Virus record (IMG/VR): IMGVR_UViG_3300019888_000001
Span: 1 to 64,000 of that record
Length of the DNA: 64,000 bases
Source of the DNA: a virus
Strand: one strand, 5' to 3'
Shown here: positions 1 through 64,000 of the stretch, piece after piece
Position numbering within the stretch: position 1 is the first letter of the stretch
How the letters are laid out: each line of letters opens with the position of its first letter
Notes under the pieces: model-generated
What the model was told of the DNA's origin: nothing
Seen by the model: only the letters and a program-made list of their open reading frames with translations
Database searches by the model: none
Program-made: the position numbers and the translations under genes

Positions 1-1241
1 CAACAGGTGGAGTAGGTGCAACAGGTGGAGTAGGTGCAACAGGCGCTGGAACTACAGGTGCGACAGGCCCAACAGGTGTAACTGGCCACGACGGCGTGCC
101 AGGAACAGACGGAGAAGACGGAACAGACGGAATAGGCATACCTGGTGCAACAGGACCGACCGGCCCTACCGGACCGATTGGTGGAAGTTACTCAGCAACA
201 ATCGGAGATAACTCAACAAATCCTATCACGGTAACACACAGTTTAAACTCCACAGATATTTTTGTTTCAGTTCACGAAATTTCGACCGGCGACCTAGTGG
301 ATGCGAGTGTAGTGATCTCGAGTGTAAACGCTATTTCTATTACATTCGCCGTCATCCCAACTACCAATCAGTATCGAGTTTCTGTGGGACTGGGTGGCGT
401 GGGGGCCTCTGGGCCGGCTGGTGGAGTAGGTGTAACTGGCCACGACGGCGTGCCAGGAACAGACGGGGAAGACGGACTAGATGGTTGGCCCGGTCCGACA
501 GGGCCGCCCGGAACTTATGGTCCTGTTACTCAGAATGACTACACCCAATCAACATTTATAATTCCTGACACTGGCGCCCTGCCGCAACCGACACGGCTTA
601 CTGCTTCTGGAATAGAGCACTACGTTATTCAAGGATCGGCTCGGCTAACTTTATTCGACCCTGTTACAGCACCCGGGCAAACCCCAACATTCGATACCAG
701 TTTTACTCTTCGTCCTGATGAATTTTTACAGCGATATAAACGGTTGATATTAAATACTAGCGATAGAGCCACACTGATGGTAAGTGCACGTCTCGGTATA
801 TTTGATTTCCCTGCGCCAATACCAATTGTTACCCGATCTAACAACACATTGAGTTTGGCGGCACCTACCGGAACCACAGTGACTACTTTTGTCATGATGG
901 GCGCGGCCATGTACATCCTTCCGCTCACGACTGGAAAAATCTACATAACCGTAACCGGAAACGTGGCCAGCTCTCTAGCAGGTGATGGAACAAAATGTAA
1001 TTTATATTACGGAACGGGAACCGCACCAGTAAATGGTGCTTCCGTTGTTGGGACGACAATTGGCGGTCAAGCCACTATGACTGGGGATCTGGCCAATACT
1101 GACTCCTTTCCTTTCAGCATAGCTGGTATCATATCAGCGTTACCGCTCGGGGTTCCAATTTGGATTGATGTAGGGATCGCTGCTATTACAGGCGGCACAG
1201 CATCAGTAAATAACTTACAATTTTCGGCATTTGAATTATGA
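1..1241 (+). CDS. Collagen-like tail fibre / virion protein (5' end outside the window)
   Basis: Frame open from base 3; Gly-X-Y repeats (GPT, GAT, GED); 'ITVTHSLNSTDI..NQYRVSV' phage fibre-type module; GVTGHDGVPGTDGEDG duplicated at ~74-123 and ~428-476. Confidence 0.75.
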   Translation, partial: TGGVGATGGVGATGAGTTGATGPTGVTGHDGVPGTDGEDGTDGIGIPGATGPTGPTGPIGGSYSATIGDNSTNPITVTHSLNSTDIFVSVHEISTGDLVDASVVISSVNAISITFAVIPTTNQYRVSVGLGGVGASGPAGGVGVTGHDGVPGTDGEDGLDGWPGPTGPPGTYGPVTQNDYTQSTFIIPDTGALPQPTRLTASGIEHYVIQGSARLTLFDPVTAPGQTPTFDTSFTLRPDEFLQRYKRLILNTSDRATLMVSARLGIFDFPAPIPIVTRSNNTLSLAAPTGTTVTTFVMMGAAMYILPLTTGKIYITVTGNVASSLAGDGTKCNLYYGTGTAPVNGASVVGTTIGGQATMTGDLANTDSFPFSIAGIISALPLGVPIWIDVGIAAITGGTASVNNLQFSAFEL

Positions 1242-1277
1242 TGTTGACGGCCCTAAATCCTCGTATAAAGTAAGCAT

Positions 1278-1961
1278 ATGGCTGACATTTCACCTTTTTG
1301 CTCTCGGTCTCGGCTAGCTTTGGCCTCCTTTCAATTCGCTGATATCCTTATCGATAACGAAGCTATGCCTACAGCTCCTGCTTCTTCAAAATCCATTCTT
1401 TTTGTCGACTCGACTTCTAAAAAATTCGCGCAGTTAGATGATAGTGGTGTTGCTCATGGAATACTTGCTTCCAATTTCAATACCGCTAGTCAGACAACCG
1501 GTGCCGCGGATACATATATTACCAACTCGAACATCCTTTTTCCTTCGTTCGGCGTTCAAGTTGGCTCATTAATTCGCTGGTATATAAGTTTATTTAAAGC
1601 CACAAATGCCGGTACTGCTTCTATTATTTGGACTCTTAGGTTAGGCACAGGATTAGCCACTACTGATACTTCCGTTATGGCGATAACCAACAGCACAGCG
1701 CAGACCGCTGTTACCGGCGGCGGATTATTTGTTTTGACAGTTCAAACTACAATTGTTTCAGGAACAGGCAAAGTTGTGTTTACTGTAGGTGAATCTCCTA
1801 TGACGGCATCTTTTGGCGCGCCGCCAGTAGTCACAAGTTTAAGTGCGGCTTTTGATAACACGACGGCTACGAATGCCGGAAAATCTTACGGGCTTTCAGT
1901 CAACCCCGGCGCAAGTACGACGTTTACAATTGACTCAGTCCGTGCTGAATTAATCGGGTAA
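1278..1961 (+). CDS. Putative virion structural protein
   Basis: Thr/Ser/Ala/Gly-rich beta-type composition, located in the tail cluster. Confidence 0.5.
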   Translation: MADISPFCSRSRLALASFQFADILIDNEAMPTAPASSKSILFVDSTSKKFAQLDDSGVAHGILASNFNTASQTTGAADTYITNSNILFPSFGVQVGSLIRWYISLFKATNAGTASIIWTLRLGTGLATTDTSVMAITNSTAQTAVTGGGLFVLTVQTTIVSGTGKVVFTVGESPMTASFGAPPVVTSLSAAFDNTTATNAGKSYGLSVNPGASTTFTIDSVRAELIG

Positions 1962-2074
1962 GCATGAAGCGGAAGCACAACTTTGGCGCGACCGAATTGA
2001 GGCAGCCAAATAATCAGATTAAATCGCTTAAAATAGTTGTTGCATGAATCATTTTATTAAACTAACTTCTTTAT

Positions 2075-2443
2075 ATGGCAGCTAATAAACTCATTCGGTT
2101 CGGGCCGGCATACCTGGCGGCGTCAGCAACAAACGTAGTTACTCCTGGTGCGGCACCCGCAAGTGCTGTTGGGTACACTTCGACTGCTCCGTATGTGATT
2201 CTTAGACACGTTCGCATTACAAACAAAACTGCCGGGGCAGTAACGTTTTCATTATATGTGGGCGCGACTGGTGGCTCGGCCGGTGGCACAGAAGTGATTG
2301 GAAATGCGTTGAGTGTTCCGGCTAACCAAGCTTACGATTGGTACGGTTCACTACGGCTTGATACAGCGGACTTTTTGTCCGGACTCGCAAGTGCGGGCAC
2401 ATCTTTGGTATTTGAGGCCGAAGGCGAAGTCGGGCTCAGTTAA
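2075..2443 (+). CDS. Putative small virion structural protein
   Basis: Beta-rich 122 aa protein in the tail cluster with its own promoter-like motif. Confidence 0.5.
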   Translation: MAANKLIRFGPAYLAASATNVVTPGAAPASAVGYTSTAPYVILRHVRITNKTAGAVTFSLYVGATGGSAGGTEVIGNALSVPANQAYDWYGSLRLDTADFLSGLASAGTSLVFEAEGEVGLS

Positions 2444-2483
2444 TCACAACTTGTGCAGTAAATGAAATAGGGTAAAGTTCCCT

Positions 2484-2879
2484 ATGGATCACAGAGGCAA
2501 TGAAACCCAACAGCGCTTCTCCGGGGAAAGCCTTGCGATTGGTTATCTTGGGGTTCCGCTTGGTAATGGCGGCGCCACGATTTCCGCGGCGTACACTACA
2601 GTTCTGAAAGATCAGGGGCGCGCGTTAATTCATGATGTAGGTGATAACAACGCGAGAACGTTTACAATCGACTCAAACGCCAACGTGGCGTATCCTCTAT
2701 ACACCGTGCTTCTTTTCGTCAACCTGATTAACACGTTATCAATTGCGATCACTACCGATACAATGACGTTAGCGAATAGCGCCACAACTGGGACCCGAAC
2801 TTTAGCAGTCAATGGAGTTGCGACTGCTTACAAAATCGGAACAACAAGTTGGTTGATCTGGGGCACCGGATTGACATGA
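2484..2879 (+). CDS. Tail-fibre-associated domain protein
   Basis: Similar to the C-terminal domain of the 12069-13181 fibre (IAITTDT...TG(T/S)R..W.I.G.G). Confidence 0.6.
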   Translation: MDHRGNETQQRFSGESLAIGYLGVPLGNGGATISAAYTTVLKDQGRALIHDVGDNNARTFTIDSNANVAYPLYTVLLFVNLINTLSIAITTDTMTLANSATTGTRTLAVNGVATAYKIGTTSWLIWGTGLT

Positions 2880-3583
2880 ACGTTCCCGCAGTCACGCTGG
2901 ATTTTGCTACTGCGAGTGGCGATCCAAGCACCATTTCCGGATTGTTGGCGTGGTTCAACCCAAGCGGAATCTCGGGCACGAACGGTTCTCTGATGACTAC
3001 GTGGACCGACTCCGGCCCGACCGGGTATGTGTTGTCGCCGGTTAATGTTGGTCAAGGCCCTACAGTTTTGACTAACGGGCTTAACGGTTTTACAGTCGCA
3101 AATTCTGGTGGTGTCACAGGATTGGGCACATCCTCTGGTTTCAGTTTGTCGGCGGCGAATACTTGGACTTGTTTTTGTGTAGTTTATTTGGAAGCTTCTC
3201 CCGGCTATTATTGTGGTTTCAGGGGTGACGGGAATAACACTGGTGTCAGATTAGGTGCACACTCCGGCACCGACGGGGTTTATTCTTATGTGCTACCGAA
3301 TGTTATCGACAATCCTTCAGTCGAAGGGGTGACCTCGCATGTTTGGCATACCATCATTGCGAGTTCTAACGGAGGAGCAGAAAGTGTTTATGTGGATAAT
3401 GTGCAACTAACTTTAAGTGGCACACATTTGATGAATGCCCCAACATCAGCGTTTCAAATTTGTAGTTCTACCGTTCAAGCCTTTTTAGGAAAAATGGTTG
3501 AAATCGGCTGGTATGACCAGGCTCTAGGCAGCACAGATCGGGCAACTTTGTTCAATTACACTCATGGGAAATATGGGATTTAA
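2876..3583 (+). CDS. LamG/concanavalin-like virion protein
   Basis: 'GLLAWF..S.I...W.DS' N-terminus and 'GKMVEIGWYDQAL...R..L..Y..GKYGI' C-terminus, typical of phage LamG-like proteins. Confidence 0.6.
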   Translation: MNVPAVTLDFATASGDPSTISGLLAWFNPSGISGTNGSLMTTWTDSGPTGYVLSPVNVGQGPTVLTNGLNGFTVANSGGVTGLGTSSGFSLSAANTWTCFCVVYLEASPGYYCGFRGDGNNTGVRLGAHSGTDGVYSYVLPNVIDNPSVEGVTSHVWHTIIASSNGGAESVYVDNVQLTLSGTHLMNAPTSAFQICSSTVQAFLGKMVEIGWYDQALGSTDRATLFNYTHGKYGI

Positions 3584-3633
3584 TTTATAAGCATGACGTG
3601 AACGGTGGTATATTAGAATGAAGAGTATCTAAA

Positions 3634-4725
3634 ATGAAGCCGCGCCAGCATGTTGTTTGCCTCCCGCACACGATTGTTGCAAAATCCTCGTACTGTTGCG
3701 CTTACACTCAAAAGTTGGTTAATTACGCGAAGATGATGGGAGACATTTACGACCTGGTTTATTACGCACCGGAAGGTCCCCCAGTTCCAGGCGCTACCCT
3801 GATTCCTTGTTTGTCGGATAAAAGGCGACAGGAAATTTTTGGCGAGGATGACCAAAATCGCTTATACGCATGGCCCCGAGACGACCAAACCGCCGAGTTT
3901 AATTTGAATGTAATTGCCGCATTACAGAAGAATATTCAACCAGGAGAGATTATACTTTTAAGCGGTGGATATACCCATTTTCCGGTGAACACGGCGTTCT
4001 CCCAGTATCAACGTGTGGAACCGATGTGCGGTTATTTTGGACAAATGATGACCACGTTTGTAGGATATGAATCCTATTCTCATAAGCATCAAATGTACCT
4101 AAGACACAACATTGAAAATGAGCGTTACTATGATCGAGTAATTCATCCATATTTAGATCTAACTGAGTTTCCGTTACTTAATCAAGGAAAAGGGAAATAC
4201 TTGTTGGTACTTTCTAGATTAATAGAGCGCAAAGGAATTAGTACAGCGGCGGATATTGCTAAAGCAGTAGGACTTCCTCTTTGGGTTGCGGGGGGCGGAG
4301 CAAAACATATTTCTCCTGGCGTAATTATAACAGAAGACAATACTCGAATAGAGTGTCCTGGTTTAAAGTACTGTGGGGCAGTGGCACCAAAAGAGCGCAA
4401 TGAACTTATGGCCGGAGCTGTCGCTACAATATGTGCTACAAAATTTTTAGAACCAGGTTGCAACGTCATGTTTGAAAGCTTGGCGTCTGGAACACCCGTT
4501 ATTTCAACCGACCTGGGAATTTTTACTGAAATTCTTCCAGAAAGATTTCGTTTTCATAATTTACGAGACGCCGTTCAAGCCGTAAAAGAAATACCTACTT
4601 GGCGCCCTAGCGCGATGCGAGACTATGTAATTGCCAATTTTTCTTTAGACGCGAGTTCAAAAAAATTCAAAAAATGGTTTGATGATATAGAGACATTAAA
4701 AAAGGATGGATGGTACACAAAGTGA
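3634..4725 (+). CDS. Glycosyltransferase, GT-B fold (GT4-like)
   Basis: 'SRLIERKG' and 'EPGCNVMFESLASGTPVI' (E-x7-E) motifs. Confidence 0.85.
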   Translation: MKPRQHVVCLPHTIVAKSSYCCAYTQKLVNYAKMMGDIYDLVYYAPEGPPVPGATLIPCLSDKRRQEIFGEDDQNRLYAWPRDDQTAEFNLNVIAALQKNIQPGEIILLSGGYTHFPVNTAFSQYQRVEPMCGYFGQMMTTFVGYESYSHKHQMYLRHNIENERYYDRVIHPYLDLTEFPLLNQGKGKYLLVLSRLIERKGISTAADIAKAVGLPLWVAGGGAKHISPGVIITEDNTRIECPGLKYCGAVAPKERNELMAGAVATICATKFLEPGCNVMFESLASGTPVISTDLGIFTEILPERFRFHNLRDAVQAVKEIPTWRPSAMRDYVIANFSLDASSKKFKKWFDDIETLKKDGWYTK

Positions 4726-4799
4726 ATGGGCTTAGGGTAATACACGAAAAAGGAATGTGGCTTGACCGACACCCAAAAATGATGTTTATTTAACCCAAC

Positions 4800-5288
4800 A
4801 TGAAAACTGTTTTAGCTCTTTTGTTTTGCGCCGCGCTCACCCTGAACGCTGAACCAACGGAACAGCCTCGCCCTTTAGGTTCGTGGACGGAAACACCGGC
4901 CAAAGATGAAAAATTCGTCGCTCTTATGGAAGCCGCAATCCAAATCGAAAAAGAAGCTAAAGCGTGGAACGACTATTGTTTAGATCCTGATACCCAAGGC
5001 TGCATTGAATTCCGGGATTTAATAGCAACGCACTTGACGGCGTTTATTGAGGAAGCAATTGCGTATAAAACCCCCGGCACCGACTGCCGCGCAAACCTCC
5101 GAAGGAGAGTAATCGCGTTTGAAACTAAGTTGTTTAGGTTTGATCTTGCTTACGGAGGCAGGGTGCCAACTACAGACAAAGATAAACAAGATAAAACTAA
5201 AGCAGAGGCAGAACTTGCCGCAGAAAAAGTCCCGCTTGAAAAAGACCTTGACGATTGTATGACTGATACCAATGACCAAAAACTATGA
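4800..5288 (+). CDS. Secreted hypothetical protein
   Basis: N-terminal signal peptide MKTVLALLFCAALTLNA. Confidence 0.55.
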   Translation: MKTVLALLFCAALTLNAEPTEQPRPLGSWTETPAKDEKFVALMEAAIQIEKEAKAWNDYCLDPDTQGCIEFRDLIATHLTAFIEEAIAYKTPGTDCRANLRRRVIAFETKLFRFDLAYGGRVPTTDKDKQDKTKAEAELAAEKVPLEKDLDDCMTDTNDQKL

Positions 5289-5512
5289 GACCCTTCATTC
5301 TAATAGCTTGTGCGTTTTTAGCCGCCTGCGCGGGACAACCGCAAGTCGGTCCTAAACCCGATACCGCTCCGGTTTCCAAAAGCAACGCAGCCACTCGTGC
5401 TAATATAAAACAAACCCGAACTCACATTAAAGAAGCGCAAGACAAAGAAAGCGCGAGTTTGTCGGCACTGGAAAAAGCTGATAAAAACCTTACGAAACTT
5501 CTCGGTAAATGA
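5285..5512 (+). CDS. Lipoprotein, candidate outer-membrane spanin
   Basis: Lipobox LAAC, helical tail, located in the lysis cassette. Confidence 0.5.
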   Translation: MRPFILIACAFLAACAGQPQVGPKPDTAPVSKSNAATRANIKQTRTHIKEAQDKESASLSALEKADKNLTKLLGK

Positions 5513-6102
5513 AAAAACTGGCTCTTACTCTAGCGTTAATTTGTGCGTTGGTGTCCCCAGCGTTCGCGCTTACTAAACGTGAGCGGGCGTTAGTGACTGT
5601 AATACAAACAGAAGTGCGCGAGGGTATTAAAGATCTTAGCCAATCCCACGCGGCGTTAGAGCAAGCCGACGCCCGGGCGGCCGAAGCTGAAAAACATGCG
5701 GCAGACACTGATGTCGCAATCGGGATTGTGAAAAAGCAGGTGGATGTTGAGCACGCCACTGTAATCGCGTTCGCTAAGCTTAACGCCAAAATGAAACCGG
5801 TGTATGATCAGGTGACGAAGTGGTGTGGCTTCGGTGCGATTATCTACGGGATTGGCAGGATTGTTCATTGTTTGATGTGGCTAGTTATCGGTATTGTTGT
5901 TCTTATCGTAGCAGTGATTGTACTGTCAATAGCGTTTCCCGCATTCGGGGCAATCATATCGGTTGTAATGACGATGCTACGTATCCCTGTTGGTATTTTT
6001 CATACGCTGCTTTTACGCATTGAAACCTGGTTGCAAAGGCGGAAATCAACCCCCGCTCCTACTCAGGTTCCTCCTCCCGTAATTATTGGGCACACATCGT
6101 AA
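5509..6102 (+). CDS. Membrane coiled-coil protein, candidate spanin component
   Basis: N-terminal hydrophobic segment, coiled coil and further TM segments; next to holin/endolysin. Confidence 0.45.
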   Translation: MKKLALTLALICALVSPAFALTKRERALVTVIQTEVREGIKDLSQSHAALEQADARAAEAEKHAADTDVAIGIVKKQVDVEHATVIAFAKLNAKMKPVYDQVTKWCGFGAIIYGIGRIVHCLMWLVIGIVVLIVAVIVLSIAFPAFGAIISVVMTMLRIPVGIFHTLLLRIETWLQRRKSTPAPTQVPPPVIIGHTS

Positions 6103-6428
6103 TGCTAACGCAGATCTGGAAGCACTTGAGTTCATGGACGGAAGGCTATTTGTGGGTGCCACTTGCGGTGTTTGCTATCTGGGCCTCAGGGCAATTCGTG
6201 TATTTGGCTACGGGAAACCCACCTCATGAAAACATTGACTGGCTGATCGACTACCAAGCGGTAGCGTACAAGTGCGTCTACATCATTTTGTTTACTTCTA
6301 TCATGAAGCAAGCTACAGGAAGCTGGATGACTTTGGAACAAAAGATAGCTCATCCATACTTAGCAACCCTAAGTGACTTTAAGATTTTGGCTACGTTTTT
6401 TGCGTTTGTATGGTTGTTTGGCAAATAA
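6102..6428 (+). CDS. Putative holin
   Basis: 108 aa with ~3 hydrophobic segments, immediately upstream of the endolysin. Confidence 0.55.
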   Translation: MLTQIWKHLSSWTEGYLWVPLAVFAIWASGQFVYLATGNPPHENIDWLIDYQAVAYKCVYIILFTSIMKQATGSWMTLEQKIAHPYLATLSDFKILATFFAFVWLFGK

Positions 6429-7147
6429 TTCTTGCGAGTTGGTTATCGTGGGCAAACCCTACGCCTGCTCCTACGGCACCCCCGATATTAGCGCCTATAG
6501 TAATCCCTGTGGCACCGACGCCTGCCCCGCCTTTATTTTTACCGGCGGAAGTGCCTGCTTTAAGCCCGGCGGGAGAGAATCTGATCATTGAGTTTGAAGT
6601 AGGAGGGAGATCTGGGTACAACCAACATCCGGAACTACCAGACCGACGACAAAGTGGGGTCACCTGGGGTATTGGATACGACGGCCATCAGAATTCTCCC
6701 GGAGCCATAACCGCTGATTGGGCCCCACTGTCTTCTCCGGAACCAACTAGGCTGGCAGCAACCCACCCTTTTTATGGCCAATCCGCGGTTGCGCCATGGC
6801 ATAAGGTTCAGGATATTATGATTTCTTGGCAGACGGCCGTAGGGGTGTTTGACAAAATCGATGTTGCTCGAGAGTGGGCCCGAGCCAAACGAGCGATGCC
6901 GGGGTTCGAAGATTTAAGAGCCAACGCCCAAGCAGCATTACTAAGCCTTGGATTTAATAGGGGCTGGTCCATGACAGGCGACAACCGCCGTGAAATGCGC
7001 GCCATACGAGATGCCGTACCTGGACGCGATTATAATACTATGGCCGCACAACTCCGGCGTATGACACGAGTGTGGGCCGGTTCTAGCATCTACCGGGGTA
7101 TGTACCGCCGGAGATACGCCGAAGCCGACTTGATCCTTATGCCTTGA
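6410..7147 (+). CDS. Endolysin, lysozyme-like muramidase (GH24/pesticin-like)
   Basis: 'LIIEFEVGG..SGVTWGIGYD', 'AALLSLGFNRG', 'RRRYAEADL'. Confidence 0.8.
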   Translation: MVVWQIILASWLSWANPTPAPTAPPILAPIVIPVAPTPAPPLFLPAEVPALSPAGENLIIEFEVGGRSGYNQHPELPDRRQSGVTWGIGYDGHQNSPGAITADWAPLSSPEPTRLAATHPFYGQSAVAPWHKVQDIMISWQTAVGVFDKIDVAREWARAKRAMPGFEDLRANAQAALLSLGFNRGWSMTGDNRREMRAIRDAVPGRDYNTMAAQLRRMTRVWAGSSIYRGMYRRRYAEADLILMP

Positions 7148-7163
7148 TCATGTATCTTATATC

Positions 7164-7571
7164 ATGCTGAAACTCGTAGAGCAGATTGACGACGGAGATT
7201 GCGCAACTGCCAGTTTAGCCATGTTTCTAGGCCTTTCCTACAAGACAGTTCTTAGAGAAGCCAAAAAAATCGCAAAAAATCCTGAAAAAAAAGGTTTATG
7301 GATATCGCAGATCATGAAGATTTCCCGACGTTTTGGTGTTCCTTTGCGCAGGTCTAGAAATTTTAATTTTGAATATGCCGAGATCGGGCTATTAAATGTG
7401 GAGAATTACGGTTTGGCGTGGAGGAAAACTAAACGTGCTGCACCTGAAAGCCACTTAGTTGTAATATATAAGGGTGTTATTTACGATCCCTGGGGACCTT
7501 CGGCATGGAGCCCAGAAGAATACCGCAAGAGAAACAAAAGTAAATTTACCTCGGTACTTTGGCCAAAATGA
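7164..7571 (+). CDS. C39-like cysteine peptidase
   Basis: 'EQ..GDCATASLAM' plus 'HLVV....IYDPW' (Q, C, H, D arrangement). Confidence 0.7.
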   Translation: MLKLVEQIDDGDCATASLAMFLGLSYKTVLREAKKIAKNPEKKGLWISQIMKISRRFGVPLRRSRNFNFEYAEIGLLNVENYGLAWRKTKRAAPESHLVVIYKGVIYDPWGPSAWSPEEYRKRNKSKFTSVLWPK

Positions 7572-8104
7572 GATCTGCAGAAAACGAACGCGAATACGTT
7601 CGGTTGTATAGATTAGCATTTCCAGCTATAGATCGCGAATACGCTCGGTTGTATAACCTAGCATTTCCAGAAATTATAAGAGCTAGGTGCCACCGATGGT
7701 TAGCCGCAAACCGAAAGAAACGAAATTTATCAAAGAGGCAATATAGACTAGCCAACATTGATAAAATAAAAGCTTATAATAAACAATGGCGTATTAAGAA
7801 TTTCGTAAAAAGACAAGTCTATGATAAACACTATAGGCTTACTCATAACAGTAAAATGAGAGCCAAAAGTCAAAAACGGAAAGCTTTAAAATTAAAGGCC
7901 ACTATTGGGGATTTGTCTCAAATTCAAAAAATATACGAACGCGCAGCTCAGTATCGCAAATGGTTTGATGTAGTCGTGGACCACATCATTCCACTTTCCA
8001 AAGGTGGCGCTCACTCACCTGAAAATTTACAAATCATTTACGCCGAGGAAAATTCAGTTAAAGGAGCTAGGCTTGACTATAGGCCTAGAGTTATTTTTGT
8101 CTGA
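7568..8104 (+). CDS. HNH homing endonuclease
   Basis: 'VDHIIPLSKGGAHSPENLQ..EN..K'; basic N-terminus. Confidence 0.9.
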   Translation: MRSAENEREYVRLYRLAFPAIDREYARLYNLAFPEIIRARCHRWLAANRKKRNLSKRQYRLANIDKIKAYNKQWRIKNFVKRQVYDKHYRLTHNSKMRAKSQKRKALKLKATIGDLSQIQKIYERAAQYRKWFDVVVDHIIPLSKGGAHSPENLQIIYAEENSVKGARLDYRPRVIFV

Positions 8105-8217
8105 TAAATTTCGCCCTTGGCGCGCTCGCAAGCTTCCAAAAAAATTCAAGCGCGCTAAAGGGAACCCTAAGCATCAGTTGCCATATGTGTCAGAGCCTGA
8201 TATAGTTGAAGAGCTAT

Positions 8218-10395
8218 ATGGCCAGCAAAGACGCAACCAGACCTACTCCGACTTCGAACCTTTATGGACCGAGCAATCAAGCAGCCGGTAAGCCGTACGT
8301 TCACCAGTTCGCTAGCCCCGATCTAACTGACCGTATTCTTTCGGTTAGACAAGATAGCCGAAGCGGGGGTTTCGTGTTGCCGGATCAAGGCGATCCTTAT
8401 GCAGGGCCCGATTCTGCTGATTTCCAAGGTTTTGTGTTCTCTACTGCGGAGCCAATTCCACAGATGCCGGGGTGGTGGTATTTATTTTACGTTAATGAGA
8501 GGCGTAATCAGAACCGTTATAACTACAAAATTGAGTACAAATACGTAGACCGGGATTACCCAACTGTAATTCGAACATACGTTCTCCTTCGCGGAAGTAT
8601 AAAAGAGCCTACCGCGGATGAAACCGATCCTGTATTTAACGGCACGGTCAACCCTAAAGACCCAGACATAGCAACTAAACTCGGGATCGATCCTGCTATA
8701 GCGCTAGTATTAACTGACCACAAACTCATTCGGTTTGAGAATGACCCTATCATTGATGCGCTGTTTGTAGGAGTTGAAAGAACATACGAACGGCTGCCCG
8801 GCCCTGTTATAACCTCGTATGAGGAAAATCAATTTCAACAAAAAGTAACTGTTCAGACGCAGGAGGTTATGCAAAGTCCTCCGCCTGCTCTTTCGGCCGT
8901 AGTAGAGAAGTCCACGCAAGAACGAACCGGAACAGCGAAGGCTAAAAATACGAGCGCCGCTACGCCTGATGTGTTCCCGAATTCCAAACTGAGCACTTTA
9001 ATCCCATCCATGACCAGAGAGTTGTGGCTAGGAGGATTCTTCGAACAATCGGATTCCGAAGTAACAGCAGGGCAAGTTTCCCAACCAACAATTTCCACCG
9101 GGACCTATCAAATTGATACAGTCCAAGAAACTGAATTTAAAAGGCGGACAGATGTCCATTCTATTCCGCTCCCCCAAACCCGCAATCACCAAGAGGTAGT
9201 CTCCACCTTCGGCGGCGGCGTCGTAACCGAGACGCTTCAAATTGACGTTCCTTCATCTGGTTTGGTAGCCGAGGGAGGCTACTTGGTGACTGAATCACAT
9301 ATGCGTAATCTTGCAGATTTCGGCCGAATTAAAAAGAAAACAGCTCTGCCGGCGGGATCACAATGGCCTACTCTTCACGAAGAGAAAGTCTTAACTGAAG
9401 GAATTTATGCGGGTATAAAAATTCTTATCGACAAAAAATACGTCCCTGCAGGAACAAACCCAGACGGCTCGGCAGTTAATCCAAACGGGTCTACGCCGTC
9501 TCCTACGATTTATACTCCAAATCCAGGCGGGTACACGGATATGATGCCGCACGATAGGTGGAAGACTATTCAAGTCACCAGTAGTCTTGTTCCTAGTTCC
9601 CTTCCTGGGCCTCTCACTTATGCAGGGTCTCACCCTCTCCAAATTCCGCCTACCCTTCTTTCAATACAAGGCGTATACGGAGACCGCGGCGGAAGTTCCT
9701 TCTCGGTATCAAATGACGGTACTAAAAACGAGAGCGTATCTATGGCAACTGATAGCGGGCCCCTGGGATCAATTACTCACACAAGTATTGAAGGTTTTCG
9801 GGGGATGGCTATTGCACAGATCACGAGAATTTTTTCGTTAACTGCCCCGCAGTATGCAAACGGAGTTGTTTCCCTTACCCTTCCATCTGGTGCGCCACTC
9901 AATATTCCTTTTGTTCCTTTTGGATTACTGGCTGCTGGTGGCACTGCCGTTATGCGAAGTGTTTATTCACGTTTTACACAAAATATGGGAGGCGATACGG
10001 GTGGGGTTTTGCAGGAATGGGGCGCGTCGAATACTGGCCAAATCCGGGTCCAAACCACCGAATTTAGGCCGATGTTTACCGGGCAATTCTTAGCCGCATC
10101 GGGGGCCCCAGCTGGAGTCCCGTTCACGCTTGATTCATTTACAGGTGCTACTTCGATTGTTAATGGAAATGTTAATGGATATGAGGCGGCAACATCAGAT
10201 GGGGTATACTCTTTTGTGGGAGCTTTTCAGCCCGGAAATACATGTACTTTAACCATTAATATTCCTCGAAGTTCCCCGGCTTTTGCGCCTGCTCCTGGAA
10301 CTCTGGTTCCTGTTGCGTTTGAAAGTGCAGAATGGCGATTTGGCGTTTGGGTTATTCATTTAGTAAGCGCTATTGTTCCAGTAATCCTCCCATGA
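8218..10395 (+). CDS. Large virion (tail) protein
   Basis: ~725 aa ORF with structural-type composition in the late region. Confidence 0.5.
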   Translation: MASKDATRPTPTSNLYGPSNQAAGKPYVHQFASPDLTDRILSVRQDSRSGGFVLPDQGDPYAGPDSADFQGFVFSTAEPIPQMPGWWYLFYVNERRNQNRYNYKIEYKYVDRDYPTVIRTYVLLRGSIKEPTADETDPVFNGTVNPKDPDIATKLGIDPAIALVLTDHKLIRFENDPIIDALFVGVERTYERLPGPVITSYEENQFQQKVTVQTQEVMQSPPPALSAVVEKSTQERTGTAKAKNTSAATPDVFPNSKLSTLIPSMTRELWLGGFFEQSDSEVTAGQVSQPTISTGTYQIDTVQETEFKRRTDVHSIPLPQTRNHQEVVSTFGGGVVTETLQIDVPSSGLVAEGGYLVTESHMRNLADFGRIKKKTALPAGSQWPTLHEEKVLTEGIYAGIKILIDKKYVPAGTNPDGSAVNPNGSTPSPTIYTPNPGGYTDMMPHDRWKTIQVTSSLVPSSLPGPLTYAGSHPLQIPPTLLSIQGVYGDRGGSSFSVSNDGTKNESVSMATDSGPLGSITHTSIEGFRGMAIAQITRIFSLTAPQYANGVVSLTLPSGAPLNIPFVPFGLLAAGGTAVMRSVYSRFTQNMGGDTGGVLQEWGASNTGQIRVQTTEFRPMFTGQFLAASGAPAGVPFTLDSFTGATSIVNGNVNGYEAATSDGVYSFVGAFQPGNTCTLTINIPRSSPAFAPAPGTLVPVAFESAEWRFGVWVIHLVSAIVPVILP

Positions 10396-11146
10396 TTGAA
10401 GACGAATTAGAGCAACCGCAAGAAGGTTCTGCAGGGTATCAAGCTCCCAATAACCCTCCTGACCCGATAGAAGACGCCCCTACGGATACTGATACTGGCG
10501 AGCAAGCGCTTGATGACCTGCGTGAAGCTACCCCGGCTTGGATAGACCAACCTCAACCGGGGGCCGCTGGGTTTAAAGCCCCAAACTCGAGTGACCAAGC
10601 GATCCAATATCCGCATTTATTTTCCAATAAATCGGATTACACGGCACCGTTTCCGGAAACTTTGCCAGCAGATCAAGTTATTGAGACCACGACAGCAGCC
10701 GACCAAACTAACGAGTATAGCTTTGAATTAGAACTAGACTCTATCGATACAGAGGCTTATACGATAGACATCCATGTTGGATATGGAGAGATAAACGATA
10801 CCCCGCCGGACGGTATGACGGGAGCAGACGACTACATCTTAACTATTCCCGGGGCGGCGGACGGCACCGAAATTTACGCCGTGGTTACTTATAACACGGA
10901 CACGCTTGCAATTACTTCGCGATCTTTAGGTTTTAATTTTTCTGTGCCAGACTCCACTTTTGGAACACTATACGTACCAATCGGATATGTAGATATCGCG
11001 TATGCTCCAACGACCGGTGCTATTACAGAAGTGAATCCTCATAATCGGCACTGCGGTGATATCAATGTTGCCTTTGTTTACGGCATTGTATCAGCAGCAC
11101 GAGCCGTATTTACGCTACAACAATTAAGCGACCCTGTAGCGGTGAC

Positions 11147-11150
<4 letters not shown>
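10392..11150 (+). CDS. Putative virion protein
   Basis: Acidic ORF overlapping both neighbours by ATGA. Confidence 0.45.
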
Positions 11151-13604
<2,454 letters not shown>

Positions 13605-13608
<4 letters not shown>

Positions 13609-14012
13609 GCGGGTATACCAGTAGAAGGCAACCCTTGCTTTAGCGCTTCCTGCGCCGTGGTAGGAGCTGGCCCTGGTGTAGTAGATTCTTCGCCTTCGGG
13701 TTCTTCGCCTTCGGATTCTGTTTCCTCTTCCTCTGGCTTAACGGCGGCGCCATCTACGGCAACCAAACACAAACTCTTACCATTTTCGCCGAGTTTTAAA
13801 GTTGCTAAAGCCTGAAATGTTTTGCCTCCGGCCTTTGCATCTTCGGGGGGTTGAAAATTGGCAGGGAGAGGAAACTCAATATACTTTCCTTCATCTTTAT
13901 CCTGATCCGCCGTGGGTTCCGGTTCGGAGGATGCATCTGGCAGATTAGGAGATCGGGGGGGAACAGCCGCGGCAATCATGCTAGCAGGGTCGGAAGGAGG
14001 TGTGTCAGCCAT
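13605..14012 (-). CDS. Acidic Pro-rich hypothetical protein
   Basis: ORF in the head module with its own promoter-like motif. Confidence 0.5.
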
Positions 14013-14087
14013 ACCTTATTGTAACAATAATTAAATTAAGAGCAAGAAATCATTTGCTTGAAAGGTAAATCGAGCGTATACTACTAC

Positions 14088-14507
14088 ATGGGAAAAATGA
14101 CTAAAGAATGGTGGAAGAAGTATACCAAAACACCCAAAAGGCAAGCTTGGACTAAAAAATATATCCGTTCTCCAAAACGCAAGGCTTTTGTTAAAAAATA
14201 TTGTAATCGACCCGAAGTTAAAGCGCGTCGTGCTCTTGAGCGACTGCGCCTTAAAGAAGCTTGCTTTAAACATTATTGTGCTGGAGAACCACATTGTATG
14301 TGCCCCGGTTGCCCCATAATTAATATAGTTTTGCTAGATCTAGATCATATTAATAATGATGGAGCAAAGCATCGCCGTGAGACAAACTGTAGAAGGGGTG
14401 TTCCTTTATATTCTTGGTTAAAAACCAGAAATTATCCACCAGGATTTCAAGTACTATGCTGTAATTGTCATAGAGCAAAAACAGCTAAAATTACATGTCA
14501 GCATTAG
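14088..14507 (+). CDS. HNH-type homing endonuclease (inverted)
   Basis: 'CMCPGC..LDLDHINNDG..HRR..VLCCNCH'. Confidence 0.85.
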   Translation: MGKMTKEWWKKYTKTPKRQAWTKKYIRSPKRKAFVKKYCNRPEVKARRALERLRLKEACFKHYCAGEPHCMCPGCPIINIVLLDLDHINNDGAKHRRETNCRRGVPLYSWLKTRNYPPGFQVLCCNCHRAKTAKITCQH

Positions 14508-14529
14508 CCCTTTAATGCGCAAGTATATT

Positions 14530-14898
14530 TTAATGTAAGTGCGTCGCCACACCGTGAAAATGATAAGGCACTTTCGCTTTATTCGCCATATATACATCAC
14601 AATTTCTCCAGGGGCGCTCAACCCACATATCCTGATGTAATTGTATAAATTTATCACTAATTTTAATACAACCCAAATATGGTGTACAGTCGCCGTCCTT
14701 ATACCCGCAACCACACCAAAGTTCAGAACAATTCCACATCTCTGTAAGATAATGAAATGAAGGAACAACATCGTGCTCAACATTTATAAACGTTAAACCT
14801 TCCTCCCATCGCTTTATAAAATAACGACTATAAGAAAGCTCATCAGTCATAGGCACAAAAATAGCATCTGGCACCGCGAGCAAGGTTCCTACCCGCAA
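14530..14898 (-). CDS. Small GT-A-like glycosyltransferase (possibly truncated)
   Basis: 'FINVEHDVVP' DxD-like motif, 'LGCIKIS', C-terminal 'VATHLH'. Confidence 0.45.
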   Translation of the reverse strand: MRVGTLLAVPDAIFVPMTDELSYSRYFIKRWEEGLTFINVEHDVVPSFHYLTEMWNCSELWCGCGYKDGDCTPYLGCIKISDKFIQLHQDMWVERPWRNCDVYMANKAKVPYHFHGVATHLH

Positions 14899-14921
14899 GT
14901 GCGTAAAGGGAACAAAAATTT

Positions 14922-15209
14922 TTATACGCCTTGAGGCGTGAATGTGGCTAATCCAACTTGAGCCTTACCATTTGGGCATATAGCGTGAATTTCGTCTCCT
15001 GGTTGAAGTTCTCCTTCAAGGACGTCTGACATATCAAAAGGTAAAGCACCAAGAAGTTCATAGGTTTTATTTGCTCTAACTAAAACCACAATGACAAGGT
15101 CGCTCGATGATAAGCGTCCAATAAATACCCACATTACAGGATCAGGAATAGTATAAATCAAAGTATCCGTGGGCCCAACCGTGACTACGTTTGAAGAGAA
15201 CGAAAACAT
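14922..15209 (-). CDS. Hypothetical protein downstream of the capsid gene
   Basis: 95 aa ORF preceded by a promoter-like motif. Confidence 0.45.
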   Translation of the reverse strand: MFSFSSNVVTVGPTDTLIYTIPDPVMWVFIGRLSSSDLVIVVLVRANKTYELLGALPFDMSDVLEGELQPGDEIHAICPNGKAQVGLATFTPQGV

Positions 15210-15283
15210 GTTATAAATATATTTGATTTTTATAATAAGGCAAGAAGCATTCGGGAAGAATACTACGTAACTTTTGTGTTATA

Positions 15284-15318
15284 AACCAAAAGTGCCCTGG
15301 GCCTTAACCCAGGGCACT
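15284..15318 (-). terminator. Intrinsic terminator after the major capsid gene
   Basis: 11-bp perfect stem AGTGCCCTGGG/CCCAGGGCACT (15291-15318) followed by TTTGGTTT on the - strand. Confidence 0.8.
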
Positions 15319-15338
15319 AATGTTAATTCGTTAAAGAA

Positions 15339-16602
15339 TTAGGATGTGCAGCCTGCGATCACTTGACCTGCGGGCGCGCAACGTAAGTGACGAACCGCAA
15401 ACGCCAGATCTTGCCGTTCTAACTTAATGCCATAGGCAAAAAGCGCGCGGAAGAATCCGATGTTACGATCGATGTTACATATGCGATCAGGAATGTTGCG
15501 CCACACAAACTCCCCCGCCCAACTGTATTCCGGCTCATATGTCATATTGCCGACGTTACCTTGGGGTTTAGGAATAAGTACGCGTAACACGTCGTCGTGG
15601 TAAATGAGCGTATCTTCATACGCAGCATTCGTGTAGATCGGGTCTACATTCCACTTGTTGCCGCGGGTTGCGGCAGACGCGACATACGGGTAGCGGCGCA
15701 CATACGCCCCAGCCGGGATGTCGAAGTGAGGCGGAAACTGGACCGCTGCAAAAATGAACCCGTGGTAAACTTTACCCCCGAGACCAATCTTGCTAACCAA
15801 AATGCCTTTGTCGTCTACGACAGACGCATATTGGAAGTCGTTCCTGTTGTTAGCATCTTGCTTCTTTAGCGCGTTGAAGGTGTAGGTAGAACCCACGGCC
15901 GTATAGACCGGGCTTCCATCTTCTACAACCGCTGTGGGCTTGATGCTTCCACCGTTGTATTGCAGTTGCTGGTGAATGTTTTCCAGAATACCAAACGTCA
16001 AGGGTGACGTAGGCGGTCTGTTACTATTCATCGTCGCCAATGTGGCGACATCCAGACTTGAATTCGCGGTGATGTAATTACCAACCGCGTTCATATACTC
16101 GTTTTGGTATGTGTTTGACCACACCCATTTGCTGTTTTCAGCAAGAACTCGAGTAACGTTCTTTACTTGATCCATGACTTGCCACTGAAACCGCAGATCG
16201 TCCAAACAGATATCAGGACTGTTAACAGCCGCTTTGTTAAGCGTGACTGTCAAAGTCGTAACACCGAATGAATCAATGTTGTGGTTTGCAGTGATGCCGC
16301 ATGCACCAGTACCTACTAGATTGTTCGAATCTCCACCCGAGCCGCCTACTAAAGACGAACTACGAGTTGCGAAAGATTGGAAAAACCCCGGAGCGTTAAC
16401 GTTATCTGTGATAATAGAACGCTCATAAATCGGATAAGTGTACTGAAACCCTGCACCGTCAAAGCCACGGCTCTTTAGGAAGCCGTTTAATATAAAAATC
16501 GCTATCTTGAATCATCTTAACTACATCATTCCTTACAAGAAGGGATAGATCTAGAAACAAATTTTCAAGGCTAGCGCATGTTTCTCCACTTGGACCTGCC
16601 AT
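15339..16602 (-). CDS. Major capsid protein, ~420 aa, requires a +1 frameshift at 16464-16458
   Basis: ATG at 16602 with upstream GAGGT; 47 codons end CTT-TGA; the +1 frame continues GAC-GGT-GCA.. without a stop to 15339; position after portal and scaffold, followed by a terminator; 'SWAGEFVWRNI' C-terminal capsid-like motif. Confidence 0.75.
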
Positions 16603-16739
16603 GATTTTATATACCTCATATAAAATTTTTACTGAAGAAATTCCTACTACAATAGTAGGCTTCAGTCTTTCCCGGGAGCGAATTTCCGGGCGAACATTTA
16701 ACGATGGCGCGTTATGGCCGCGTTCTCTATGCCGATAAC

Positions 16740-16768
16740 TACTTACGACACAGGATAATGAGTGTCAA
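16740..16768 (-). promoter_or_regulatory. Sigma70-like promoter for the capsid gene with a structured 5' UTR
   Basis: TTGACA-N17-TAAGTA on the - strand; hairpin ACTGAAG..CCTACTA-CAA-TAGTAGG-CTTCAGT at ~16631-16666. Confidence 0.5.
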
Positions 16769-17153
16769 GTAATTTTTTATGAGGACAAACCCCGTAAGCT
16801 CCGATAGCCTGATTGCAGTTATGACATAGCACTCTATAGCCGGACGGCCAGTTACGAACTCTAAGCCAGACATAAAAATTCTTTCCACCGGGGTTATTAA
16901 TTTCCTTACGATGCTGTTTTCCGCCTCCATTGATATGATCAATAGCTAAAAACTCAATCATGTTTTCTCCACAACATGCACACATAGGAGGATCGCCTCC
17001 ATAATGGCTGAAGCATTCGGCTTTTAACTTTAAATACCAACGCCTATGAACCGCTTTACCTTTTAGAGATTGCCGGTATTTGCGAATAGACGCCTTACCT
17101 TTTTCAGATTGTTCCCACTTTTTGGCGGCTCTTTTATGCGCTTCTGTGCTCAT
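16743..17153 (-). CDS. HNH-type homing endonuclease
   Basis: 'CACCGE..IDHINGGG..HR..VLCHNCN'. Confidence 0.85.
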   Translation of the reverse strand: MSTEAHKRAAKKWEQSEKGKASIRKYRQSLKGKAVHRRWYLKLKAECFSHYGGDPPMCACCGENMIEFLAIDHINGGGKQHRKEINNPGGKNFYVWLRVRNWPSGYRVLCHNCNQAIGAYGVCPHKKLLDTHYPVS

Positions 17154-17194
17154 GGTTTACATTACCACAAACCAGTACAATTTGTCAACAGAAA

Positions 17195-17371
17195 TCAGTG
17201 CTTCCAGGATCGCGCAACTTTGGCAAAATTGGCTCTCTTGCGCACTGCCGGGTCGGTCGAAGCCAGACCATGCATAATCTGGTCCATCGTAAGCTTCTTC
17301 CCTTTCTTGACCCCAAGATCACGATGAAGCCGGTCTTCGTGAGATTTCTTAATATGAATCCCGGATGCCAT
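17195..17371 (-). CDS. Small basic phage protein (58 aa, not in the ORF track)
   Basis: MASGIHIKKSHEDRLHRDLGVKKG..VRKRANFAKVARSWKH; TAATG overlap with the upstream ORF. Confidence 0.65.
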   Translation of the reverse strand: MASGIHIKKSHEDRLHRDLGVKKGKKLTMDQIMHGLASTDPAVRKRANFAKVARSWKH

Positions 17372-17481
17372 TACTTCTTCTGAAACTTAGCTTTGAGATA
17401 GGCAACACCAGCGGCTATTTGGGTTGACCCTAAATACCCGGCAGCAACACCTATAATTAGACCTAAGATAAAACCAATCAT
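17371..17481 (-). CDS. Small membrane protein (36 aa, not in the ORF track)
   Basis: MIGFILGLIIGVAAGYLG..YLKAKFQKK; similar to 30911-31048. Confidence 0.55.
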   Translation of the reverse strand: MIGFILGLIIGVAAGYLGSTQIAAGVAYLKAKFQKK

Positions 17482-17492
17482 ACACTACTCTA

Positions 17493-17873
17493 TTACCTAG
17501 GAAGCGCCCCGTCAAGTTTGGACTTCAGCATCTCAGCTGCCGCAGCCCTGGCGCAACCGCAGTTACAATTAAAGCACAAAACTCGCAGTTCGTCGGGAAA
17601 CTTATTTTTAACCAAATAAAAATACTGATCGCCGCCTCTAGTTCGTCTTTTTGCGCTTCCGCCACCATTTATGTGATCTAAAGTCAACCAAAGCATATTA
17701 GAAGTTCGACACCCGCATTCACAAGAACAACGAGGAGTATTGCCTCCATAATGACGGAAACAAGCAAGTTTGCGTAGTAAATAACTTTTTTTATTTGAAG
17801 CTTGCCTTTTGGCTTTTGTAAGTGGATTACGCCAGCGCAAAAGACCTTTTAAACGATAATAGTTTTTTGTCAT
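17493..17873 (-). CDS. HNH-type homing endonuclease fused to a copy of the scaffold C-terminus
   Basis: 'CSCECGC..LDHINGGG..VLCFNCN', then AAEMLKSKLDGALPR. Confidence 0.85.
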   Translation of the reverse strand: MTKNYYRLKGLLRWRNPLTKAKRQASNKKSYLLRKLACFRHYGGNTPRCSCECGCRTSNMLWLTLDHINGGGSAKRRTRGGDQYFYLVKNKFPDELRVLCFNCNCGCARAAAAEMLKSKLDGALPR

Positions 17874-19202
17874 TTATTTTGGAAGAACCCCCTCCAATTT
17901 AGCTTTCAACATCTCAGCCGCGGTCTTATAGGCAGTTGGTTGCGGAATTTCTTCTGGAACATTTCCCGCGCCAGCGGCTGGCGTTCCGCCACGAAGTTTA
18001 GTCAATTGGTCATCCAGCGTAACATTCTTCTGGTGTAAGTCACTTACCATGTTCAAAAGAAGGGGAAAAACTTCGGCCTTATAGAAACGAGTCGCCAGTT
18101 CCTCGTTAGATAATGATGCCACATCAACAGATTGAACTCTCTCATGAGCATCGACGACCATTTTATCCCAGCCTTCGTCCCCGGTCTTTTTGAATACCGG
18201 AAGATCGGTTGAGAGTTTATTATACGACGCGTCTAGAGCCGTGACCCAATCTTCATGGAACTTGGCCGTTTGGCTTTTCTCTGCCGCTTCGCGAGCTTTT
18301 TGCATTTCCGCGAACTTACCGGCGGCGCCATCGATAGTGGATTGCTTAAGTTCTAACAACCGGTCTTGTTCGCTCAGCAAATGATCAAACCTGTTAATAT
18401 CCAGGCGGTTAAAATTTGCCGACAGTTCTGCTAATTTATCGCTCCTCTTATTAGGGTCTGGGTCGGAAAGAGCCGCCTGTAAATCACCAGGGGCAATCTC
18501 ATACTTCTTAGCCAGCGCTGTTAGGGCATTTTGAGCGGTCTTAAGAGGCGATGTAATTCTTTTCTTAAAGTCGTCAGTAGCTTCAACACGAGTAACTGAA
18601 AGTTCGTCTTCATAACGTTTAATCGTTTCCTCCATCTCGGTGACCTTAGAAGCGTCTACCGCAGTTGCTTTCTTCCTGAAGTCGTCGCGTTCTGCTTCAA
18701 GAGCTTTGATCTTACCTTCCGCAATAGCCAGGTCTCCGCGCACAGCTTTGAAAGCTGAACCAGCCTTTACAGTCATCATCTCTTCCGCTTTATCTAAAGC
18801 AGCTTTGGTAAGCTTTTCGGCCGGCGTTGGTCCAGTCGGCCCAGTTGCCGCTGGCTCAGGAGCGCCTGTAGGACCGGTTGCTGCCGGTTGCGTAGCGCCG
18901 GTAGGACCTGTGGCCGCAGGTTGGGGAGTTCCTGTTGGGCCTGTGGGCGGTTTGGGTAAAGAGACCGGACTTGGAATTACAATCGCCGAGGTGGATGGGG
19001 GAGCAGGCGTTGGAGCCGGTGTAGGAACCGGAGCAGGTGGCGTAATTGCCGTAGCGGCATTATCCACGGGGGGCTGCGCTCTGCGCATAACAAAATCTGG
19101 GTCCATTACACCATGCGGAAACAATTTGTCGAGTTCGGCACGGATTTTGGTGGGAGCCTGACCTTCGCCGGGGATTACAGTAGGAGCGGGGTTTTCGGCC
19201 AT
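17874..19202 (-). CDS. Capsid scaffolding protein
   Basis: Pro/Thr-rich N-terminus with ATGPTG repeats, long coiled coil, located between portal and capsid genes. Confidence 0.65.
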   Translation of the reverse strand: MAENPAPTVIPGEGQAPTKIRAELDKLFPHGVMDPDFVMRRAQPPVDNAATAITPPAPVPTPAPTPAPPSTSAIVIPSPVSLPKPPTGPTGTPQPAATGPTGATQPAATGPTGAPEPAATGPTGPTPAEKLTKAALDKAEEMMTVKAGSAFKAVRGDLAIAEGKIKALEAERDDFRKKATAVDASKVTEMEETIKRYEDELSVTRVEATDDFKKRITSPLKTAQNALTALAKKYEIAPGDLQAALSDPDPNKRSDKLAELSANFNRLDINRFDHLLSEQDRLLELKQSTIDGAAGKFAEMQKAREAAEKSQTAKFHEDWVTALDASYNKLSTDLPVFKKTGDEGWDKMVVDAHERVQSVDVASLSNEELATRFYKAEVFPLLLNMVSDLHQKNVTLDDQLTKLRGGTPAAGAGNVPEEIPQPTAYKTAAEMLKAKLEGVLPK

Positions 19203-19203
19203 A

Positions 19204-19572
19204 TTATTTTTCCTCAGGGGTTAATAGGTTTTTTAAAGTATCGTCCGGTTTAGGTTCTGAAGCTCGTTTGGCTTCCTCGCGTTTTTCGTCAGACGAGCGC
19301 CAAGAATCAGTCGCGGAATCTGCGGTGGGAAGTCTAGCTGGAATAGAAGCTAAGTCCAAAAAATTGGTAAGGCAGTCGAGGTAGCCCTCTCGTTTAGCGC
19401 CCATCAACGCATACTGCTCCATAAGTCCGGCGGTTCCAGACATGGCCGAGGGAGTAAAAGCTTTCTCTCGTACAATTTCCAGAGCTTCAGCCATAAGCGG
19501 GTCATTAAGAATCACGGAAAATTCTTGACCTTTAGTAGGATGCTTTTTCCACTGATCGAATTTAGTTAACAT
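19204..19572 (-). CDS. Hypothetical protein between portal and scaffold
   Basis: ORF in a conserved head-module position. Confidence 0.5.
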   Translation of the reverse strand: MLTKFDQWKKHPTKGQEFSVILNDPLMAEALEIVREKAFTPSAMSGTAGLMEQYALMGAKREGYLDCLTNFLDLASIPARLPTADSATDSWRSSDEKREEAKRASEPKPDDTLKNLLTPEEK

Positions 19573-19639
19573 AATATTACGCGCTATTACAGGCAACCGC
19601 ACCTTAAGACCTACTCTTTAACGTGTCAACTAATTATTT

Positions 19640-22042
19640 TTAAGGAGCGGGTTTAGGCTTGGCCGCTGCCTTAGCTTTGGCCTCAATTACTTTAAGATTT
19701 TGTTGATGCTCCTCCTCTTTTCGACGCTGTTCAGCCTTGCTCTCGGCCATCTTCTGAGCATGAGCCTCGTCTTTCCGTCGCTGCTCGGCTTGGCTTTCCC
19801 TGGTCTTTATACCCAACTCAGCCGCCTGGTTAGCTGGATTCTGGTTCGAGGTAACATCTACAATGTGAGCATGAGTTCTAGTAGCAGCCTCCGCATCTTT
19901 CAGAGCGCGTTCTTGGTCTGATTTTTCTTGGTTATGCTTCATCTGCTGGGCATGCGCTTGGTCCTTACGGCGCTGCTCAGCTTGGCTTTCTTGAGCCTTG
20001 AGAGCCTGGTCGGAGGTCTGTTGCTGACCCTGCGCCGCTTGTTTAGACTGGAGTTGTTGGGCGTGATCCATGGCGGCTTGTACTCGCTCCTGCGCGTTAC
20101 TGACCTGGCGGGTAAGTTCGGCCACAAGTTTGCCCTGAAGCTTATCAGGCTTCACGACCTGCATATGCTGGCTGATATGCTGCAGTTTAACCTGGGCGCC
20201 CTGAATCAGTTGAGGCGTAACTTGCCCTGATTCCAACGCATCTAAGTCGCCGGTCAAACTTGGTAAGTGAACTTGGGTGTGCAGAATATGATTGTCATTT
20301 GGTACCACTGTTGCCGGCGTCCCGGCAGACATAACGCTATTTTGGAGTTCCGCTATCTCCAGATCAACCGGCATACGGCCACCAGTGGTAATCGTTGGCA
20401 CATACCGATCAACTTGAGAGTATCCACAGCGTTGGGCAAATCGGTCGCGCAATAGCGCATTTTGCCCGACCGGATCGAGGGACCCATAGTACTGCATAAA
20501 TTCGTCAAGTGCCAGTAAGCGATTGGTTGGGGAACCATAGCCTACTGCCCTGACAGGCATCACTCGAGGGGTATTATAAATTGCTTCTAACGGAACACCG
20601 CGCTCGTGGCAGCGTTTACGAAAGTCCCAAACTTCACGGCCACCTGGATCTTTGGGTCGCAAAGTTCTAGAGGCCGTCCTCCGCCACACTTCATTAAGAT
20701 GTCGACCCCAAGGTTGATAAAAAAGATTCATAGACGCTGTGGGTAGCACAGCTTCTTTCATCAGTTCGGATTGAACTTCGAACTTGGTTTTTTCGTTGGT
20801 TTCGTCAGTGGACTTGGAAAGGAAATCTCCAGTGTTAGTTCGCATTGTGAGCGACATTTCCTGGATAATCGGAAGAATAGATGTAGACGGATTGTTAAGC
20901 TGGCTATTCTGAACCTGTAGGCCAGGCGGCATATAGATAGCGCCGCCGTAGAATAGAAGAGCCATATCTTCTGCGTCGGAGGGAGTTTTAGGCTGGAGGA
21001 GAAGGCTACCCGCGAATTTGGCGTTGTCTACTGTTTGGCACCGGAGAGTGTTTAGCACTTGTACGATGGGGTAGATTTCGTGAGCTAGACCGCGGATTGA
21101 ATGGAGCGTACCATTAGACCCGACCTCAAAAGGGAAATACGTAAAACACTGATTAATGTTATCGAACCGATTCTCACACTTAAAAAGAAAATCATCATTA
21201 CCAAAACTCCGCAAAGTAAGATACTGCGAAACCCTACCCGAAAATTCCCTGATCCAGACATGCACCAGTTTCACTGTTTCCTGCGACATTGCTGTAGCAA
21301 AAATATCGTTGTTCTTTAAAATTTGTTGGAGTTTTTCCCAAGCGCCAACTGTGAAAATTAAATTCTGGTCTACGGCATTTACGATTGCTTTCTGAACCTC
21401 TTTAACATTCCATCGCTTATCTTTTGGATCTAAGTCTTTAATATACTGATACATCCGTCCTACCGATATATCGCGCATAGCTATGGCTATATCTACCTCT
21501 TCTTCATTGGCTAGTGTTCCACGTGGCAGTTTAAAGTCTTCTAAACCAGCGACTTGCCATTTCCAGTCTACTTCATCTGGAAAGTAAAGAAAACCTAAAC
21601 CATGTGTGGTAAATTTTTGAATTAGAAGTTGAAAGTAGGGATCAAAACACGACCATTCTTTCAGCATACGGTGCCATTCTTCGGCCATGATATTATTCCA
21701 CCCTGGCCGTTGTAAAGGGTCTCCGAAATCTGTCAAAGGAATAGCTAGTGTAGGAACGGAGTCAGTCAGATCATAATAACCAGCCATCTCAGCTTTAAGC
21801 CGAGCTTTCATATCCCCAAAATTAAGATTACAACGCCCATGCTGTCCTGTATCTGAAAGATGCCGAGCATCAAAAGGAGGAGCCCCATCAGCCGCGGCTT
21901 GAATGTCCTGTCGAGCTAGCGCGCTATAAGTGTCGCTGTAAATTATTTTTCGTACAACTGCGTTTAGACTTATAGCGTCAGTTATACGTGTGATAGGAGC
22001 TTTACCCGTTTTGGAGTCAAGCGTTCTTAAATTCGCGTCCAT
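19640..22042 (-). CDS. Portal protein
   Basis: 800 aa, downstream of terminase, Gln-rich coiled C-terminal extension typical of barrel-type portals. Confidence 0.7.
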   Translation of the reverse strand: MDANLRTLDSKTGKAPITRITDAISLNAVVRKIIYSDTYSALARQDIQAAADGAPPFDARHLSDTGQHGRCNLNFGDMKARLKAEMAGYYDLTDSVPTLAIPLTDFGDPLQRPGWNNIMAEEWHRMLKEWSCFDPYFQLLIQKFTTHGLGFLYFPDEVDWKWQVAGLEDFKLPRGTLANEEEVDIAIAMRDISVGRMYQYIKDLDPKDKRWNVKEVQKAIVNAVDQNLIFTVGAWEKLQQILKNNDIFATAMSQETVKLVHVWIREFSGRVSQYLTLRSFGNDDFLFKCENRFDNINQCFTYFPFEVGSNGTLHSIRGLAHEIYPIVQVLNTLRCQTVDNAKFAGSLLLQPKTPSDAEDMALLFYGGAIYMPPGLQVQNSQLNNPSTSILPIIQEMSLTMRTNTGDFLSKSTDETNEKTKFEVQSELMKEAVLPTASMNLFYQPWGRHLNEVWRRTASRTLRPKDPGGREVWDFRKRCHERGVPLEAIYNTPRVMPVRAVGYGSPTNRLLALDEFMQYYGSLDPVGQNALLRDRFAQRCGYSQVDRYVPTITTGGRMPVDLEIAELQNSVMSAGTPATVVPNDNHILHTQVHLPSLTGDLDALESGQVTPQLIQGAQVKLQHISQHMQVVKPDKLQGKLVAELTRQVSNAQERVQAAMDHAQQLQSKQAAQGQQQTSDQALKAQESQAEQRRKDQAHAQQMKHNQEKSDQERALKDAEAATRTHAHIVDVTSNQNPANQAAELGIKTRESQAEQRRKDEAHAQKMAESKAEQRRKEEEHQQNLKVIEAKAKAAAKPKPAP

Positions 22043-22071
22043 TAGATAGACGTTATCTTACAGCTTTTTCG

Positions 22072-22506
22072 TTAGAACACAACTTTAGGTTTATGGTTAA
22101 GGGAAACCCCTTTTTGAGAGTTTTCTTTACTAAAAATGATCTGGAGGTTTTCTGCCGAATGGGCGCCTCCCTTAGCTAAGGGAATAATATGATCAACCGC
22201 AACATCAAAACGCTTACGCAATTCCTTAGCCCGAGCATAAATCTTTTTAATAGCTTCCACATTTCCTATGGTAGCTTTTTGCCGCCTTGCTCTACGTTTT
22301 GCTTCATGGAAAGTAAATAGCTCGCTATGCCTTCTTTTCCAGGCACTCCAATATTCAGGGTTAGCGTTTCTAAATTTTCTGCTTGCTTCACATGCATGGT
22401 TAGGAAAAGCTAATCGAATTAAGCGAGCGTATTCCCTATATACATCAGGAAATTTGGCCATACGAATCTTGTAATATTCTTTTTCTTTCTCAACTCTGGT
22501 TTTCAT
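22072..22506 (-). CDS. HNH homing endonuclease
   Basis: 'VDHIIPLAKGGAHSAENLQ'; close paralog of 7568-8104. Confidence 0.9.
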   Translation of the reverse strand: MKTRVEKEKEYYKIRMAKFPDVYREYARLIRLAFPNHACEASRKFRNANPEYWSAWKRRHSELFTFHEAKRRARRQKATIGNVEAIKKIYARAKELRKRFDVAVDHIIPLAKGGAHSAENLQIIFSKENSQKGVSLNHKPKVVF

Positions 22507-23242
22507 ATAAGGTATAAATACTCCCATCTTTACAGCCGTGCACGAGCACAGCTTCTTCTGGAATTGGGACACTATAGTCGTGATAGTTAACAGGATCCAC
22601 GGCGTCCATAACAATTTGATTTTTTTCGTTTCGACGATATCTGCAGGTTCCCCACCTATGGGCAAGCAAGTTTGTGTCGTGAGTTTCTGGAACTACCTCT
22701 TCTCCAGTCCAGGTATCCCAGCTAATCGTTGCGGGCACACTTTGAATCATTTTACACCGCCGCATATAATCGGCAGGGTACGTCGCGACCCCCATTAAGT
22801 GGTGCCCTTTTTCAAACCGCGCTCCAGTTTCAAGATTCTTATAACGAGAAATATTAATGTGGCCCATATATGGTTTTTTAGATTGGGCGTATTCTTTTTC
22901 CCAGGTTTCTAACCAACCTGGCGCGAATGGAAAAACATCGCTTTCTAACCAAAACCACGGAAGAGTATTGTCTTTTGTTTCCAAATAGTCTGCAGTAGCT
23001 ATAAACATAGAATTTGGCCCAGCCGGCCACGCTTCATCTTCAAACTCAGGAACCGTGAAGTCTACTTTTTTGAACCCTTTCGCGAGAATCGCTACAATCT
23101 CCGGAGCGTCCAACTTTACGCGCCAAGATGACACCACAAGAGCTTCGTGATCCTGCATACCGCCAAGTTTAACAATTCGTTCTGCTAACGCTCGGGCAAG
23201 CATGAAGTCGCCATAGCTAACGGGAAAAACCGGAAGTATCAT
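22490..23242 (-). CDS. Putative GT-A-like glycosyltransferase
   Basis: 'WPAGPN..WFWLESD..GVATYP..WD..VHGCK' motif layout. Confidence 0.5.
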   Translation of the reverse strand: MILPVFPVSYGDFMLARALAERIVKLGGMQDHEALVVSSWRVKLDAPEIVAILAKGFKKVDFTVPEFEDEAWPAGPNSMFIATADYLETKDNTLPWFWLESDVFPFAPGWLETWEKEYAQSKKPYMGHINISRYKNLETGARFEKGHHLMGVATYPADYMRRCKMIQSVPATISWDTWTGEEVVPETHDTNLLAHRWGTCRYRRNEKNQIVMDAVDPVNYHDYSVPIPEEAVLVHGCKDGSIYTLYENQS

Positions 23243-23610
23243 TAGAATAGTTTGATTGGCGCAGCTTCGGGATGAAGTACGGGATCAGTAACCGCCTGCA
23301 CTGCGCCTCTTGCTGAAGCTTGGGCTTCAAACCTAGCTGTGTCTAAATCGACCTCATTCTTACTTAAAGAAATATACGCAGAAAGAAACGCCGCCTGGTA
23401 GGCTGGAAAGTAAGCCGCGGCGCGTAAGTTAGGATCGTAACCGTCAGGTAGGAATTGTTTGATAGCAGACGCGACCGCCCAGCTAGCCACTTTGGTGGCC
23501 GTCCCAGATAATCGGCTCAGGGCTTTTTCGGATTGGTCTTTGCGATGCTGGGGCGTTATGGTAATAACTTTCTTAGGCTCCTTCTCCGCATCTTCAGGGG
23601 GTTTAGACAT
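23242..23610 (-). CDS. Hypothetical protein
   Basis: ORF coupled to the downstream gene. Confidence 0.45.
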   Translation of the reverse strand: MSKPPEDAEKEPKKVITITPQHRKDQSEKALSRLSGTATKVASWAVASAIKQFLPDGYDPNLRAAAYFPAYQAAFLSAYISLSKNEVDLDTARFEAQASARGAVQAVTDPVLHPEAAPIKLF

Positions 23611-23618
23611 ATTATATA

Positions 23619-25436
23619 TTACAACCGTTTGCCCCGATATGCTGAAGATAAATTAACTGGCATCATACGTGTAAACGAACTTAATCGGCGGACCGTGTCA
23701 CGCCACGGAGTTCCTTTTGTAATAAACTCTTGCTGTTGTAGAGTTGTCATATGCGTCGCGAACCCCAACCGCTGCCGGCACAATTCAACCAGAATAAAAC
23801 CTGCCTCGGCCAGATCGGGCGAAAACCCTGTTCGAACTTTCATATCTTCTTTGGGCTCCGCGTACAGTCGTTTTTCAGCACCGGTGGTTCCATACTTACG
23901 TACCGTCATCTCTTTAGCCATTGCCGGCGCGATCCCTTTAAGTTGGCCTTGACGCAAGAGTTCCTTCGCAGAATACCAAAGCTCAGTAGCGCGATTATAA
24001 TATCGCTCGTTGGCGGGTCTAAGATCCGTTAGGCTGACCGGCAGTTCGCTGGCCTTACCACCGAACCTAACACGGAGCACGTTTCTAGACCAAATGATAT
24101 CGAGTACATCACAGAACGGATCCCCGGCACCAGTGGAATCGACGGCTGCATATTGGGGCTGCACGCCTTCCCGAACACAAAGATCGCGGAACTTGCCCGC
24201 AATCTGCATGGTGCGGTTGTCGACTTTATTCGTAACATCTTCAACCAGCTCCACATAACGATCTAAGTTGATTACCCGAACGCCGTCTGTATTCACACCG
24301 ACCGTGCCTAGATAAACCATCGACCGGTCACCCCCGTTCGTAAAACTGGGGTCGAGCGCGGCCACTCTAATAAGAGGTGAGGAGCCCCAGATAGCCGGAA
24401 TGTCGCCACGCCACTTCACAATATCCTGTTCGCTGTAGATCAAGTCCTCTTGACCCATAGGACTCGGGAACCCCCGAACCATTCGCCAGAAACGAATTGA
24501 GTTTTCACCGCCTTCAGCGGCTTTCGCTTCCTCCACTTTTTCCTTGGTAGGAAGAAACGGAACTCCGTTAATCCCGAACTGACTGGTCGGGTCGGTAATC
24601 GCGGGCGACTTTGTAGCATCGAAGTGAAGCGATACGCCGTATTCTGACTCCCATTTGAAATCGTTAACCGTAATCGAGGTCCATCCAGCTTTTGGTTTCC
24701 AGAGTTTCGCAAAAGGATCGTAATATCCAGGCGGGTTTGCGGCACCGATAAATTGATACGAGGGGTTTGAACTGAGGTTACCCCCGGGCAGAGCATACTC
24801 CAAAACCGCATCTGTGAGTTCGCTAAGCTCATCCGCGAACACGATAACGTTTTTATTGTGGAAACCGATAAGCTTCTCGGTCGCCTCTTTCTCCACTTTC
24901 CGATCCGCGGCGACTAGCGATATGCTGGATTTGTCAGAACTGGTAAACTTCGTAGAAGCAAACCGCACAATTCCAATAGAATCGATTACTTTTAGTGGAA
25001 GGCCGGGAGGAGGAATCACGCGAATGAAATCAAGCAGGGAGCCCCAAGCGCGCTTGCGACTTTCTTTTAAACTCGTAGATAGAATAGCGCATAACGTGTT
25101 ACGAGCATCTGCGAGGAAATTAATCAAGATCCATAACGCCACTGTTTCCGATTTCGTGCTCGAAGCACAGCCTCCGAGAGCCACATATCTATGCACGCAC
25201 AGTTCGTCGATGATGGCTTCAGACCAAGCATTCCGGATAAAGAATTTGCTCCGGTTTCGTACCGGGTTTTTCGGCCCGTATAGAAGATTAACTATCTTCC
25301 AAAAATGCTCAGGCTGCCCGAGGCCTCCTTGCTCAACAGTGCGCTTAGTTTTGAAGCAATGTAGCTCTATATCTAACGGGTTCCAGGAAATAGGAAAGCG
25401 CAAACCATACTTATCTTTATAAGAAACGTTAGCCAT
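23619..25436 (-). CDS. terL: Terminase large subunit
   Basis: Walker A-like GCASSTKS, Walker B 'IVFADE', coupling 'AANP', nuclease 'ALDPSF..GGD', 'VDSTGAG', 'SPDLAEA'. Confidence 0.9.
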   Translation of the reverse strand: MANVSYKDKYGLRFPISWNPLDIELHCFKTKRTVEQGGLGQPEHFWKIVNLLYGPKNPVRNRSKFFIRNAWSEAIIDELCVHRYVALGGCASSTKSETVALWILINFLADARNTLCAILSTSLKESRKRAWGSLLDFIRVIPPPGLPLKVIDSIGIVRFASTKFTSSDKSSISLVAADRKVEKEATEKLIGFHNKNVIVFADELSELTDAVLEYALPGGNLSSNPSYQFIGAANPPGYYDPFAKLWKPKAGWTSITVNDFKWESEYGVSLHFDATKSPAITDPTSQFGINGVPFLPTKEKVEEAKAAEGGENSIRFWRMVRGFPSPMGQEDLIYSEQDIVKWRGDIPAIWGSSPLIRVAALDPSFTNGGDRSMVYLGTVGVNTDGVRVINLDRYVELVEDVTNKVDNRTMQIAGKFRDLCVREGVQPQYAAVDSTGAGDPFCDVLDIIWSRNVLRVRFGGKASELPVSLTDLRPANERYYNRATELWYSAKELLRQGQLKGIAPAMAKEMTVRKYGTTGAEKRLYAEPKEDMKVRTGFSPDLAEAGFILVELCRQRLGFATHMTTLQQQEFITKGTPWRDTVRRLSSFTRMMPVNLSSAYRGKRL

Positions 25437-26037
25437 TCCTGCCCTTTAATAAATTATCATGTATCCATAACGGCTGCAGATTTTTAAAATTAAAACATTC
25501 ATGCTGTTGGGACACCTTCGTAAGGTCAAATTTACAAACGGGCTTAATATGATCAATATGCCACATGCGGCGGTTTTCCCACGTCATTCCTGGAAGAAAT
25601 TTACTGGCTAAATAATCGAGTAAAGTCTTTATAGAGCACCCTATTAATTGTTCAGTAGTTTTGCTTTTTCTCGTACCTTGGGATCGTATGGCCGAATTTA
25701 TTCTACAACGTAGACGCCCCATAATCACAAAACCAGGATTTTTAACTCGCTGTTTTTGGGCCCATTTTGTAGCATACTTCCTATGATACAATTTATATTC
25801 TTTCGTGTTTCTTCGCCGTTGCCAGTATTGGCGAACATATTCTTTGTGGGTGATATACCAAAGTTTGGAACACATTATTTTTTTTGCTCTATTTTTATGA
25901 TAGTTTTTTTTGGCGGCCGCTTTTAATCTGACGCTATGCTTTTTCCGGTAAAAACACGCACGCGCTATACATGCGTCTTTATGCTCCAAATAGTATTTTT
26001 TATCATACGCCTTTTTATCCTGTTTATTTTTAAACAT
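25429..26037 (-). CDS. HNH homing endonuclease
   Basis: 'GMTWEN..WHIDHIKPV..FDL..NLQPLW..DNL.K'. Confidence 0.9.
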   Translation of the reverse strand: MFKNKQDKKAYDKKYYLEHKDACIARACFYRKKHSVRLKAAAKKNYHKNRAKKIMCSKLWYITHKEYVRQYWQRRRNTKEYKLYHRKYATKWAQKQRVKNPGFVIMGRLRCRINSAIRSQGTRKSKTTEQLIGCSIKTLLDYLASKFLPGMTWENRRMWHIDHIKPVCKFDLTKVSQQHECFNFKNLQPLWIHDNLLKGRNG

Positions 26038-26141
26038 TAAAACAGTATAATTCAAATCCCGAAATAAAGCCATATAAAAGATTGTCTTAAAGGCATAAAA
26101 ATAGTTGTAGATCAGCGTATTAGACGTTACTCTTAATAACC

Positions 26142-26510
26142 GTGAAATCAAACCGAAAGCGCAAATCTTGGAAGGCCTCGTTGTTTATGGATTTGTATCC
26201 TGTCGCTATTCATATTAACGTCGTGGACAACACCGCAAACTGGACGGCTACACATAATTTTCCGGTTAATAACAACCGGGTAGCGTGTTGTGGCCGCGAC
26301 GGTACAGGAAATTTTATGCTGGTCTTCCAGCGTGATTATTTAACGCATAGAGTTATCGCGCATGAAATTTCACATTGCGTTTTTAGAATCGGCGAATATA
26401 TAGGCATGCCACATGAGAACGCGTCCGACGAAGCCTACGCGGCATTGCATGAACATTTGACATACTGGGTTTTATCCCAATGTAAGAAGCACGGCACCAA
26501 AATTTTCTAA
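26142..26510 (+). CDS. HExxH metallopeptidase-like protein
   Basis: 'IAHEISH...DEAYA'. Confidence 0.6.
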   Translation: MKSNRKRKSWKASLFMDLYPVAIHINVVDNTANWTATHNFPVNNNRVACCGRDGTGNFMLVFQRDYLTHRVIAHEISHCVFRIGEYIGMPHENASDEAYAALHEHLTYWVLSQCKKHGTKIF

Positions 26511-26524
26511 ACAGGCTAAAATTT

Positions 26525-27028
26525 ATGACTCCAAAAGCCAGAAGCTACCAGCGAGCATATCGCCTAAAAAATAAAGAGCACATACGGGCTACGAAACGCA
26601 GATGGTTTTTGGCCAATATTGTTAAAGTACGAGAAGCGCAAAAACGATGGCGGTATAGCAGTTCGGTTAATCTCGAAAGAGCTAGAGCCAGAACTAGAAA
26701 ATGGAATAATGCAAATCCTGGTAAACTGAGAGCTATGCGCTTGAAGCGGGAATATAACCTTACTGTAGAAGAATATAATCTTATTCTTGCTGTTCAAAAC
26801 GGTCTTTGTGCTGGATGCAAACAACCTGCAACTAACTTCAAACGCTCTCTTCACGTTGACCACGATCACTCAAAAAAGATTGTCAGAGGTTTGCTATGTT
26901 GGAGATGCAATCATATGCTGCCCGCGCGCCGAAACCTTAAAGAAATTCTCGAAAACTTAGCAAGCTATATCAACAACCCGCCCGCTACTAAAGCCCTTGG
27001 CGAAGAAAGAAAAACTCGTGGCGCCTAG
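26525..27028 (+). CDS. Endonuclease VII-like (HNH-family) protein
   Basis: 'QNGLCAGC..LHVDHDH..VRGLLC.RCN'. Confidence 0.85.
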   Translation: MTPKARSYQRAYRLKNKEHIRATKRRWFLANIVKVREAQKRWRYSSSVNLERARARTRKWNNANPGKLRAMRLKREYNLTVEEYNLILAVQNGLCAGCKQPATNFKRSLHVDHDHSKKIVRGLLCWRCNHMLPARRNLKEILENLASYINNPPATKALGEERKTRGA

Positions 27029-28562
27029 ATTCTCCATTAGCATAGTCGCATTCAACAAGTTGGAGTACACGAAAAAGTGCATCGAATCCGTTATAGCGGG
27101 GGGCGGGGATTTCGAAATCTTGCTTACCGACAATGCCTCAACAGATGGTTCCGGACAATGGATGGACGAGTTAACATCAAAAGATCCTCGCGTACATGTA
27201 GTCCATAACACTACGAATCGTGGGTTCAAGGAACCACAGAACGACGCGTGCGCCCGAGCGAAGGGAAAATTTTTTGTCTGCTTAAACAACGACACCGAAG
27301 TACCAAAAGACTGGTTAATGCTTCTGGAGCAACCTTTTATTGACTTCTCGGAGACCGCGACTATTTCGGGGCCATCAGGAACTTGTTGTGAATTTAAAGA
27401 CAGTTTTCCTAGCTGGCATGGCCGAATTGGAAACAATGTTGAATACATCGAGGGTTCCTGTCTCTGTATTCCTACCGCCCTGGCTAAAAAATATACACTA
27501 TTCGCTCCACATTTTAAATTTGCTTATGCCGAAGATGCAGATTTATCTCTACGAATGCGCGCGATGGGAAAAACGATTCACCAAGTTCCATTTCGCATAA
27601 TGCATCATCGGGGGGCAACATCAAATGGAATGCCTGGAATGGCTGAAATTCAAATAGCCAACTCGGCAATAATGACTGAGCGGTGGGCCAATTACCATAA
27701 ATTTCGACGTTTTGATTTACCGATAGTTATTCGACGAGACGAGGCGTTAGGAGACGTGTTATTAACTACTCCGCTTATTCGGGCTCTCCGAGAGCAAATG
27801 CCTCGATCCGAACTTTTTTTTGAAACAGCGCTGCCACATGTGCTTAAACACAACTTGAAAATTAAGAAACGAGAACCCTGGGGACGATGGGATGGTTCGA
27901 CAGGAGACCAAAATTTATATCAATGGGCAAGAGTTATAAACTTAAACATGTCCTATGAAAACATGCTTCAAACGCATATTGTCGATGGTTACTTTAAAAA
28001 AGCACTAATCGTCCCTGTGGGGTCAGACTATCGGCATACTGAAAACTATTACACTGAAGCAGATATTGCCTTTGCGGAAACAAACTTGCCCGGAGAACAG
28101 TGGGTGGCGGTTCATCCCGGGCCGTCAACTTGGCAAGGTAAGGCTTGGCCAGAAGATAGATTTAGAAAGTTATGCGTCTGGCTCATGGATAATAAATGGA
28201 GAGTAGTGATAGTCGGCCATCAAGGAGGCCCCGGCTATCCTAGCTATCATGATCTTAGAGGTCACACAAGTTTACAACAACTTGCTGCAGTCATGGCCCG
28301 CTGTAAATTTGCGGTATGCTTAGACTCGTTTCCTCTTCACGTAGCCGAAAGTGTGGGAACGCCAGTAATCGGATTATTCGGGGTAACAGACCCTCAATTC
28401 ATCCTGACTAGAAAACCTTCGTATTCTATAATGGGAGTCGCGCCTTGCTCCGGTCAACGACATCGTGAAATTGGCAAAGTTCAAATGCCGTGCGATGGTG
28501 CTTGTATCGCTAGTATATCTCTAGACCAAGTTAAAGAAAAAGTATACGCCATCACAAAATGA
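26997..28562 (+). CDS. Fused GT2 + GT9 (heptosyltransferase-like) glycosyltransferase
   Basis: GT2: 'DNASTDG','LNNDT','EDADL'; GT9: 'ALGDVLLTTP','HPG..W..KAWP','DSFPLHVA..GTPVIGLFG'. Confidence 0.85.
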   Translation: MAKKEKLVAPRFSISIVAFNKLEYTKKCIESVIAGGGDFEILLTDNASTDGSGQWMDELTSKDPRVHVVHNTTNRGFKEPQNDACARAKGKFFVCLNNDTEVPKDWLMLLEQPFIDFSETATISGPSGTCCEFKDSFPSWHGRIGNNVEYIEGSCLCIPTALAKKYTLFAPHFKFAYAEDADLSLRMRAMGKTIHQVPFRIMHHRGATSNGMPGMAEIQIANSAIMTERWANYHKFRRFDLPIVIRRDEALGDVLLTTPLIRALREQMPRSELFFETALPHVLKHNLKIKKREPWGRWDGSTGDQNLYQWARVINLNMSYENMLQTHIVDGYFKKALIVPVGSDYRHTENYYTEADIAFAETNLPGEQWVAVHPGPSTWQGKAWPEDRFRKLCVWLMDNKWRVVIVGHQGGPGYPSYHDLRGHTSLQQLAAVMARCKFAVCLDSFPLHVAESVGTPVIGLFGVTDPQFILTRKPSYSIMGVAPCSGQRHREIGKVQMPCDGACIASISLDQVKEKVYAITK

Positions 28563-29326
28563 AAATCTCAGGTTATTCATGCATCCGAAACAATTTTAGC
28601 CTTGATTACTGTATCCAGCAAACTATAGAATCGTTACTTCCGGTTTGTAATGAAGTCGTGATTTCTGAATCTGAAAGCACAGACGGAACCCGAGAATTTC
28701 TTGATGAGTGGACAAAACGCGAACCTAAACTTCGAATCGTAAATTATAAATGGCCAAACCCCTGGCGAGATGTCAAATGGTGGACCACGTGGATTAATGA
28801 AGCAAGACAGCATCTTCAATATCCTACCCAAATATTTTTAGACGCAGATGAAGTTTTAAGCCCGGAAGGATACGCCGGGATTAGGGAAGCCGCAAAATTA
28901 GGGCAAGCCAGATGGTTTAGACGATTGAATTTTTGGAAAGACCCATATCACTTAGTAGCAAGCGGAACAGTTTGCGCAGATCAGTGTGTCCGTTTAGGAC
29001 CTACAGATATGTGGATGCCCAGCGACGAACCTCATCCTGATGGCGAGCCGCCTATTATTTTAAAAGCAGGATGGCCTCCTAGTGCTACACCAAATTTTAA
29101 TATTTTTCATTATGGATTTTTACGAAAAGAACGCGCTATGATTGATAAATGTCGAATCGTGGGTGGGGCATTTTTTGGAACCATGGATGCAAGACTCGAA
29201 AAGGCCGAACTACAAGGTACACCATGGTTAAATGAAGTTTGCCCAGAAAAACCCCTTCAAGATTTTCTGGGTGACCATCCTGAAATTGCTAAACAATGGC
29301 TTCGAGGCCGAATGTATAATATATGA
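28559..29326 (+). CDS. GT2-family glycosyltransferase
   Basis: 'ESTDGT','LDADEV','FHYG'. Confidence 0.8.
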   Translation: MKISGYSCIRNNFSLDYCIQQTIESLLPVCNEVVISESESTDGTREFLDEWTKREPKLRIVNYKWPNPWRDVKWWTTWINEARQHLQYPTQIFLDADEVLSPEGYAGIREAAKLGQARWFRRLNFWKDPYHLVASGTVCADQCVRLGPTDMWMPSDEPHPDGEPPIILKAGWPPSATPNFNIFHYGFLRKERAMIDKCRIVGGAFFGTMDARLEKAELQGTPWLNEVCPEKPLQDFLGDHPEIAKQWLRGRMYNI

Positions 29327-29817
29327 TTATAGGTAGCAGCGATCTTTATATTTCGAAACTGTATGTCATAATTGGAACTCCAGAGGACAAAACACTATTA
29401 GATTTATGCTGCGGGGAAATGCCACACACTCGAAGTCTTAAATTTAAAAGCCATTTTGGAGTCGATATTCTAGATTGGCCTAACCGACCAAAAGAAATAC
29501 CATTTGAACAAGCTGATCTCCGAATATGGGAGCCAAAACAACATTATGACATAGCCATTCTTTCAGACGGAATAGAACATTTTTCTAAAATAGAAGGAAG
29601 AAACATAATTAAGCGCATGGAATCTTGGGCTGCATTACCTATTATTTTTGCGCCAATAGGAAATTATGAAATTGCACCAAACGCAGTAGATCCTCACTCC
29701 CATAAATGTGGTTGGACTGCAGAGGAATTTCAACAATTAGGATGGCAGACCACTGACTATCCAAACTGGCACCCGACTTTAAATTTAGGCGCGTTTTTTG
29801 CTTGGAAAAGACAATGA
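29323..29817 (+). CDS. Class I SAM-dependent methyltransferase-like protein
   Basis: 'LLDLCCG','GVDI','YDIAILSDGIEH'. Confidence 0.7.
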   Translation: MIIGSSDLYISKLYVIIGTPEDKTLLDLCCGEMPHTRSLKFKSHFGVDILDWPNRPKEIPFEQADLRIWEPKQHYDIAILSDGIEHFSKIEGRNIIKRMESWAALPIIFAPIGNYEIAPNAVDPHSHKCGWTAEEFQQLGWQTTDYPNWHPTLNLGAFFAWKRQ

Positions 29818-30335
29818 GCGAAACAGGAAAATACCGCCCCTTAACCACGCCGTATTGCATAGGTAATGGTGTGGATATAGGATCGCAGGGGGATCCTGTG
29901 GTACCCTGGGCCATATCCATGGATCTTCCTGCCAATCAGTATTTAATTTATAGTTCCAACAACGCCGCGGATACCGGAATTCAGTGGCACGGAGACGGGC
30001 GCGCCCTACCTTTCAAAGACAATACCCTTGATTTTGTTTACTCTTCACATTTACTCGAAGATTTTTTGGAATGGGGCCCAATATTACAAGAATGGACTCG
30101 GGTTTTGAAACCGGGAGGACATTTGATAATTTTAGTGCCAGATAAACTGCGGTGGGGTGAAGCTATCCTGCAAGGCCAGCCACCGAATTGTGCTCATACA
30201 CACGAGTCCTATCCTGGAGAAATAAGTGAACAAATTCTTAAAGCAGGATGCAAGTATGCCGTAATCAGAGACAGTTTAACACTAGTTACCCCAGAGGACT
30301 ACAGCATTCTTTTTATAGGACTAAAACAAGATTGA
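29814..30335 (+). CDS. Class I SAM-dependent methyltransferase (type 11-like)
   Basis: 'GVDIGS','LPFKDNTLDFVYSSHLLE','RVLKPGG'. Confidence 0.85.
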   Translation: MSETGKYRPLTTPYCIGNGVDIGSQGDPVVPWAISMDLPANQYLIYSSNNAADTGIQWHGDGRALPFKDNTLDFVYSSHLLEDFLEWGPILQEWTRVLKPGGHLIILVPDKLRWGEAILQGQPPNCAHTHESYPGEISEQILKAGCKYAVIRDSLTLVTPEDYSILFIGLKQD

Positions 30336-30364
30336 CAAAATCATAGCATAGACTAGCCTTACCT

Positions 30365-30793
30365 ATGCCCGCTTTTTCATCGCCTCTCCCTGATACCACT
30401 CTAGAAGATAGAGTCGAAAGACTAGAACAACTTCCAATGCGAGTAAGCGCCGGCAACGCCGCTGTAGGTCAGTCTATTTTATCATTTACTTCTAGCGGCG
30501 GTATTTCTCTCACCGGCGGACCGAGTACTGATATCTATACAGTTTCGGCGGGGAAGACCTTTTTTATTACAGATATTTATATTACTGTTAATGAAACTAC
30601 CACTCCTCAGTTAGTTCAGCTAAAAGCAGCGGGAGTCGTAATTCTGGAAGCATTCACAATGTCTACTCTTCCGTTTGATGTAGTCGGTATTGAATCACAA
30701 GCCTCAGTTGCGGGGGGCGCGCATCTTTCTATTCAATGGCCATCAGATTCGGGTAAACTTGGAGCTTATTTTATTGCGGGATTTGAGCAATAA
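30365..30793 (+). CDS. Beta-rich hypothetical protein, paralog of 49608-49979
   Basis: Shared 'G(K/Q)TF.ITDI.IT...QL....V.EA......D..G.E.Q..V.....I.W......FI.G.E'. Confidence 0.6.
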   Translation: MPAFSSPLPDTTLEDRVERLEQLPMRVSAGNAAVGQSILSFTSSGGISLTGGPSTDIYTVSAGKTFFITDIYITVNETTTPQLVQLKAAGVVILEAFTMSTLPFDVVGIESQASVAGGAHLSIQWPSDSGKLGAYFIAGFEQ

Positions 30794-30910
30794 TTTATGG
30801 CCCTAAGCCCTACGCCAGATGGAGGATATCCCGGCGGCAATATACAAAAGAATTAAATATTAACACCAAAAGTCTTGACACAATCCCACAATTTATGGTA
30901 AGGTAAAAAT

Positions 30911-31048
30911 ATGATAGCATTCGTTATTGGGCTGGTTCTCGGTGGCGTGGCTGGATTTTTCATTGGAGACGGTAAAGCTGCAAGCGTTATCGCCGCTCTT
31001 GAAGCTGACATCGCCGCGCTTAAAGCCCGCCTGAAAAAGAAAAAGTAA
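30911..31048 (+). CDS. Small membrane protein (45 aa, not in the ORF track)
   Basis: MIAFVIGLVLGGVAGFFIG..LKARLKKKK. Confidence 0.6.
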   Translation: MIAFVIGLVLGGVAGFFIGDGKAASVIAALEADIAALKARLKKKK

Positions 31049-31194
31049 TGGGCCTAATCTTACTCATCGTTGTAATTCTCTTGCTGTGTGGGGCCTTCCC
31101 TACTGGCGGCTATGGGTTCGGCGGCGGAGCACACGGAGTCCTCGGACTCATTTTGATAATCATTCTTATCCTGTTTTTACTCGGCAGACTGTAA
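31048..31194 (+). CDS. DUF3309-like small membrane protein (48 aa, not in the ORF track)
   Basis: MGLILLIVVILLLCGAFPTGGYG..GVLGLILIIILILFLLGRL. Confidence 0.7.
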   Translation: MGLILLIVVILLLCGAFPTGGYGFGGGAHGVLGLILIIILILFLLGRL

Positions 31195-31241
31195 AAATTG
31201 TTGACAAAAATCGCGGGTTTTGGTAGTGTAAAAATACACAA

Positions 31242-31379
31242 ATGTTGTGCCCTAAATGTAAGAAGCAGAAGCAGCATCGGTCTTTTTACTGGCGAAAAGA
31301 TACCAAAAATTTAAGCCTTAGAAGTCATTGTAACCAAATTAAAAAAGTTATAAATAAGGAACTTCCTTGGAAACAATGA
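31242..31379 (+). pseudogene. Truncated remnant of a homing endonuclease N-terminus
   Basis: MLCPKCKKQK...FY.RK......RSHC resembles the N-terminal Zn module of 36739-37185 but has no nuclease domain. Confidence 0.45.
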
Positions 31380-32683
31380 AAACTCTCTTCCCTATTCAAC
31401 AATTACATGCAAGTATATTGTTATCATCACTAAAAAAGAATAGAAGCGCCCTTGATGCAAGCTGCACCGGCGCCGGAAAAAGTATAATCGCTATAGAGAT
31501 AGCCAAAAAACTGGGGCTGCCTACACTGATCGTCTGTCCACTCGCAGTCAAAGGGATGTGGGAGGCGTTGTGCACTGAACAAAAATTTAAACCTATCGCG
31601 GTAATTAACTACGAGCACCTGCGCTCCAAATCCAATATATTTTGCAAGAAGATAGGCAATCAGTATGCTTGGAATATGGATAAAGAGAGCTTGATTATTT
31701 TCGATGAAGCGCAACGCTTGAAATCATGGAATTCAATCTCAAACAAAATTGGCGTAGCGGCCAAACCCATGCGTACGTTACTCTTAAGCGCAACATTAGC
31801 CGAAGACCCAACTCATATGCGAGCTGCGGGGTATCTTCTGGGCCTTCATAATTTAAGATCGTATTTTTGTTGGATGCGCGAACGAGGTTGCATAATGAAC
31901 CAATGGGGTAGCCCTGTTTTTAATGGCGACAAGAAAATTCTAGATACACTGCATAAAGAAATCTTTCCAAGTCGGGGGCACGGGCTCTCGTTAGCTGATA
32001 TGACAGATTATTTCCCTGCGACTCAAACCGTGTTTGAGCGCGTGAACTTCGGAGATTCAGGCAAAATTCACGAACTTTATGAGGCTATGGCCGACGAACT
32101 TGCGATTCTCGCATCCACGGTTGCAAAAGACAAAAAAGGCGCGGAAGGGCTGACCCTACAACTGCGCGCGCGCCAGAAGACTGAACTTTTGAAGATCCCT
32201 CTCTTAATTGAACGCGCCCAAGAACTTCTTGATGAGGGGCGCAGCGTAGTCGTATTCTGTAATTTTAACGCGAGTCTAGACGCACTAGCGAAGGCATTCC
32301 CGACCGCGGGACAAATTAGAGGTGAACAGAACTACGAGGAGAGAGACCAGGTAGTGAAGGATTTTCAAACTGACAAGATTCCGTTAATCGTAGCCAACAT
32401 GGCAAGCGGCGGGGTTGGTATAAGTTTGCATGGTAAACGCCCCCGAGCTTCCCTGGTTACCTTATCATTTAACGGACCAGACGTGCTTCAAGCCCTTGGT
32501 AGAACGCATCGAGCGGGTGGAAGTTTTAACCAACGATTTATTCTAACGGCCGCCGGGACTATTGAAGAAACTATCGAGGCTTCTGTAAAAGCAAAGATCG
32601 AAAACATAAAAATTATCAATGAAGGTTTTGCGACGATACCCGAAACCTCTGTGCCAGGGCCAGCTCTGGCACAGAGGGATTAA
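31376..32683 (+). CDS. Superfamily 2 helicase
   Basis: TGAGKS, DEAQ, 'LSAT', 'GGVGISL', 'QALGRTHR'. Confidence 0.9.
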   Translation: MKTLFPIQQLHASILLSSLKKNRSALDASCTGAGKSIIAIEIAKKLGLPTLIVCPLAVKGMWEALCTEQKFKPIAVINYEHLRSKSNIFCKKIGNQYAWNMDKESLIIFDEAQRLKSWNSISNKIGVAAKPMRTLLLSATLAEDPTHMRAAGYLLGLHNLRSYFCWMRERGCIMNQWGSPVFNGDKKILDTLHKEIFPSRGHGLSLADMTDYFPATQTVFERVNFGDSGKIHELYEAMADELAILASTVAKDKKGAEGLTLQLRARQKTELLKIPLLIERAQELLDEGRSVVVFCNFNASLDALAKAFPTAGQIRGEQNYEERDQVVKDFQTDKIPLIVANMASGGVGISLHGKRPRASLVTLSFNGPDVLQALGRTHRAGGSFNQRFILTAAGTIEETIEASVKAKIENIKIINEGFATIPETSVPGPALAQRD

Positions 32684-32848
32684 ATGCCCAAACGCTTTGA
32701 AGATGAATATCCACGAGCTGCGGAATTTCTTTATGAACTCTATGGTAAACCCCGCTTTATTTGTGATCGCGGCCATATTCACGCTTTACCTTATCGGCTG
32801 CATTGTGGCAGCGACTATTGCCGAAAGCTTCCGCTACACGAAAAATCG

Positions 32849-32877
32849 TTGACAATTTAAGCGGATTTTCGTAAAGT
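32849..32877 (+). promoter_or_regulatory. Sigma70-like promoter (near-identical copy at 45526-45554)
   Basis: TTGACA-N17-TAAAGT. Confidence 0.7.
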
Positions 32878-32892
32878 AAAAATACTGAATAA

Positions 32893-33105
32893 ATGGCAAA
32901 AATCATAGCAAGTTGTGGGCACGAAATCACGCCCCGCGAAGGATTGGGAGAAATCGTGGCTACAAGAGGATGGACGCGAAACTGTAAACATGCTGTAGAC
33001 TACCAAACTCTGTGTTCGAAATGTCTTGCATACTATCGTGCCAATAACGCTATTCTTACACCAGAGCAGGCAGACCAGTGGTTAGGTCTAAAGATATTAA
33101 AATGA
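32893..33105 (+). CDS. Small Cys-containing hypothetical protein
   Basis: CGH..CSKC putative Zn ligands; follows the promoter. Confidence 0.5.
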   Translation: MAKIIASCGHEITPREGLGEIVATRGWTRNCKHAVDYQTLCSKCLAYYRANNAILTPEQADQWLGLKILK

Positions 33106-34211
33106 AAGAAGAAAAGCACGCGGAGTTCAGCCCGTCGTCTCTTAACAATTTGGAAGTCTGCCCCGGCTGGAGGCACAGACCCGATCAGGAAGGCAAGAAA
33201 AGTCCGGCCGCGGAACTCGGAACAAAGATCCACGAGGCGTTGGAGACTGGGAAGATCGACGAACTTCCAGATGAGGGCGACGCCAAACACATGGCGCGGC
33301 AGTGCGTGGACTTTATAGATTCCATTATGGCGGATCGACTGCCAGCAACTCCAACTCAGGACTTTCGCGAGCGAAAACTTACAATCAAGCTGGGCGAGGA
33401 TATGACGACCTACGGTACTCTTGACAGACTTATTATTTTTGGGCGCAAAGGTTTCTTGGTCGATTACAAGACCGGGCGCCGCGAAGTCATTGACGCCGAG
33501 CTAAACCTTCAAACTTCGGCATACGCATTGGGGGTTTTCCAAGCACATCCTGAACTCGAAACAATTGAGAGCCATATTCTCCTGCCGGCAAGAAACGAGA
33601 TCTCGAGCTACGAGTTCCCCCGCGCCGCTATGCCTGATATGTCGCTTCGAATCAATACTGTTATCAGGCGCGCAATGGAAAACAACCCAGCTTTATACAA
33701 CCCTCAAGCTGGCTTATGCGAGTTCTGCGCGCAGCAGGGGTCGTGCCCAGCCCTTGGTAAAAAAGCACTTTTGATTTCCGCGAAACTCGGCCCCGGCCTC
33801 GCAATTCCCCAATCACTCACGGTGAGCAAAGACCGCCCGCAGGATATCCCTCAGATCCTGGCTTTGGCGCCAATCATCGAATCGTGGGCGAAAGGACAGA
33901 GAGAAGAAGCTCTTCGGCTTAACCTTGAAGAGGGAGTCCAAATTGCCGGGTATCAGCGCGTCACTCGATCACTGCCACGGGCGGTGACCAGTGTTCTCGG
34001 TGCCTACGAAGCAGTCAAAGATAAGATTACACTCGAGGCGTATCTGGCTGCATGCAGTAAAGTTTCTGTTCCAGATTTAGAAGATTTTTTTGCTGAACAA
34101 GCCCCGAATAAGAAAAAAGGTAAGGCAAGACAAGAACTAGAAGATAGATTACGAAGCGCAGGGGTTCTAAGAGAATCAAGTGATATATACTATCTTAAAA
34201 AGAAAATATGA
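33102..34211 (+). CDS. PD-(D/E)XK exonuclease (DUF2800/Cas4-like)
   Basis: 'HAEFSPSSL..CPG','GT.IH','GTLD..LVDYKTG','C.FC....CP'. Confidence 0.85.
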   Translation: MKEEKHAEFSPSSLNNLEVCPGWRHRPDQEGKKSPAAELGTKIHEALETGKIDELPDEGDAKHMARQCVDFIDSIMADRLPATPTQDFRERKLTIKLGEDMTTYGTLDRLIIFGRKGFLVDYKTGRREVIDAELNLQTSAYALGVFQAHPELETIESHILLPARNEISSYEFPRAAMPDMSLRINTVIRRAMENNPALYNPQAGLCEFCAQQGSCPALGKKALLISAKLGPGLAIPQSLTVSKDRPQDIPQILALAPIIESWAKGQREEALRLNLEEGVQIAGYQRVTRSLPRAVTSVLGAYEAVKDKITLEAYLAACSKVSVPDLEDFFAEQAPNKKKGKARQELEDRLRSAGVLRESSDIYYLKKKI

Positions 34212-34684
34212 CACCGACTGATCTTCATTATGCAGCAGGACTTTTAGAAGGTGAAGGCCATTTTCAATGCTCCAAAGACCCGAAATTTCCTACATCTCGG
34301 AAATTTTGTATAACTACTTCAATGGCAGATATAGCTCCTCTAGAACGACTACAACAAATTATTGGCGGTAAAATTAGAGGCCCATTTATTAAAAGCTCAA
34401 ACCGAAAACCTCTATATAATTTAGCAATAGGAAGACATCAAAATTGTGTACCTATAGCTGCAGAACTGTTCCCTCTCATGTCTCCCCGTAGACAAGAGCA
34501 GATAAAAGTAATGCTAGAATGGGACTCAAGATGCAAAAAATTACTTTATACTAAAAACTATCCTCACGGGTCGATTGAACGAGCAGTCGGTACCCGGTGT
34601 CGTTGCAAAACATGCGATCCTAAAAGGCGAGAAATATCACGGGAGTTTACCCGTTTTAAACGTTTATCTGAAGAAAAGCATTGA
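34208..34684 (+). CDS. LAGLIDADG homing endonuclease
   Basis: 'YAAGLLEGEGHF'. Confidence 0.85.
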   Translation: MTPTDLHYAAGLLEGEGHFQCSKDPKFPTSRKFCITTSMADIAPLERLQQIIGGKIRGPFIKSSNRKPLYNLAIGRHQNCVPIAAELFPLMSPRRQEQIKVMLEWDSRCKKLLYTKNYPHGSIERAVGTRCRCKTCDPKRREISREFTRFKRLSEEKH

Positions 34685-34719
34685 CGGTTCCCGCAAAACT
34701 TGATAAGGTAAATATACAA

Positions 34720-34944
34720 ATGAAGTTTTGGTTACGCCCATCCCGCGAAGAGATTCTTCAAACCCACCTTCGCATTTGGATCGAAATCTCCATGAGGTTA
34801 GCCCAAGATAACGCAACCAAAGACCACATGATCGACGACCTTGATTTTACAATTGCCCATTTACTCGACAACCAAATAAACCAACACTGCACAGAAGTGA
34901 TGCAGCCAAAAACCCAAAAACCATACAAACCATACACATACTAA
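34720..34944 (+). CDS. Hypothetical protein
   Basis: ATG downstream of TTGACG-N17-TAAGGT. Confidence 0.45.
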   Translation: MKFWLRPSREEILQTHLRIWIEISMRLAQDNATKDHMIDDLDFTIAHLLDNQINQHCTEVMQPKTQKPYKPYTY

Positions 34945-34948
34945 GACA

Positions 34949-35674
34949 ATGAAACACTCATTCAAAACACCCCCTCAGCCTGAAGTTGCGGAACAGGCCG
35001 AGAATACTGAAACAACGCTAGCCCGTCCCCTCCAACCTATGCCGCAATTTAGCGGAGACTGGGATTACAACGATACCCGCAAGCCGCGAATTAACTTGGT
35101 TCACAAGACAAGCGATTCTGAGCTAATTGAAAAGTTCGGAATTGGATCATTCGTCTTCCAGAAAGAAGTAAAGCTAAGCAACGGCAAAGATCCTTTGCTG
35201 GTGACGGCCCTGCGCGCGGGTAAGGACTTCATCCAAAAGCTTCCTTTCGGCGCTCCTGACATGCCGCTCGTGTTCAAAACCAAAGACGAAGTTCTAGCCA
35301 ACGGCGGTTCGTTTAACAAGAAAGACGAGGCCACCCAAAGTTATTACATTCCTAGGGCGCACATTCTGTTTTTGGTAGAAATGCCTGAAAAAACAGATGA
35401 CGAAGACTCGTCCATGTTTCCTTATGAGTTTGAAGGAAAACAATACGGCCTCGCGGTCTTGACGGTCAGTTCCAGTGCGTTCACCGCTACGGCAGTTGAA
35501 CTCGCCACACTATGCAACTTCAACGCAGTGATGCGTAAAGGTATGGAGTATGGTAAACTTGAACTTACCTCAGCGCAGCGTATGTCTCCACGTTACAGTT
35601 GGATAGTCCCGGAAATTCGTTTCAAAAGTGAAAACGACGCGAACTTCGTAAAGTTTATACAAAGTTTGCTTTAA
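34949..35674 (+). CDS. Putative ssDNA-binding/annealing protein
   Basis: Position between exonuclease and polymerase; size and composition only. Confidence 0.4.
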   Translation: MKHSFKTPPQPEVAEQAENTETTLARPLQPMPQFSGDWDYNDTRKPRINLVHKTSDSELIEKFGIGSFVFQKEVKLSNGKDPLLVTALRAGKDFIQKLPFGAPDMPLVFKTKDEVLANGGSFNKKDEATQSYYIPRAHILFLVEMPEKTDDEDSSMFPYEFEGKQYGLAVLTVSSSAFTATAVELATLCNFNAVMRKGMEYGKLELTSAQRMSPRYSWIVPEIRFKSENDANFVKFIQSLL

Positions 35675-35982
35675 TGGATATAACTCAATTAGCCGCAGAC
35701 CTCGGCATCAAAACCGAAATGGGAAAAGAACTTCTCAAAGAAGCTATCGATCTTGCCGTCGTCCTTGACGGCAAGAACGCTGACTACAGTTCGGCTAACA
35801 TCAGTAAATTCGGGTTGTTTGGAATCGTAGTTCGGCTTAGTGATAAGCTTGAGCGATTAACTAATCTTCTCGATAAAAAAGCGCTCGACTCACCTTGTAA
35901 CGAGCCTATAGAAGATACATGCCGCGACGTAGCCGGATACGGTTTGATCGCTAAAATAGTAGCCAGAAAAGGATGGAGATAA
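35674..35982 (+). CDS. Nucleotide-modification-associated domain 1 (DUF1599-like)
   Basis: 'KNADY..N..FG..GIVVRL.DK..RL..L....E.IEDT..D.AGY'. Confidence 0.75.
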   Translation: MDITQLAADLGIKTEMGKELLKEAIDLAVVLDGKNADYSSANISKFGLFGIVVRLSDKLERLTNLLDKKALDSPCNEPIEDTCRDVAGYGLIAKIVARKGWR

Positions 35983-35983
35983 T

Positions 35984-36493
35984 ATGCCCGCAAGCCCAAA
36001 TGACCCGCACCCTAACGAATACACGTTTGCAGAAAAACTAGCCGCGGTTAACGCAGGCGTCATGGCACCCGAAGATTTGGGTGTGCTACCCACTCCAGGA
36101 GATGCCTCGGAGGCTACAGCTGGTGGATTAGAAATAAAACCAGCTACACCGGAAGAACTCGCAAAGAAGCCGGAAACAGGCGACTATATAGTGTTTCAGG
36201 CCGCAGTTGTTCCACTAGATTTAAGAGCAACCTGGTCTGAACTTGATGCTAAAGCGACTAATAAAATCTTGCCTTTTACATTTGATAAAGAGGCATGGAA
36301 AGACGCGCACAAACATGAGCATGTAATTCAAGCCAAGTTTCAATGCGGCACAGCTAGCGGAGCGATAGAAGGAAAGTTCTCGGATAAAGTATTAGGTCTG
36401 TGCAATCTATTAGACGCAGCCTCTAAGCAAATACGAGAGTTTTACGCGAATGAAAAAAGCAAGACCGATACCGCAACACCACCGATGGCGTAG
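35984..36493 (+). CDS. Hypothetical protein
   Basis: 169 aa ORF in the replication operon. Confidence 0.5.
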   Translation: MPASPNDPHPNEYTFAEKLAAVNAGVMAPEDLGVLPTPGDASEATAGGLEIKPATPEELAKKPETGDYIVFQAAVVPLDLRATWSELDAKATNKILPFTFDKEAWKDAHKHEHVIQAKFQCGTASGAIEGKFSDKVLGLCNLLDAASKQIREFYANEKSKTDTATPPMA

Positions 36494-36738
36494 CTGGTTT
36501 ACACCTTCAGTCCTAGCCCAACGAACAGGTATCACTGACTCCAGAGGTCAGATCTATATGGTTCAACCTGACGGAAGTATCAAACGTATAAGTGAAAGAA
36601 AGATTGGACGGAACAAGAAAACCAATGAATAGTGAGAAAAGATACGTTAAAAATAGAGTCGGAGAAAAACTCCGAACGGGCCTCTTCTCGCCCCAACCAT
36701 GGGGAGCCTTGTTTAACATTTAACGTATCTTTATTTTT

Positions 36739-37185
36739 ATGAAATTTTGTCCTAAATGCAGAAAAACAAAAAGTTTGAAAGCGTTTAATAAAAACCAAAA
36801 AAGATACGACGGCATTCAAGGATGGTGCTCGTCTTGCAGATGTAAAAATTATCAAGAAAGTCCAAAACGAAAAGCGATTATAGCTAAAGCCACTAAATGG
36901 AATTATTCTCACCCCGAACAACGTTTAAAAATAATTAGGAAAAGTAACTGGAAAAGACTTCACGGGCTTACTGAAACTGAATTTTTGAGTTTACTAAAAC
37001 TTCAAAAATCAAAATGTGCTATCTGTAAACAATCATTTCCTAAATTTCCTTCTGTGGATCATAACCATAAAACAGGAAAAATTAGAGGACTACTCTGTGG
37101 AAAACGTAACTCAGGATTAGGATTCTTTAAGGACACAGTTAAATTTCTGCGTAACGCAATTAGATATTTAAATGCAAACGATTAG
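36739..37185 (+). CDS. Endonuclease VII-like protein
   Basis: 'CAIC..VDHNHKTGKIRGLLC...NSGLGFF'. Confidence 0.85.
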   Translation: MKFCPKCRKTKSLKAFNKNQKRYDGIQGWCSSCRCKNYQESPKRKAIIAKATKWNYSHPEQRLKIIRKSNWKRLHGLTETEFLSLLKLQKSKCAICKQSFPKFPSVDHNHKTGKIRGLLCGKRNSGLGFFKDTVKFLRNAIRYLNAND

Positions 37186-38956
37186 TTTGGACTACGAAAC
37201 TGAATACAGTAAAGACTACTCTATTCGAGACATGGGCGCCTGGGCTTATTGCAACGACCCACGCTTCAACGCATATCTGTTAGCTGTGGCTTGGGAAGAT
37301 GGGCGAACTTGGATAGGGAACCCCAAAGACTTTGACTGGGAATCTATTAACGGGTTAGACTGGGTTGCTGCGAATGCCGGTTTTGAATGGGAAGTAACCG
37401 AACGATTACGTAAAGACGGCGTGGTTCCAGCGCACATTAAACCCCGAAAAATTTATGACGTGCTAGATTTAAGCCGATACCTGGGGTATCCGGGAAATCT
37501 AAACGCCGCATGTCAGTATCTTCTCAACGTAAAAATTGACAAAGGGATGCGAGACCGCGCCAAAAACCAGACCTGGGTCTCAATGTCGCCAGATTTCCAG
37601 GATGCAATGAAGCAATACGCACTTCTGGATGCGGTTCATGAATTATCAATTTGGCAAAAGCACGGGCACAAAATGCCCGAAGATGAGCGCATGCTTTCTC
37701 GACTAACCCGTATCATGTGCCGCCAGGGCGTGCCCATCGATGTGCCGGCTGTAGATGACGCCATTTCAAAACTCGAAGCGTATCTCGCCGACATACGAAG
37801 CCGAATTCCTTGGACCACTGATCCCACGATTCCGGTTATGTCACCGAAGGCGATGGCTAAAGAATGCCTTAAAAAAGGAGTGGCTCCGCCTACGTCGATG
37901 GCCAAAGACTCCGAGGCCTTTGCTGCATGGTTGAAAGAGCATGGTGATATGTTTCCATTCGCGGTAGCGATAGGCCAATATCGGAGTGCTAACAATCTTT
38001 TGAAAAAACTCCAGACCATGAAGCGGCGAACGCGACTGGATGGAGTTATGCCTTTTGGTTTGAAATATTTCGGAGGTCACACTGGCAGGGACTCAGGAGA
38101 TTCAGGATTCAATGTTCAAAATTTACACCGCGAGCCCTACACCTGCACGCCCACTAAAGGGGAGCATTTTAAGATCGATCTGCGCGGCATGATCGCCGCG
38201 CCAACAGGAAAACTACTTTTAATTGCAGACGAAGTGGCTATTGAGCCATGCGTATTGGCGGTTCTATCCGAAGATAAAGAACTTCTGAAGCGCTTATCAA
38301 CCGGCGAAGACGTTTACGAAGCGTGGGCCCGGCTTACGAAAGGTTACGCTGACCCAAGACCGCTAAATGATGTGGATCCCCGGATGCGACGGCTTTGTAA
38401 AGTAGAGCAATTGGGGTTATCGTACGGGGCCGGCGTGGAGAAATGTATCAAGATAGCCAAAATGTGGGCTGGCATTGATTTAACGTATCAACAAGCCCAG
38501 CTTCAGGTGGCTAAATTTAGAGAGCGACCGTTCATCCCTAGATTTTGGCAGAAGCTCGAAAGCCTGATGACACGAAGCGCTGGAGAAGATTTTCAATTCG
38601 AGCTGCCGAGTGGAAGAATAATGAATTACCGAAAAGTCCAAACAGTTAATGGACTTAGCGCGGAGATACCTAAATTAGGGCAAATGCTTCGTTGTCGTTT
38701 TTGGGGTGGAGCAATTTGTGAAAATATTATCCAAAGCGTTGGCCGTGATGTATTTATGCATCATATTTTAGAACTCCAAAAAAAAGGTATAAATATAATT
38801 TGTAGAATTCATGATGAGGTTCTGTGTTTAGTTGATGAAGATAAAGCCGAGGAAAGCTTAAAACTAGCCTTACAGATAATGTCTACCCCACCGCCCTGGT
38901 TAACAAATCTTCCTATTCGGGCTGCCGGACATCTTTCCCAAAAATATTGTAAATGA
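37172..38956 (+). CDS. polA: DNA polymerase family A with 3'-5' exonuclease
   Basis: Exo 'LDYET','ANAGFE','YALLD'; 'HTGR.SG..N.QN'; motif A 'ADEVAIE'; motif B 'R..CK...LG.SYG'; motif C 'IHDE'. Confidence 0.9.
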   Translation: MQTISLDYETEYSKDYSIRDMGAWAYCNDPRFNAYLLAVAWEDGRTWIGNPKDFDWESINGLDWVAANAGFEWEVTERLRKDGVVPAHIKPRKIYDVLDLSRYLGYPGNLNAACQYLLNVKIDKGMRDRAKNQTWVSMSPDFQDAMKQYALLDAVHELSIWQKHGHKMPEDERMLSRLTRIMCRQGVPIDVPAVDDAISKLEAYLADIRSRIPWTTDPTIPVMSPKAMAKECLKKGVAPPTSMAKDSEAFAAWLKEHGDMFPFAVAIGQYRSANNLLKKLQTMKRRTRLDGVMPFGLKYFGGHTGRDSGDSGFNVQNLHREPYTCTPTKGEHFKIDLRGMIAAPTGKLLLIADEVAIEPCVLAVLSEDKELLKRLSTGEDVYEAWARLTKGYADPRPLNDVDPRMRRLCKVEQLGLSYGAGVEKCIKIAKMWAGIDLTYQQAQLQVAKFRERPFIPRFWQKLESLMTRSAGEDFQFELPSGRIMNYRKVQTVNGLSAEIPKLGQMLRCRFWGGAICENIIQSVGRDVFMHHILELQKKGINIICRIHDEVLCLVDEDKAEESLKLALQIMSTPPPWLTNLPIRAAGHLSQKYCK

Positions 38957-39041
38957 GAGCCTCACGTAGATCGTATCTAAGCCCAGGACAGATAAGCGAA
39001 AAGTGGCTTATATTATACGTGCTTAAGACTACAGTTAATCC

Positions 39042-39872
39042 GTGGATATACAAACTAAACCTACACAATCAGAGTTAATTGCTTGGGCAGCCGGCTTTTT
39101 TGACGGAGAAGGATGCTGGAATGCGGACTTTGATAAAAAAACTGGTAGAGCTAGGCTAAAGGCTAAAGTGACAGTCTGCGATAAAGACTATGTTTTTAAA
39201 CTCCAAACCATTGTAGGGGGGAGTGTATACGGCCCTCTAAAACCTTCGGGTTTTGGTAAACTGCCGCGCTGGCAGTGGGGCTACTCAAACTCTCTAGATA
39301 CAATTGCGCTATTTTTGGCGTTTAAACCTTTCTTAGGAAAAAGACGAACTAGTCGTTTTGAAGAGCTTTTTAAAAAATGGGCTGTTCCATTTGGACCAGC
39401 ATACGATAAGCTGAAGCGATATGAATGGTACGATATTCGTATGGCCGATCCCAAAAAGTATGAAGATGCCCGGCGGTTAGCCAAAAAGTATGGAGTGACA
39501 GACCAAGTTATTTCGCAGATACTTAACTCCAGACTTATGACTTGTTATATTTCTGGAAAAATGCGAGGCCTAAAAGACTTCGGATTTCCGGCATTCCGTA
39601 AAGCTGCGGCAGCTTTACGGACTAAAAATTGGCCCGTAGTATCTCCTGCAGAATTAGATTTAGGAGATAATATTAATATACAGAACGTATCAAGTTTGAA
39701 TATAGCAAAAATTTTCCAGCGCGATTTTGCTGCTTTGAAAAAATGCCATGTAGTGGCTCTTCTTCCAAATTATACGACTTCTGAAGGAGCACACTATGAA
39801 AAAAAGATAGCTGAAAAATATGGCCTTAAGATTTTACCAATCGAGAAAATAGAGCGACTTCCAATACGATAA
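39042..39872 (+). CDS. LAGLIDADG endonuclease + HTH fused to a DUF4406 (NDT-like) domain
   Basis: 'WAAGFFDGEGC'; 'LAKKYGV...ISQI'; 'YISGKMRG....FPAF..SPAE..SEGA..E'. Confidence 0.75.
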   Translation: MDIQTKPTQSELIAWAAGFFDGEGCWNADFDKKTGRARLKAKVTVCDKDYVFKLQTIVGGSVYGPLKPSGFGKLPRWQWGYSNSLDTIALFLAFKPFLGKRRTSRFEELFKKWAVPFGPAYDKLKRYEWYDIRMADPKKYEDARRLAKKYGVTDQVISQILNSRLMTCYISGKMRGLKDFGFPAFRKAAAALRTKNWPVVSPAELDLGDNINIQNVSSLNIAKIFQRDFAALKKCHVVALLPNYTTSEGAHYEKKIAEKYGLKILPIEKIERLPIR

Positions 39873-40308
39873 TGAAAACAAAATACAGGTTTGTGGAATC
39901 GAAAAAGGCGTATACCGAGCAGTGTTACTATTATACCGAGAAAAAAAGTTTTTGGGCACTTGGACACGCGTCCATGACAGTTGGGCCATGGATAAAGCAG
40001 AAGGGTGGAAAAAGTATACATCAATTATTACCAATACATTTAAGAATGTAAACACCGTGCTGCATGAAGTTCCAGATAAACTACGTGATATTCAAGAAGT
40101 GAAGGCATGGTTAAAACTAACCGATGACACCCAACTCTAAAGCTAAATTAACATCTGCGATGTTAGATGCGATTTCATATAAGTTCCGTTTTCCCTATTT
40201 GGTTGAATACATAAAACTTTGTGCCCCGAAAGAAATACAAAAAGACAAGAAAGCAATGCTCGCATGGATACGTTTGACACACGATTTACCGGTTACTATG
40301 GAGGATAT

Positions 40309-40665
40309 GTGAACAAACCTGTCACATATAATGAGGATGCATTGCAGAATACAAACCCTAAAGATAAAATAGGAGAAACCAAACCGTCACTTGCGCTAGT
40401 GCCAACCAGCCTTCTCGTGCCACTTTCCGAAGTTATGAAACTTGGCGCAAAGAAATATGGCGCGTGGAACTGGCGTAATACCAATCCGAAAGCAATGGTT
40501 TATTACAATGCAATGCTTCGACATATACATGCTGCTCTAGATCGCGAGGATACTGATCCAGAGAGTAGGCAATCTCATTTAGCTCATGTAAGTGCATGCT
40601 GTTTAATCTTGCTAGATTCAGCAAAATGTGGTAATTTAATAGATGATCGACCGCCAAAAAATTAG
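40309..40665 (+). CDS. dATP/dGTP diphosphohydrolase domain protein (DUF5664-like)
   Basis: 'KP.L.LVP..GAKKYG.WNWR..Y.A..RH....D.D.ES..HL.H..ILLD..LIDDRP'; GTG start with GGAGG upstream. Confidence 0.8.
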   Translation: MNKPVTYNEDALQNTNPKDKIGETKPSLALVPTSLLVPLSEVMKLGAKKYGAWNWRNTNPKAMVYYNAMLRHIHAALDREDTDPESRQSHLAHVSACCLILLDSAKCGNLIDDRPPKN

Positions 40666-41149
40666 TCACTTTTCTCTTTCTTATATCGCAGGATTGTTTG
40701 ATGGAGAAGGATATTTAGGCATATCCCGAGATAAGAAAATTCATTCAAAACGAGGGTTACTGTTTAGAGTATACGGAGGATTAAGAATCAGAGAAAAATT
40801 CATTGTGAAAGCTTTTGCTAAACGATTCGGCGGGACTGTGTGCAAGCGAATAGCACAGAACCCAAACTGGGCTGATACATATGTATGGCAAATTTATGGG
40901 TGCGATCTCGAAAAATTTCTTAAAACTGTTGCGTCATATTTGATTCTCAAACAACCTCAAGCCCGAATTATCTTGCGGTGCAGACAGCTAACGAAAACCA
41001 ATACTCATACTAGAATAATGCCAAAGTGTAAATATATAGCTTACCAAAATCTAACCAAACAAATTAATAAGTTGAACTTCCGAGGAAAGAAAACCAACCA
41101 AAAAAAATCCGAAGGCTCCTTGAGCCGAAACAACACAAAACCCTTATAG
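40643..41149 (+). CDS. LAGLIDADG homing endonuclease
   Basis: 'YIAGLFDGEGY', 'YLILKQPQA'. Confidence 0.85.
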   Translation: MIDRQKISHFSLSYIAGLFDGEGYLGISRDKKIHSKRGLLFRVYGGLRIREKFIVKAFAKRFGGTVCKRIAQNPNWADTYVWQIYGCDLEKFLKTVASYLILKQPQARIILRCRQLTKTNTHTRIMPKCKYIAYQNLTKQINKLNFRGKKTNQKKSEGSLSRNNTKPL

Positions 41150-41159
41150 ACGACAGACC

Positions 41160-41838
41160 GTGAATATGCGAACTGTGTATAAATACACAAAAATTTTTAG
41201 TGAGCTGTGGTGCGCAGAAGTGCCCGCCGAACTGTACCCTGATAAGGAACTTACTGCTGCATGGCTAAACATTAACAATGGAACCATGATGCGAGCTTCA
41301 GAGTTACACTGGCGTACTCCATATTGGAATCTGCCTACAAATACGACAGGACCAAGATGACCAGAGAAACCATTTTTATAATACTGGCGATTTTTACAGG
41401 ACTCTGGACGTTTATCGGAACCCTAAGGTGGTATTGGCGGATAACGACACCAGGGGAGGGATTAGATAACTATAACTATAATAACCGGCAAATAAGGTAT
41501 CTGATGTTTCTGCACGGGCCCGTAGTTTGGTGTTATGACCTTCATTGCGCGTTATTCACCTGGCTTGGCCGCGAAACCAAATTCGAGAAAGCTTACCGGA
41601 AGATACGCGAATGAAAGCCGTAATGTATGGTGAAGAATCGGTTTACTTGGGCGGCTATGAACGAGTTATGTATCGAACAGGAATTCCTGATGAATTGTAT
41701 CCTGATATTGAATGGATAGATCCAGATTATATATCTCATCAGCTGGCATACCGTCCCGTAAACGTTAAGCCGACCAAAAACCCGAAGGCTTGCCGCGCTC
41801 CTTGGAATGAGCTTTCGGACAGCATCTGCGATTTTTGA
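41160..41838 (+). other. Three small coupled hypothetical ORFs
   Basis: Overlapping + strand ORFs 41160-41360, ~41357-41614 (TM) and ~41611-41838. Confidence 0.4.
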
Positions 41839-41885
41839 TCGGCTAAGTAACAGTATAATTAAATAAATAACTTGTAAAGGTCCAC

Positions 41886-42737
41886 ATGGACACCGCCCAC
41901 ACACAGTTTGATTTTACCTCCTGCCCTAAAAGTGGGCAAGGTTGTCATAAATGGTTGTTTTATATTTCGTGTAAAGCAGTTGATGAAGGCCTAACAGATG
42001 AAGAAGCAGAACCTTTGATTCGCAAAGCAATGACGCGCGCACCAACACCGCCGAGTGAGATCATGGACGCGCTACGAAGTGCGCGCAGGGAAGAAAGAGT
42101 GCCGTCGATGGTGTGGAACCCGAGGAACGAAACCGCGATTAAGGAAATCGTGGGCAAAGACTTGTTGCCGGGGTTGAACAAATACCAAAACTTCGAGCCG
42201 CTATCCAGACTACCCCAACCGGAAATGTGGATAGACCAGTTATTTCCGGGAAATCCTTTATTATGTATCGGGAAAACCAGTTCATTATTCCGAACAAAAC
42301 CAAGAGAAGAATGGCGCGGGTTGGAAAAATTCAATTCATTGATCGTTCCAAGTCCTATGACCGCGGTAAAAGGAAGAACAAAAGCAGGAACTTTATCAGA
42401 GCACTCGTTAGACAATACCGGGCCGCGGCGCTATCTAATTCTCGAATTCGATCAGGGGCCTGAACTAGACCAGCTAAAGTTAATATTTCATCTTGCCGAT
42501 TATGGCCCACTTGTGCTAATATGCCGATCAGGGGGAAAAAGTTTGCATGCGTGGTTTAGAGCAAAAGACGAAGAAGATTTAAAACTCATAACGTTTATGC
42601 AATACGGGGTAAGCCTTGGCGCCGATCCGCGAACTTGGCTGGCCAGTCAGTTCGTTAGGCTCCCTGACGGAACTCGGTTTGAAAACAAAAACCCCCAATC
42701 TGTAATTTACTACGACCCAGAACAACTTCCACAATGA
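41886..42737 (+). CDS. Primase (AEP/RepB-like)
   Basis: 'ILEFD','SGGKSLHAWF','RLPDG.R'; upstream of the D5-like helicase. Confidence 0.75.
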   Translation: MDTAHTQFDFTSCPKSGQGCHKWLFYISCKAVDEGLTDEEAEPLIRKAMTRAPTPPSEIMDALRSARREERVPSMVWNPRNETAIKEIVGKDLLPGLNKYQNFEPLSRLPQPEMWIDQLFPGNPLLCIGKTSSLFRTKPREEWRGLEKFNSLIVPSPMTAVKGRTKAGTLSEHSLDNTGPRRYLILEFDQGPELDQLKLIFHLADYGPLVLICRSGGKSLHAWFRAKDEEDLKLITFMQYGVSLGADPRTWLASQFVRLPDGTRFENKNPQSVIYYDPEQLPQ

Positions 42738-44149
42738 AGAAAGAATTTAGGACACCACCTCTAACACCAACGGGCGTATATCCTGTAAACGATCTCGACC
42801 GCGCAGCAAGGTTCGTGCAACACCTGAAGGGTGAAGCGCTGTATATCTCGTCTTGGAAACAGTGGGTAATTTGGGATGGCAAGCATTGGGCGCGCGATAT
42901 CACCGGTGGCGAAATCATGCGCCGAGCGATGCAAATACCGAAGATTCTGGAGGCAGAGGCTTCAGTTATCACTGATTCAGGGTTACATAAGAAAGCTATG
43001 ATGGCCGCACTCCTATCCGGTAACGAAGAACGGTTAACGAAGATGGTGAAGCTCGCAAGAAGTTTTCCAGAAGTCGACAAATCGGAGATGGTGTTTGACC
43101 AGAACCCGTGGATCGTTGGAGTCCAGAATGGTGTTATAGAGCTTCAGTCGAAACCATTTTTATTCAGACCTGCAAAACTAGAAGATTATGTATTACGGAA
43201 AATGAATGTTGAGTATGACGCGGTGGCTACCTGCGAGCCTTGGATGGATGCTATTCAATTAAGCCTGCCTAACCCCGCAGTCAGGAACTTTGTGCAGCGC
43301 GCGGTAGGTTACAGTATTACAGGAAGCGTCGCAGAGCAGATATGGTTTTTCATGTATGGGCACGGTCAGAACGGCAAATCTACCTTTATAGAAACGATTT
43401 CCGATATTCTTGGCGAGTATGCCCATAAAGCGCCAGCAAAGTTGTTTCTCCAAAACAAGCATGGCACAACGCCGGAAGGATCGATCGCGCAACTAAATGG
43501 CCGACGATTCGTGGTAGGCAGCGAGATTCCAGAATCTGCTCAATTGGCAGAAGGGCTTATTAAAGACTTAGCGTCCGATGACAAATTAAGTGGGCGCCTA
43601 TTGTATGAAAACGATCGGACCTTCGCGCCGACCCACCACCTGTGGTTAAGTGGAAATGTAAAACCGGTTATCAAGTCTACTGATTTAGGAACTTGGCGCC
43701 GAATTAAGCTTATCCCGTTCGACGTCACCATCCAAAATCGAGATCTGGAGATTAAAAATAAGCTCCGCGCCGTAGCGCCGGGTATACTCAATTGGGTTTT
43801 AGATGGCTGTAGGCAATGGCAAACCTCTGGTATGCAAGCCCCACCAGAAGTGGAAGTAGCTACCACAGGCTACCAAGAAGAAGAAGACCTGGCCGGGCAG
43901 TTCATTTCTGAGGTATGTATCTTAGATGAAGCGGAGCGTATTGCCAAAGGAGACCTTTATGCGGCTTTTAAGGCTTGGGCTATTTTAAATGGCGAAAATG
44001 AACGATATATACCTGGCATCAAGACATTTGGGAAGCGTATGAGCCGCCCTGGAATCCGGGAAATGCTCGATCCAGACCCTAAAAAGCGCACCCGAATGTG
44101 GGCCGGAATCAATCTAGCAGAGCCAGGCCGCTGGCCTAAACTGGCATAA
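42734..44149 (+). CDS. D5/P4-type SF3 helicase
   Basis: D5_N 'W..WDGKHW','NGVIEL'; Walker A GHGQNGKS; 'GTWRRI..IPF'. Confidence 0.9.
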   Translation: MKKEFRTPPLTPTGVYPVNDLDRAARFVQHLKGEALYISSWKQWVIWDGKHWARDITGGEIMRRAMQIPKILEAEASVITDSGLHKKAMMAALLSGNEERLTKMVKLARSFPEVDKSEMVFDQNPWIVGVQNGVIELQSKPFLFRPAKLEDYVLRKMNVEYDAVATCEPWMDAIQLSLPNPAVRNFVQRAVGYSITGSVAEQIWFFMYGHGQNGKSTFIETISDILGEYAHKAPAKLFLQNKHGTTPEGSIAQLNGRRFVVGSEIPESAQLAEGLIKDLASDDKLSGRLLYENDRTFAPTHHLWLSGNVKPVIKSTDLGTWRRIKLIPFDVTIQNRDLEIKNKLRAVAPGILNWVLDGCRQWQTSGMQAPPEVEVATTGYQEEEDLAGQFISEVCILDEAERIAKGDLYAAFKAWAILNGENERYIPGIKTFGKRMSRPGIREMLDPDPKKRTRMWAGINLAEPGRWPKLA

Positions 44150-44160
44150 ACGCCAAAAAC

Positions 44161-44262
44161 TGAACGATCCTGAACGATTTGAACGCATTTTTATAAACCC
44201 CCTTTACACCACCACCCTACACACACTTTTAGATAAGCCCTAATATCGTTCAGGATCGTTCA
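44161..44262. repeat. 18-bp perfect inverted repeat, candidate replication origin
   Basis: TGAACGATCCTGAACGAT (44161-44178) / ATCGTTCAGGATCGTTCA (44245-44262), TGAACG iterated, directly after the helicase. Confidence 0.7.
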
Positions 44263-44287
44263 CAAAGCCTTAAATGTGTAAAGAATT

Positions 44288-45208
44288 ATGACAAAAGAGC
44301 AAAAAGCTTCATATGCTCGGGCCCGGTACGCCGCCAACCCAGAGCGATTACGGGAGATCGGTAGGCTTTCTATGCAGAAGCGGCGCCTTGATCCTAAGAA
44401 GAGAGCGCAAATAAACGCGCAGCACCGAGAGTATCGTAAGCGCCACCCCGAATTGGTGCAGGCGCGACATAGATCTTGGTATCTAAGAGATACGGCCAGA
44501 ATTCTATCGCGGCATCGAGCCTATTATAGAAAAAATCGTGCTCGGTTAATAGCCCAGGGGGTTGTGCGCACGCGCAATCGTCGGCGAGCTGATCATGCCT
44601 TTCGCCTGCGACATGTATTAGCCAAGCGTATCTGGGCGGCTCTGCAACCTGGCATCAAGAAATCTATGCGCACCCGACAATTACTAGGCTGCACGCCTGC
44701 TGAGTTTAAAGCTTGGATTGAAGACCTGTTTCTTCCAGGCATGCGCTGGCAAAACCGTTCGTTATGGCACATTGACCATATCAAGCCTGTTAGCAGTTTC
44801 GATTTAACCACTGAATCAGGACAACGCGCGGCATTTCACTACTCAAACTTCCGCCCACTGTGGGCTCGTGATAACCTGAAAAAAGGCGCAAAACAAACTG
44901 TTGACATGACCGCGAATCAGGTTGATGATAAACACATGGATCAAAAATTTTTGGATGGTGCGGATTACGGTATTAAAAGCTACGCAGAAAAGAACTCGGG
45001 AAACGCCCCTGGTCTGAACAGTCCAGCCGGTGGATCTGCGGATCTCACGAAAGGCTGCAGATTGTCGGGCTGTGGTGGATCGGAACAATCGATTGATAGC
45101 GTGCAGGCGTCTTCGGATGTACTTCGTTTAATCAGTCAAGGTAGCGGTCCTGATTTAGGACCCGAATCAAAACGAATTAACTCTCCCGGCGCAACAGCGA
45201 AAAACTAA
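44288..45208 (+). CDS. HNH endonuclease reading through into a downstream small gene (ATG ~44936)
   Basis: 'WHIDHIKPV..FDLT..NFRPLW..DNLKK'; TTGACA-N17-GATGAT then ATG for MDQKF.. inside the ORF. Confidence 0.75.
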   Translation: MTKEQKASYARARYAANPERLREIGRLSMQKRRLDPKKRAQINAQHREYRKRHPELVQARHRSWYLRDTARILSRHRAYYRKNRARLIAQGVVRTRNRRRADHAFRLRHVLAKRIWAALQPGIKKSMRTRQLLGCTPAEFKAWIEDLFLPGMRWQNRSLWHIDHIKPVSSFDLTTESGQRAAFHYSNFRPLWARDNLKKGAKQTVDMTANQVDDKHMDQKFLDGADYGIKSYAEKNSGNAPGLNSPAGGSADLTKGCRLSGCGGSEQSIDSVQASSDVLRLISQGSGPDLGPESKRINSPGATAKN

Positions 45209-45522
45209 TGGCACAAGAATATATTGAAGGATTTCAAACCGGCGATCCCCGGAAAGCTGCAACTACAGTAGGACCGGGCGAAAGATATCAAGCTCGCGGA
45301 GACACCAGTCCTCCGAGTTCGAATGAAGACGCAGCATTCCACGGTCTTACCCGAGGACAAGAAGGCTCGCCCAGCGGGAACCCATTCGGTATCGGCGACC
45401 CGAACAGCCCCCGCGATGTAATGAAAGTTATGGACACGGGCTCCGGCGTGGAAGAAGGCATCAGTTCGAAACCTGTAGCCACGTTCGGTCGTACCACAGG
45501 TAGATCGTTAGCCGGCGAATAA
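45208..45522 (+). CDS. Gly/Pro-rich hypothetical protein
   Basis: TAATG-coupled ORF. Confidence 0.5.
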   Translation: MAQEYIEGFQTGDPRKAATTVGPGERYQARGDTSPPSSNEDAAFHGLTRGQEGSPSGNPFGIGDPNSPRDVMKVMDTGSGVEEGISSKPVATFGRTTGRSLAGE

Positions 45523-45525
45523 TTG

Positions 45526-45554
45526 TTGACAATTTTAGCGGTTTTTCGTAAAGT
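45526..45554 (+). promoter_or_regulatory. Sigma70-like promoter
   Basis: TTGACA-N17-TAAAGT, near-identical to 32849-32877. Confidence 0.7.
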
Positions 45555-46399
45555 AAAAACACAGATGAGAACATTAAAATATAGTCTTGCAGTGATTATT
45601 ATTTCAGTTGCCGCCGTCATTGCCGGAGTTGGTTTGATAAGCATCTTTGTTATATGGCCCTTCGGTGTCGTTATCCTGCCCGTCGTGGGCTTCGGGTCAG
45701 CTTTGTTGTGGGCGATTCAGTATATAATTAATTACGACTCACGTTTATAAAAATGATTGGAACCTGGAAAATTGAGCCGCGATACTGGCCTGAACTGCTT
45801 GGGAAAGCCCCTGTCCCGGTAGAAACCGATCCGAAAACCGAAACCAAACCCCAGAAGCCTTTGTTCCATGGCCCATTATGGCAGACCACTAAGATGTGCC
45901 TTCAATGCCGAAAAGCCAAAGTTACAGGGAAAGCTAAATTCTGCGCACTCTGCACGAAAGCTCGCAACGCCCGGGCGGCTCGTAAATCGTATAAAAAGCT
46001 TAATCCTCATAAGTTGGTCACAGGCCCCCTTCAGTATGAGGCACTTACAACTGACCAAAATTGAATCCGCTATGTTGACCCTCTAATATGAAGAATAGTA
46101 TATGGAGCGGCATTCAGTAACCTCGACAGGGGGGTCGTCTCCTTGTGAACTGGATCCGATGTATCAAAAGATCCTGCAGTCGTTGAGGTTAGCTACGTTT
46201 GCTGACCAAGAACAATTTCCTAACGCGTATTTGGATAAGCTCGCACGAAACCTTCGAACCGATTTTCAGCACGAATTAGACGCCTGGAAAGCGTTGCTGA
46301 GCGCCGATAATCAGGCCGGCGACACACCTGATCCTTATCCTGATCCTAATATTAAATACACCTTCCATGCTGATATTGGGCTCCTACCTAACGACTAAT

Positions 46400-47404
46400 A
46401 TGAACAAACTAATAACCATAATCCTAACATACCTGGCCATTTCAGTGCAAGCTTCACACGCACTCACAGTCCTCTGGCCTACAGGCGGCGGAGGTACCCA
46501 TGTTGTAACCCTAAACATAGATGGCAACGGGCCTATTATTACTAGTCCTGTTCCAGGCTCGATTTTAACCTCGTCGACGGTTAACTTTTACTGGAAACCG
46601 AAAACCGGTAGTACATTTCCAGCTTATTATGCCGCGGTCGGCGTCCCGTCTAACCTTACGAAATATTTTCAGCAGTTGTTTATTAAAGACCCGTTTACGG
46701 TAAGCGGCCTTCCTACTACTTGTGGGCAAACAATTGTCGTCACAGTCTGCGGTGGTGATCCGGAGTGTACCCAATACACGTATCATACAAAGGCTTGCCC
46801 GACGCCAACACCCACGCCAAAACCTACCCCAACTGCCACACCTACCCCAACTGCCACACCTACCCCAGCTCCGACAGCAACGCCAACTGCGACGCCCGCA
46901 CCTACCCCAGCTCCGACAGCAACGCCAACTGCGACGCCCGCACCTACCCCCGCGACGAACTGCACGTTCACTCAAGGCTATTGGTCTACGCACGGCCCGG
47001 TCGACTGTAATCCTTCGGACGGCACTGATTTGTGGCCAGTGAAGTCTCTCACATTTGGCACAGTAACTTACAGTGAGTCGCAGTTGTGTGCGATTATGAA
47101 TACTCCAGTTATGGGTAATGGATTGATTGATCTAGCTCACCAACTGATTGCTGCCGAGTTAAATATCGCGAACGGTGCAGACCCCTCCGTGATTAGCGCG
47201 ACGATCAGTTTGGCAAACACGATGATCGGAAATCTTGTTATCGGTAGCGCTTCGTTACCCACGAGTCAGACATCGCCGCTGGTGGTCGCGCTTGATGCGT
47301 GGAACACCGGCACGGCTGGGCCTGGCCACTGCCCCACAATCGCCACCACCGAGCCGCTGATGTTCGACACCTGCCCTGTGGTCACACCTACACCAACACC
47401 GTGA
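46400..47404 (+). CDS. Secreted protein with Pro-Thr linker
   Basis: Signal peptide; (PT/PA)n tract ~46797-46955; 'CTFTQGYW..HG..WPV..LAHQLIAA.LNIANGA' domain. Confidence 0.7.
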   Translation: MNKLITIILTYLAISVQASHALTVLWPTGGGGTHVVTLNIDGNGPIITSPVPGSILTSSTVNFYWKPKTGSTFPAYYAAVGVPSNLTKYFQQLFIKDPFTVSGLPTTCGQTIVVTVCGGDPECTQYTYHTKACPTPTPTPKPTPTATPTPTATPTPAPTATPTATPAPTPAPTATPTATPAPTPATNCTFTQGYWSTHGPVDCNPSDGTDLWPVKSLTFGTVTYSESQLCAIMNTPVMGNGLIDLAHQLIAAELNIANGADPSVISATISLANTMIGNLVIGSASLPTSQTSPLVVALDAWNTGTAGPGHCPTIATTEPLMFDTCPVVTPTPTP

Positions 47405-48392
47405 ATGAAACCCTGCAACAAGACAACCTGCCTCCCGAACCACCGGTCGCTTATTTCGTGAAACAATGAAAATGAAAATGAACCAGAAACCCGAAGACCA
47501 GAAAAAACTTACCCAACAACAAGCTGTAATTGAAGTCGCGGCTGTTTTGGGGAAGGCATCACTCCAACTTTACCGTAGTGGTTACAGCGCGCTTGCGATA
47601 GAATGTGAAAGCGCAATTCAAAAATTACGGGATTGCGAAATCCCGCAGAATTTATTTTTGGACCGGAGTTTACAGGAGCGATAATGCTATCCCTAAAAAT
47701 TAGTCTTTTTTTAGAGAAGATTCACCCTTGGCTAAAGCGAAATGAGTGTGTTTGGCTGGCTGGCGTAGTTTTACAATGGCGGCTAAAACTTTGCGTATAC
47801 AATCTTAATCTTATGCTGAAAGAATTACGTGAGCAACCCGCCCAAATAATCCGTTCGAACAACGGGTCCCAACATCAAAGAAGTCCTCTGATATGATAGT
47901 ACCTCAGTCCCATAATGGTTAGCGGTTTCTCGCAATCCAAGAGAAAGATGAGAACAAAAGGTTACTTTTTTGAACCATTTAGCAACGTAATTTGCCGCCC
48001 GCGCATTATTATAAATCGGCGTATGTTCTGTTGCGATGTAAGTTACGATACGAAATTTCATGTTAGCTTTTATAAAATGGAATTTGTTCGCAATTTTAAG
48101 CGCCCGAATGGGGAAATATATACAGGCTGGCAGAAGAAATTATGATATTACCCGATAGCAAAATAATGGTAAGCGGTTTCGCGTATGGCGTTCTAGACGG
48201 CAAGCGAGCAGACGCGGAAACAAAAGCCGAGACTACTCTGCGAATTTTAACCTTCCAAGACAAAGAAAGTGCGATGCAGTTTCAGTTCGCTTTTTCTGTT
48301 GACGAATATGAAAAGTTTCAGGAAGTTATACAAGATAAGAAAATTGTACCTGCGTCAATAATGCCGCCGGTACCAGCGAAAGGACGATCAGT

Positions 48393-48671
48393 ATGAATAA
48401 AATAATCAGTATGATAATGGCAGTAGCAATACTGCTCCCAGTCGGCGCGATGGCCGGCGGACGACACGAAGGCACTCATCATGGCTCACGCGGCGGGGAA
48501 CGCCACGAAGGCGGCGAACGTCATGAAGGTTTTCGCGGTCATTTCCGTGGCGATCGCGGTCATTTCCGACATGGAGGCTTTATAGGCGAAATCATTATTC
48601 TCGATGATGGGTGCTGGACCTGGGATGGATTCCAGTGGGTTGCTTATGTAGACTGCGGCGATCTCGATTAA
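48393..48671 (+). CDS. Small secreted Gly/His/Arg-rich protein
   Basis: Signal peptide, GGERHE/RGHF repeats, Cys-Trp C-terminus. Confidence 0.55.
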   Translation: MNKIISMIMAVAILLPVGAMAGGRHEGTHHGSRGGERHEGGERHEGFRGHFRGDRGHFRHGGFIGEIIILDDGCWTWDGFQWVAYVDCGDLD

Positions 48672-48809
48672 TGTATAAAAAGAAAAAGTATTCGTTGCAT
48701 CTGAAGAAAGCGCATGAAGTGAAAAGTGCGGCGGACGCTCATCTTGCTCTACAGAAACTCTGGGAGCATAATGCTTTGAGCACGCGGCATTCTCGTGTTA
48801 CTATTCAAC

Positions 48810-48890
48810 AGCAGGATGGACAAGTTCGGTTTAAGTCGCCACGCTCATAACGTGGAGAATTCGTGGGTTCAAATCCCACTCCTGCAACCA
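48810..48890 (+). tRNA. tRNA with CAT anticodon (Met/fMet-like or Ile2)
   Basis: Acceptor GCAGGA/TCCTGC, anticodon arm CCACG-CTCATAA-CGTGG, T arm GTGGG-TTCAAAT-CCCAC, encoded CCA. Confidence 0.9.
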
Positions 48891-49441
48891 AATGAAATTT
48901 GACAAGGAAGGATGACGGCTTAGACTTAATTATGAAGACAATAAGATTAGTTGTTGCAACGGTTTTATGTTTGCTTAGCACAACCATGGTGGCATCTGCA
49001 GGCTTGATGAGCTGGATTTACAGCGCTTGCTGGAGTGCCGGATGGTGTGGTGTTAAATGGTAAATAGTTGTATGACACCAGAACAGTTTAAAGTCGTTTT
49101 AATGTTATTGGTTAACATTGAAATGCTGCTAGCTGGGTTACTCCTGGTAGGAATTTTGAAGGGTAGTCCACCTAAAACGCCCTTTAAATGAGGTTTATAA
49201 CCGCTACCACCTACTCATCTTCTAATGGATATCTGGCTGAGCAGGGTCCACTACAGCATAATGTAGTAGGGCGCTGCGGAGTCTGTGGGAGAAATGTTAT
49301 CTCGCCGCAGATATGGGGCGGCTCTGCGCCAGTTTCGGAATGGTGCCAGAATTGTGGACGGACAGCAAAACCTATAGGAATTCAGTTTCCTCCGCTTCGA
49401 GATATGTTTGACAAACCTGAAAAGCCCACTTAAACTACGAC

Positions 49442-49606
49442 ATGATAATCCTAAGTGCAGTCATAGTAGCAGTTATTGGGCTATTGATGTACGCGCTTTG
49501 TACTAACCCTAAACTCCAAGAAATCGGGCGAATCGCATTCTTTTGCGGATTGCTCGCAGCTTTACTTGGTGGCGGGGGAGCAGAGCTAGGCGCGCACATT
49601 CGATAA
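49442..49606 (+). CDS. Small membrane protein (54 aa, not in the ORF track)
   Basis: MIILSAVIVAVIGLLMYALCTNPKLQEIGRIAFFCGLLAALL.. Confidence 0.55.
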   Translation: MIILSAVIVAVIGLLMYALCTNPKLQEIGRIAFFCGLLAALLGGGGAELGAHIR

Positions 49607-49607
49607 C

Positions 49608-49979
49608 ATGGATGAAGTACAAAGAGTAACCGCAGGACCAGGTGCCGATCAACAGCGGCTTTTTCAAGTTTGTTCTAGCGGTGGGATTGACACTACGACT
49701 AGCGGCGCGCAAGCTATTCGAACTACTAATACTGGCCAAACTTTCTATATTACCGATATTTCTATTACTGCTGATTATGCAGGTAATGCCACAAAATTAA
49801 TCCAACTTGAGATTTCTGGCGGGGTTATCGTGTTTGAAGCTTATGTAAGTACGACGGCGCCAATAGATATGCCAGGGCTTGAAACACAGATTCAAGTTCC
49901 AAGTAATAGTGTTCTCGCGATTAAGTGGGGCGCGCAGGCCGGGCACATTGCTTTCTTTATCTCAGGTTACGAAGATTAA
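49608..49979 (+). CDS. Beta-rich hypothetical protein, paralog of 30365-30793
   Basis: See 30365-30793. Confidence 0.6.
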   Translation: MDEVQRVTAGPGADQQRLFQVCSSGGIDTTTSGAQAIRTTNTGQTFYITDISITADYAGNATKLIQLEISGGVIVFEAYVSTTAPIDMPGLETQIQVPSNSVLAIKWGAQAGHIAFFISGYED

Positions 49980-50269
49980 GGTTTTGTAGGTGTAGCGGCA
50001 GCTGCAGGAGTGTTAACCGAAGCGTTGAAATTTGGCGCTACGAGCGGTGGATACTGAATAGCCAGGCGATGTAACTCTCTTTCGAGTTTTGGTACATCTG
50101 CTTCCATTTTTGAAAAAGTTGCAAATAATGTATGAATTGATAGAAGCGCCCATGTGAGTAGGGTGCAAGCAAGACTTCCGAAAATTGTAGTAAGCACGCT
50201 GTTGACGTTTATCTCCAAATCCCAGATCCTAAACAATCCGTGTTGAACTGCGTGTCGATGTCTAGGCAT
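49976..50269 (-). CDS. Single-TM membrane protein
   Basis: Hydrophobic segment followed by a short coiled coil. Confidence 0.5.
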   Translation of the reverse strand: MPRHRHAVQHGLFRIWDLEINVNSVLTTIFGSLACTLLTWALLSIHTLFATFSKMEADVPKLERELHRLAIQYPPLVAPNFNASVNTPAAAATPTKP

Positions 50270-50415
50270 TATAGCCTGCCTAACAAAAATAGAATTAGTA
50301 TAATCACTAAAAGCAATCCTAGGATACCATGCGCGCCGTTACCAAATCCATATCCTCCTGTAGGAAAGGCCCCTACCAGTAATAGAATTATAAGAATGAG
50401 GAGAATGAGACCCAT
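50269..50415 (-). CDS. DUF3309-like small membrane protein, second copy
   Basis: MGLILLILIILLLVGAFPTGGYGFGNGAHGILGLLLVIILILFLLGRL; same length as 31048-31194. Confidence 0.7.
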   Translation of the reverse strand: MGLILLILIILLLVGAFPTGGYGFGNGAHGILGLLLVIILILFLLGRL

Positions 50416-50510
50416 ATAAATAAAGGTCCGTCTTTTCAGAGTTTTGTCAATAAGTTCCTTCCCGCGGTCCTGGTTTCCCAAAATCGCGGAAGGATCTTTA
50501 TCGTGAGCTG

Positions 50511-50813
50511 TTAGCTCGTTGTCGCGCCTGTAGGCCCGGTAGGCCCCGCGGGTAGCAACGCTGTTACGCTTTGAGTCGCGGCTTTTAAGTTCGCGAGTGC
50601 CGTATCGACCGCCGGGGTTGTTCCGCCGGCAGAGGCCAATGCAGCTTCGAGAGCTGTGACCCCAACACCAATTGCAGTTACTTGATCAGCCACTGCTTGA
50701 ATGTCGAGAGCTTCTTGGGATTGCGTTTCCATAATGGTATGCTCCTGGGTTACGAGGCGTTCAAGAAGGTTTTCGATGGCCTTCAAGCGCGACTCTATGT
50801 TTCGTTTCGTCAT
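50511..50813 (-). CDS. Helical hypothetical protein ending GPTGPTG
   Basis: Ala-rich coiled-coil ORF. Confidence 0.55.
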   Translation of the reverse strand: MTKRNIESRLKAIENLLERLVTQEHTIMETQSQEALDIQAVADQVTAIGVGVTALEAALASAGGTTPAVDTALANLKAATQSVTALLPAGPTGPTGATTS

Positions 50814-50966
50814 GTTCTAAGTTAATCGGGATCCGGCGTAAGCGCTAAGCTTTTATTTGTAAATAGTTTTTGTTAGACGTTTGACAATTCTTTCCTAACA
50901 AGACATTTTAGTTCATGGCCGATCAGATTTCTCAACTTCGAGCAAAAGTCTCGCGAACGCTTGAAG

Positions 50967-51539
50967 CTAAGGTGATGGCCCGCGGTCGTTTGGTCCGAGC
51001 GGATCAAGAGTGGGCCCAAGCGGTTCGGGCGCTACAACGAGCGGAGCAGGCTGAAGCGCTGGCTCATGCTGAACGGACTCGGGTTTTGGTTCGGTCTGTG
51101 CTTTAAAAAATTTTTCATGTTTGAGGCCAGTTGAAATATAGTATTCTTTATTTTCCGCTCGTTTTATCCAATTACAGTTTGAGCATAGACATTGAAAGTT
51201 GGCAGGGTTATCGCGTACGTATCTATAGTATGCGTGGCGGCTTGGAAAGGTGGCGCGGTGTTTTCTACCTCCTCCATTTATGTGATCAATTTGAAGTGCA
51301 CGAGTATCTAAAAAGCCGCATCGGGCACATTTATTGCCGAGAATGTTTAGAATTAGCACGCGCAAATTTTTGCGATAACGAGCGTCGTTTAGTCGGTGTT
51401 TTTCTGGATGCGCTTGGTTATAACGTTTATCGCAAGCTTTTTTCTTTGCTGTTTTGTTATATTTTTTGGTTCGGCGGATTTTTGAAGCGCGCCCGTTAGG
51501 AGTGCGGCTCCATATTTGATACTGGTTTCGGGTTTGCAT
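50967..51539 (-). CDS. HNH-type homing endonuclease
   Basis: 'CARCG..LQIDHINGGG..HR..CLCSNCN'; the 3' extension runs antisense into 50915-51106. Confidence 0.8.
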   Translation of the reverse strand: MQTRNQYQIWSRTPNGRASKIRRTKKYNKTAKKKACDKRYNQAHPEKHRLNDARYRKNLRVLILNILGNKCARCGFLDTRALQIDHINGGGRKHRATFPSRHAYYRYVRDNPANFQCLCSNCNWIKRAENKEYYISTGLKHEKFFKAQTEPKPESVQHEPALQPAPLVVAPEPLGPTLDPLGPNDRGPSP

Positions 51540-51764
51540 TTAAGATAAATTATAGTATAAAAGAAAGTTTTCAAGATATTTTGTCATCGTAGTGGCGTTT
51601 GTTTTTTCTGTGGCAATTGCTTGTCCGGTATGCACAAAATTTTTGTGACATCAAAAATTAATTTTTTCTTCGAGTTAAAAACCTTGTAACCTTCACGTAC
51701 ATAAGGGCTTACACCCCACTAGGGGAGGCCATTGCACCAGGGGAACCCTGTCATTCTGAATGAA

Positions 51765-51859
51765 TGAAACAAAATTACATTGAAACAAAATTACATTGAA
51801 ACAAAATCATAGTGTTACCGTGTTACCGTGTTACCGTGTTACCGTGTTACCGTGTTACC
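51765..51859. repeat. Tandem repeats: 16-mer x~3 and 8-mer x6
   Basis: TGAAACAAAATTACAT at 51765, 51781 and a variant at 51797; GTGTTACC x6 at 51812-51859. Confidence 0.95.
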
Positions 51860-51892
51860 TTGCGGCACCGGGCGTAGCGTGGAAGGTTTTCG

Positions 51893-51980
51893 CAATTATG
51901 AGTCGCAGTGTTGCAATTTGTCCTGGATTCCATTGCACCGTTGTCTTGTTGCAGGGTTTCAGGGTTGCGACTCATAATTG
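51893..51980. repeat. 15-bp perfect inverted repeat
   Basis: CAATTATGAGTCGCA (51893-51907) / TGCGACTCATAATTG (51966-51980). Confidence 0.9.
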
Positions 51981-52057
51981 AGATTGCTGAGGACTACCGT
52001 TTATCCAACATCGAGGATAAAAAATAGTTACCTAAGAGAAATAGTGTTGATGAAGTG

Positions 52058-52074
52058 TTGGCACGAGCTTTGCT
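52058..52074 (+). promoter_or_regulatory. Sigma-54 (-24/-12) promoter
   Basis: TTGGCACGAGCTTTGCT matches YTGGCACGRNNNTTGCW with correct GG-N10-GC spacing. Confidence 0.7.
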
Positions 52075-52083
52075 AATGCCCTT

Positions 52084-52860
52084 GTTGCCTCGGATGAAAT
52101 CCGGGCGACCAAAGCAGCGAAGCTACCTTAGGCAGTTTGATCGCAGTGCAGTAGCAGGTGCGATTGCCTATCGGAGTCTAAGTCGCAAGAGTAGCTGCCC
52201 ACAGTCGCGCGAGTAGTAACTGAGGTCGCGGAGCAAAATCGTGGTGGCTTTGTCCAACACGCGGGCAAGCGGTGAAACGTTTGCGAGCGCAATCCTGCGC
52301 TTCTCTATTGTAGAGCAAGAGTCGAAGATACAATGCCGATTAACGGGCGCGCTTGCGTGCTTTACGGCTGAACATGACCTTGTAAAACTGCGATAAGAAT
52401 CTACATGCGGCACGAAATGAGAGCGAGACCGCAAAAAGAACGTGCGAGGAAACTCAATATCTCGGCAAAGCTGGTAATGTCAGCAAACGCGAAAGCGGTC
52501 AAGTGACCGCTAAATCGTAGGGAAATTGGCGGCTAGTTGGACTGCAAACTATTAGAAAAGCCAGTCGAAACGAAACGTGGCGCACCTAAGGGCAATAAAA
52601 GGATTCGGCGCTAATTGCGCGGAGTCGAATAAGCTGTGAAGCTGCACAGTAACATCAAAACAAAGCGGCCACCCGGTAGGGATGGTGGATTTCTATTAGG
52701 CGTGACGCCTATTAACTAAGCATCTCGCGCGGCCGCGATGGTCTGCGCTGAACTAGAGAAATCTGTTAGCGGGCGCACAAGGCGCGCCCGTTTGCACTCT
52801 CAATCTTACACTTGCGCGCATGTGTGTGCGTTGCGAGGCAAAAACAAGTAAGGTTGAGAA
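52084..52860 (+). ncRNA. Candidate large structured non-coding RNA or long structured leader
   Basis: No + strand ORF; consecutive helices with GNRA/CUUG loops and G-U pairs; starts at the predicted sigma-54 TSS. Confidence 0.6.
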
Positions 52861-52869
52861 AATCAAACT

Positions 52870-53319
52870 ATGGATAACCAATTAACAGTATTCGTGGAGC
52901 AAACGAACGCCCAGATTGCTATTTCCAAAGCTATCGGACTGCCTATCGAGGTAATCCGAAGCAATGGTTCTAAAGCAAACTTCAAGACGTTCGCAGACTC
53001 GCGCGGAGTAGTTATCGACAAAACGGATTCGGATTTTGACAAAGATGCCGCAAGGGCACTTCGCGCAGAATTTAATTCGTTAGTCGCGGAATATCACGCG
53101 AAAATTAAACCAATCGCAGCGGGAATGCTCGCAGCGGACGGTTTCCGCGTGGCTTCATTGCAGCCTAAATACAACGCTAAATCGGGCGAGTATCAAGGCT
53201 GCAATATCGCAGTTCGACGTGAATTGAAGGGCGCGGCCCTTACACTTCGCGGCGAAAACGCGTTGCTCCGAAAGCAGCTTGCTGAACTGCAAGCCAAGCT
53301 ATCAGCGTTACCAGCCTAA
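52870..53319 (+). CDS. Hypothetical protein, first gene of the early-like region
   Basis: 149 aa with a C-terminal coiled coil. Confidence 0.6.
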   Translation: MDNQLTVFVEQTNAQIAISKAIGLPIEVIRSNGSKANFKTFADSRGVVIDKTDSDFDKDAARALRAEFNSLVAEYHAKIKPIAAGMLAADGFRVASLQPKYNAKSGEYQGCNIAVRRELKGAALTLRGENALLRKQLAELQAKLSALPA

Positions 53320-53852
53320 CCAAAGCAGGCAATAGCCTACTTTGCGAAAAACTGCGCTCAATCTAGGTAGGTTGAGCGCAGACTTCGCAGATTTTATGAG
53401 ACATCACACGAAAAATGTCTCTCCGCGAAAAGAAAAACGGCATTTGCTTAATCAAATCGCAATTTGTCGAGCGTTAGCGGCGAGGCATCAAATGACACGA
53501 TCAGAACGCTCTTGGATGAACGAGCGCCAACGTATCGTTTTTCAGATTAAGATTTTGAAAGGGCAACTAGCCCGAAGTTAATAGTCAGCGCATAGCCTGC
53601 GCTCGTTATGAACGGCGCGTAATACATATCCCGCCTGTGGTATGTTCAAGCGCGATTAACAGGCACAATTTTCATCGCCGAAACGGTTGGGTTAAAGTCC
53701 CACTCTACAGGCTTGGAAGATATCGAACACGACGCGAGAAATCTGTATTCGTGTGCTCCGGCAGCCCGATGATTATTTACACTACAACTGCGCTCGATCT
53801 GAGCGAATAGCCCGATAAAAACGCGCAGTCGGGCACAATTTACGTTACATTT

Positions 53853-54176
53853 ATGCAAAAAAATAAGAGCGTTTACGTGATTCTGCTCAATTCAGCAGTC
53901 GCGGTGCACGCAAAACTGCGTAAACAGAATCCAAACCGCAATCCACAGAAACCTTGCGTTTATGTAGGAATTACGGGGCTTTCTGTCGAAGAAAGATTTG
54001 AGAATCATAAACGCGGATATAAATCGTCGCGTTACGCTACGAAATATGCCGTCAGGCTGATGCCTGAATTATACGAGCATCTTAATCCATTGACTTACGA
54101 CGAGGCGATGTGCGCAGAAATAACGTTAGCGGAAACCCTTCGTAATGAAGGATATACAGTGGCTGGTGGTCATTAA
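53853..54176 (+). CDS. GIY-YIG-like nuclease
   Basis: 'SVYVI..VYVGITG...ERFENH..E'. Confidence 0.7.
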   Translation: MQKNKSVYVILLNSAVAVHAKLRKQNPNRNPQKPCVYVGITGLSVEERFENHKRGYKSSRYATKYAVRLMPELYEHLNPLTYDEAMCAEITLAETLRNEGYTVAGGH

Positions 54177-54951
54177 TATGCAAATAGAAATCAGATCAAT
54201 AAATGGACGTGTTATCAGAATCGAAGTAGCCAAAGATACTATTTCATCTGATGATTTGAAGAAACTGATGGATTGGAACAAACAAACTGAAAATCAAATA
54301 TGACTGAAACAGAGAAACAAAACAGCGTGAAACAGTGGGAACGGTTCGGGAACGAACCGGATTCCAAACGTCAAAAACGACTTGACATAATCGAAGCGTA
54401 TAAAAACCGCTTCAAAACCGCAAACAGTCAACGCGGGAACTCCAAAAAGGCTAAATAAATGACAACTTACAACGCTACCTGCCAGTTACGTTACAAAACC
54501 TTACGCTGGTCAACTCACACTGTTTACCGCCTTCGTGCGAATACACCAAGCGAAGCATTAAAAATTGCCGATTTGAACGTTCGGCGAGATTTCGATAACC
54601 CAGATTTCCAGTTCAAAAATCTAACCGTAAAACCCGTAACATGTAACAAATAACCCTGATGCAGTGTTGCCAAACAGATTATTCAATGCAGCAGTGTGAC
54701 GGCTCTGCTGCCTTGAGTAATTTATGAAAATAACATTAGAAGAATGTATCATGGTGGGCAATGCCGGGTGGGGAATACTCTTCCATTCATGGTTTTGCAT
54801 GGTTGTTGCAGGAGTGATGGCGTTGCAGTTATCATACTACTCATTCAGGAAAAGGTTATGACTTTATGAGCAAAACTTCCATCTGGCTTATAGACATCGG
54901 CATAGCTATATTTATCTGGCTTTTCGGATTCGCTATCGGCCATTACTTAAT

Positions 54952-55021
54952 ATGAAATTATGAAATTATGAAATTATGAAATTATGAAATTATGAAATTA
55001 TGAAATTATGAAATTATGAAA
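54952..55021 (+). repeat. (ATGAAATT)8 tandem repeat encoding overlapping M-K-L-stop minigenes
   Basis: Eight copies at 54952-55015, then ATGAAAAAACTA starts a signal-peptide ORF at 55016. Confidence 0.9.
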
Positions 55022-57464
55022 AAACTAATACTGATAGCATTGCTAACCGCGCTTTCGGGCGTGATTGGATATCAAATCGGCATCGCAACCGCACCTACAT
55101 ATGACACAGTGCAGCTTGTGTTGCCGCCAACCCTACAACCACCATCACTCGAAAAATTATGATTAAAACAGTTAAACACGCGGAATCGTATTTTCCACGT
55201 TTCATGTCGAAATGTTGTAGTGCGGAAACGCATACCGGGATTTGCATGGAGTGTGGAAATGCGGCAGTAATGCCGTTTTATTTTGTAGCTACTAAACCGA
55301 TCCCTGATGCAATCGCGATTTGTCGCGAAAAACAATTACGCGCGCAACTGCCGGTCGGCGCGTCAATCGTTGGGTTAATCTCTTTATGAACACCAAAATC
55401 GAAATCAAACTGAAAAACGGTAACACAGTTTATCTTGAAACAAACCGCGCGCCGATACCATCCCTTTGGCTCGGCGAACTAATGCTACAACTTACGAAAC
55501 ATGAAAAAGCAAAACAAAACTAAAATAGTAATGGCTGTAGCATGGCAACATGGCTGCAGGGTTACGCGGATAACAGATAAAAACCGGCAAACTATCAAGT
55601 TTCCGTCTTCAAAACAAGCTGCTGGTTACATCGGCCGGCTTAAAAACGTGATAATTAAACTCGGATGAAACAAAACGATTGCGAATTGGTTGACGGTAAA
55701 ACCGGTGAAACCGTGTTTCGAGGAAACTTTCCAGACTGCTGGAATCATCCTCAACGTAATGTTGATAGTAAAACTGGTGATTTAGGAGTTTTTTTGTTAT
55801 CCCGTGAAGCTGCCAAGAAATATCGCGCAGCGTTGCAGGAAAAAGCGAAATTCCAAAAACAGCTAAAACAACATATAGAAAAAGAAATAGCGCGGGTCAC
55901 GGCGAAGCCGCGCAAACGTAAGCAAAATGAAACCTATTAAAATCAGATTCGAGGACAAACCAGATTTAAGTTATGATCTTAGCGGCCAACCTGTTGAGAT
56001 TGAACGAGTTATCGAAGCTGCGCTTGACGGTGAGAATTTGATGAATGTCATTTTCTCGGTTAAAAACGACGGATTAACGTTGACAAAAACCACCAATTTA
56101 TGCTAGAAGATTAATATGAACAAAGAAGAAGAAGTGCAAAAACTACTGGCCGAAGGGATGTCGATTCAAGACATTGTGGATTATTACGAAAATACCCACG
56201 ATTATGAAGGAATCGCCGCCGTTTCGGATTTGAACAACGACAACCACTCCGCAAGGATGGATTAATGACAATCGAATTTCGACGTAAACGAGGTAAACGC
56301 TTCCAAAAAGGAGTGCTTTATCTCCATATAGGTAAAATCTCAACCGGCGAATTGAAAACCTTATGCGACTCCGTGTTTAGTAAGAAAAGCCAAGCTCCTG
56401 AACACTGTATGCCTTACCAAAAAGGTGAAGCATCTGATTATTAACAGTTGAAGTATGAAAACTAATAGGAACATGCTCCCTATAAATCTCTCGGACTTAC
56501 CGAGGCCATAAGATATTTTTGCACAGGGACTCGCGCTTGAACATACCACAGGCGCCGGAGAACGAAACTCCATCCTATTTTAGAAGCCCGAAACCAACAA
56601 CTGAAACAACGAGGACTTCGACCATGAAGTCTTATCATGCATTACAACTCGGGCTGTTGTTTGCTATCTTCTCCAACCAACTGCCATACGCATTTGCGAA
56701 AGTAATCGGTGGTCTGTTAAGCCTAACTTATTGTGTGACCGCATGCATTTTAACATTCAAAGAAGAATGAAAAGTAAATACTACGACAATTATCCCGAAG
56801 TCAAACGTCACATTTTGAATAAACCTGGACATACCGGAACTACAGGACACGATGGTTTCCGACTGCGGAAGAATGGCGAGGGAAGATGGGTGTTTGTTGA
56901 AGGGATTAACCGACCAATTCCTATCGTTAATCGCCGCGATTCGGCTTGCATGAATAAATGTTTTAAGAAACGAGGATTATGAGACATAAAAAGACAAATT
57001 ATGAGACACCAAACACCAAGTAAACGTGCCTGGCGGAGAATGACGAAAAGCATGTCGGTAGCAGGATTGGCGGTAATGCTGATCCAGTTATGGCATACAG
57101 CGTATCCATCCAAACCGTAGACTAATCCAAGCACGGATGAATATTATGAACACAAAACCTGAAAAATACGCACTATTCTTTTGGTATTGCCCGGAAATAC
57201 CTCAAGCATCGTTGTTGGAGCAGATTATAGCTCGTCAAGGAAAAGATGCGGATATGGACAAGCCAATGGCTCGACCCGAATCGCCACCGAAAAAGCTAGT
57301 CTTTATCAAAATGGTAGATTCGGCTGTTGAGTTAAGCTCTCTTATTTCGCGATCACCTACGTTAGATTACGTAATCATGCAAGGCAGCTTGCATGCAGTG
57401 AAGGCGTCTACGTCGGTGTTCGTTGATGGTAAAAACCTGATGGAAGATCAAATAAACGGATAAT

Positions 57465-57887
57465 ATGGAAGACCCAATAAAACACCGCGATAAATTTATG
57501 AAGCACATTCTTCTAACAGGAGCCGCGCTTATGGTAGCCGGCTGCGCGGATATCCCAACTCATTCCACAAAAGCGCGCGTTACGTTTTACTCACGAGGCG
57601 AAGATAAATACGGTTCGCGTATCGCCACTGGCGGACGTGCACGAGAAGGTCGCACAGTTGCAGCCTCGACTTTAGTTCCGTTTGGAACAGGAATCCAAAT
57701 ACCCGGCTTGGCCGGAATCGTTGGTAACGGAAGATTTGTCTGCGAAGATCGTGGTTCAGCAGTGAATCGGGAACGAGCAAGCAGAGGACAGGCGCCGGTG
57801 ATTGATGTATATTGCGCGTCGCCTGCTAAACGACGACGGCTAGCTCGATCACTTCCTGAATATATGGAGATTAAATATGATAACTAA
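57465..57887 (+). CDS. 3D-domain (MltA-like) lipoprotein
   Basis: Lipobox VAGC; 'TVAA....PFGT.I.IPG..CEDRG.AV..IDVY'. Confidence 0.75.
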   Translation: MEDPIKHRDKFMKHILLTGAALMVAGCADIPTHSTKARVTFYSRGEDKYGSRIATGGRAREGRTVAASTLVPFGTGIQIPGLAGIVGNGRFVCEDRGSAVNRERASRGQAPVIDVYCASPAKRRRLARSLPEYMEIKYDN

Positions 57888-58749
57888 GCCAATGTTAGCG
57901 GGCAAATGCACAGATATTACTAAGCTGACGTTTCCTGTTTTAGCCACGCCTAAACTCGACGGCATCCGTTGTCTGATGATTAATGGGAAGGCCGTGAGCC
58001 GCAAATTCAAACCAATTCCGAATAAGTTTATCCGAAGCACGCTTGAAATGACTTGCAGCTCAATGCAGCTCGACGGCGAGATAATGATCGAAGGCCGGTC
58101 GTTCAACGATCTGTCTGGCGATGTTCGCCGTGAAGATGGACGACCAGATTTTTATTATGCTGTATTCGATTATGTTAAATACGCCAATTCAGACCCCTAT
58201 CCGAAGCGGGCGCAACATTTACGAGAAGTAATTCTCCCTGCATGTTGTCGTAAGATTCTGCCAGTGCCGATTGACACTATAGAACAGTTGCAAGCGTATG
58301 AGCAAGAGCAAGTGGCTCTAGGCTACGAGGGAGTTATGGTTCGGTCGTTGCTTTCTCCTTATAAAGGCGGGCGCAGCACGGAGAACGAAGGCTATCTGCT
58401 AAAAATAAAACGTTTCGAGGATGCCGAGGCCGTAGTCGTCGGATATCGCGAAATGATGCACAATGACAATGTCACTACAAAAGACGCTTTTGGGCGCAGC
58501 GAACGAAGCAGTCACAAAGAAAATCTACGTGGAGCCGGCGTGTTGGGAAACCTCGAGTGTAAAGCCAAGCCCTGGACGACAACATTCGAAATTGGCACCG
58601 GATTCGACGCTAAAACACGGTCTGACCTGTGGGCCAACCGAGATAAGCTTATAGGAAAATTGGTCAAGTTTCGACACCAACCAAGCGGAGCCGGCGCCCG
58701 GCCTCGGTTCCCTACGTTTATTGGCTTCCGTGACGAATGGGATTTATGA
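57877..58749 (+). CDS. ATP-dependent DNA ligase
   Basis: KLDGIR motif I, 'LDGEI', 'GYEGVMVR', 'LLKIK', 'IGTGF', 'PRFP'. Confidence 0.92.
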   Translation: MITKPMLAGKCTDITKLTFPVLATPKLDGIRCLMINGKAVSRKFKPIPNKFIRSTLEMTCSSMQLDGEIMIEGRSFNDLSGDVRREDGRPDFYYAVFDYVKYANSDPYPKRAQHLREVILPACCRKILPVPIDTIEQLQAYEQEQVALGYEGVMVRSLLSPYKGGRSTENEGYLLKIKRFEDAEAVVVGYREMMHNDNVTTKDAFGRSERSSHKENLRGAGVLGNLECKAKPWTTTFEIGTGFDAKTRSDLWANRDKLIGKLVKFRHQPSGAGARPRFPTFIGFRDEWDL

Positions 58750-58943
58750 CACACAAAAACATAACGTTTGACCAAAATATTTGCCAGGGCAGACCGGTTA
58801 TAACCGGCACTGGCATCCGAACAGAAATAATTTTTAGTCGCTTCAAAGCCGGCGAAACTGTCCCTGAACTGGCAGCGGATTACTTGCTACGCCCTTCACA
58901 AATAGAAGATGCTATTCGATATGAAATCACGAAAACTAACTAA
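58746..58943 (+). CDS. DUF433 family protein (antitoxin-like)
   Basis: 'I..D..IC.GRPVI.GT.I.....G....ELA.DY.L....I.DAI.Y'. Confidence 0.8.
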   Translation: MTHKNITFDQNICQGRPVITGTGIRTEIIFSRFKAGETVPELAADYLLRPSQIEDAIRYEITKTN

Positions 58944-59356
58944 TCAATGAACCTGGCTCCGCATGTATCTCGCATGGTTTAACGCGAATACATGGTTTGC
59001 GGCAGCCACGACGAGACAACGCCAATGAGGCCTCCTAGGTGGGAACCAGCCTCATCATGCAGTGACTGTATTTTTGTAGGCCAGCATGAGAATCTGGATA
59101 TTTGGGTCTGTCGTAATGCCGAATCTGGGGAATTTGCAATCAACAAACATGGAAAAGCAAAACATGTTTGTTGGTGGGTATAATGAATACGATATATGGA
59201 TATGTGGTAATAGCTACCTTGGTTCTGACAAAACGTATGCTGCCACACCGCACTCTTTATCCTTACTGGCAGATTTGCCAATAATTATTCAAATGGAAAT
59301 AAGAAAGCTTACGGCTCCGTATTTTACGAATGGAAACCTAAACAACCTTTATCTAG

Positions 59357-59830
59357 CTACTGTGAAGATTCGGAACGGGGTAGATCAATGACCTCCCCTT
59401 CTGCCATTTCGTTTATGTTCACTAACGTCTGTTGGACAACCTCGGTGTTGTCTAATCCTGCTGCTCGGCGGGCAGCTTTATCAGCAATGTCGAAGTCGTG
59501 CCACGTCTTAGGCGGCGCTATCCGCGAAGCAGACACGGCTTTCGACGCTTTGTCAAACGCAGCGCCACGATGAAGCTCGGCTTTCTCTGTCCAATTTTCC
59601 GCAACTTTATCCAGTGCAGAAGGTGTGGGCCGGGTAGTCAACTGTTTAGCCCTCCGGGCAATAGCGGCCGGCGTAGGCCACTTCAATCGGGTAGCCCGAA
59701 TACGGATCGTGTTTGATTTGATTCCAAACTCTTTTGCAGCATCGGCGAAACTCATGCCGGCCACGCAAGCTAACTCGATTTCACGCCATAGCTCGACTGG
59801 ATGAGCTACGCAACCACCACCATTTTTCAT
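59357..59830 (-). CDS. Putative terminase small subunit (HTH)
   Basis: 'W......GMSF..AAKEFGIK..TIR.RA.R.KW' HTH; 'ADKAARRAAGLD' C-terminus. Confidence 0.6.
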   Translation of the reverse strand: MKNGGGCVAHPVELWREIELACVAGMSFADAAKEFGIKSNTIRIRATRLKWPTPAAIARRAKQLTTRPTPSALDKVAENWTEKAELHRGAAFDKASKAVSASRIAPPKTWHDFDIADKAARRAAGLDNTEVVQQTLVNINEMAEGEVIDLPRSESSQ

Positions 59831-60725
59831 ATGCAACGATACCGCAAATCTAAGCCCGGCGCAACAACAGAGTTTTCTAGGTTGGTTAAAACGTTTTGGG
59901 AGCAGCGTCTCCAGATTCCTGACGAGGCCACCAGTGAAGAATGGACTAAAAAGGATGTGCCTCAACCAGTATTACAGGCGACGGGTCTGGAGTACCCATA
60001 TCAGGTAATAATACGCCTTTCTGGTGTAGAAACAAAACTGTTAACCGACTATCGCAAAGAATTTTTGGCATGGCTAGCACTGATGCAATGAACTTATGAC
60101 TAATGGACAAATCTTCAAGCGTCTTTACACCGAGGGCCACTGGTGGGACTTACGACATAGCATTTCAGTAAGTTATGCAGAAGAATACTTTCAATCTCTA
60201 ACATACGCTTCGAAAGACTCATGCATCGCAGCACGTCTGCTTCTGAAGCGCGGTCTTGTGGAGTCCTATCTCGTTTGGAGTAGGTTCCGGCAACAATGTG
60301 TGTAAGCAACCGCGTGCACCACGCTCGGCTATGATTTGTTTGGCTGACAATATTTATTTAGGAGACGGATGCCCACTGGGGCCGGGACCAGGACGACCCG
60401 CACGGGTTGATTGTTTGTGGCTTGCAACGAAAACGGGAGCCCCACTCTTCTACTTCCACTCGTTACCGGGGATATATTGAGTACGGTCATCCTGTGTCCA
60501 TCGATCCTCGGCAAATATTCGTACAAACTAACCAAGTTGGGCTTTTATGAACCTCTCACAATGAAACAGGACTTTACGAATCTTTTGGTTTAAGACTACG
60601 AAAGGATTATTCCTGGCTTCCAAATGGAACCATAAGTTATGGCCTTGTGAGCGTCATTTCGTAATAACCTACCAAAAAGAATTTGAAGCATGGTTAAACA
60701 ATAAACAATAAACAGAAAACAAAAC

Positions 60726-61730
60726 ATGATAGAAACCATAACACTGAAACCGTCCCAGTTAATGGACGCGTTAGCACACTGCGATAAGGCTAAGTTGCGA
60801 CCCTTCATTGTGTCGCCGCCTGGCTTAGGCAAGTCCCAGATCGTGGCCCAATACGCCGCGAAGCGCCCGTTCGTGGATACGAGATTGTCTTACGCGAGTC
60901 CAATCGACTTGCGGGGCGTCCCGTATCGCGATGGCGAGAAATGCCAGTTCGCATCACCGGCGGAATATCCGTCGAATGAAGGCACAGTTTGGTTGTTAGA
61001 CGAGTATTCCTGTGCCTCGAAACAAGTCCGGAACGCCGCATTGCAGTTGTTGCTGGAAAACAAAATTGGACAATACACTTGTCCTAAAGACACGTTTATC
61101 GTGCTAGCGGGCAACGGTATGTCCGATCGCGCCAACGTAGAGCGAGCGGGTTCTGCGGAAGTCAATCGCATTGTGTTCGTAAGCCTTCGACCCGATCTTA
61201 CTGATTGGGTAGAGTGGGCGCTGCCGGCGGGGATTGATCCTCGTATTGTAGCGTTTCTTAACTTCCGACCAGGGTGTTTGCACGACTTCGATCCATCAAC
61301 TTTTGACGGCTCGAAAGGGTTTGCCTCGCCAAGATCGTGGGAGTTCACCAACCGCCTTCTGAAAGGCGGATCCACGGGGGCCATAAGACTGGCGCTGATG
61401 ACAGGGTTGGTAGGGCAAGGTGCCGCGTTGGAGTTTGAAGCTTTCTTGAAAGTATTCGACAAGCTTCCAGACTTCGATTATGTGCTGGCCAATCCTACGA
61501 AAGCAATCGTGCCGAAGAACGACCCTGCGGTAATGTATGCCATTACTGCCGGTCTTGCTTTGCACGTCACGGAAAAGACAATCAAAAATGCGCTGGTGTA
61601 TCTCGCTAGAATCCCGAAAGAATTCGAGGTTTTCGCAGTTAGAATGGCGCTGAAATCCAAGAGCAAGTTAGCGTATGCTCAAGAAATTATCACATGGGTA
61701 AGCAAAAACAAAGACGTTCTAGCAGGGTAA
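60726..61730 (+). CDS. MoxR-like AAA+ ATPase
   Basis: PPGLGKS, 'DLRGVP', 'LLDE', 'AGN..DRA', 'SPRSW'. Confidence 0.85.
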   Translation: MIETITLKPSQLMDALAHCDKAKLRPFIVSPPGLGKSQIVAQYAAKRPFVDTRLSYASPIDLRGVPYRDGEKCQFASPAEYPSNEGTVWLLDEYSCASKQVRNAALQLLLENKIGQYTCPKDTFIVLAGNGMSDRANVERAGSAEVNRIVFVSLRPDLTDWVEWALPAGIDPRIVAFLNFRPGCLHDFDPSTFDGSKGFASPRSWEFTNRLLKGGSTGAIRLALMTGLVGQGAALEFEAFLKVFDKLPDFDYVLANPTKAIVPKNDPAVMYAITAGLALHVTEKTIKNALVYLARIPKEFEVFAVRMALKSKSKLAYAQEIITWVSKNKDVLAG

Positions 61731-62305
61731 GGAACACGGAGTTTATCAAACTTATCCAGGCAATCCGAAAGAAACCCAAGATACAGTTGTATCGCAAGCT
61801 ACACTATCGAGATGCTGTTATTAATACATATGATAACCAATGGAAGGATCAGATAGTTTGGTACGGGCCAATGACTATACTGGTAACCGAAGTGTTTTAT
61901 AAATTAATGACCAAGCATAAGAAAGAATTCGAAGCATGGATGAGAATCCAGACTCAAAACCGGCAGGGATAAAGGGTATGATATTGCTTAAACCAAGCGT
62001 ATACCTATGCATGAACCGTGAGGGTTCAGGATACATAGGTGACATTACAGGTAACGCTATTTTTGACCCAGAAGTTTTTGAGGAAGGATTTAAGATAGCC
62101 CGTAAACGCGGATATATCCCATCTAACCTAGATTATAGGCTAACCAAACTCGGAAAAGCAATGATGAATTTAACACAATGAAACAAAACAAACTACCAAG
62201 ACCCGAAGTGGCTATCGACCATGATTCGAAAAGAGCTTTATTGTGCAGCAAAAAAGCAACAGAAACAGCTCGATACGACATCAGAAGGGCGTTAAGGTTA
62301 AACGA

Positions 62306-63436
62306 ATGAACGAACAAGCAAAACGAGTTGAAAAGCAAATGGTGCAATTAGTTCTGACTCAGAGCTTTTTTGCGACACTGCTTTTGCGCATGAAAATCGA
62401 GGAGAATAATGCTCCGTGGAATCCAACAGCCTGCACCGATGGGGTGCGTATCTATTGGAACTCAGGCTTCATTAAAGGCCTCACGGATGGAGAAATACGA
62501 GCGTTGTTGGTGCATGAAGTCATGCATCCTGCACTGGGTCATTTATGGCGTATCGGAAGTCGAGACTTGCAGAAAAGTAATATCGCGGCGGATCATGCGG
62601 TGAACTTATTCATCCAGTCGATTAACGAAGAAGCCCAAAAACAAGGGCATCAACCGCCGTTGCCGTTGCCAAAGAACGGCTGCTGCGATAAGAAATACGT
62701 TGGAATGGGGATGGAAGAAATCTACTCCCTGCTCCCTGAGTCCAAAAACAAAAAATATTCCGGGTTCGGAGAGTTCACCAAACCGGCTGCAGGGAAAGAC
62801 CAAAGTAACACAGAAGCGGATTGGAAAATAGCGGTAGTCCAAGCGGCGAACGCCGCTAAACTCTGCGGTAACCAAAGCGCCGCTCTTGATAGGCTTGTCA
62901 ACGATACTACCAAGCCTCAAGTTCCATGGCAGCGTCTGCTGGAGAACTTTGTATCATTGTCATCAGATGACGATTATGATTGGCTGAAGTTTGATCGCAG
63001 ATACGTCGACGAAGGCTGGTACTTCCCGACCGTGTATTCTGAACGGGTAGGTGAACTGGCTGTTATAATCGACACCAGTGGCAGTATCGGAGAGGATACC
63101 TTGTCGCAATTCCGGTCGGAAGTGCAAGAACTGATGCACACAATGAAGCCTTCAAAACTCGTAGTGTTCTACGCAGATACCGAAATTTGCGCCACGCAAG
63201 AGTTTGAGAGCGGGGATAAAATTGAGTTCAAAGCTAAAGGCGGTGGTGGAACGGACTTCGCTAAACCCCTTAAAGAAGTGAAGAAACGCGGGATCGTGCC
63301 TCAATGCTTAATCTACCTAACTGATTTGTATGGAACGTTCCCAAAAGAAGCGCCTCCGTTTCCGTTGATCTGGGTTGTAACGCCGGGTGGTGACAAACGT
63401 GAAGTTCCATTTGGAGAGATTGCTAGGATGGTATGA
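62306..63436 (+). CDS. Metallopeptidase + vWA protein (DUF2201-like)
   Basis: 'TACTDG','HEVMH','IDTSGS' MIDAS,'GGGGTDF','YLTDLYG'. Confidence 0.85.
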   Translation: MNEQAKRVEKQMVQLVLTQSFFATLLLRMKIEENNAPWNPTACTDGVRIYWNSGFIKGLTDGEIRALLVHEVMHPALGHLWRIGSRDLQKSNIAADHAVNLFIQSINEEAQKQGHQPPLPLPKNGCCDKKYVGMGMEEIYSLLPESKNKKYSGFGEFTKPAAGKDQSNTEADWKIAVVQAANAAKLCGNQSAALDRLVNDTTKPQVPWQRLLENFVSLSSDDDYDWLKFDRRYVDEGWYFPTVYSERVGELAVIIDTSGSIGEDTLSQFRSEVQELMHTMKPSKLVVFYADTEICATQEFESGDKIEFKAKGGGGTDFAKPLKEVKKRGIVPQCLIYLTDLYGTFPKEAPPFPLIWVVTPGGDKREVPFGEIARMV

Positions 63437-64000
63437 TTAAGTTAACTAGCACCGTGTATTTAGACAGCTACGCGCCTGCCAACCTTAGAGAAGTGGGGCG
63501 GGATATAGGACAGTTTGTTGATAAGGATCATGAACATATTATCGAACCTAAATTTTGGAAGAAAGCTGTAAATGTGGCGGTTAAACGTGGGTTAATTAAA
63601 AAACCCCCCTTTAATCTAGATCTTTGTCTTTGCCCCATCTGTGCCCAGATTCAATTAACAAAATATGGAAAAGCCCTTCTTAAGCTACTCCAATGATACA
63701 ATTAACCAAAGACATGCGATACGCTCGCTCTTGGGCTGCCAAAAATAGTTGTTATCTCGGTTCGCATCGGCATGGTTAAAACTTCAACAATGAACCCAAA
63801 AACAGTTTTGCAAACTATTCTAAAATATAAAAGGAGCCCATATGCTCCACCATATTTTCATTATACGGGTATACGGCTAACTCCCTTCAGATATAACATG
63901 CTTCTTGTTATTTACCCAGGATGGCATCCCGGGTATAAATCAATTAAAAACTCCTCTATTTATATTCCAGAGGAGCTGGCTGCTGCTCTAGAATGGCTTG

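Follow-up and report, generated by a model that had tools for sequence, protein, structure and literature searches.

The autoregulatory site of prfB, the gene for release factor 2 (RF2), is the best-known +1 frameshift site, and its conserved core consists of CUU-U, the stop codon UGA and a following C (mBio 2025, PMC12421855; NAR 2016, PMC5009743). According to the first of these sources, altering any element of the prfB site lowers its efficiency, and in organisms poor in Shine-Dalgarno (SD) sequences or in actinomycetes only about 6% shifting is obtained even with the full motif (PMC12421855). All +1 entries in RECODE that carry a CUU-stop motif are prfB genes, as stated in the PRFect preprint (PMC10274946). 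Frameshifting that compensates for an insertion or deletion is described as a recognised class of its own, under the name "corrective" (PMC5009743). Phages offer two further points of reference. The interruption of T4 gene 60 is reported to block self-cleavage (bioRxiv 10.1101/2022.08.31.505936), and the tape-measure protein of mycobacteriophage Corndog is described as being made at a normal level by a non-canonical route (PMC4351075). A limited literature search found neither a phage capsid gene described as having a CUU-UGA +1 site nor a homing endonuclease coupled to +1 frameshifting.

The locus described here lies in a window of 64,000 nt (positions 1 to 64,000 of IMG/VR virus record IMGVR_UViG_3300019888_000001), taken from a soil phage genome that CheckV rates as complete, a circular assembly of 82,110 nt with a 21-nt end repeat. 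Its capsid gene is broken into two reading frames at a CTT-TGA-C heptamer, as follows.

16602-16462, minus strand: capsid ORF1, 47 sense codons from ATG 16602 to CTT 16464-16462, reading MAGPSG...KEPWL
16464-16458, minus strand: the CTT-TGA-C heptamer, whose three T at 16463-16461 include the extra one
16460-15339, minus strand: capsid ORF2, in the +1 frame, 373 codons from GAC 16460-16458, with its stop at 15341-15339
15291..15318, minus strand: a terminator-like hairpin of the intrinsic type, 12 pairs and then a T run, 3' of the capsid gene

The CTT at 16464-16462 shares the reading frame of ATG 16602, and with the T that comes next it forms a slippery CUU-U in the zero frame. Directly after the CTT comes TGA 16461-16459, the in-frame stop of ORF1, and then C at 16458. 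From the preceding stop (16512-16514) to a TTG at 16253, which is 69 codons into ORF2, the ORF2 frame contains no ATG, GTG or TTG; a GTG and a TTG beside the heptamer belong to the third frame. Joined by a +1 slip, ORF1 and ORF2 would encode 420 amino acids with the sequence W-L-D-G restored. The initial annotation had set out the same anatomy (a 47-codon ORF, CTT-TGA-C, a 373-codon +1 frame and a first TTG at 16253), and it was re-derived in full on the minus strand. The annotation had also given the capsid gene a promoter of its own, and this part did not hold up, because a consensus scan of the minus strand from 16603 to 17486 finds no promoter-like site. The only feature that the scan returned there was a weak terminator-like hairpin at 16659-16643.

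The extra T is genuine DNA and not an assembly slip. A Logan contig from run X1, the probable source sample (46,450 nt, depth 16.9), matches positions 15300-17200 with 0 differences and 0 gaps, and a contig from run X3, which comes from another soil sample in another study (270 nt, depth 2.3), matches positions 16371-16640 with the same result. Thus, the JGI record and the X1 and X3 contigs agree on the break, although both contigs are consensus sequences in which an intact minority allele within the sample would not show. ORF1 ends with the same ...KEPWL on a 72,185-nt JGI contig (P0121, which carries L19K) and on a 1,065-nt ENA contig (P0122, whose N-terminus differs). The downstream capsid call on the 72,185-nt contig (P0125) is also truncated, as are the ENA and Logan gene calls downstream of the break in an 81,928-nt assembly (P0130). 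Separately, a contig from run X4 ends at 16462 with one unaligned letter and the match from run X5 falls outside the site, so that these two runs offer only weak hints.

A sequencing or assembly error, with TGG CTT GAC as the true sequence, had been raised as a caveat in the initial annotation. In its favor are the nature of the change, a single base within a short T run, and possibly erroneous frame changes in other contigs of the family (L002 compared with L003). However, the JGI record, the Logan contig at depth 16.9 and the contig from another sample and study are all concordant, the gene calls of the 81,928-nt assembly are truncated as well, and ORF1 terminates at the same residue in two further haplotypes. 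We therefore regard an error as highly improbable.

On the basis of predicted fold and gene order only, the joined product is an HK97-fold (N4 gp56-like) major capsid protein, in agreement with the identity first assigned to the gene. An AlphaFold2 model of the uninterrupted relative P0126, built from an 86-row alignment, adopts the HK97 fold (pLDDT 71.6, pTM 0.72). A Foldseek search of the PDB with this model matched the N4 capsid 9e99_A (E 1.5e-11, TM 0.49-0.52) and gave 189 matches at E<=0.001, of which all those listed are capsid entries; the matches in BFVD belong to the N4-gp56 family and other major capsid proteins. Sequence searches were less informative as to family. Neither capsid piece matches Pfam or PHROG at E<=0.01, and blastn and tblastn against a phage collection gave no match for the capsid. 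ORF2 has 153 homologs at E<=0.001. Upstream lies a head module composed of a large terminase gene (phrog_2, E 2.9e-8), an ORF of 800 amino acids that is of portal size, an ORF of 132 amino acids and the following gene.

17874..19202, minus strand: scaffold-like gene, 442 amino acids, named from its position and composition only

The scaffold-like gene has no PHROG or Pfam family match, and its homologs, which are 25-46% identical, lie directly upstream of the relatives' capsid genes. Tail-fibre genes are located downstream of the capsid gene, and the same gene order is present in relatives.

Despite the break, the joined protein looks functional from its sequence. All 47 residues of ORF1 are identical to the N-terminus of P0126, and the joined 420-residue protein, which is collinear with P0126, P0129 and the family alignment, differs from P0126 at only 12 of 420 positions. 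In the 86-sequence family alignment it keeps 55 of 55 invariant columns and 77 of 85 near-invariant columns, and at each of the 8 near-invariant columns where the window departs, P0126 has the same residue as the window. Among the 16 substitutions listed between ORF2 and a strain that is 95-99% similar, 10 codon changes are synonymous and 4 are non-synonymous, a pattern indicating that ORF2 is under purifying selection. The stretch from W46 to G51 is the best-conserved part of the N-terminal region: W46, G49 and G51 occur without exception (86 of 86 sequences), and D48 is present in 85 of 86. Because these residues are invariant or nearly so, the junction needs an exact repair, and a slip from CUU to UUU would supply exactly that. 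Indeed, a +1 slip on CUU-U followed by GAC gives precisely the W-L-D-G of the uninterrupted relatives, as had been proposed at the outset.

The mere presence of CTTTGAC carries little weight. The heptamer occurs 6 times in the window compared with 8.68 +/- 3.01 in shuffled sequences, and at least 6 copies were found in 88 of 100 shuffles, which is the level expected by chance. Its placement does exceed chance, in that this copy is in frame and coincides exactly with the frame change in a protein that relatives encode without a break. It occupies the only in-frame CTT GAC in the gene, and just 1 of the 3772 distinct single-base insertions in the capsid gene generates an in-frame CTT-TGA-C.

Comparison with relatives shows that this placement is not shared. 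At all 63 loci from more distant relatives the capsid frame is uninterrupted, CTT-TGA-C is present in 0 of 63, and the codon at the leucine position varies widely (ATG 29, CTC 11, GTG 8, GTC 5, GTT 4, TTG 3, CTT 2, TTA 1). The initial annotation had suggested checking for conservation of CTTTGAC at the W-L-D-G junction and had named read-through by relatives with variable codons at this position as evidence to the contrary; the latter is what was found. Much closer relatives are likewise uninterrupted, namely P0126 and P0129 (both 420 amino acids, 95-97% identical), and so is P0002. Because near-identical relatives lack the break, it resembles a recent, tolerated lesion more than an evolved switch, and on the sequences compared the site is a polymorphic, lineage-specific insertion of one nucleotide and not a conserved programmed site. 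A second broken allele (P0001/P0123, on contigs of 5,134 and 1,571 nt) carries an insertion of 2 nt about 8 nt away and has no slippery site, and two contigs of another sample (L002/L003) also show a change of capsid frame without one. Since broken capsid genes without a slippery site do occur, recoding does not follow simply from finding a broken frame in a metagenomic contig. Scans for protein patterns in viral and metagenome contigs recovered only relatives of 62-66% identity, and a degenerate junction pattern matched 0 stretches in viral contigs. One match on a genome contig (L007) covers only a C-terminal fragment.

The explanation that we favor, to which we assign about an even chance, is that corrective (compensatory) frameshifting offsets a recent, polymorphic indel and that the site is no conserved regulatory device, with a possible link to an HNH nuclease as a weaker addition. 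A one-base insertion, from TT to TTT between codons 47 and 48, has converted CTT GAC to the RF2-type shifty stop CTT-TGA-C. When tRNA-Leu occupies CUU in the P site and the weak stop UGA-C stands in the A site, a fraction of ribosomes would slip +1 onto UUU and then read GAC. Those ribosomes would go on to translate 373 further codons, and we infer that they would yield the normal protein of 420 amino acids with its invariant W-L-D-G. Because the extra T creates this CUU-UGA-C slipping signal, the capsid protein can probably still be made through the +1 frameshift. The T allele may persist because no other single-base insertion in the gene would create the best-known +1 site, which is also the strongest shifty stop of the +1 type known. 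With no start codon for 69 codons, ORF2 has no other evident route of expression.

Several observations count against corrective frameshifting. The SD stimulator of the prfB type is absent, as the initial annotation had cautioned: the nearest purine run is AAAGAG, 6 nt from the CTT, in place of AGGGGG at 3 nt, and the sequence that precedes the CTT (AAAGAG-CCGTGG-CTT) is a weak SD match. Genes of this phage show no SD enrichment (11 of 87, compared with 14 of 87 in a control window). Nor is the local RNA structure remarkable. The 131 nt around the site do not fold unusually (z = +1.06; 178 of 200 shuffles fold at least as well), and an Rfam search of positions 13800-18200 (L004) gave no match at E<=0.1. 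The centroid structure contains one hairpin near the site.

16467..16486, minus strand: hairpin of 7 bp with a 6-nt loop, ending 2 nt before the CTT

This hairpin is not kept in the DNA of relatives and is probably incidental. A phage needs hundreds of copies of its capsid protein per virion, and a low frameshift yield would therefore be costly, which also counts against this explanation. Two other means of reading past the stop were considered and rejected. Reassignment of TGA does not fit because TGA ends 29 of 85 long ORFs and because the homology continues in the +1 frame and not in the zero frame. The sole tRNA in the 82,110-nt genome is tRNA-Met (CAT), which leaves no candidate for a suppressor or frameshift tRNA.

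The main competitor to corrective frameshifting is a simple loss of function, in which the insertion inactivates the capsid gene and the affected genomes persist by co-infection with intact relatives or as replicons that do not form particles. CTT-TGA-C would then be a by-product of T-run slippage at CTT GAC, and an expansion from TT to TTT is the commonest kind of indel. The same clade has intact alleles in circulation (P0126, P0129), two other frame-broken capsid alleles lack slippery sites, and the stimulatory element is absent, all of which agree with a defective allele. A lesion of this kind, however, would not be expected to be the consensus of a contig at 17x depth, to recur in a second sample and to be present on three different haplotypes. 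The gene also shows no other lesion, with 55 of 55 invariant residues kept and substitutions that are mostly synonymous, and the chance of striking the sole in-frame CTT GAC is 1 in 3772. We consider a defective allele unlikely overall, yet still a substantial part of the total probability. The reading of the initial annotation is an evolved gate, through which slow termination at UGA or a shortage of RF2 late in infection would control capsid synthesis. The locus does reproduce the autoregulatory core of prfB exactly, and of 85 long ORFs, 29 end in TGA and 45 in TAA, both of which RF2 reads. This proposal is contradicted by the relatives, which are uninterrupted at 63 of 63 loci, lack the site throughout and have variable codons at the leucine position, and by intact twins that are 95-97% identical; the absence of the SD stimulator and the polymorphism within the clade add to the difficulty. 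An evolved gate is thus very unlikely, and any dependence on RF2 would be a side effect instead of a conserved design.

A further alternative does without frameshifting altogether and treats the capsid as split, with ORF1 (47 amino acids) and ORF2 made as two polypeptides, the latter from a non-canonical start or by restart after the UGA. The location of the break, which the model places in a turn that joins two predicted N-arm strands, would suit such a division, and in the 2-nt allele the downstream frame opens with its own ATG (P0001 starts MARRV...). In the window, by contrast, the ORF2 frame has no ATG, GTG or TTG between the stop at 16512-16514 and position 16253, the GTG and TTG near the site are in the third frame, and the break would fall in W46-G51, the most conserved part of the N-terminal region. 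A split capsid accordingly seems most improbable.

Two genes located between the scaffold-like gene and the capsid gene bear on how corrective frameshifting might have come to be needed.

16743..17153, minus strand: free-standing HNH endonuclease gene, 136 amino acids, 140 nt upstream of the capsid start (phrog_2255, E 1.3e-6)
17493..17873, minus strand: second HNH-like gene, 126 amino acids, directly after the scaffold gene

The first of these is, from its sequence, a candidate homing endonuclease. The contigs that hold its two best homologs (70% and 67% identical) measure 72,185 and 5,134 nt, which matches the lengths of contigs with broken capsid alleles. The second has no PHROG or Pfam match at the thresholds used, but its product is 45% identical to the first over 92 aligned residues. 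Its C-terminus repeats that of the scaffold protein, with 11 of 15 residues shared, and it has visibly invaded the 3' end of the scaffold gene. Both are insertions relative to most relatives, of whose loci 54 of 56 have no HNH gene between the scaffold and capsid genes.

It is conceivable, although rather unlikely, that the HNH enzyme cuts the stretch coding for W-L-D-G in capsid genes that lack the nuclease gene, and that small insertions (a T, or 2 nt) destroy the target and protect their carriers while recoding keeps the capsid made. Such an immunity mark would account for two different insertions within about 10 nt of each other in capsids whose proteins are 94-97% identical, and for a T allele found on both haplogroups. 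An ortholog of the HNH gene occurs in the window and, among the other contigs with broken alleles, on the two longest (72,185 and 5,134 nt). Identity among these orthologs is 65-71%, compared with 43-45% between them and the paralogs in the window. Among the best 120 of 295 HNH matches, none is on a contig of the lengths that carry intact alleles (4,312 nt for P0126, 1,436 nt for P0129 and 25,643 nt for P0002). The status of the HNH genes as insertions and the invasion of the scaffold 3' end point the same way, and two relatives (L009, L010) pair an upstream HNH gene with an insert resembling a group I intron in the same 5' region of the capsid gene. A precedent comes from T4, in which the recoding site is reported to lie about 46 codons into the ORF downstream of an HNH gene (bioRxiv 10.1101/2022.08.31.505936).

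Other observations weaken the case for an immunity mark. HNH orthologs and capsid alleles were assigned to the same contigs from equal sizes in nucleotides only, and two of the contigs with intact alleles may be too short to include the upstream region. All broken alleles come from one clade, so their association with HNH genes may reflect shared ancestry. The HNH orthologs, at 65-71% identity, are far more diverged than the capsids, which argues against recent joint transfer. Moreover, the ORF1 protein has not diverged from that of intact relatives, and a search of the genome found no duplicated capsid 5' end of the kind seen at the scaffold 3' end. The full proposal, that the T and its sister 2-nt insertion are self-immunity marks of the upstream HNH gene and that the T allele survives by RF2-type +1 frameshifting, is offered as a doubtful extension, a shade less probable again.

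Expression of the T allele, if it occurs, would provide a natural example of an obligatory +1 frameshift that lies outside prfB and uses the bare CUU-UGA-C core with no SD stimulator. It would operate in a gene whose product is required in very high copy number, in a host where SD sequences seem to be little used, and would show what the core alone delivers and to what extent an essential viral gene can be rescued by corrective frameshifting. Otherwise, the site is an ordinary defective allele in a metagenome. Confirmation of the HNH co-occurrence and the second nearby insertion would provide a minimal form of the gene 60 idea, in which recoding protects a nuclease target.

Among known systems, prfB has an identical core. 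Both sites have CUU in the P site, the U of an in-frame UGA completing CUUU, and a C after the stop; in both, ORF1 is short (47 codons in the capsid gene, 25 in E. coli prfB) and most of the protein is encoded in the +1 frame; and Leu-Asp, which is read across the shift in prfB, would be read in the same way here (PMC12421855, PMC5009743). Unlike prfB, the capsid site has no AGGGGG-type SD 3 nt upstream and is not conserved among orthologs, and there is no feedback loop because the gene product is not RF2. The "savior indel" mutants in the G run of herpesvirus thymidine kinase are similar in that ribosomal slippage at the mutated run compensates for the indel and the unshifted product is described as useless (PMC5009743). 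In the capsid gene, however, the indel creates a shifty stop and does not lengthen a long homopolymer, high output is needed, and any benefit of the indel is only putative. Listeria phage PSA cps is likewise a major capsid gene with a +1 frameshift on the P-site codon, and T7/T3 gene 10 and phage A2 share frameshifting in the major capsid gene, there in the -1 direction (PMC5009743). Those are described as conserved events at the 3' end, by which a minority of subunits acquire a C-terminal extension (PMC5009743), whereas the shift considered here would be obligatory, near the 5' end and not conserved. In mycobacteriophage Corndog, an inserted HNH gene leaves the tape-measure gene without a canonical start (PMC4351075), which resembles the present locus but involves a different gene and a different lesion, the loss of a start codon.

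A parallel in gene arrangement is T4 mobA/gene 60. There too an HNH gene lies directly upstream of an essential ORF, and the interruption, some 46-47 codons in, is untranslatable and opens with an in-frame stop; relatives that are 96-99% identical are reported to lack both the nuclease gene and the interruption (bioRxiv 10.1101/2022.08.31.505936). For the capsid phage, intact and near-identical twins exist, and among the best 120 of 295 HNH matches no close ortholog is on a contig of the same length as theirs. The two systems differ in that the capsid interruption is 1 nt (2 in the sister allele) in place of 50 nt; take-off and landing codons, a stem-loop and a nascent-peptide signal are lacking; the capsid gene is not split by the nuclease gene itself; and both nuclease target and immunity are only putative here. 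If the immunity reading is correct, the extra T would be the smallest possible interruption of the W-L-D-G stretch and a one-nucleotide counterpart of the T4 mobA/gene 60 cassette. Together with the intron-like insert of L009 and L010, it would then represent one of three ways of hiding a homing-endonuclease target inside a single essential capsid gene.

The capsid gene lies on the minus strand of a genome totaling 82,110 bases, of which the window is the first 64,000 (IMG/VR). CheckV rates the genome as complete with end repeats; the repeat spans 21 nt, which indicates a circular assembly, and the GC content is 46%. The runs that contain this genome are soil metagenomes. When coordinates and frames were rechecked, the initial annotation of the interrupted gene proved exact:

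16602-16462, minus strand: capsid ORF1, 47 codons from ATG 16602, ending ...K-E-P-W-L
16464-16458, minus strand: shifty heptamer, comprising CTT (16464-16462), TGA (16461-16459), and C (16458)
16460-15339, minus strand: ORF2 in the +1 frame, from GAC (16460-16458) onward, with 373 open codons to 15341-15339

The earliest ATG, GTG, or TTG codon in ORF2 is the TTG at 16253.

The name "major capsid gene" is borne out by a predicted HK97 fold and by gene context, and sequence families give it no support: neither capsid piece has a match in Pfam, in PHROGs, or in the phage collection. Of 5026 candidates from a large protein collection, 153 qualified as homologs at E ≤ 0.001. The structure model of the homolog P0126 (pLDDT 71.6, pTM 0.72) has 189 PDB matches at E ≤ 0.001 by Foldseek and is closest, among HK97-fold capsid proteins, to the phage N4 capsid 9e99_A (E 1.5e-11, TM about 0.5). 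Its matches in BFVD are N4-gp56-type and other major capsid proteins. Upstream of the capsid gene are genes for the large terminase (phrog_2), an 800-aa ORF, a 132-aa ORF, and a 442-aa scaffold-like ORF, and downstream are tail-fibre genes.

Among 12 homologs that were compared at the junction, 10 are uninterrupted (...KEPWLDG... or ...KDKWVDG...), one is a downstream fragment, and one, P0001 (94% identical), starts exactly there. In the same 90% cluster as P0001 are the uninterrupted proteins P0126 and P0129, both of 420 aa, which is also the length of ORF1 and ORF2 when joined. The joined protein and P0126 disagree at 12 of 420 positions, all outside ORF1; P0129 departs from it at 21. In a family alignment of 86 sequences (P0126, P0129, and 84 of the 120 homologs listed, with fragments and some near-duplicates excluded), it retains all 55 invariant and 77 of the 85 near-invariant columns, and at the eight departures P0126 is the same as the window. 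W46, G49, and G51 are invariant in all 86 sequences and D48 in 85, and position 47 is Leu in 60. These comparisons indicate that, measured against its relatives, the gene is broken by the insertion of one base. If tRNA-Leu slipped from CUU to UUU and GAC were read next, exactly W-L-D-G would result.

The extra T is real DNA, and the concern that it might be a sequencing error was not upheld. A 46,450-nt Logan contig from run X1 (depth 16.9) matches 15300-17200 with no differences or gaps; X1 is probably the source sample, and thus is independent of the record as an assembly only. A 270-nt contig (depth 2.3) from X3, which is another sample from another study, covers 16371-16640, again with no differences or gaps. 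Coverage in run X5 ends short of the site. The contig of X4, a 95-99% similar strain, ends at 16462 with one unaligned letter; this could reflect an allele without the third T or a branch in the assembly graph at that point, and establishes neither.

A search for ORF1-like proteins among those of 25-83 aa returned two clusters. The first holds the 47-aa protein of the window and P0121 (47 aa, L19K, on a 72,185-nt JGI contig), and the second holds P0122 (50 aa, with a differing N-terminus, on a 1,065-nt ENA contig). Both P0121 and P0122 terminate ...KEPWL, and the only downstream capsid call on the 72,185-nt contig is P0125, which is truncated. These proteins point to a stop right after Leu47 in at least three haplotypes; for P0121 and P0122, a stop after Leu47 with the Leu-Asp pair would most simply reflect the same T, as read from proteins. 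The T allele is found in both capsid haplogroups, namely A (L19, K221, I374, Q397; the window and intact P0126) and B (K19, R221, Q374, T397; the 72,185-nt contig, intact P0129, and a 2-nt allele described below). Therefore, the insertion arose more than once or moved via a short conversion tract.

It had also been proposed that capsid synthesis could be gated at the site by scarcity of release factor 2 (RF2). We examined 64 relatives' loci (L001-L065 minus L004, the window itself; the set contains three contigs in duplicate and one JGI twin). The junction is covered in 63, and W-x-D-G lies in a single frame in every one of them. The codon at the Leu position varies among ATG (29 loci), CTC (11), GTG (8), GTC (5), GTT (4), TTG (3), CTT (2), and TTA (1). 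This pattern indicates that CTT-TGA-C is not a conserved programmed site, and it is the outcome that was initially named as refuting such a device. Of the initial interpretation, the gene assignment, the site, and the predicted product stand, and the conserved RF2-sensing gate does not.

As initially noted, the site lacks the prfB Shine-Dalgarno (SD) stimulator; it has AAAGAG, at a distance of 6 nt from CTT, and the consensus reported in PMC12421855 is AGGGGG at 3 nt. The 131 nt around the site fold no better than shuffles (z = +1.06), a 7-bp hairpin ending 2 nt 5′ of CTT is not retained in relatives' DNA, and Rfam has no match in 13800-18200. By a crude count with uncurated ORF starts, an SD-like 4-mer occurs at -18 to -4 in 11 of 87 first-ATG ORFs, and an internal control window gives 14 of 87, with no enrichment before ORF starts across the whole genome. 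This scarcity suggests a host with little SD use, and the missing SD at the site may therefore be uninformative. Shifting on the full motif is given as only about 6% in Mycobacterium smegmatis and similarly low in SD-poor Flavobacterium johnsoniae (PMC12421855). One contig assigned to a Cyanobium MAG carries a fragment of a capsid relative (L007), which does not fix the host, nor does SD scarcity.

Other capsid alleles are also broken. P0123 (80 aa) follows the capsid sequence through ...KEPWLDG and leaves the frame thereafter, P0001 begins MARRVAGYQY..., and both can be accommodated on a single DNA as overlapping frames (Logan contigs of 1,571 and 5,134 nt). Back-translation yields a deduced ...GAC GGG TTG CAG G..., which would place an insertion of 2 nt some 8 nt downstream of the T of the window. 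This allele lacks a slippery site, and its downstream frame has its own ATG. On two contigs from another sample (L002/L063 and L003/L056, about 3090-3140), the capsid frame changes between residues 79 and 98, where a Pro codon has probably lost 1 nt; the position lacks a slippery site, and the surrounding 2.5-3 kb contain no HNH gene. A second frame change, which sets L002 apart from L003, lies in the gene homologous to the 132-aa ORF, and so their sample may be indel-prone.

Two further types of interruption were encountered. In L010 (2215-2540) and L009 (2230-2540), from IMG/VR contigs of 83,126 and 79,247 nt, a conserved intervening sequence, about 200-220 nt long, splits the capsid 5′ end after codon 15-20; these relatives are at 65-66%. 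L010 2247-2444 is a full-model match to the Rfam group I intron RF00028 (40.5 bits, E 1.9e-7) that falls below the gathering score of 50. The two insertion points are about 18 nt apart, and both loci carry an HNH gene between scaffold and capsid. In L061 and L062 (2501-4006), an insertion of about 90 aa between capsid residues 297 and 298, in an open frame of 528 aa, may be an added surface domain.

We consider the chances about even that the insertion is real and that +1 frameshifting at an unassisted shifty stop rescues it. The heptamer by itself is unremarkable, with six CTTTGAC copies in the window versus 8.68 ± 3.01 expected (at least six in 88 of 100 shuffles). A translated allele is favored because only one of the 3772 distinct single-base insertions possible in the capsid gene creates an in-frame CTT-TGA-C, and in-frame CTT GAC occurs there once. 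It is also favored because the T is a 17x consensus found in a second sample and on different haplotypes, because the gene has no further damage, and because the listed codon changes in X4 are mostly synonymous (16 substitutions listed of 20 reported, in 14 codons, 10 synonymous versus 4 not). A defective allele is a serious rival that we nonetheless judge unlikely; broken capsid frames without recoding signals do occur in these data, as in the 2-nt allele and L002/L003. An RF2-sensing gate, a split capsid, and a sequencing error each seem highly improbable. Reassignment of TGA was excluded as a route to expression since TGA is an ordinary stop here, terminating 29 of 85 ORFs (six as TGA-C), and a phage suppressor tRNA was excluded since the sole tRNA of the genome is tRNA-Met.

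Rescue by frameshifting may have an addition, which involves HNH-type genes in or beside the head module:

14058-14507, plus strand: HNH-type gene
16743-17153, minus strand: HNH-type gene between scaffold and capsid (phrog_2255, E 1.3e-6)
17493-17873, minus strand: HNH-like gene after the scaffold gene
22072-22665, minus strand: HNH-type gene

Three of the four are 43-45% identical mutually; the fourth aligns with them over 12-23 residues only and matches several PHROG HNH and endonuclease VII families. Between the two central genes (17195-17484, minus strand) are a 58-aa ORF starting MASGIHIKK and a 36-aa ORF resembling a membrane helix. Both central genes lie between scaffold and capsid, an interval in which 54 of 56 relatives' loci have no such gene. 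The C-terminus of the 17493-17873 ORF shares 11 of 15 residues with that of the scaffold (17493-17540 versus 17874-17921), as would be expected if a mobile element had entered the scaffold gene at its 3′ end and brought a substitute for the sequence it displaced.

We regard it as doubtful, though worth setting out, that the broken capsid stretch is also a homing-endonuclease target made immune by its lesions. Two different insertions lie no more than about 10 nt apart, in the best-conserved part of the N-terminal region and beside a candidate homing-endonuclease gene, which is the pattern expected of a nuclease target with protective lesions. The best homologs of the 136-aa HNH protein are P0135 (70% identical, on a 72,185-nt JGI contig) and P0136 (67%), the longest contig of which comes from Logan and measures 5,134 nt. 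Their contigs match those of the second T allele and P0001 in size and source, and are equated on equal sizes alone, which counts against this reading. The three proteins are 65-71% identical mutually, versus 43-45% to the window's paralogs. The 4,312-, 1,436-, and 25,643-nt contigs with intact P0126, P0129, and P0002, two of which are short, account for none of the best 120 of 295 HNH matches. Immunity is also opposed by the confinement of all broken alleles to one clade, HNH orthologs far more diverged than the capsids, an ORF1 undiverged from intact relatives, and the lack of a duplicated capsid 5′ end.

This allele is of interest chiefly because it offers a natural experiment on the CUU-UGA-C core in a gene other than prfB, and because of a possible homing-endonuclease link. 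Corrective frameshifting of indels is a recognized class (PMC5009743). As described in the PRFect preprint (PMC10274946), the +1 RECODE entries with a CUU-stop motif are all prfB genes, and a capsid case would therefore be new to that catalogue. For phage T4, bioRxiv 10.1101/2022.08.31.505936 describes a recoding site, the gene 60 bypass, about 46 codons into the ORF downstream of the HNH gene mobA; the site prevents self-cleavage, and 96-99% identical phages have neither. This pair is the precedent for a nuclease target with a protective lesion.

Follow-up and report, generated by a model that had tools for sequence, protein, structure and literature searches.

A probable structured leader RNA downstream of a predicted sigma-54-type promoter in a soil phage genome

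Positions 52085-52869 of an 82-kb soil phage genome, analysed here chiefly within its first 64,000 nucleotides (64 kb, "the window"), are non-coding and probably constitute a real structured leader RNA; that they define a new class of large RNA is not yet proven. With moderate confidence, we read the stretch as a modular, structured leader that acts as + strand RNA and belongs to a small sigma-54-driven transcription unit. The proposed unit would run from a predicted promoter through the leader and a gene for a 149-aa protein to a terminator-like hairpin (Table 1). Transcription would begin at the sigma-54 site and depend on a host activator, and the leader would be a string of local hairpins as opposed to one proven global fold. 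The last hairpin of the leader and the hairpin after the gene, each of about two helical turns and built on the same 8-bp stem base, most likely serve as a matched pair of recognition signals, one on either side of the gene, that may direct cleavage, mRNA stabilisation or protein binding.

Table 1. Coordinates of the predicted promoter, the leader and its hairpins, and the downstream gene (positions in the window)
Feature	Position	Strand	Details
Inverted repeats upstream of promoter	51890-52021	.	18-nt arms 51890-51907/51966-51983; TTTATCC-N8-GGATAAA 52000-52021
Sigma-54-type -24/-12 promoter element (predicted)	52059-52074	+	TGGCACGAGCTTTGCT, pattern TGGCACG-N4-TTGCT
ORF-free, G+C- and purine-rich stretch, read as a probable structured leader RNA	52085-52869	+	~785 nt
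Inverted copy of 11-mer GCGCGCCCGTT	52342-52352	-	On + RNA, exact 11-nt complement of 52782-52792
Most conserved block in relative	52381-52479	+	4 differences in 99 nt
Variable block	52480-52578	+	99 nt, swapped for 100 unlike letters in relative
Hairpin GAUUC.GCGC-loop-GCGC.GAGUC	52602-52626	+	z (52600-52652) -3.89 (+), -1.93 (-)
7-bp hairpin GCCACCC-GGUA-GGG(A)UGGU	52668-52686	+	Two compensatory double changes
G+C-rich 9-bp hairpin	52768-52792	+	3' arm is the 11-mer GCGCGCCCGTT
Terminal 62-nt hairpin, ~23 bp	52798-52859	+	Ends 10 nt before ATG at 52870
Conserved 149-aa protein gene	52870-53319	+	First gene after leader; 10 nt past last hairpin
21-bp hairpin after gene, terminator-like	53341-53392	+	Then UUUUAU; -30.7 kcal/mol

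As initially annotated, the stretch contains no credible + strand open reading frame: the two longest + strand ORFs that have a start codon, of 53 and 51 aa, begin with GTG, and the longest stop-to-stop frames reach 62 aa (+) and 103 aa (-), the latter without protein relatives in our searches. Its period-3 signal of 0.49 is at the 2.6th percentile for the genome, where the median is 3.11; its G+C content is 51.7%, compared with 46.0% for the genome (93.7th percentile), and purines make up 57.4% of the + strand (97.9th percentile). A related contig described below differs from the stretch by single-nucleotide indels at positions 52744 and 52830. Together, the indels and the lack of an ORF, a period-3 signal and protein relatives rule out a hidden gene in the part covered by this relative. 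Membership of a known RNA family was also rejected. Rfam 15 covariance models, among them GOLLD, ROOL, OLE, RNase P, group I/II introns, riboswitches, 6S and tmRNA, gave no match at E<=10 over 51400-53000, and only a tRNA (48810-48887) passes the Rfam gathering scores in the whole window; the earlier statement that no family could be assigned thus stands. Self-BLAST identified no paralogue elsewhere in the genome, blastn of 50,697 phage records found no DNA relatives, and exact DNA probes from the conserved blocks returned no matches in either viral or genome contigs. A probe match in a metagenome was rejected as a chance match, the bacterial contig having only the 20-nt probe in common with the query.

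The predicted promoter combines the GG of the -24 element (52060-52061) and the GC of the -12 element (52072-52073), at the fixed spacing and within the sigma-54 consensus TGGCACG-N4-TTGCW, and predicts a transcription start near 52085. The consensus -24/-12 element described in the initial annotation is confirmed as an exact match to TGGCACGNNNNTTGCW, the only one in the window compared with 0.02 expected; at least one match arose in 2 of 100 shuffles, and the remaining 18 kb (64001-82110) holds no match to the consensus even when up to one mismatch is allowed. These counts suggest that a chance origin of the element is unlikely. It is correctly oriented and is the sole recognisable + strand promoter-like site near the stretch, with no other good + strand promoter between it and the 149-aa gene; the lone + strand sigma-70-like match nearby is at position 51780. 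The Sigma54_activat domain (PF00158) is absent from the 82-kb genome (the control was positive in 14/14 genomes), so that a host activator would be required at this site. Inverted repeats lie about 64-195 nt upstream of the promoter, where enhancer sites would sit; these candidate sites match no known activator site. Phage use of sigma-54 promoters is rarely described, and among the titles and abstract openings searched we found no report of it.

The case for structure comes from substitutions in one relative rather than from folding energy. This contig, recovered in a different soil study, covers 386 of the 781 nt of the stretch and is unalignable (80% likeness) before 52381 and across 52480-52578. 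Of the 49 differences in its long piece 38 are listed, and of the four in its short piece two; 26 listed substitutions were placed on the + strand MFE structure, where they resolve into four compensatory pairs, four one-sided changes that preserve pairing through G.U, two breaks and 12 changes at unpaired positions. Random placement (20,000 trials) produced a mean of 0.15 compensatory pairs, at least four pairs in 0/20,000 trials, and two or fewer breaks with P = 0.00015. The same substitutions on the - strand MFE structure give one compensatory pair, six compatible changes and seven breaks. All four compensatory changes exchange one Watson-Crick pair for another and are therefore compatible with DNA hairpins or with either RNA strand; the + strand call derives from a few G.U cases (four of the five one-sided stem transitions form G.U on the + strand, and one forms G.U only on the - strand) and from sub-domain limits taken from the + strand fold. 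At a minimum, these substitutions support selection on + strand RNA pairing in the hairpins 52668-52686 and 52798-52859, and the covariation is confined to these two because a single relative covers 386/781 nt. The initial claim of RNA-level structure therefore holds as compensatory change in two hairpins, within 386 nt of one relative; the claim of a single conserved RNA of ~780 nt is not supported, as the unalignable 5' part and internal block leave no whole-length conserved architecture in the lone relative. These unalignable parts suggest that large portions of the stretch may be non-essential or open to free exchange.

The changes in the 7-bp hairpin convert the pair 52671/52683 from A-U to U-A and the pair 52673/52680 from C-G to U-A. 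In the terminal hairpin, which consists of a 12-bp lower stem, an asymmetric internal loop and a 6+5-bp upper stem, 52808/52849 changes from A-U to G-C and 52817/52830 from C-G to U-A, and the change at 52813 turns a U.G pair into C-G; the z-score for 52760-52862 is -4.64 (+) and -2.44 (-). The G+C-rich hairpin that precedes it has a further 3-bp stem on its outside (52764-52766/52794-52796), in which 52766 U>C replaces the U.G pair 52766/52794 with C-G. Hairpin 52602-52626 retains one pair as U.G (52623 A>G) and has its closing G-C disrupted by 52626 C>A. Further upstream, the most conserved block includes a 5-bp/3-bp stacked hairpin (52410-52445) followed by GAG-GAAA-CUC (52446-52456); two of its four differences are listed, and those two fall in an internal loop (local z -3.06 on the + strand, -2.20 on the - strand). 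The variable block has the hairpins CGC-GAAA-GCG and AGCGGUC-AAGU-GACCGCU in the window, with a local z over 52466-52538 of -3.98 (+) and -3.40 (-).

All 12 helices proposed in the initial annotation are present as written, and GNRA-like loops are numerous. As to the accompanying description "highly structured", the folding energy is only modestly unusual: the whole-stretch MFE has a z-score of -2.91 (+) and -2.81 (-), with 0/20 shuffles as stable on either strand. Fifteen unbiased 100-nt tiles across 52100-52800 have a mean z of -1.16 (+) and -0.80 (-); genome-wide, the mean is -0.28 with an sd of 1.20 (329 tiles). The adjoining coding DNA (52900-53400) is more structured, with a mean z of about -2.7 (+) and -3.1 (-), and the stretch is thus thermodynamically unexceptional. 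In a census of hairpins at or below -20 kcal/mol across 47-60 kb, such hairpins were common throughout and the stretch was not distinguishable from coding DNA. Six of nine sub-domains fold better on the + than on the - strand, within limits that themselves derive from the + strand fold, and the purine excess of the + strand points the same way.

The 149-aa gene is real: third codon positions account for 13 of the 14 substitutions that the relative is listed as having in it. Its product has four homologue clusters, at 97, 72, 68 and 66% identity. Pfam, PHROG and NCBIfam contained nothing meaningful for this protein, its PDB sequence profile reached a best E-value of 0.3, and the ESM Atlas gave no usable match. 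The PDB profile also returned a non-significant match to a dsRNA-binding protein (E 0.48), which is not used as evidence here. As single-protein queries, neither the 149-aa protein nor the D5-like protein recovered a locus from viral contigs, and a protein profile recovered none from metagenome or genome contigs; the same profile recovered two loci in viral contigs, where the match (49 residues, 45%) lies within a longer ORF and in a different context.

The stem base CUCAAUCU/AGGUUGAG is common to the hairpin before the gene and, as an inner base, to the one after it. The 8-mers CTCAATCT and AGGTTGAG each occur twice in 82 kb, only as the paired stem bases of these hairpins, and both copies of the shared base carry the same U.G wobble, which is a C.A mismatch on the other strand. 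The idealised RNase III substrate is described as 22 bp, with internal loops also discussed (PMC3867540). Both hairpins are irregular helices with internal loops and come close to this length, the one at 52798-52859 with about 23 bp and the one at 53341-53392 with 21 bp, and they may be RNase III sites; no Ribonuclease_3 domain is found in the phage, so this candidate cleavage would need the host enzyme. No intrinsic terminator with a U-tract occurs before 52870, the last hairpin being followed by AAAAUCAAACUAUG. A free-standing ncRNA would have its own 3' terminator ahead of the next gene, and the absence of one between the stretch and the 149-aa gene makes a leader likelier than the free-standing RNA of ~780 nt that had been proposed.

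The gap that contains the stretch lies at the point where transcription diverges, and its left part (39.4% G+C) contains iteron-like arrays (a 16-mer x3 and an 8-mer x6) and long inverted repeats. The 11-mer GCGCGCCCGTT has three exact copies in the window, compared with 0.02 expected; the third copy (51487-51497, +) is outside the predicted RNA and, together with the 52342-52352 copy, makes up an inverted repeat that is perfect over 14 nt, with 842 nt between the copies. An inverton based on the 14-nt and 22-nt inverted repeats was considered and is not supported, as no integrase or resolvase was found in the phage and the contigs compared have no strand-changing joints.

Several of these features would also suit other readings. 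One is a free-standing, globally folded ncRNA of ~0.8 kb, a new class on the scale of GOLLD and ROOL, that would be released by cleavage at the terminal hairpin. The size of the stretch, its G+C and purine contents, which are high for intergenic DNA, the many GNRA-like loops, the covariation in two hairpins, the strongly conserved 99-nt block and the lack of an Rfam family all agree with such an RNA, as does the exact 11-nt complement 52342-52352/52782-52792, which would close a central domain of ~450 nt. However, the unalignable 5' ~300 nt and 99-nt internal block are unexpected for a conserved tertiary fold, the unbiased tile z-scores are modest, no terminator precedes the gene, and the 5' partner of the long-range pair (52342-52352) lies outside the coverage of the relative; we regard this reading as unlikely. 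Its most specific form, in which the stretch would be the first member of a ~0.8 kb multi-domain phage RNA class, gated by the host sigma-54 enhancer machinery, with the 11-bp helix closing the central domain and the RNA cut from the mRNA at the hairpin motif that also marks the gene end, is similarly doubtful. Equally improbable, in our judgement, is a DNA-level control region (operators, a replication origin or packaging signals) whose hairpins would be protein-binding palindromes or cruciforms and whose RNA would be incidental. The location of the gap and the arrays and inverted repeats of its left part would fit such a region, as would the three 11-mer copies within 1.3 kb, in both orientations and one of them outside the predicted RNA, the equal whole-stretch z on both strands and the strand-neutrality of 4/4 compensatory changes. 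Yet the one-sided changes favour + strand G.U pairs by 4:1, the - strand fold takes seven breaks, and the shared stem motif has the same U.G wobble in both copies; moreover, the stems covary so that pairing is kept but sequence is not, which is unusual for operators, and the G+C-rich, purine-skewed stretch is unlike the A+T-rich left part.

ColE1 RNA II and the T4 origin transcripts provide analogues for a further reading, a replication-origin transcript in which a purine-rich, structured pre-primer RNA would form a persistent hybrid. Iteron-like repeats and an A+T-rich segment lie immediately upstream, a G-rich, purine-rich non-template strand favours RNA-DNA hybrids, and the stretch is flanked by replication genes on one side (DNA polymerase, 37172-38956; D5-like primase-helicase, 42734-44149) and by a DNA ligase gene (57877-58749) on the other. 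This function is very unlikely, however: an origin would not be expected to be driven from a sigma-54 promoter, and the stretch stops precisely where a conserved gene begins and the hairpin motif recurs after that gene, a pattern better matched by mRNA punctuation. Least probable of all is that the stretch consists of genes in decay, or of several tiny early genes, and that its helices arose by chance. Tiny ORFs do abound in phage early regions, hairpins of -20 kcal/mol or below are common across 47-60 kb, and ORFs of 33 aa (52405-52506) and 37 aa (52738-52851) are present. But codon periodicity is absent, the 33-aa ORF runs into the replaced block and has both of its listed changes at first codon positions, the two 1-nt indels fall within the 37-aa ORF, the compensatory changes are far above chance, and the longest frame has no protein relatives.

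The DNA polymerase of this lineage has at most 26% identity to any isolate, and an Atlas search with the glycosyltransferase, intended for host inference, returned viral clusters only. If the sigma-54 promoter is real in a phage that has no activator, a block of phage genes would depend on a host signalling ATPase, a possible way for the phage to sense host state; were the large-RNA-class reading true, a lytic soil phage would be using a -24/-12 promoter to read a signal of stress or nutrient state from its host, and if the whole 0.8 kb were one folded RNA, a large RNA class would be added from soil viruses. As a probable leader with selected hairpins, together with a private hairpin motif on either side of an orphan gene, the stretch would be a compact case of RNA-level control in an uncultured lineage.

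Sigma-54-dependent non-coding transcripts are known in enterobacteria, namely GlmY/GlmZ and the Y-RNA operon rsr-yrlBA-rtcBA. Our stretch resembles these in having an exact -24/-12 promoter ahead of a putative structured non-coding RNA, an arrangement that implies that an enhancer-binding ATPase of the host is in control, and differs in having no sequence or Rfam similarity to them and in being phage-borne, with no phage activator gene and no known activator site. GOLLD and ROOL are large phage-associated RNAs (PMC12286853) that likewise extend over hundreds of nucleotides of phage genomes, with many hairpins and unknown function. Unlike them, the stretch matches no Rfam model at E<=10, has had half of its length replaced in one relative, with no evidence of a conserved global architecture, and abuts a gene without a terminator of its own; the kinship with GOLLD and ROOL initially suggested thus reduces to one of size, as their Rfam models give no match. 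PeSLs are described as promoter/stem-loop cassettes of T4-like phages (PMC4122927; see also PMC2839356). Here, too, repeated stem-loops surround a small, functionally uncharacterised gene within a variable region, and a close relative shows mosaic replacement of adjoining blocks, as would be expected if the repeats act as exchange points. However, there are only two copies here, with no recognisable early promoter, and the stems of the two hairpins covary, which argues for RNA function over mere recombination homology.

The early RNA of phage T7 has a leader and is punctuated by RNase III processing hairpins (R0.3 and further sites between the early genes), which the paired hairpins here would resemble. 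In contrast to T7, with its sigma-70 promoter, the predicted promoter here belongs to the sigma-54 type, the leader is about twice as long, and in this soil phage, which lacks RNase III, the hairpins are candidate sites. Even so, in both phages several hundred non-coding nucleotides, here a probable leader, separate the promoter from the first early-side gene, and in both, hairpins that contain internal loops and span about two helical turns, at sites similar to one another in sequence, are positioned immediately before and after a gene.

All elements named in the initial annotation are present in the sequence, and its observation is real: the leader between the -24/-12 element and the orphan 149-aa ORF (52085-52869) contains no credible ORF downstream of the promoter on the + strand, as had been claimed, or on the - strand. 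Its three-base periodicity is 0.49, compared with a gene median of 3.11 in the genome, and its G+C (51.7% vs. 46.0%, with 39.4% in the gap's left portion) and purine content (57.4%) are unusually high for an intergenic region. Features of the locus are collected in the table.

Features of the leader and its surroundings
Feature	Position	Strand	Description
HNH-like gene	leftward from 51539	-	left border of gap
Intergenic gap	51540-52869		1.33 kb; contains the leader
16-mer array	51765-51867		TGAAACAAAATTACAT x3, tandem
8-mer array	51765-51867		GTGTTACC x6, tandem
5' hairpin	52084-52109	+	after promoter
Well-kept block	52381-52479	+	very conserved in relative
Replaceable block	52480-52578	+	unlike letters in relative
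3' part	about 290 nt	+	at least 24 listed substitutions; two covarying hairpins and G+C-rich hairpin
G+C-rich hairpin	52768-52792	+	in 3' part
Terminal hairpin	52798-52859	+	about 23 bp, asymmetric internal loop; 10 nt before start codon
149-aa ORF	rightward from 52870	+	right border of gap
Post-gene hairpin	53341-53392	+	21 bp, then UUUUAU

The proposal that the stretch is highly structured holds insofar as it folds below its shuffles (minimum free energy, MFE, of 781 nt: z -2.91 on the + strand, -2.81 on the -), but by energy the folding exceeds chance only modestly. Unbiased 100-nt tiles of the stretch average z -1.16 (+) and -0.80 (-), against a genome-wide tile mean of -0.28 (sd 1.20; 329 tiles). 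Six of nine pieces fold better on + than on -, a comparison biased toward + because the cuts followed the domains of the + strand fold. The 149-aa ORF with its 3' flanking sequence (52890-53450) is more structured than the stretch (tile means about -2.7 and -3.1), three pieces of it reach z -3.7 to -5.0 and so beat their shuffles on either strand, and hairpins of -20 kcal/mol or lower are spread throughout 47-60 kb. Given the modest z, the structured neighbors, and the abundance of strong hairpins, helices seen by eye are not strong evidence alone.

Stronger evidence comes from covariation. Public contigs aligned to 51540-53319 included one relative, a 1,087-nt contig from another soil study (run X5), and all covariation evidence derives from it. 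The contig aligns with 52381-52479 and 52579-53319; it has 100 unlike letters in place of 52480-52578, and its final 88 nt, before 52381, are unlike the window. The listing for it covers 38 of the 49 differences in its long aligned piece and two of the four in its short one. Within the 149-aa ORF, 13 of the 14 listed substitutions fall at third codon positions, which indicates a real gene; read by hand, the contig agrees with P0001, a cluster of homologues of the ORF, at two residues (N37K, L71F). One compensatory pair (53109/53142) occurs in the ORF region, both changes being at third codon positions, and 4 of 11 paired listed substitutions there break pairs.

The noncoding part of the contig has 26 listed substitutions and differs further by two 1-nt indels. 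On the + strand MFE structure, the substitutions include four compensatory double changes (52671/52683, 52673/52680, 52808/52849, 52817/52830), four one-sided changes kept as G.U-compatible pairs (52623, 52708, 52766, 52813), and two breaks, one at the base of a hairpin (52626) and one in a long-range pair that is itself doubtful (52742). The remaining twelve fall on unpaired nucleotides. When 26 substitutions were scattered at random over the 386 nt that the relative covers, compensatory pairs averaged 0.15 and reached four in 0 of 20,000 trials, and two or fewer breaks arose at a frequency of 0.00015. By a rough hand estimate allowing for local clustering, the two double changes in each hairpin would arise by chance with a probability of about 10^-3. 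The 3' part is estimated to change at between about one-half and two-thirds of the rate at synonymous sites in the adjoining gene, a rough figure because the listed differences are a subset.

All four double changes run from Watson-Crick to Watson-Crick pairs and so do not discriminate between RNA and DNA or between strands. On the - strand MFE structure, the same listed substitutions give 1 compensatory, 6 compatible, and 7 breaking changes; assignment to the + strand is based on the G.U cases (4 vs. 1) together with composition. A DNA-level reading retains some probability because of the 11-mer GCGCGCCCGTT, which has exactly three copies (51487, +; 52342, -; 52782, +; 0.02 expected) spanning 1.3 kb (51485-51498, 52341-52354, 52781-52793) and none elsewhere in the 82-kb genome. 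The copies are unrelated past 12-14 nt. The first falls beyond the predicted RNA, a position suited to a DNA-binding site, and the 11-mer could be such a site or take part in a long-range RNA pairing; copies 1 and 2 make up a perfect inverted repeat of 14 nt whose arms are separated by 842 nt. On RNA, copies 2 and 3 are exact 11-nt complements that could close a domain of ~450 nt or compete with local hairpins. RNA-level structure is supported for the 3' third of the stretch, in whose two hairpins the covariation lies, and plausible for the remainder; a single 780-nt RNA of a new class, as initially suggested, is not supported by this relative, which is dissimilar at 52480-52578 and before 52381.

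The stem base CUCAAUCU/AGGUUGAG of the terminal hairpin reappears in the post-gene hairpin. Each of its 8-mers has exactly two copies in the genome, in these hairpins only, with the same U.G wobble in both; the motif is identical in the relative, and the pair immediately above covaries. These features suggest a unit ordered as promoter, leader, hairpin, gene, and hairpin with U-tract.

The annotated -24/-12 consensus was borne out: TGGCACGAGCTTTGCT (52059-52074) is the sole exact match to the extended consensus in the window (0.02 expected by shuffling; a match in 2 of 100 shuffles) and is placed correctly relative to the stretch. The shorter pattern, allowing one mismatch, is at chance level (5 found vs. 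4.24 expected), with no match at up to one mismatch in the final 18 kb of the genome. No other good + strand promoter was found within the gap, where a sigma-70-type scan gave a single weak + match (51780) and TAnnTTTG, the Bacteroidota -7 element, occurs only on the - strand, within the 16-mers, which there read TAATTTTG. These data give the element a somewhat better than even chance of being a functioning sigma-54 promoter; the 16-mers, compared with the Bacteroidota consensus, may act as promoters of that type, arranged in tandem and reading leftward. The 8-mer array is where the Logan assemblies break. The phage lacks a sigma-54 activator domain, an integrase or resolvase, and an RNase III, so any activation or processing would need host factors. 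Shine-Dalgarno motifs at 15 of 87 ORF starts genome-wide (10.6 +/- 2.8 at random sites) suggest genes essentially without this signal and a host lineage initiating translation without it. Bacteroidota are Shine-Dalgarno-poor, and a host from such a group is suggested as a lead, not a finding.

The window is the first 64 kb of an 82,110-bp IMG/VR record, and near-identical DNA occurs in soil metagenome runs of three studies. Among 50,697 phage records, none has a DNA match to the stretch and none exceeds 25.9% identity to the family-A DNA polymerase; judged by sequence, this lineage stands far from the phages in culture. Although the record is classed with direct terminal repeats, its start (1-60) and end (81911-82110) both lie within a Gly-X-Y collagen-like coding repeat, so the terminal repeat may have been produced by assembly over an internal repeat instead of marking the real genome ends. 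The largest ORF (1,947 aa) occupies 71266-77109 (-) of the record. A 100-aa protein at 50511-50813 (-) weakly matches the NCBIfam prokaryotic gasdermin model (E 8e-4; 19.2 bits, well under the cut-off of 100), a match that is probably compositional. A perfect 22-nt inverted repeat (47406-47427/51940-51961, 4.5 kb apart, E 5e-5) encloses the HNH-like gene block, which is read leftward, together with small ORFs and the gene for tRNA-Met, its right copy lying within the loop of a long inverted repeat (51890-51983); a search of the phage for a recombinase gene found none.

No Rfam family matches the stretch, which rules out GOLLD, ROOL, an intron, a riboswitch, or another described class. Its closest working likeness would be an extended phage leader whose hairpins serve processing or stability, from which it differs in its sigma-54-type promoter, greater length, and private hairpin motif flanking an orphan gene. 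T7 early RNA is punctuated by RNase III-type hairpins, and the likeness here lies in the hairpins on either side of the gene, each spanning about two helical turns and containing internal loops. RNase III recognizes helices of approximately this length that have internal loops, according to PMC3867540. By analogy, and claiming no membership, the leader and the hairpins bracketing the 149-aa gene could form an RNase III-punctuated RNA. The PeSL cassettes of T4-like phages, repeated stem-loops beside variable genes (PMC4122927), offer a second analogy, which extends to the mosaic pattern seen in the relative.
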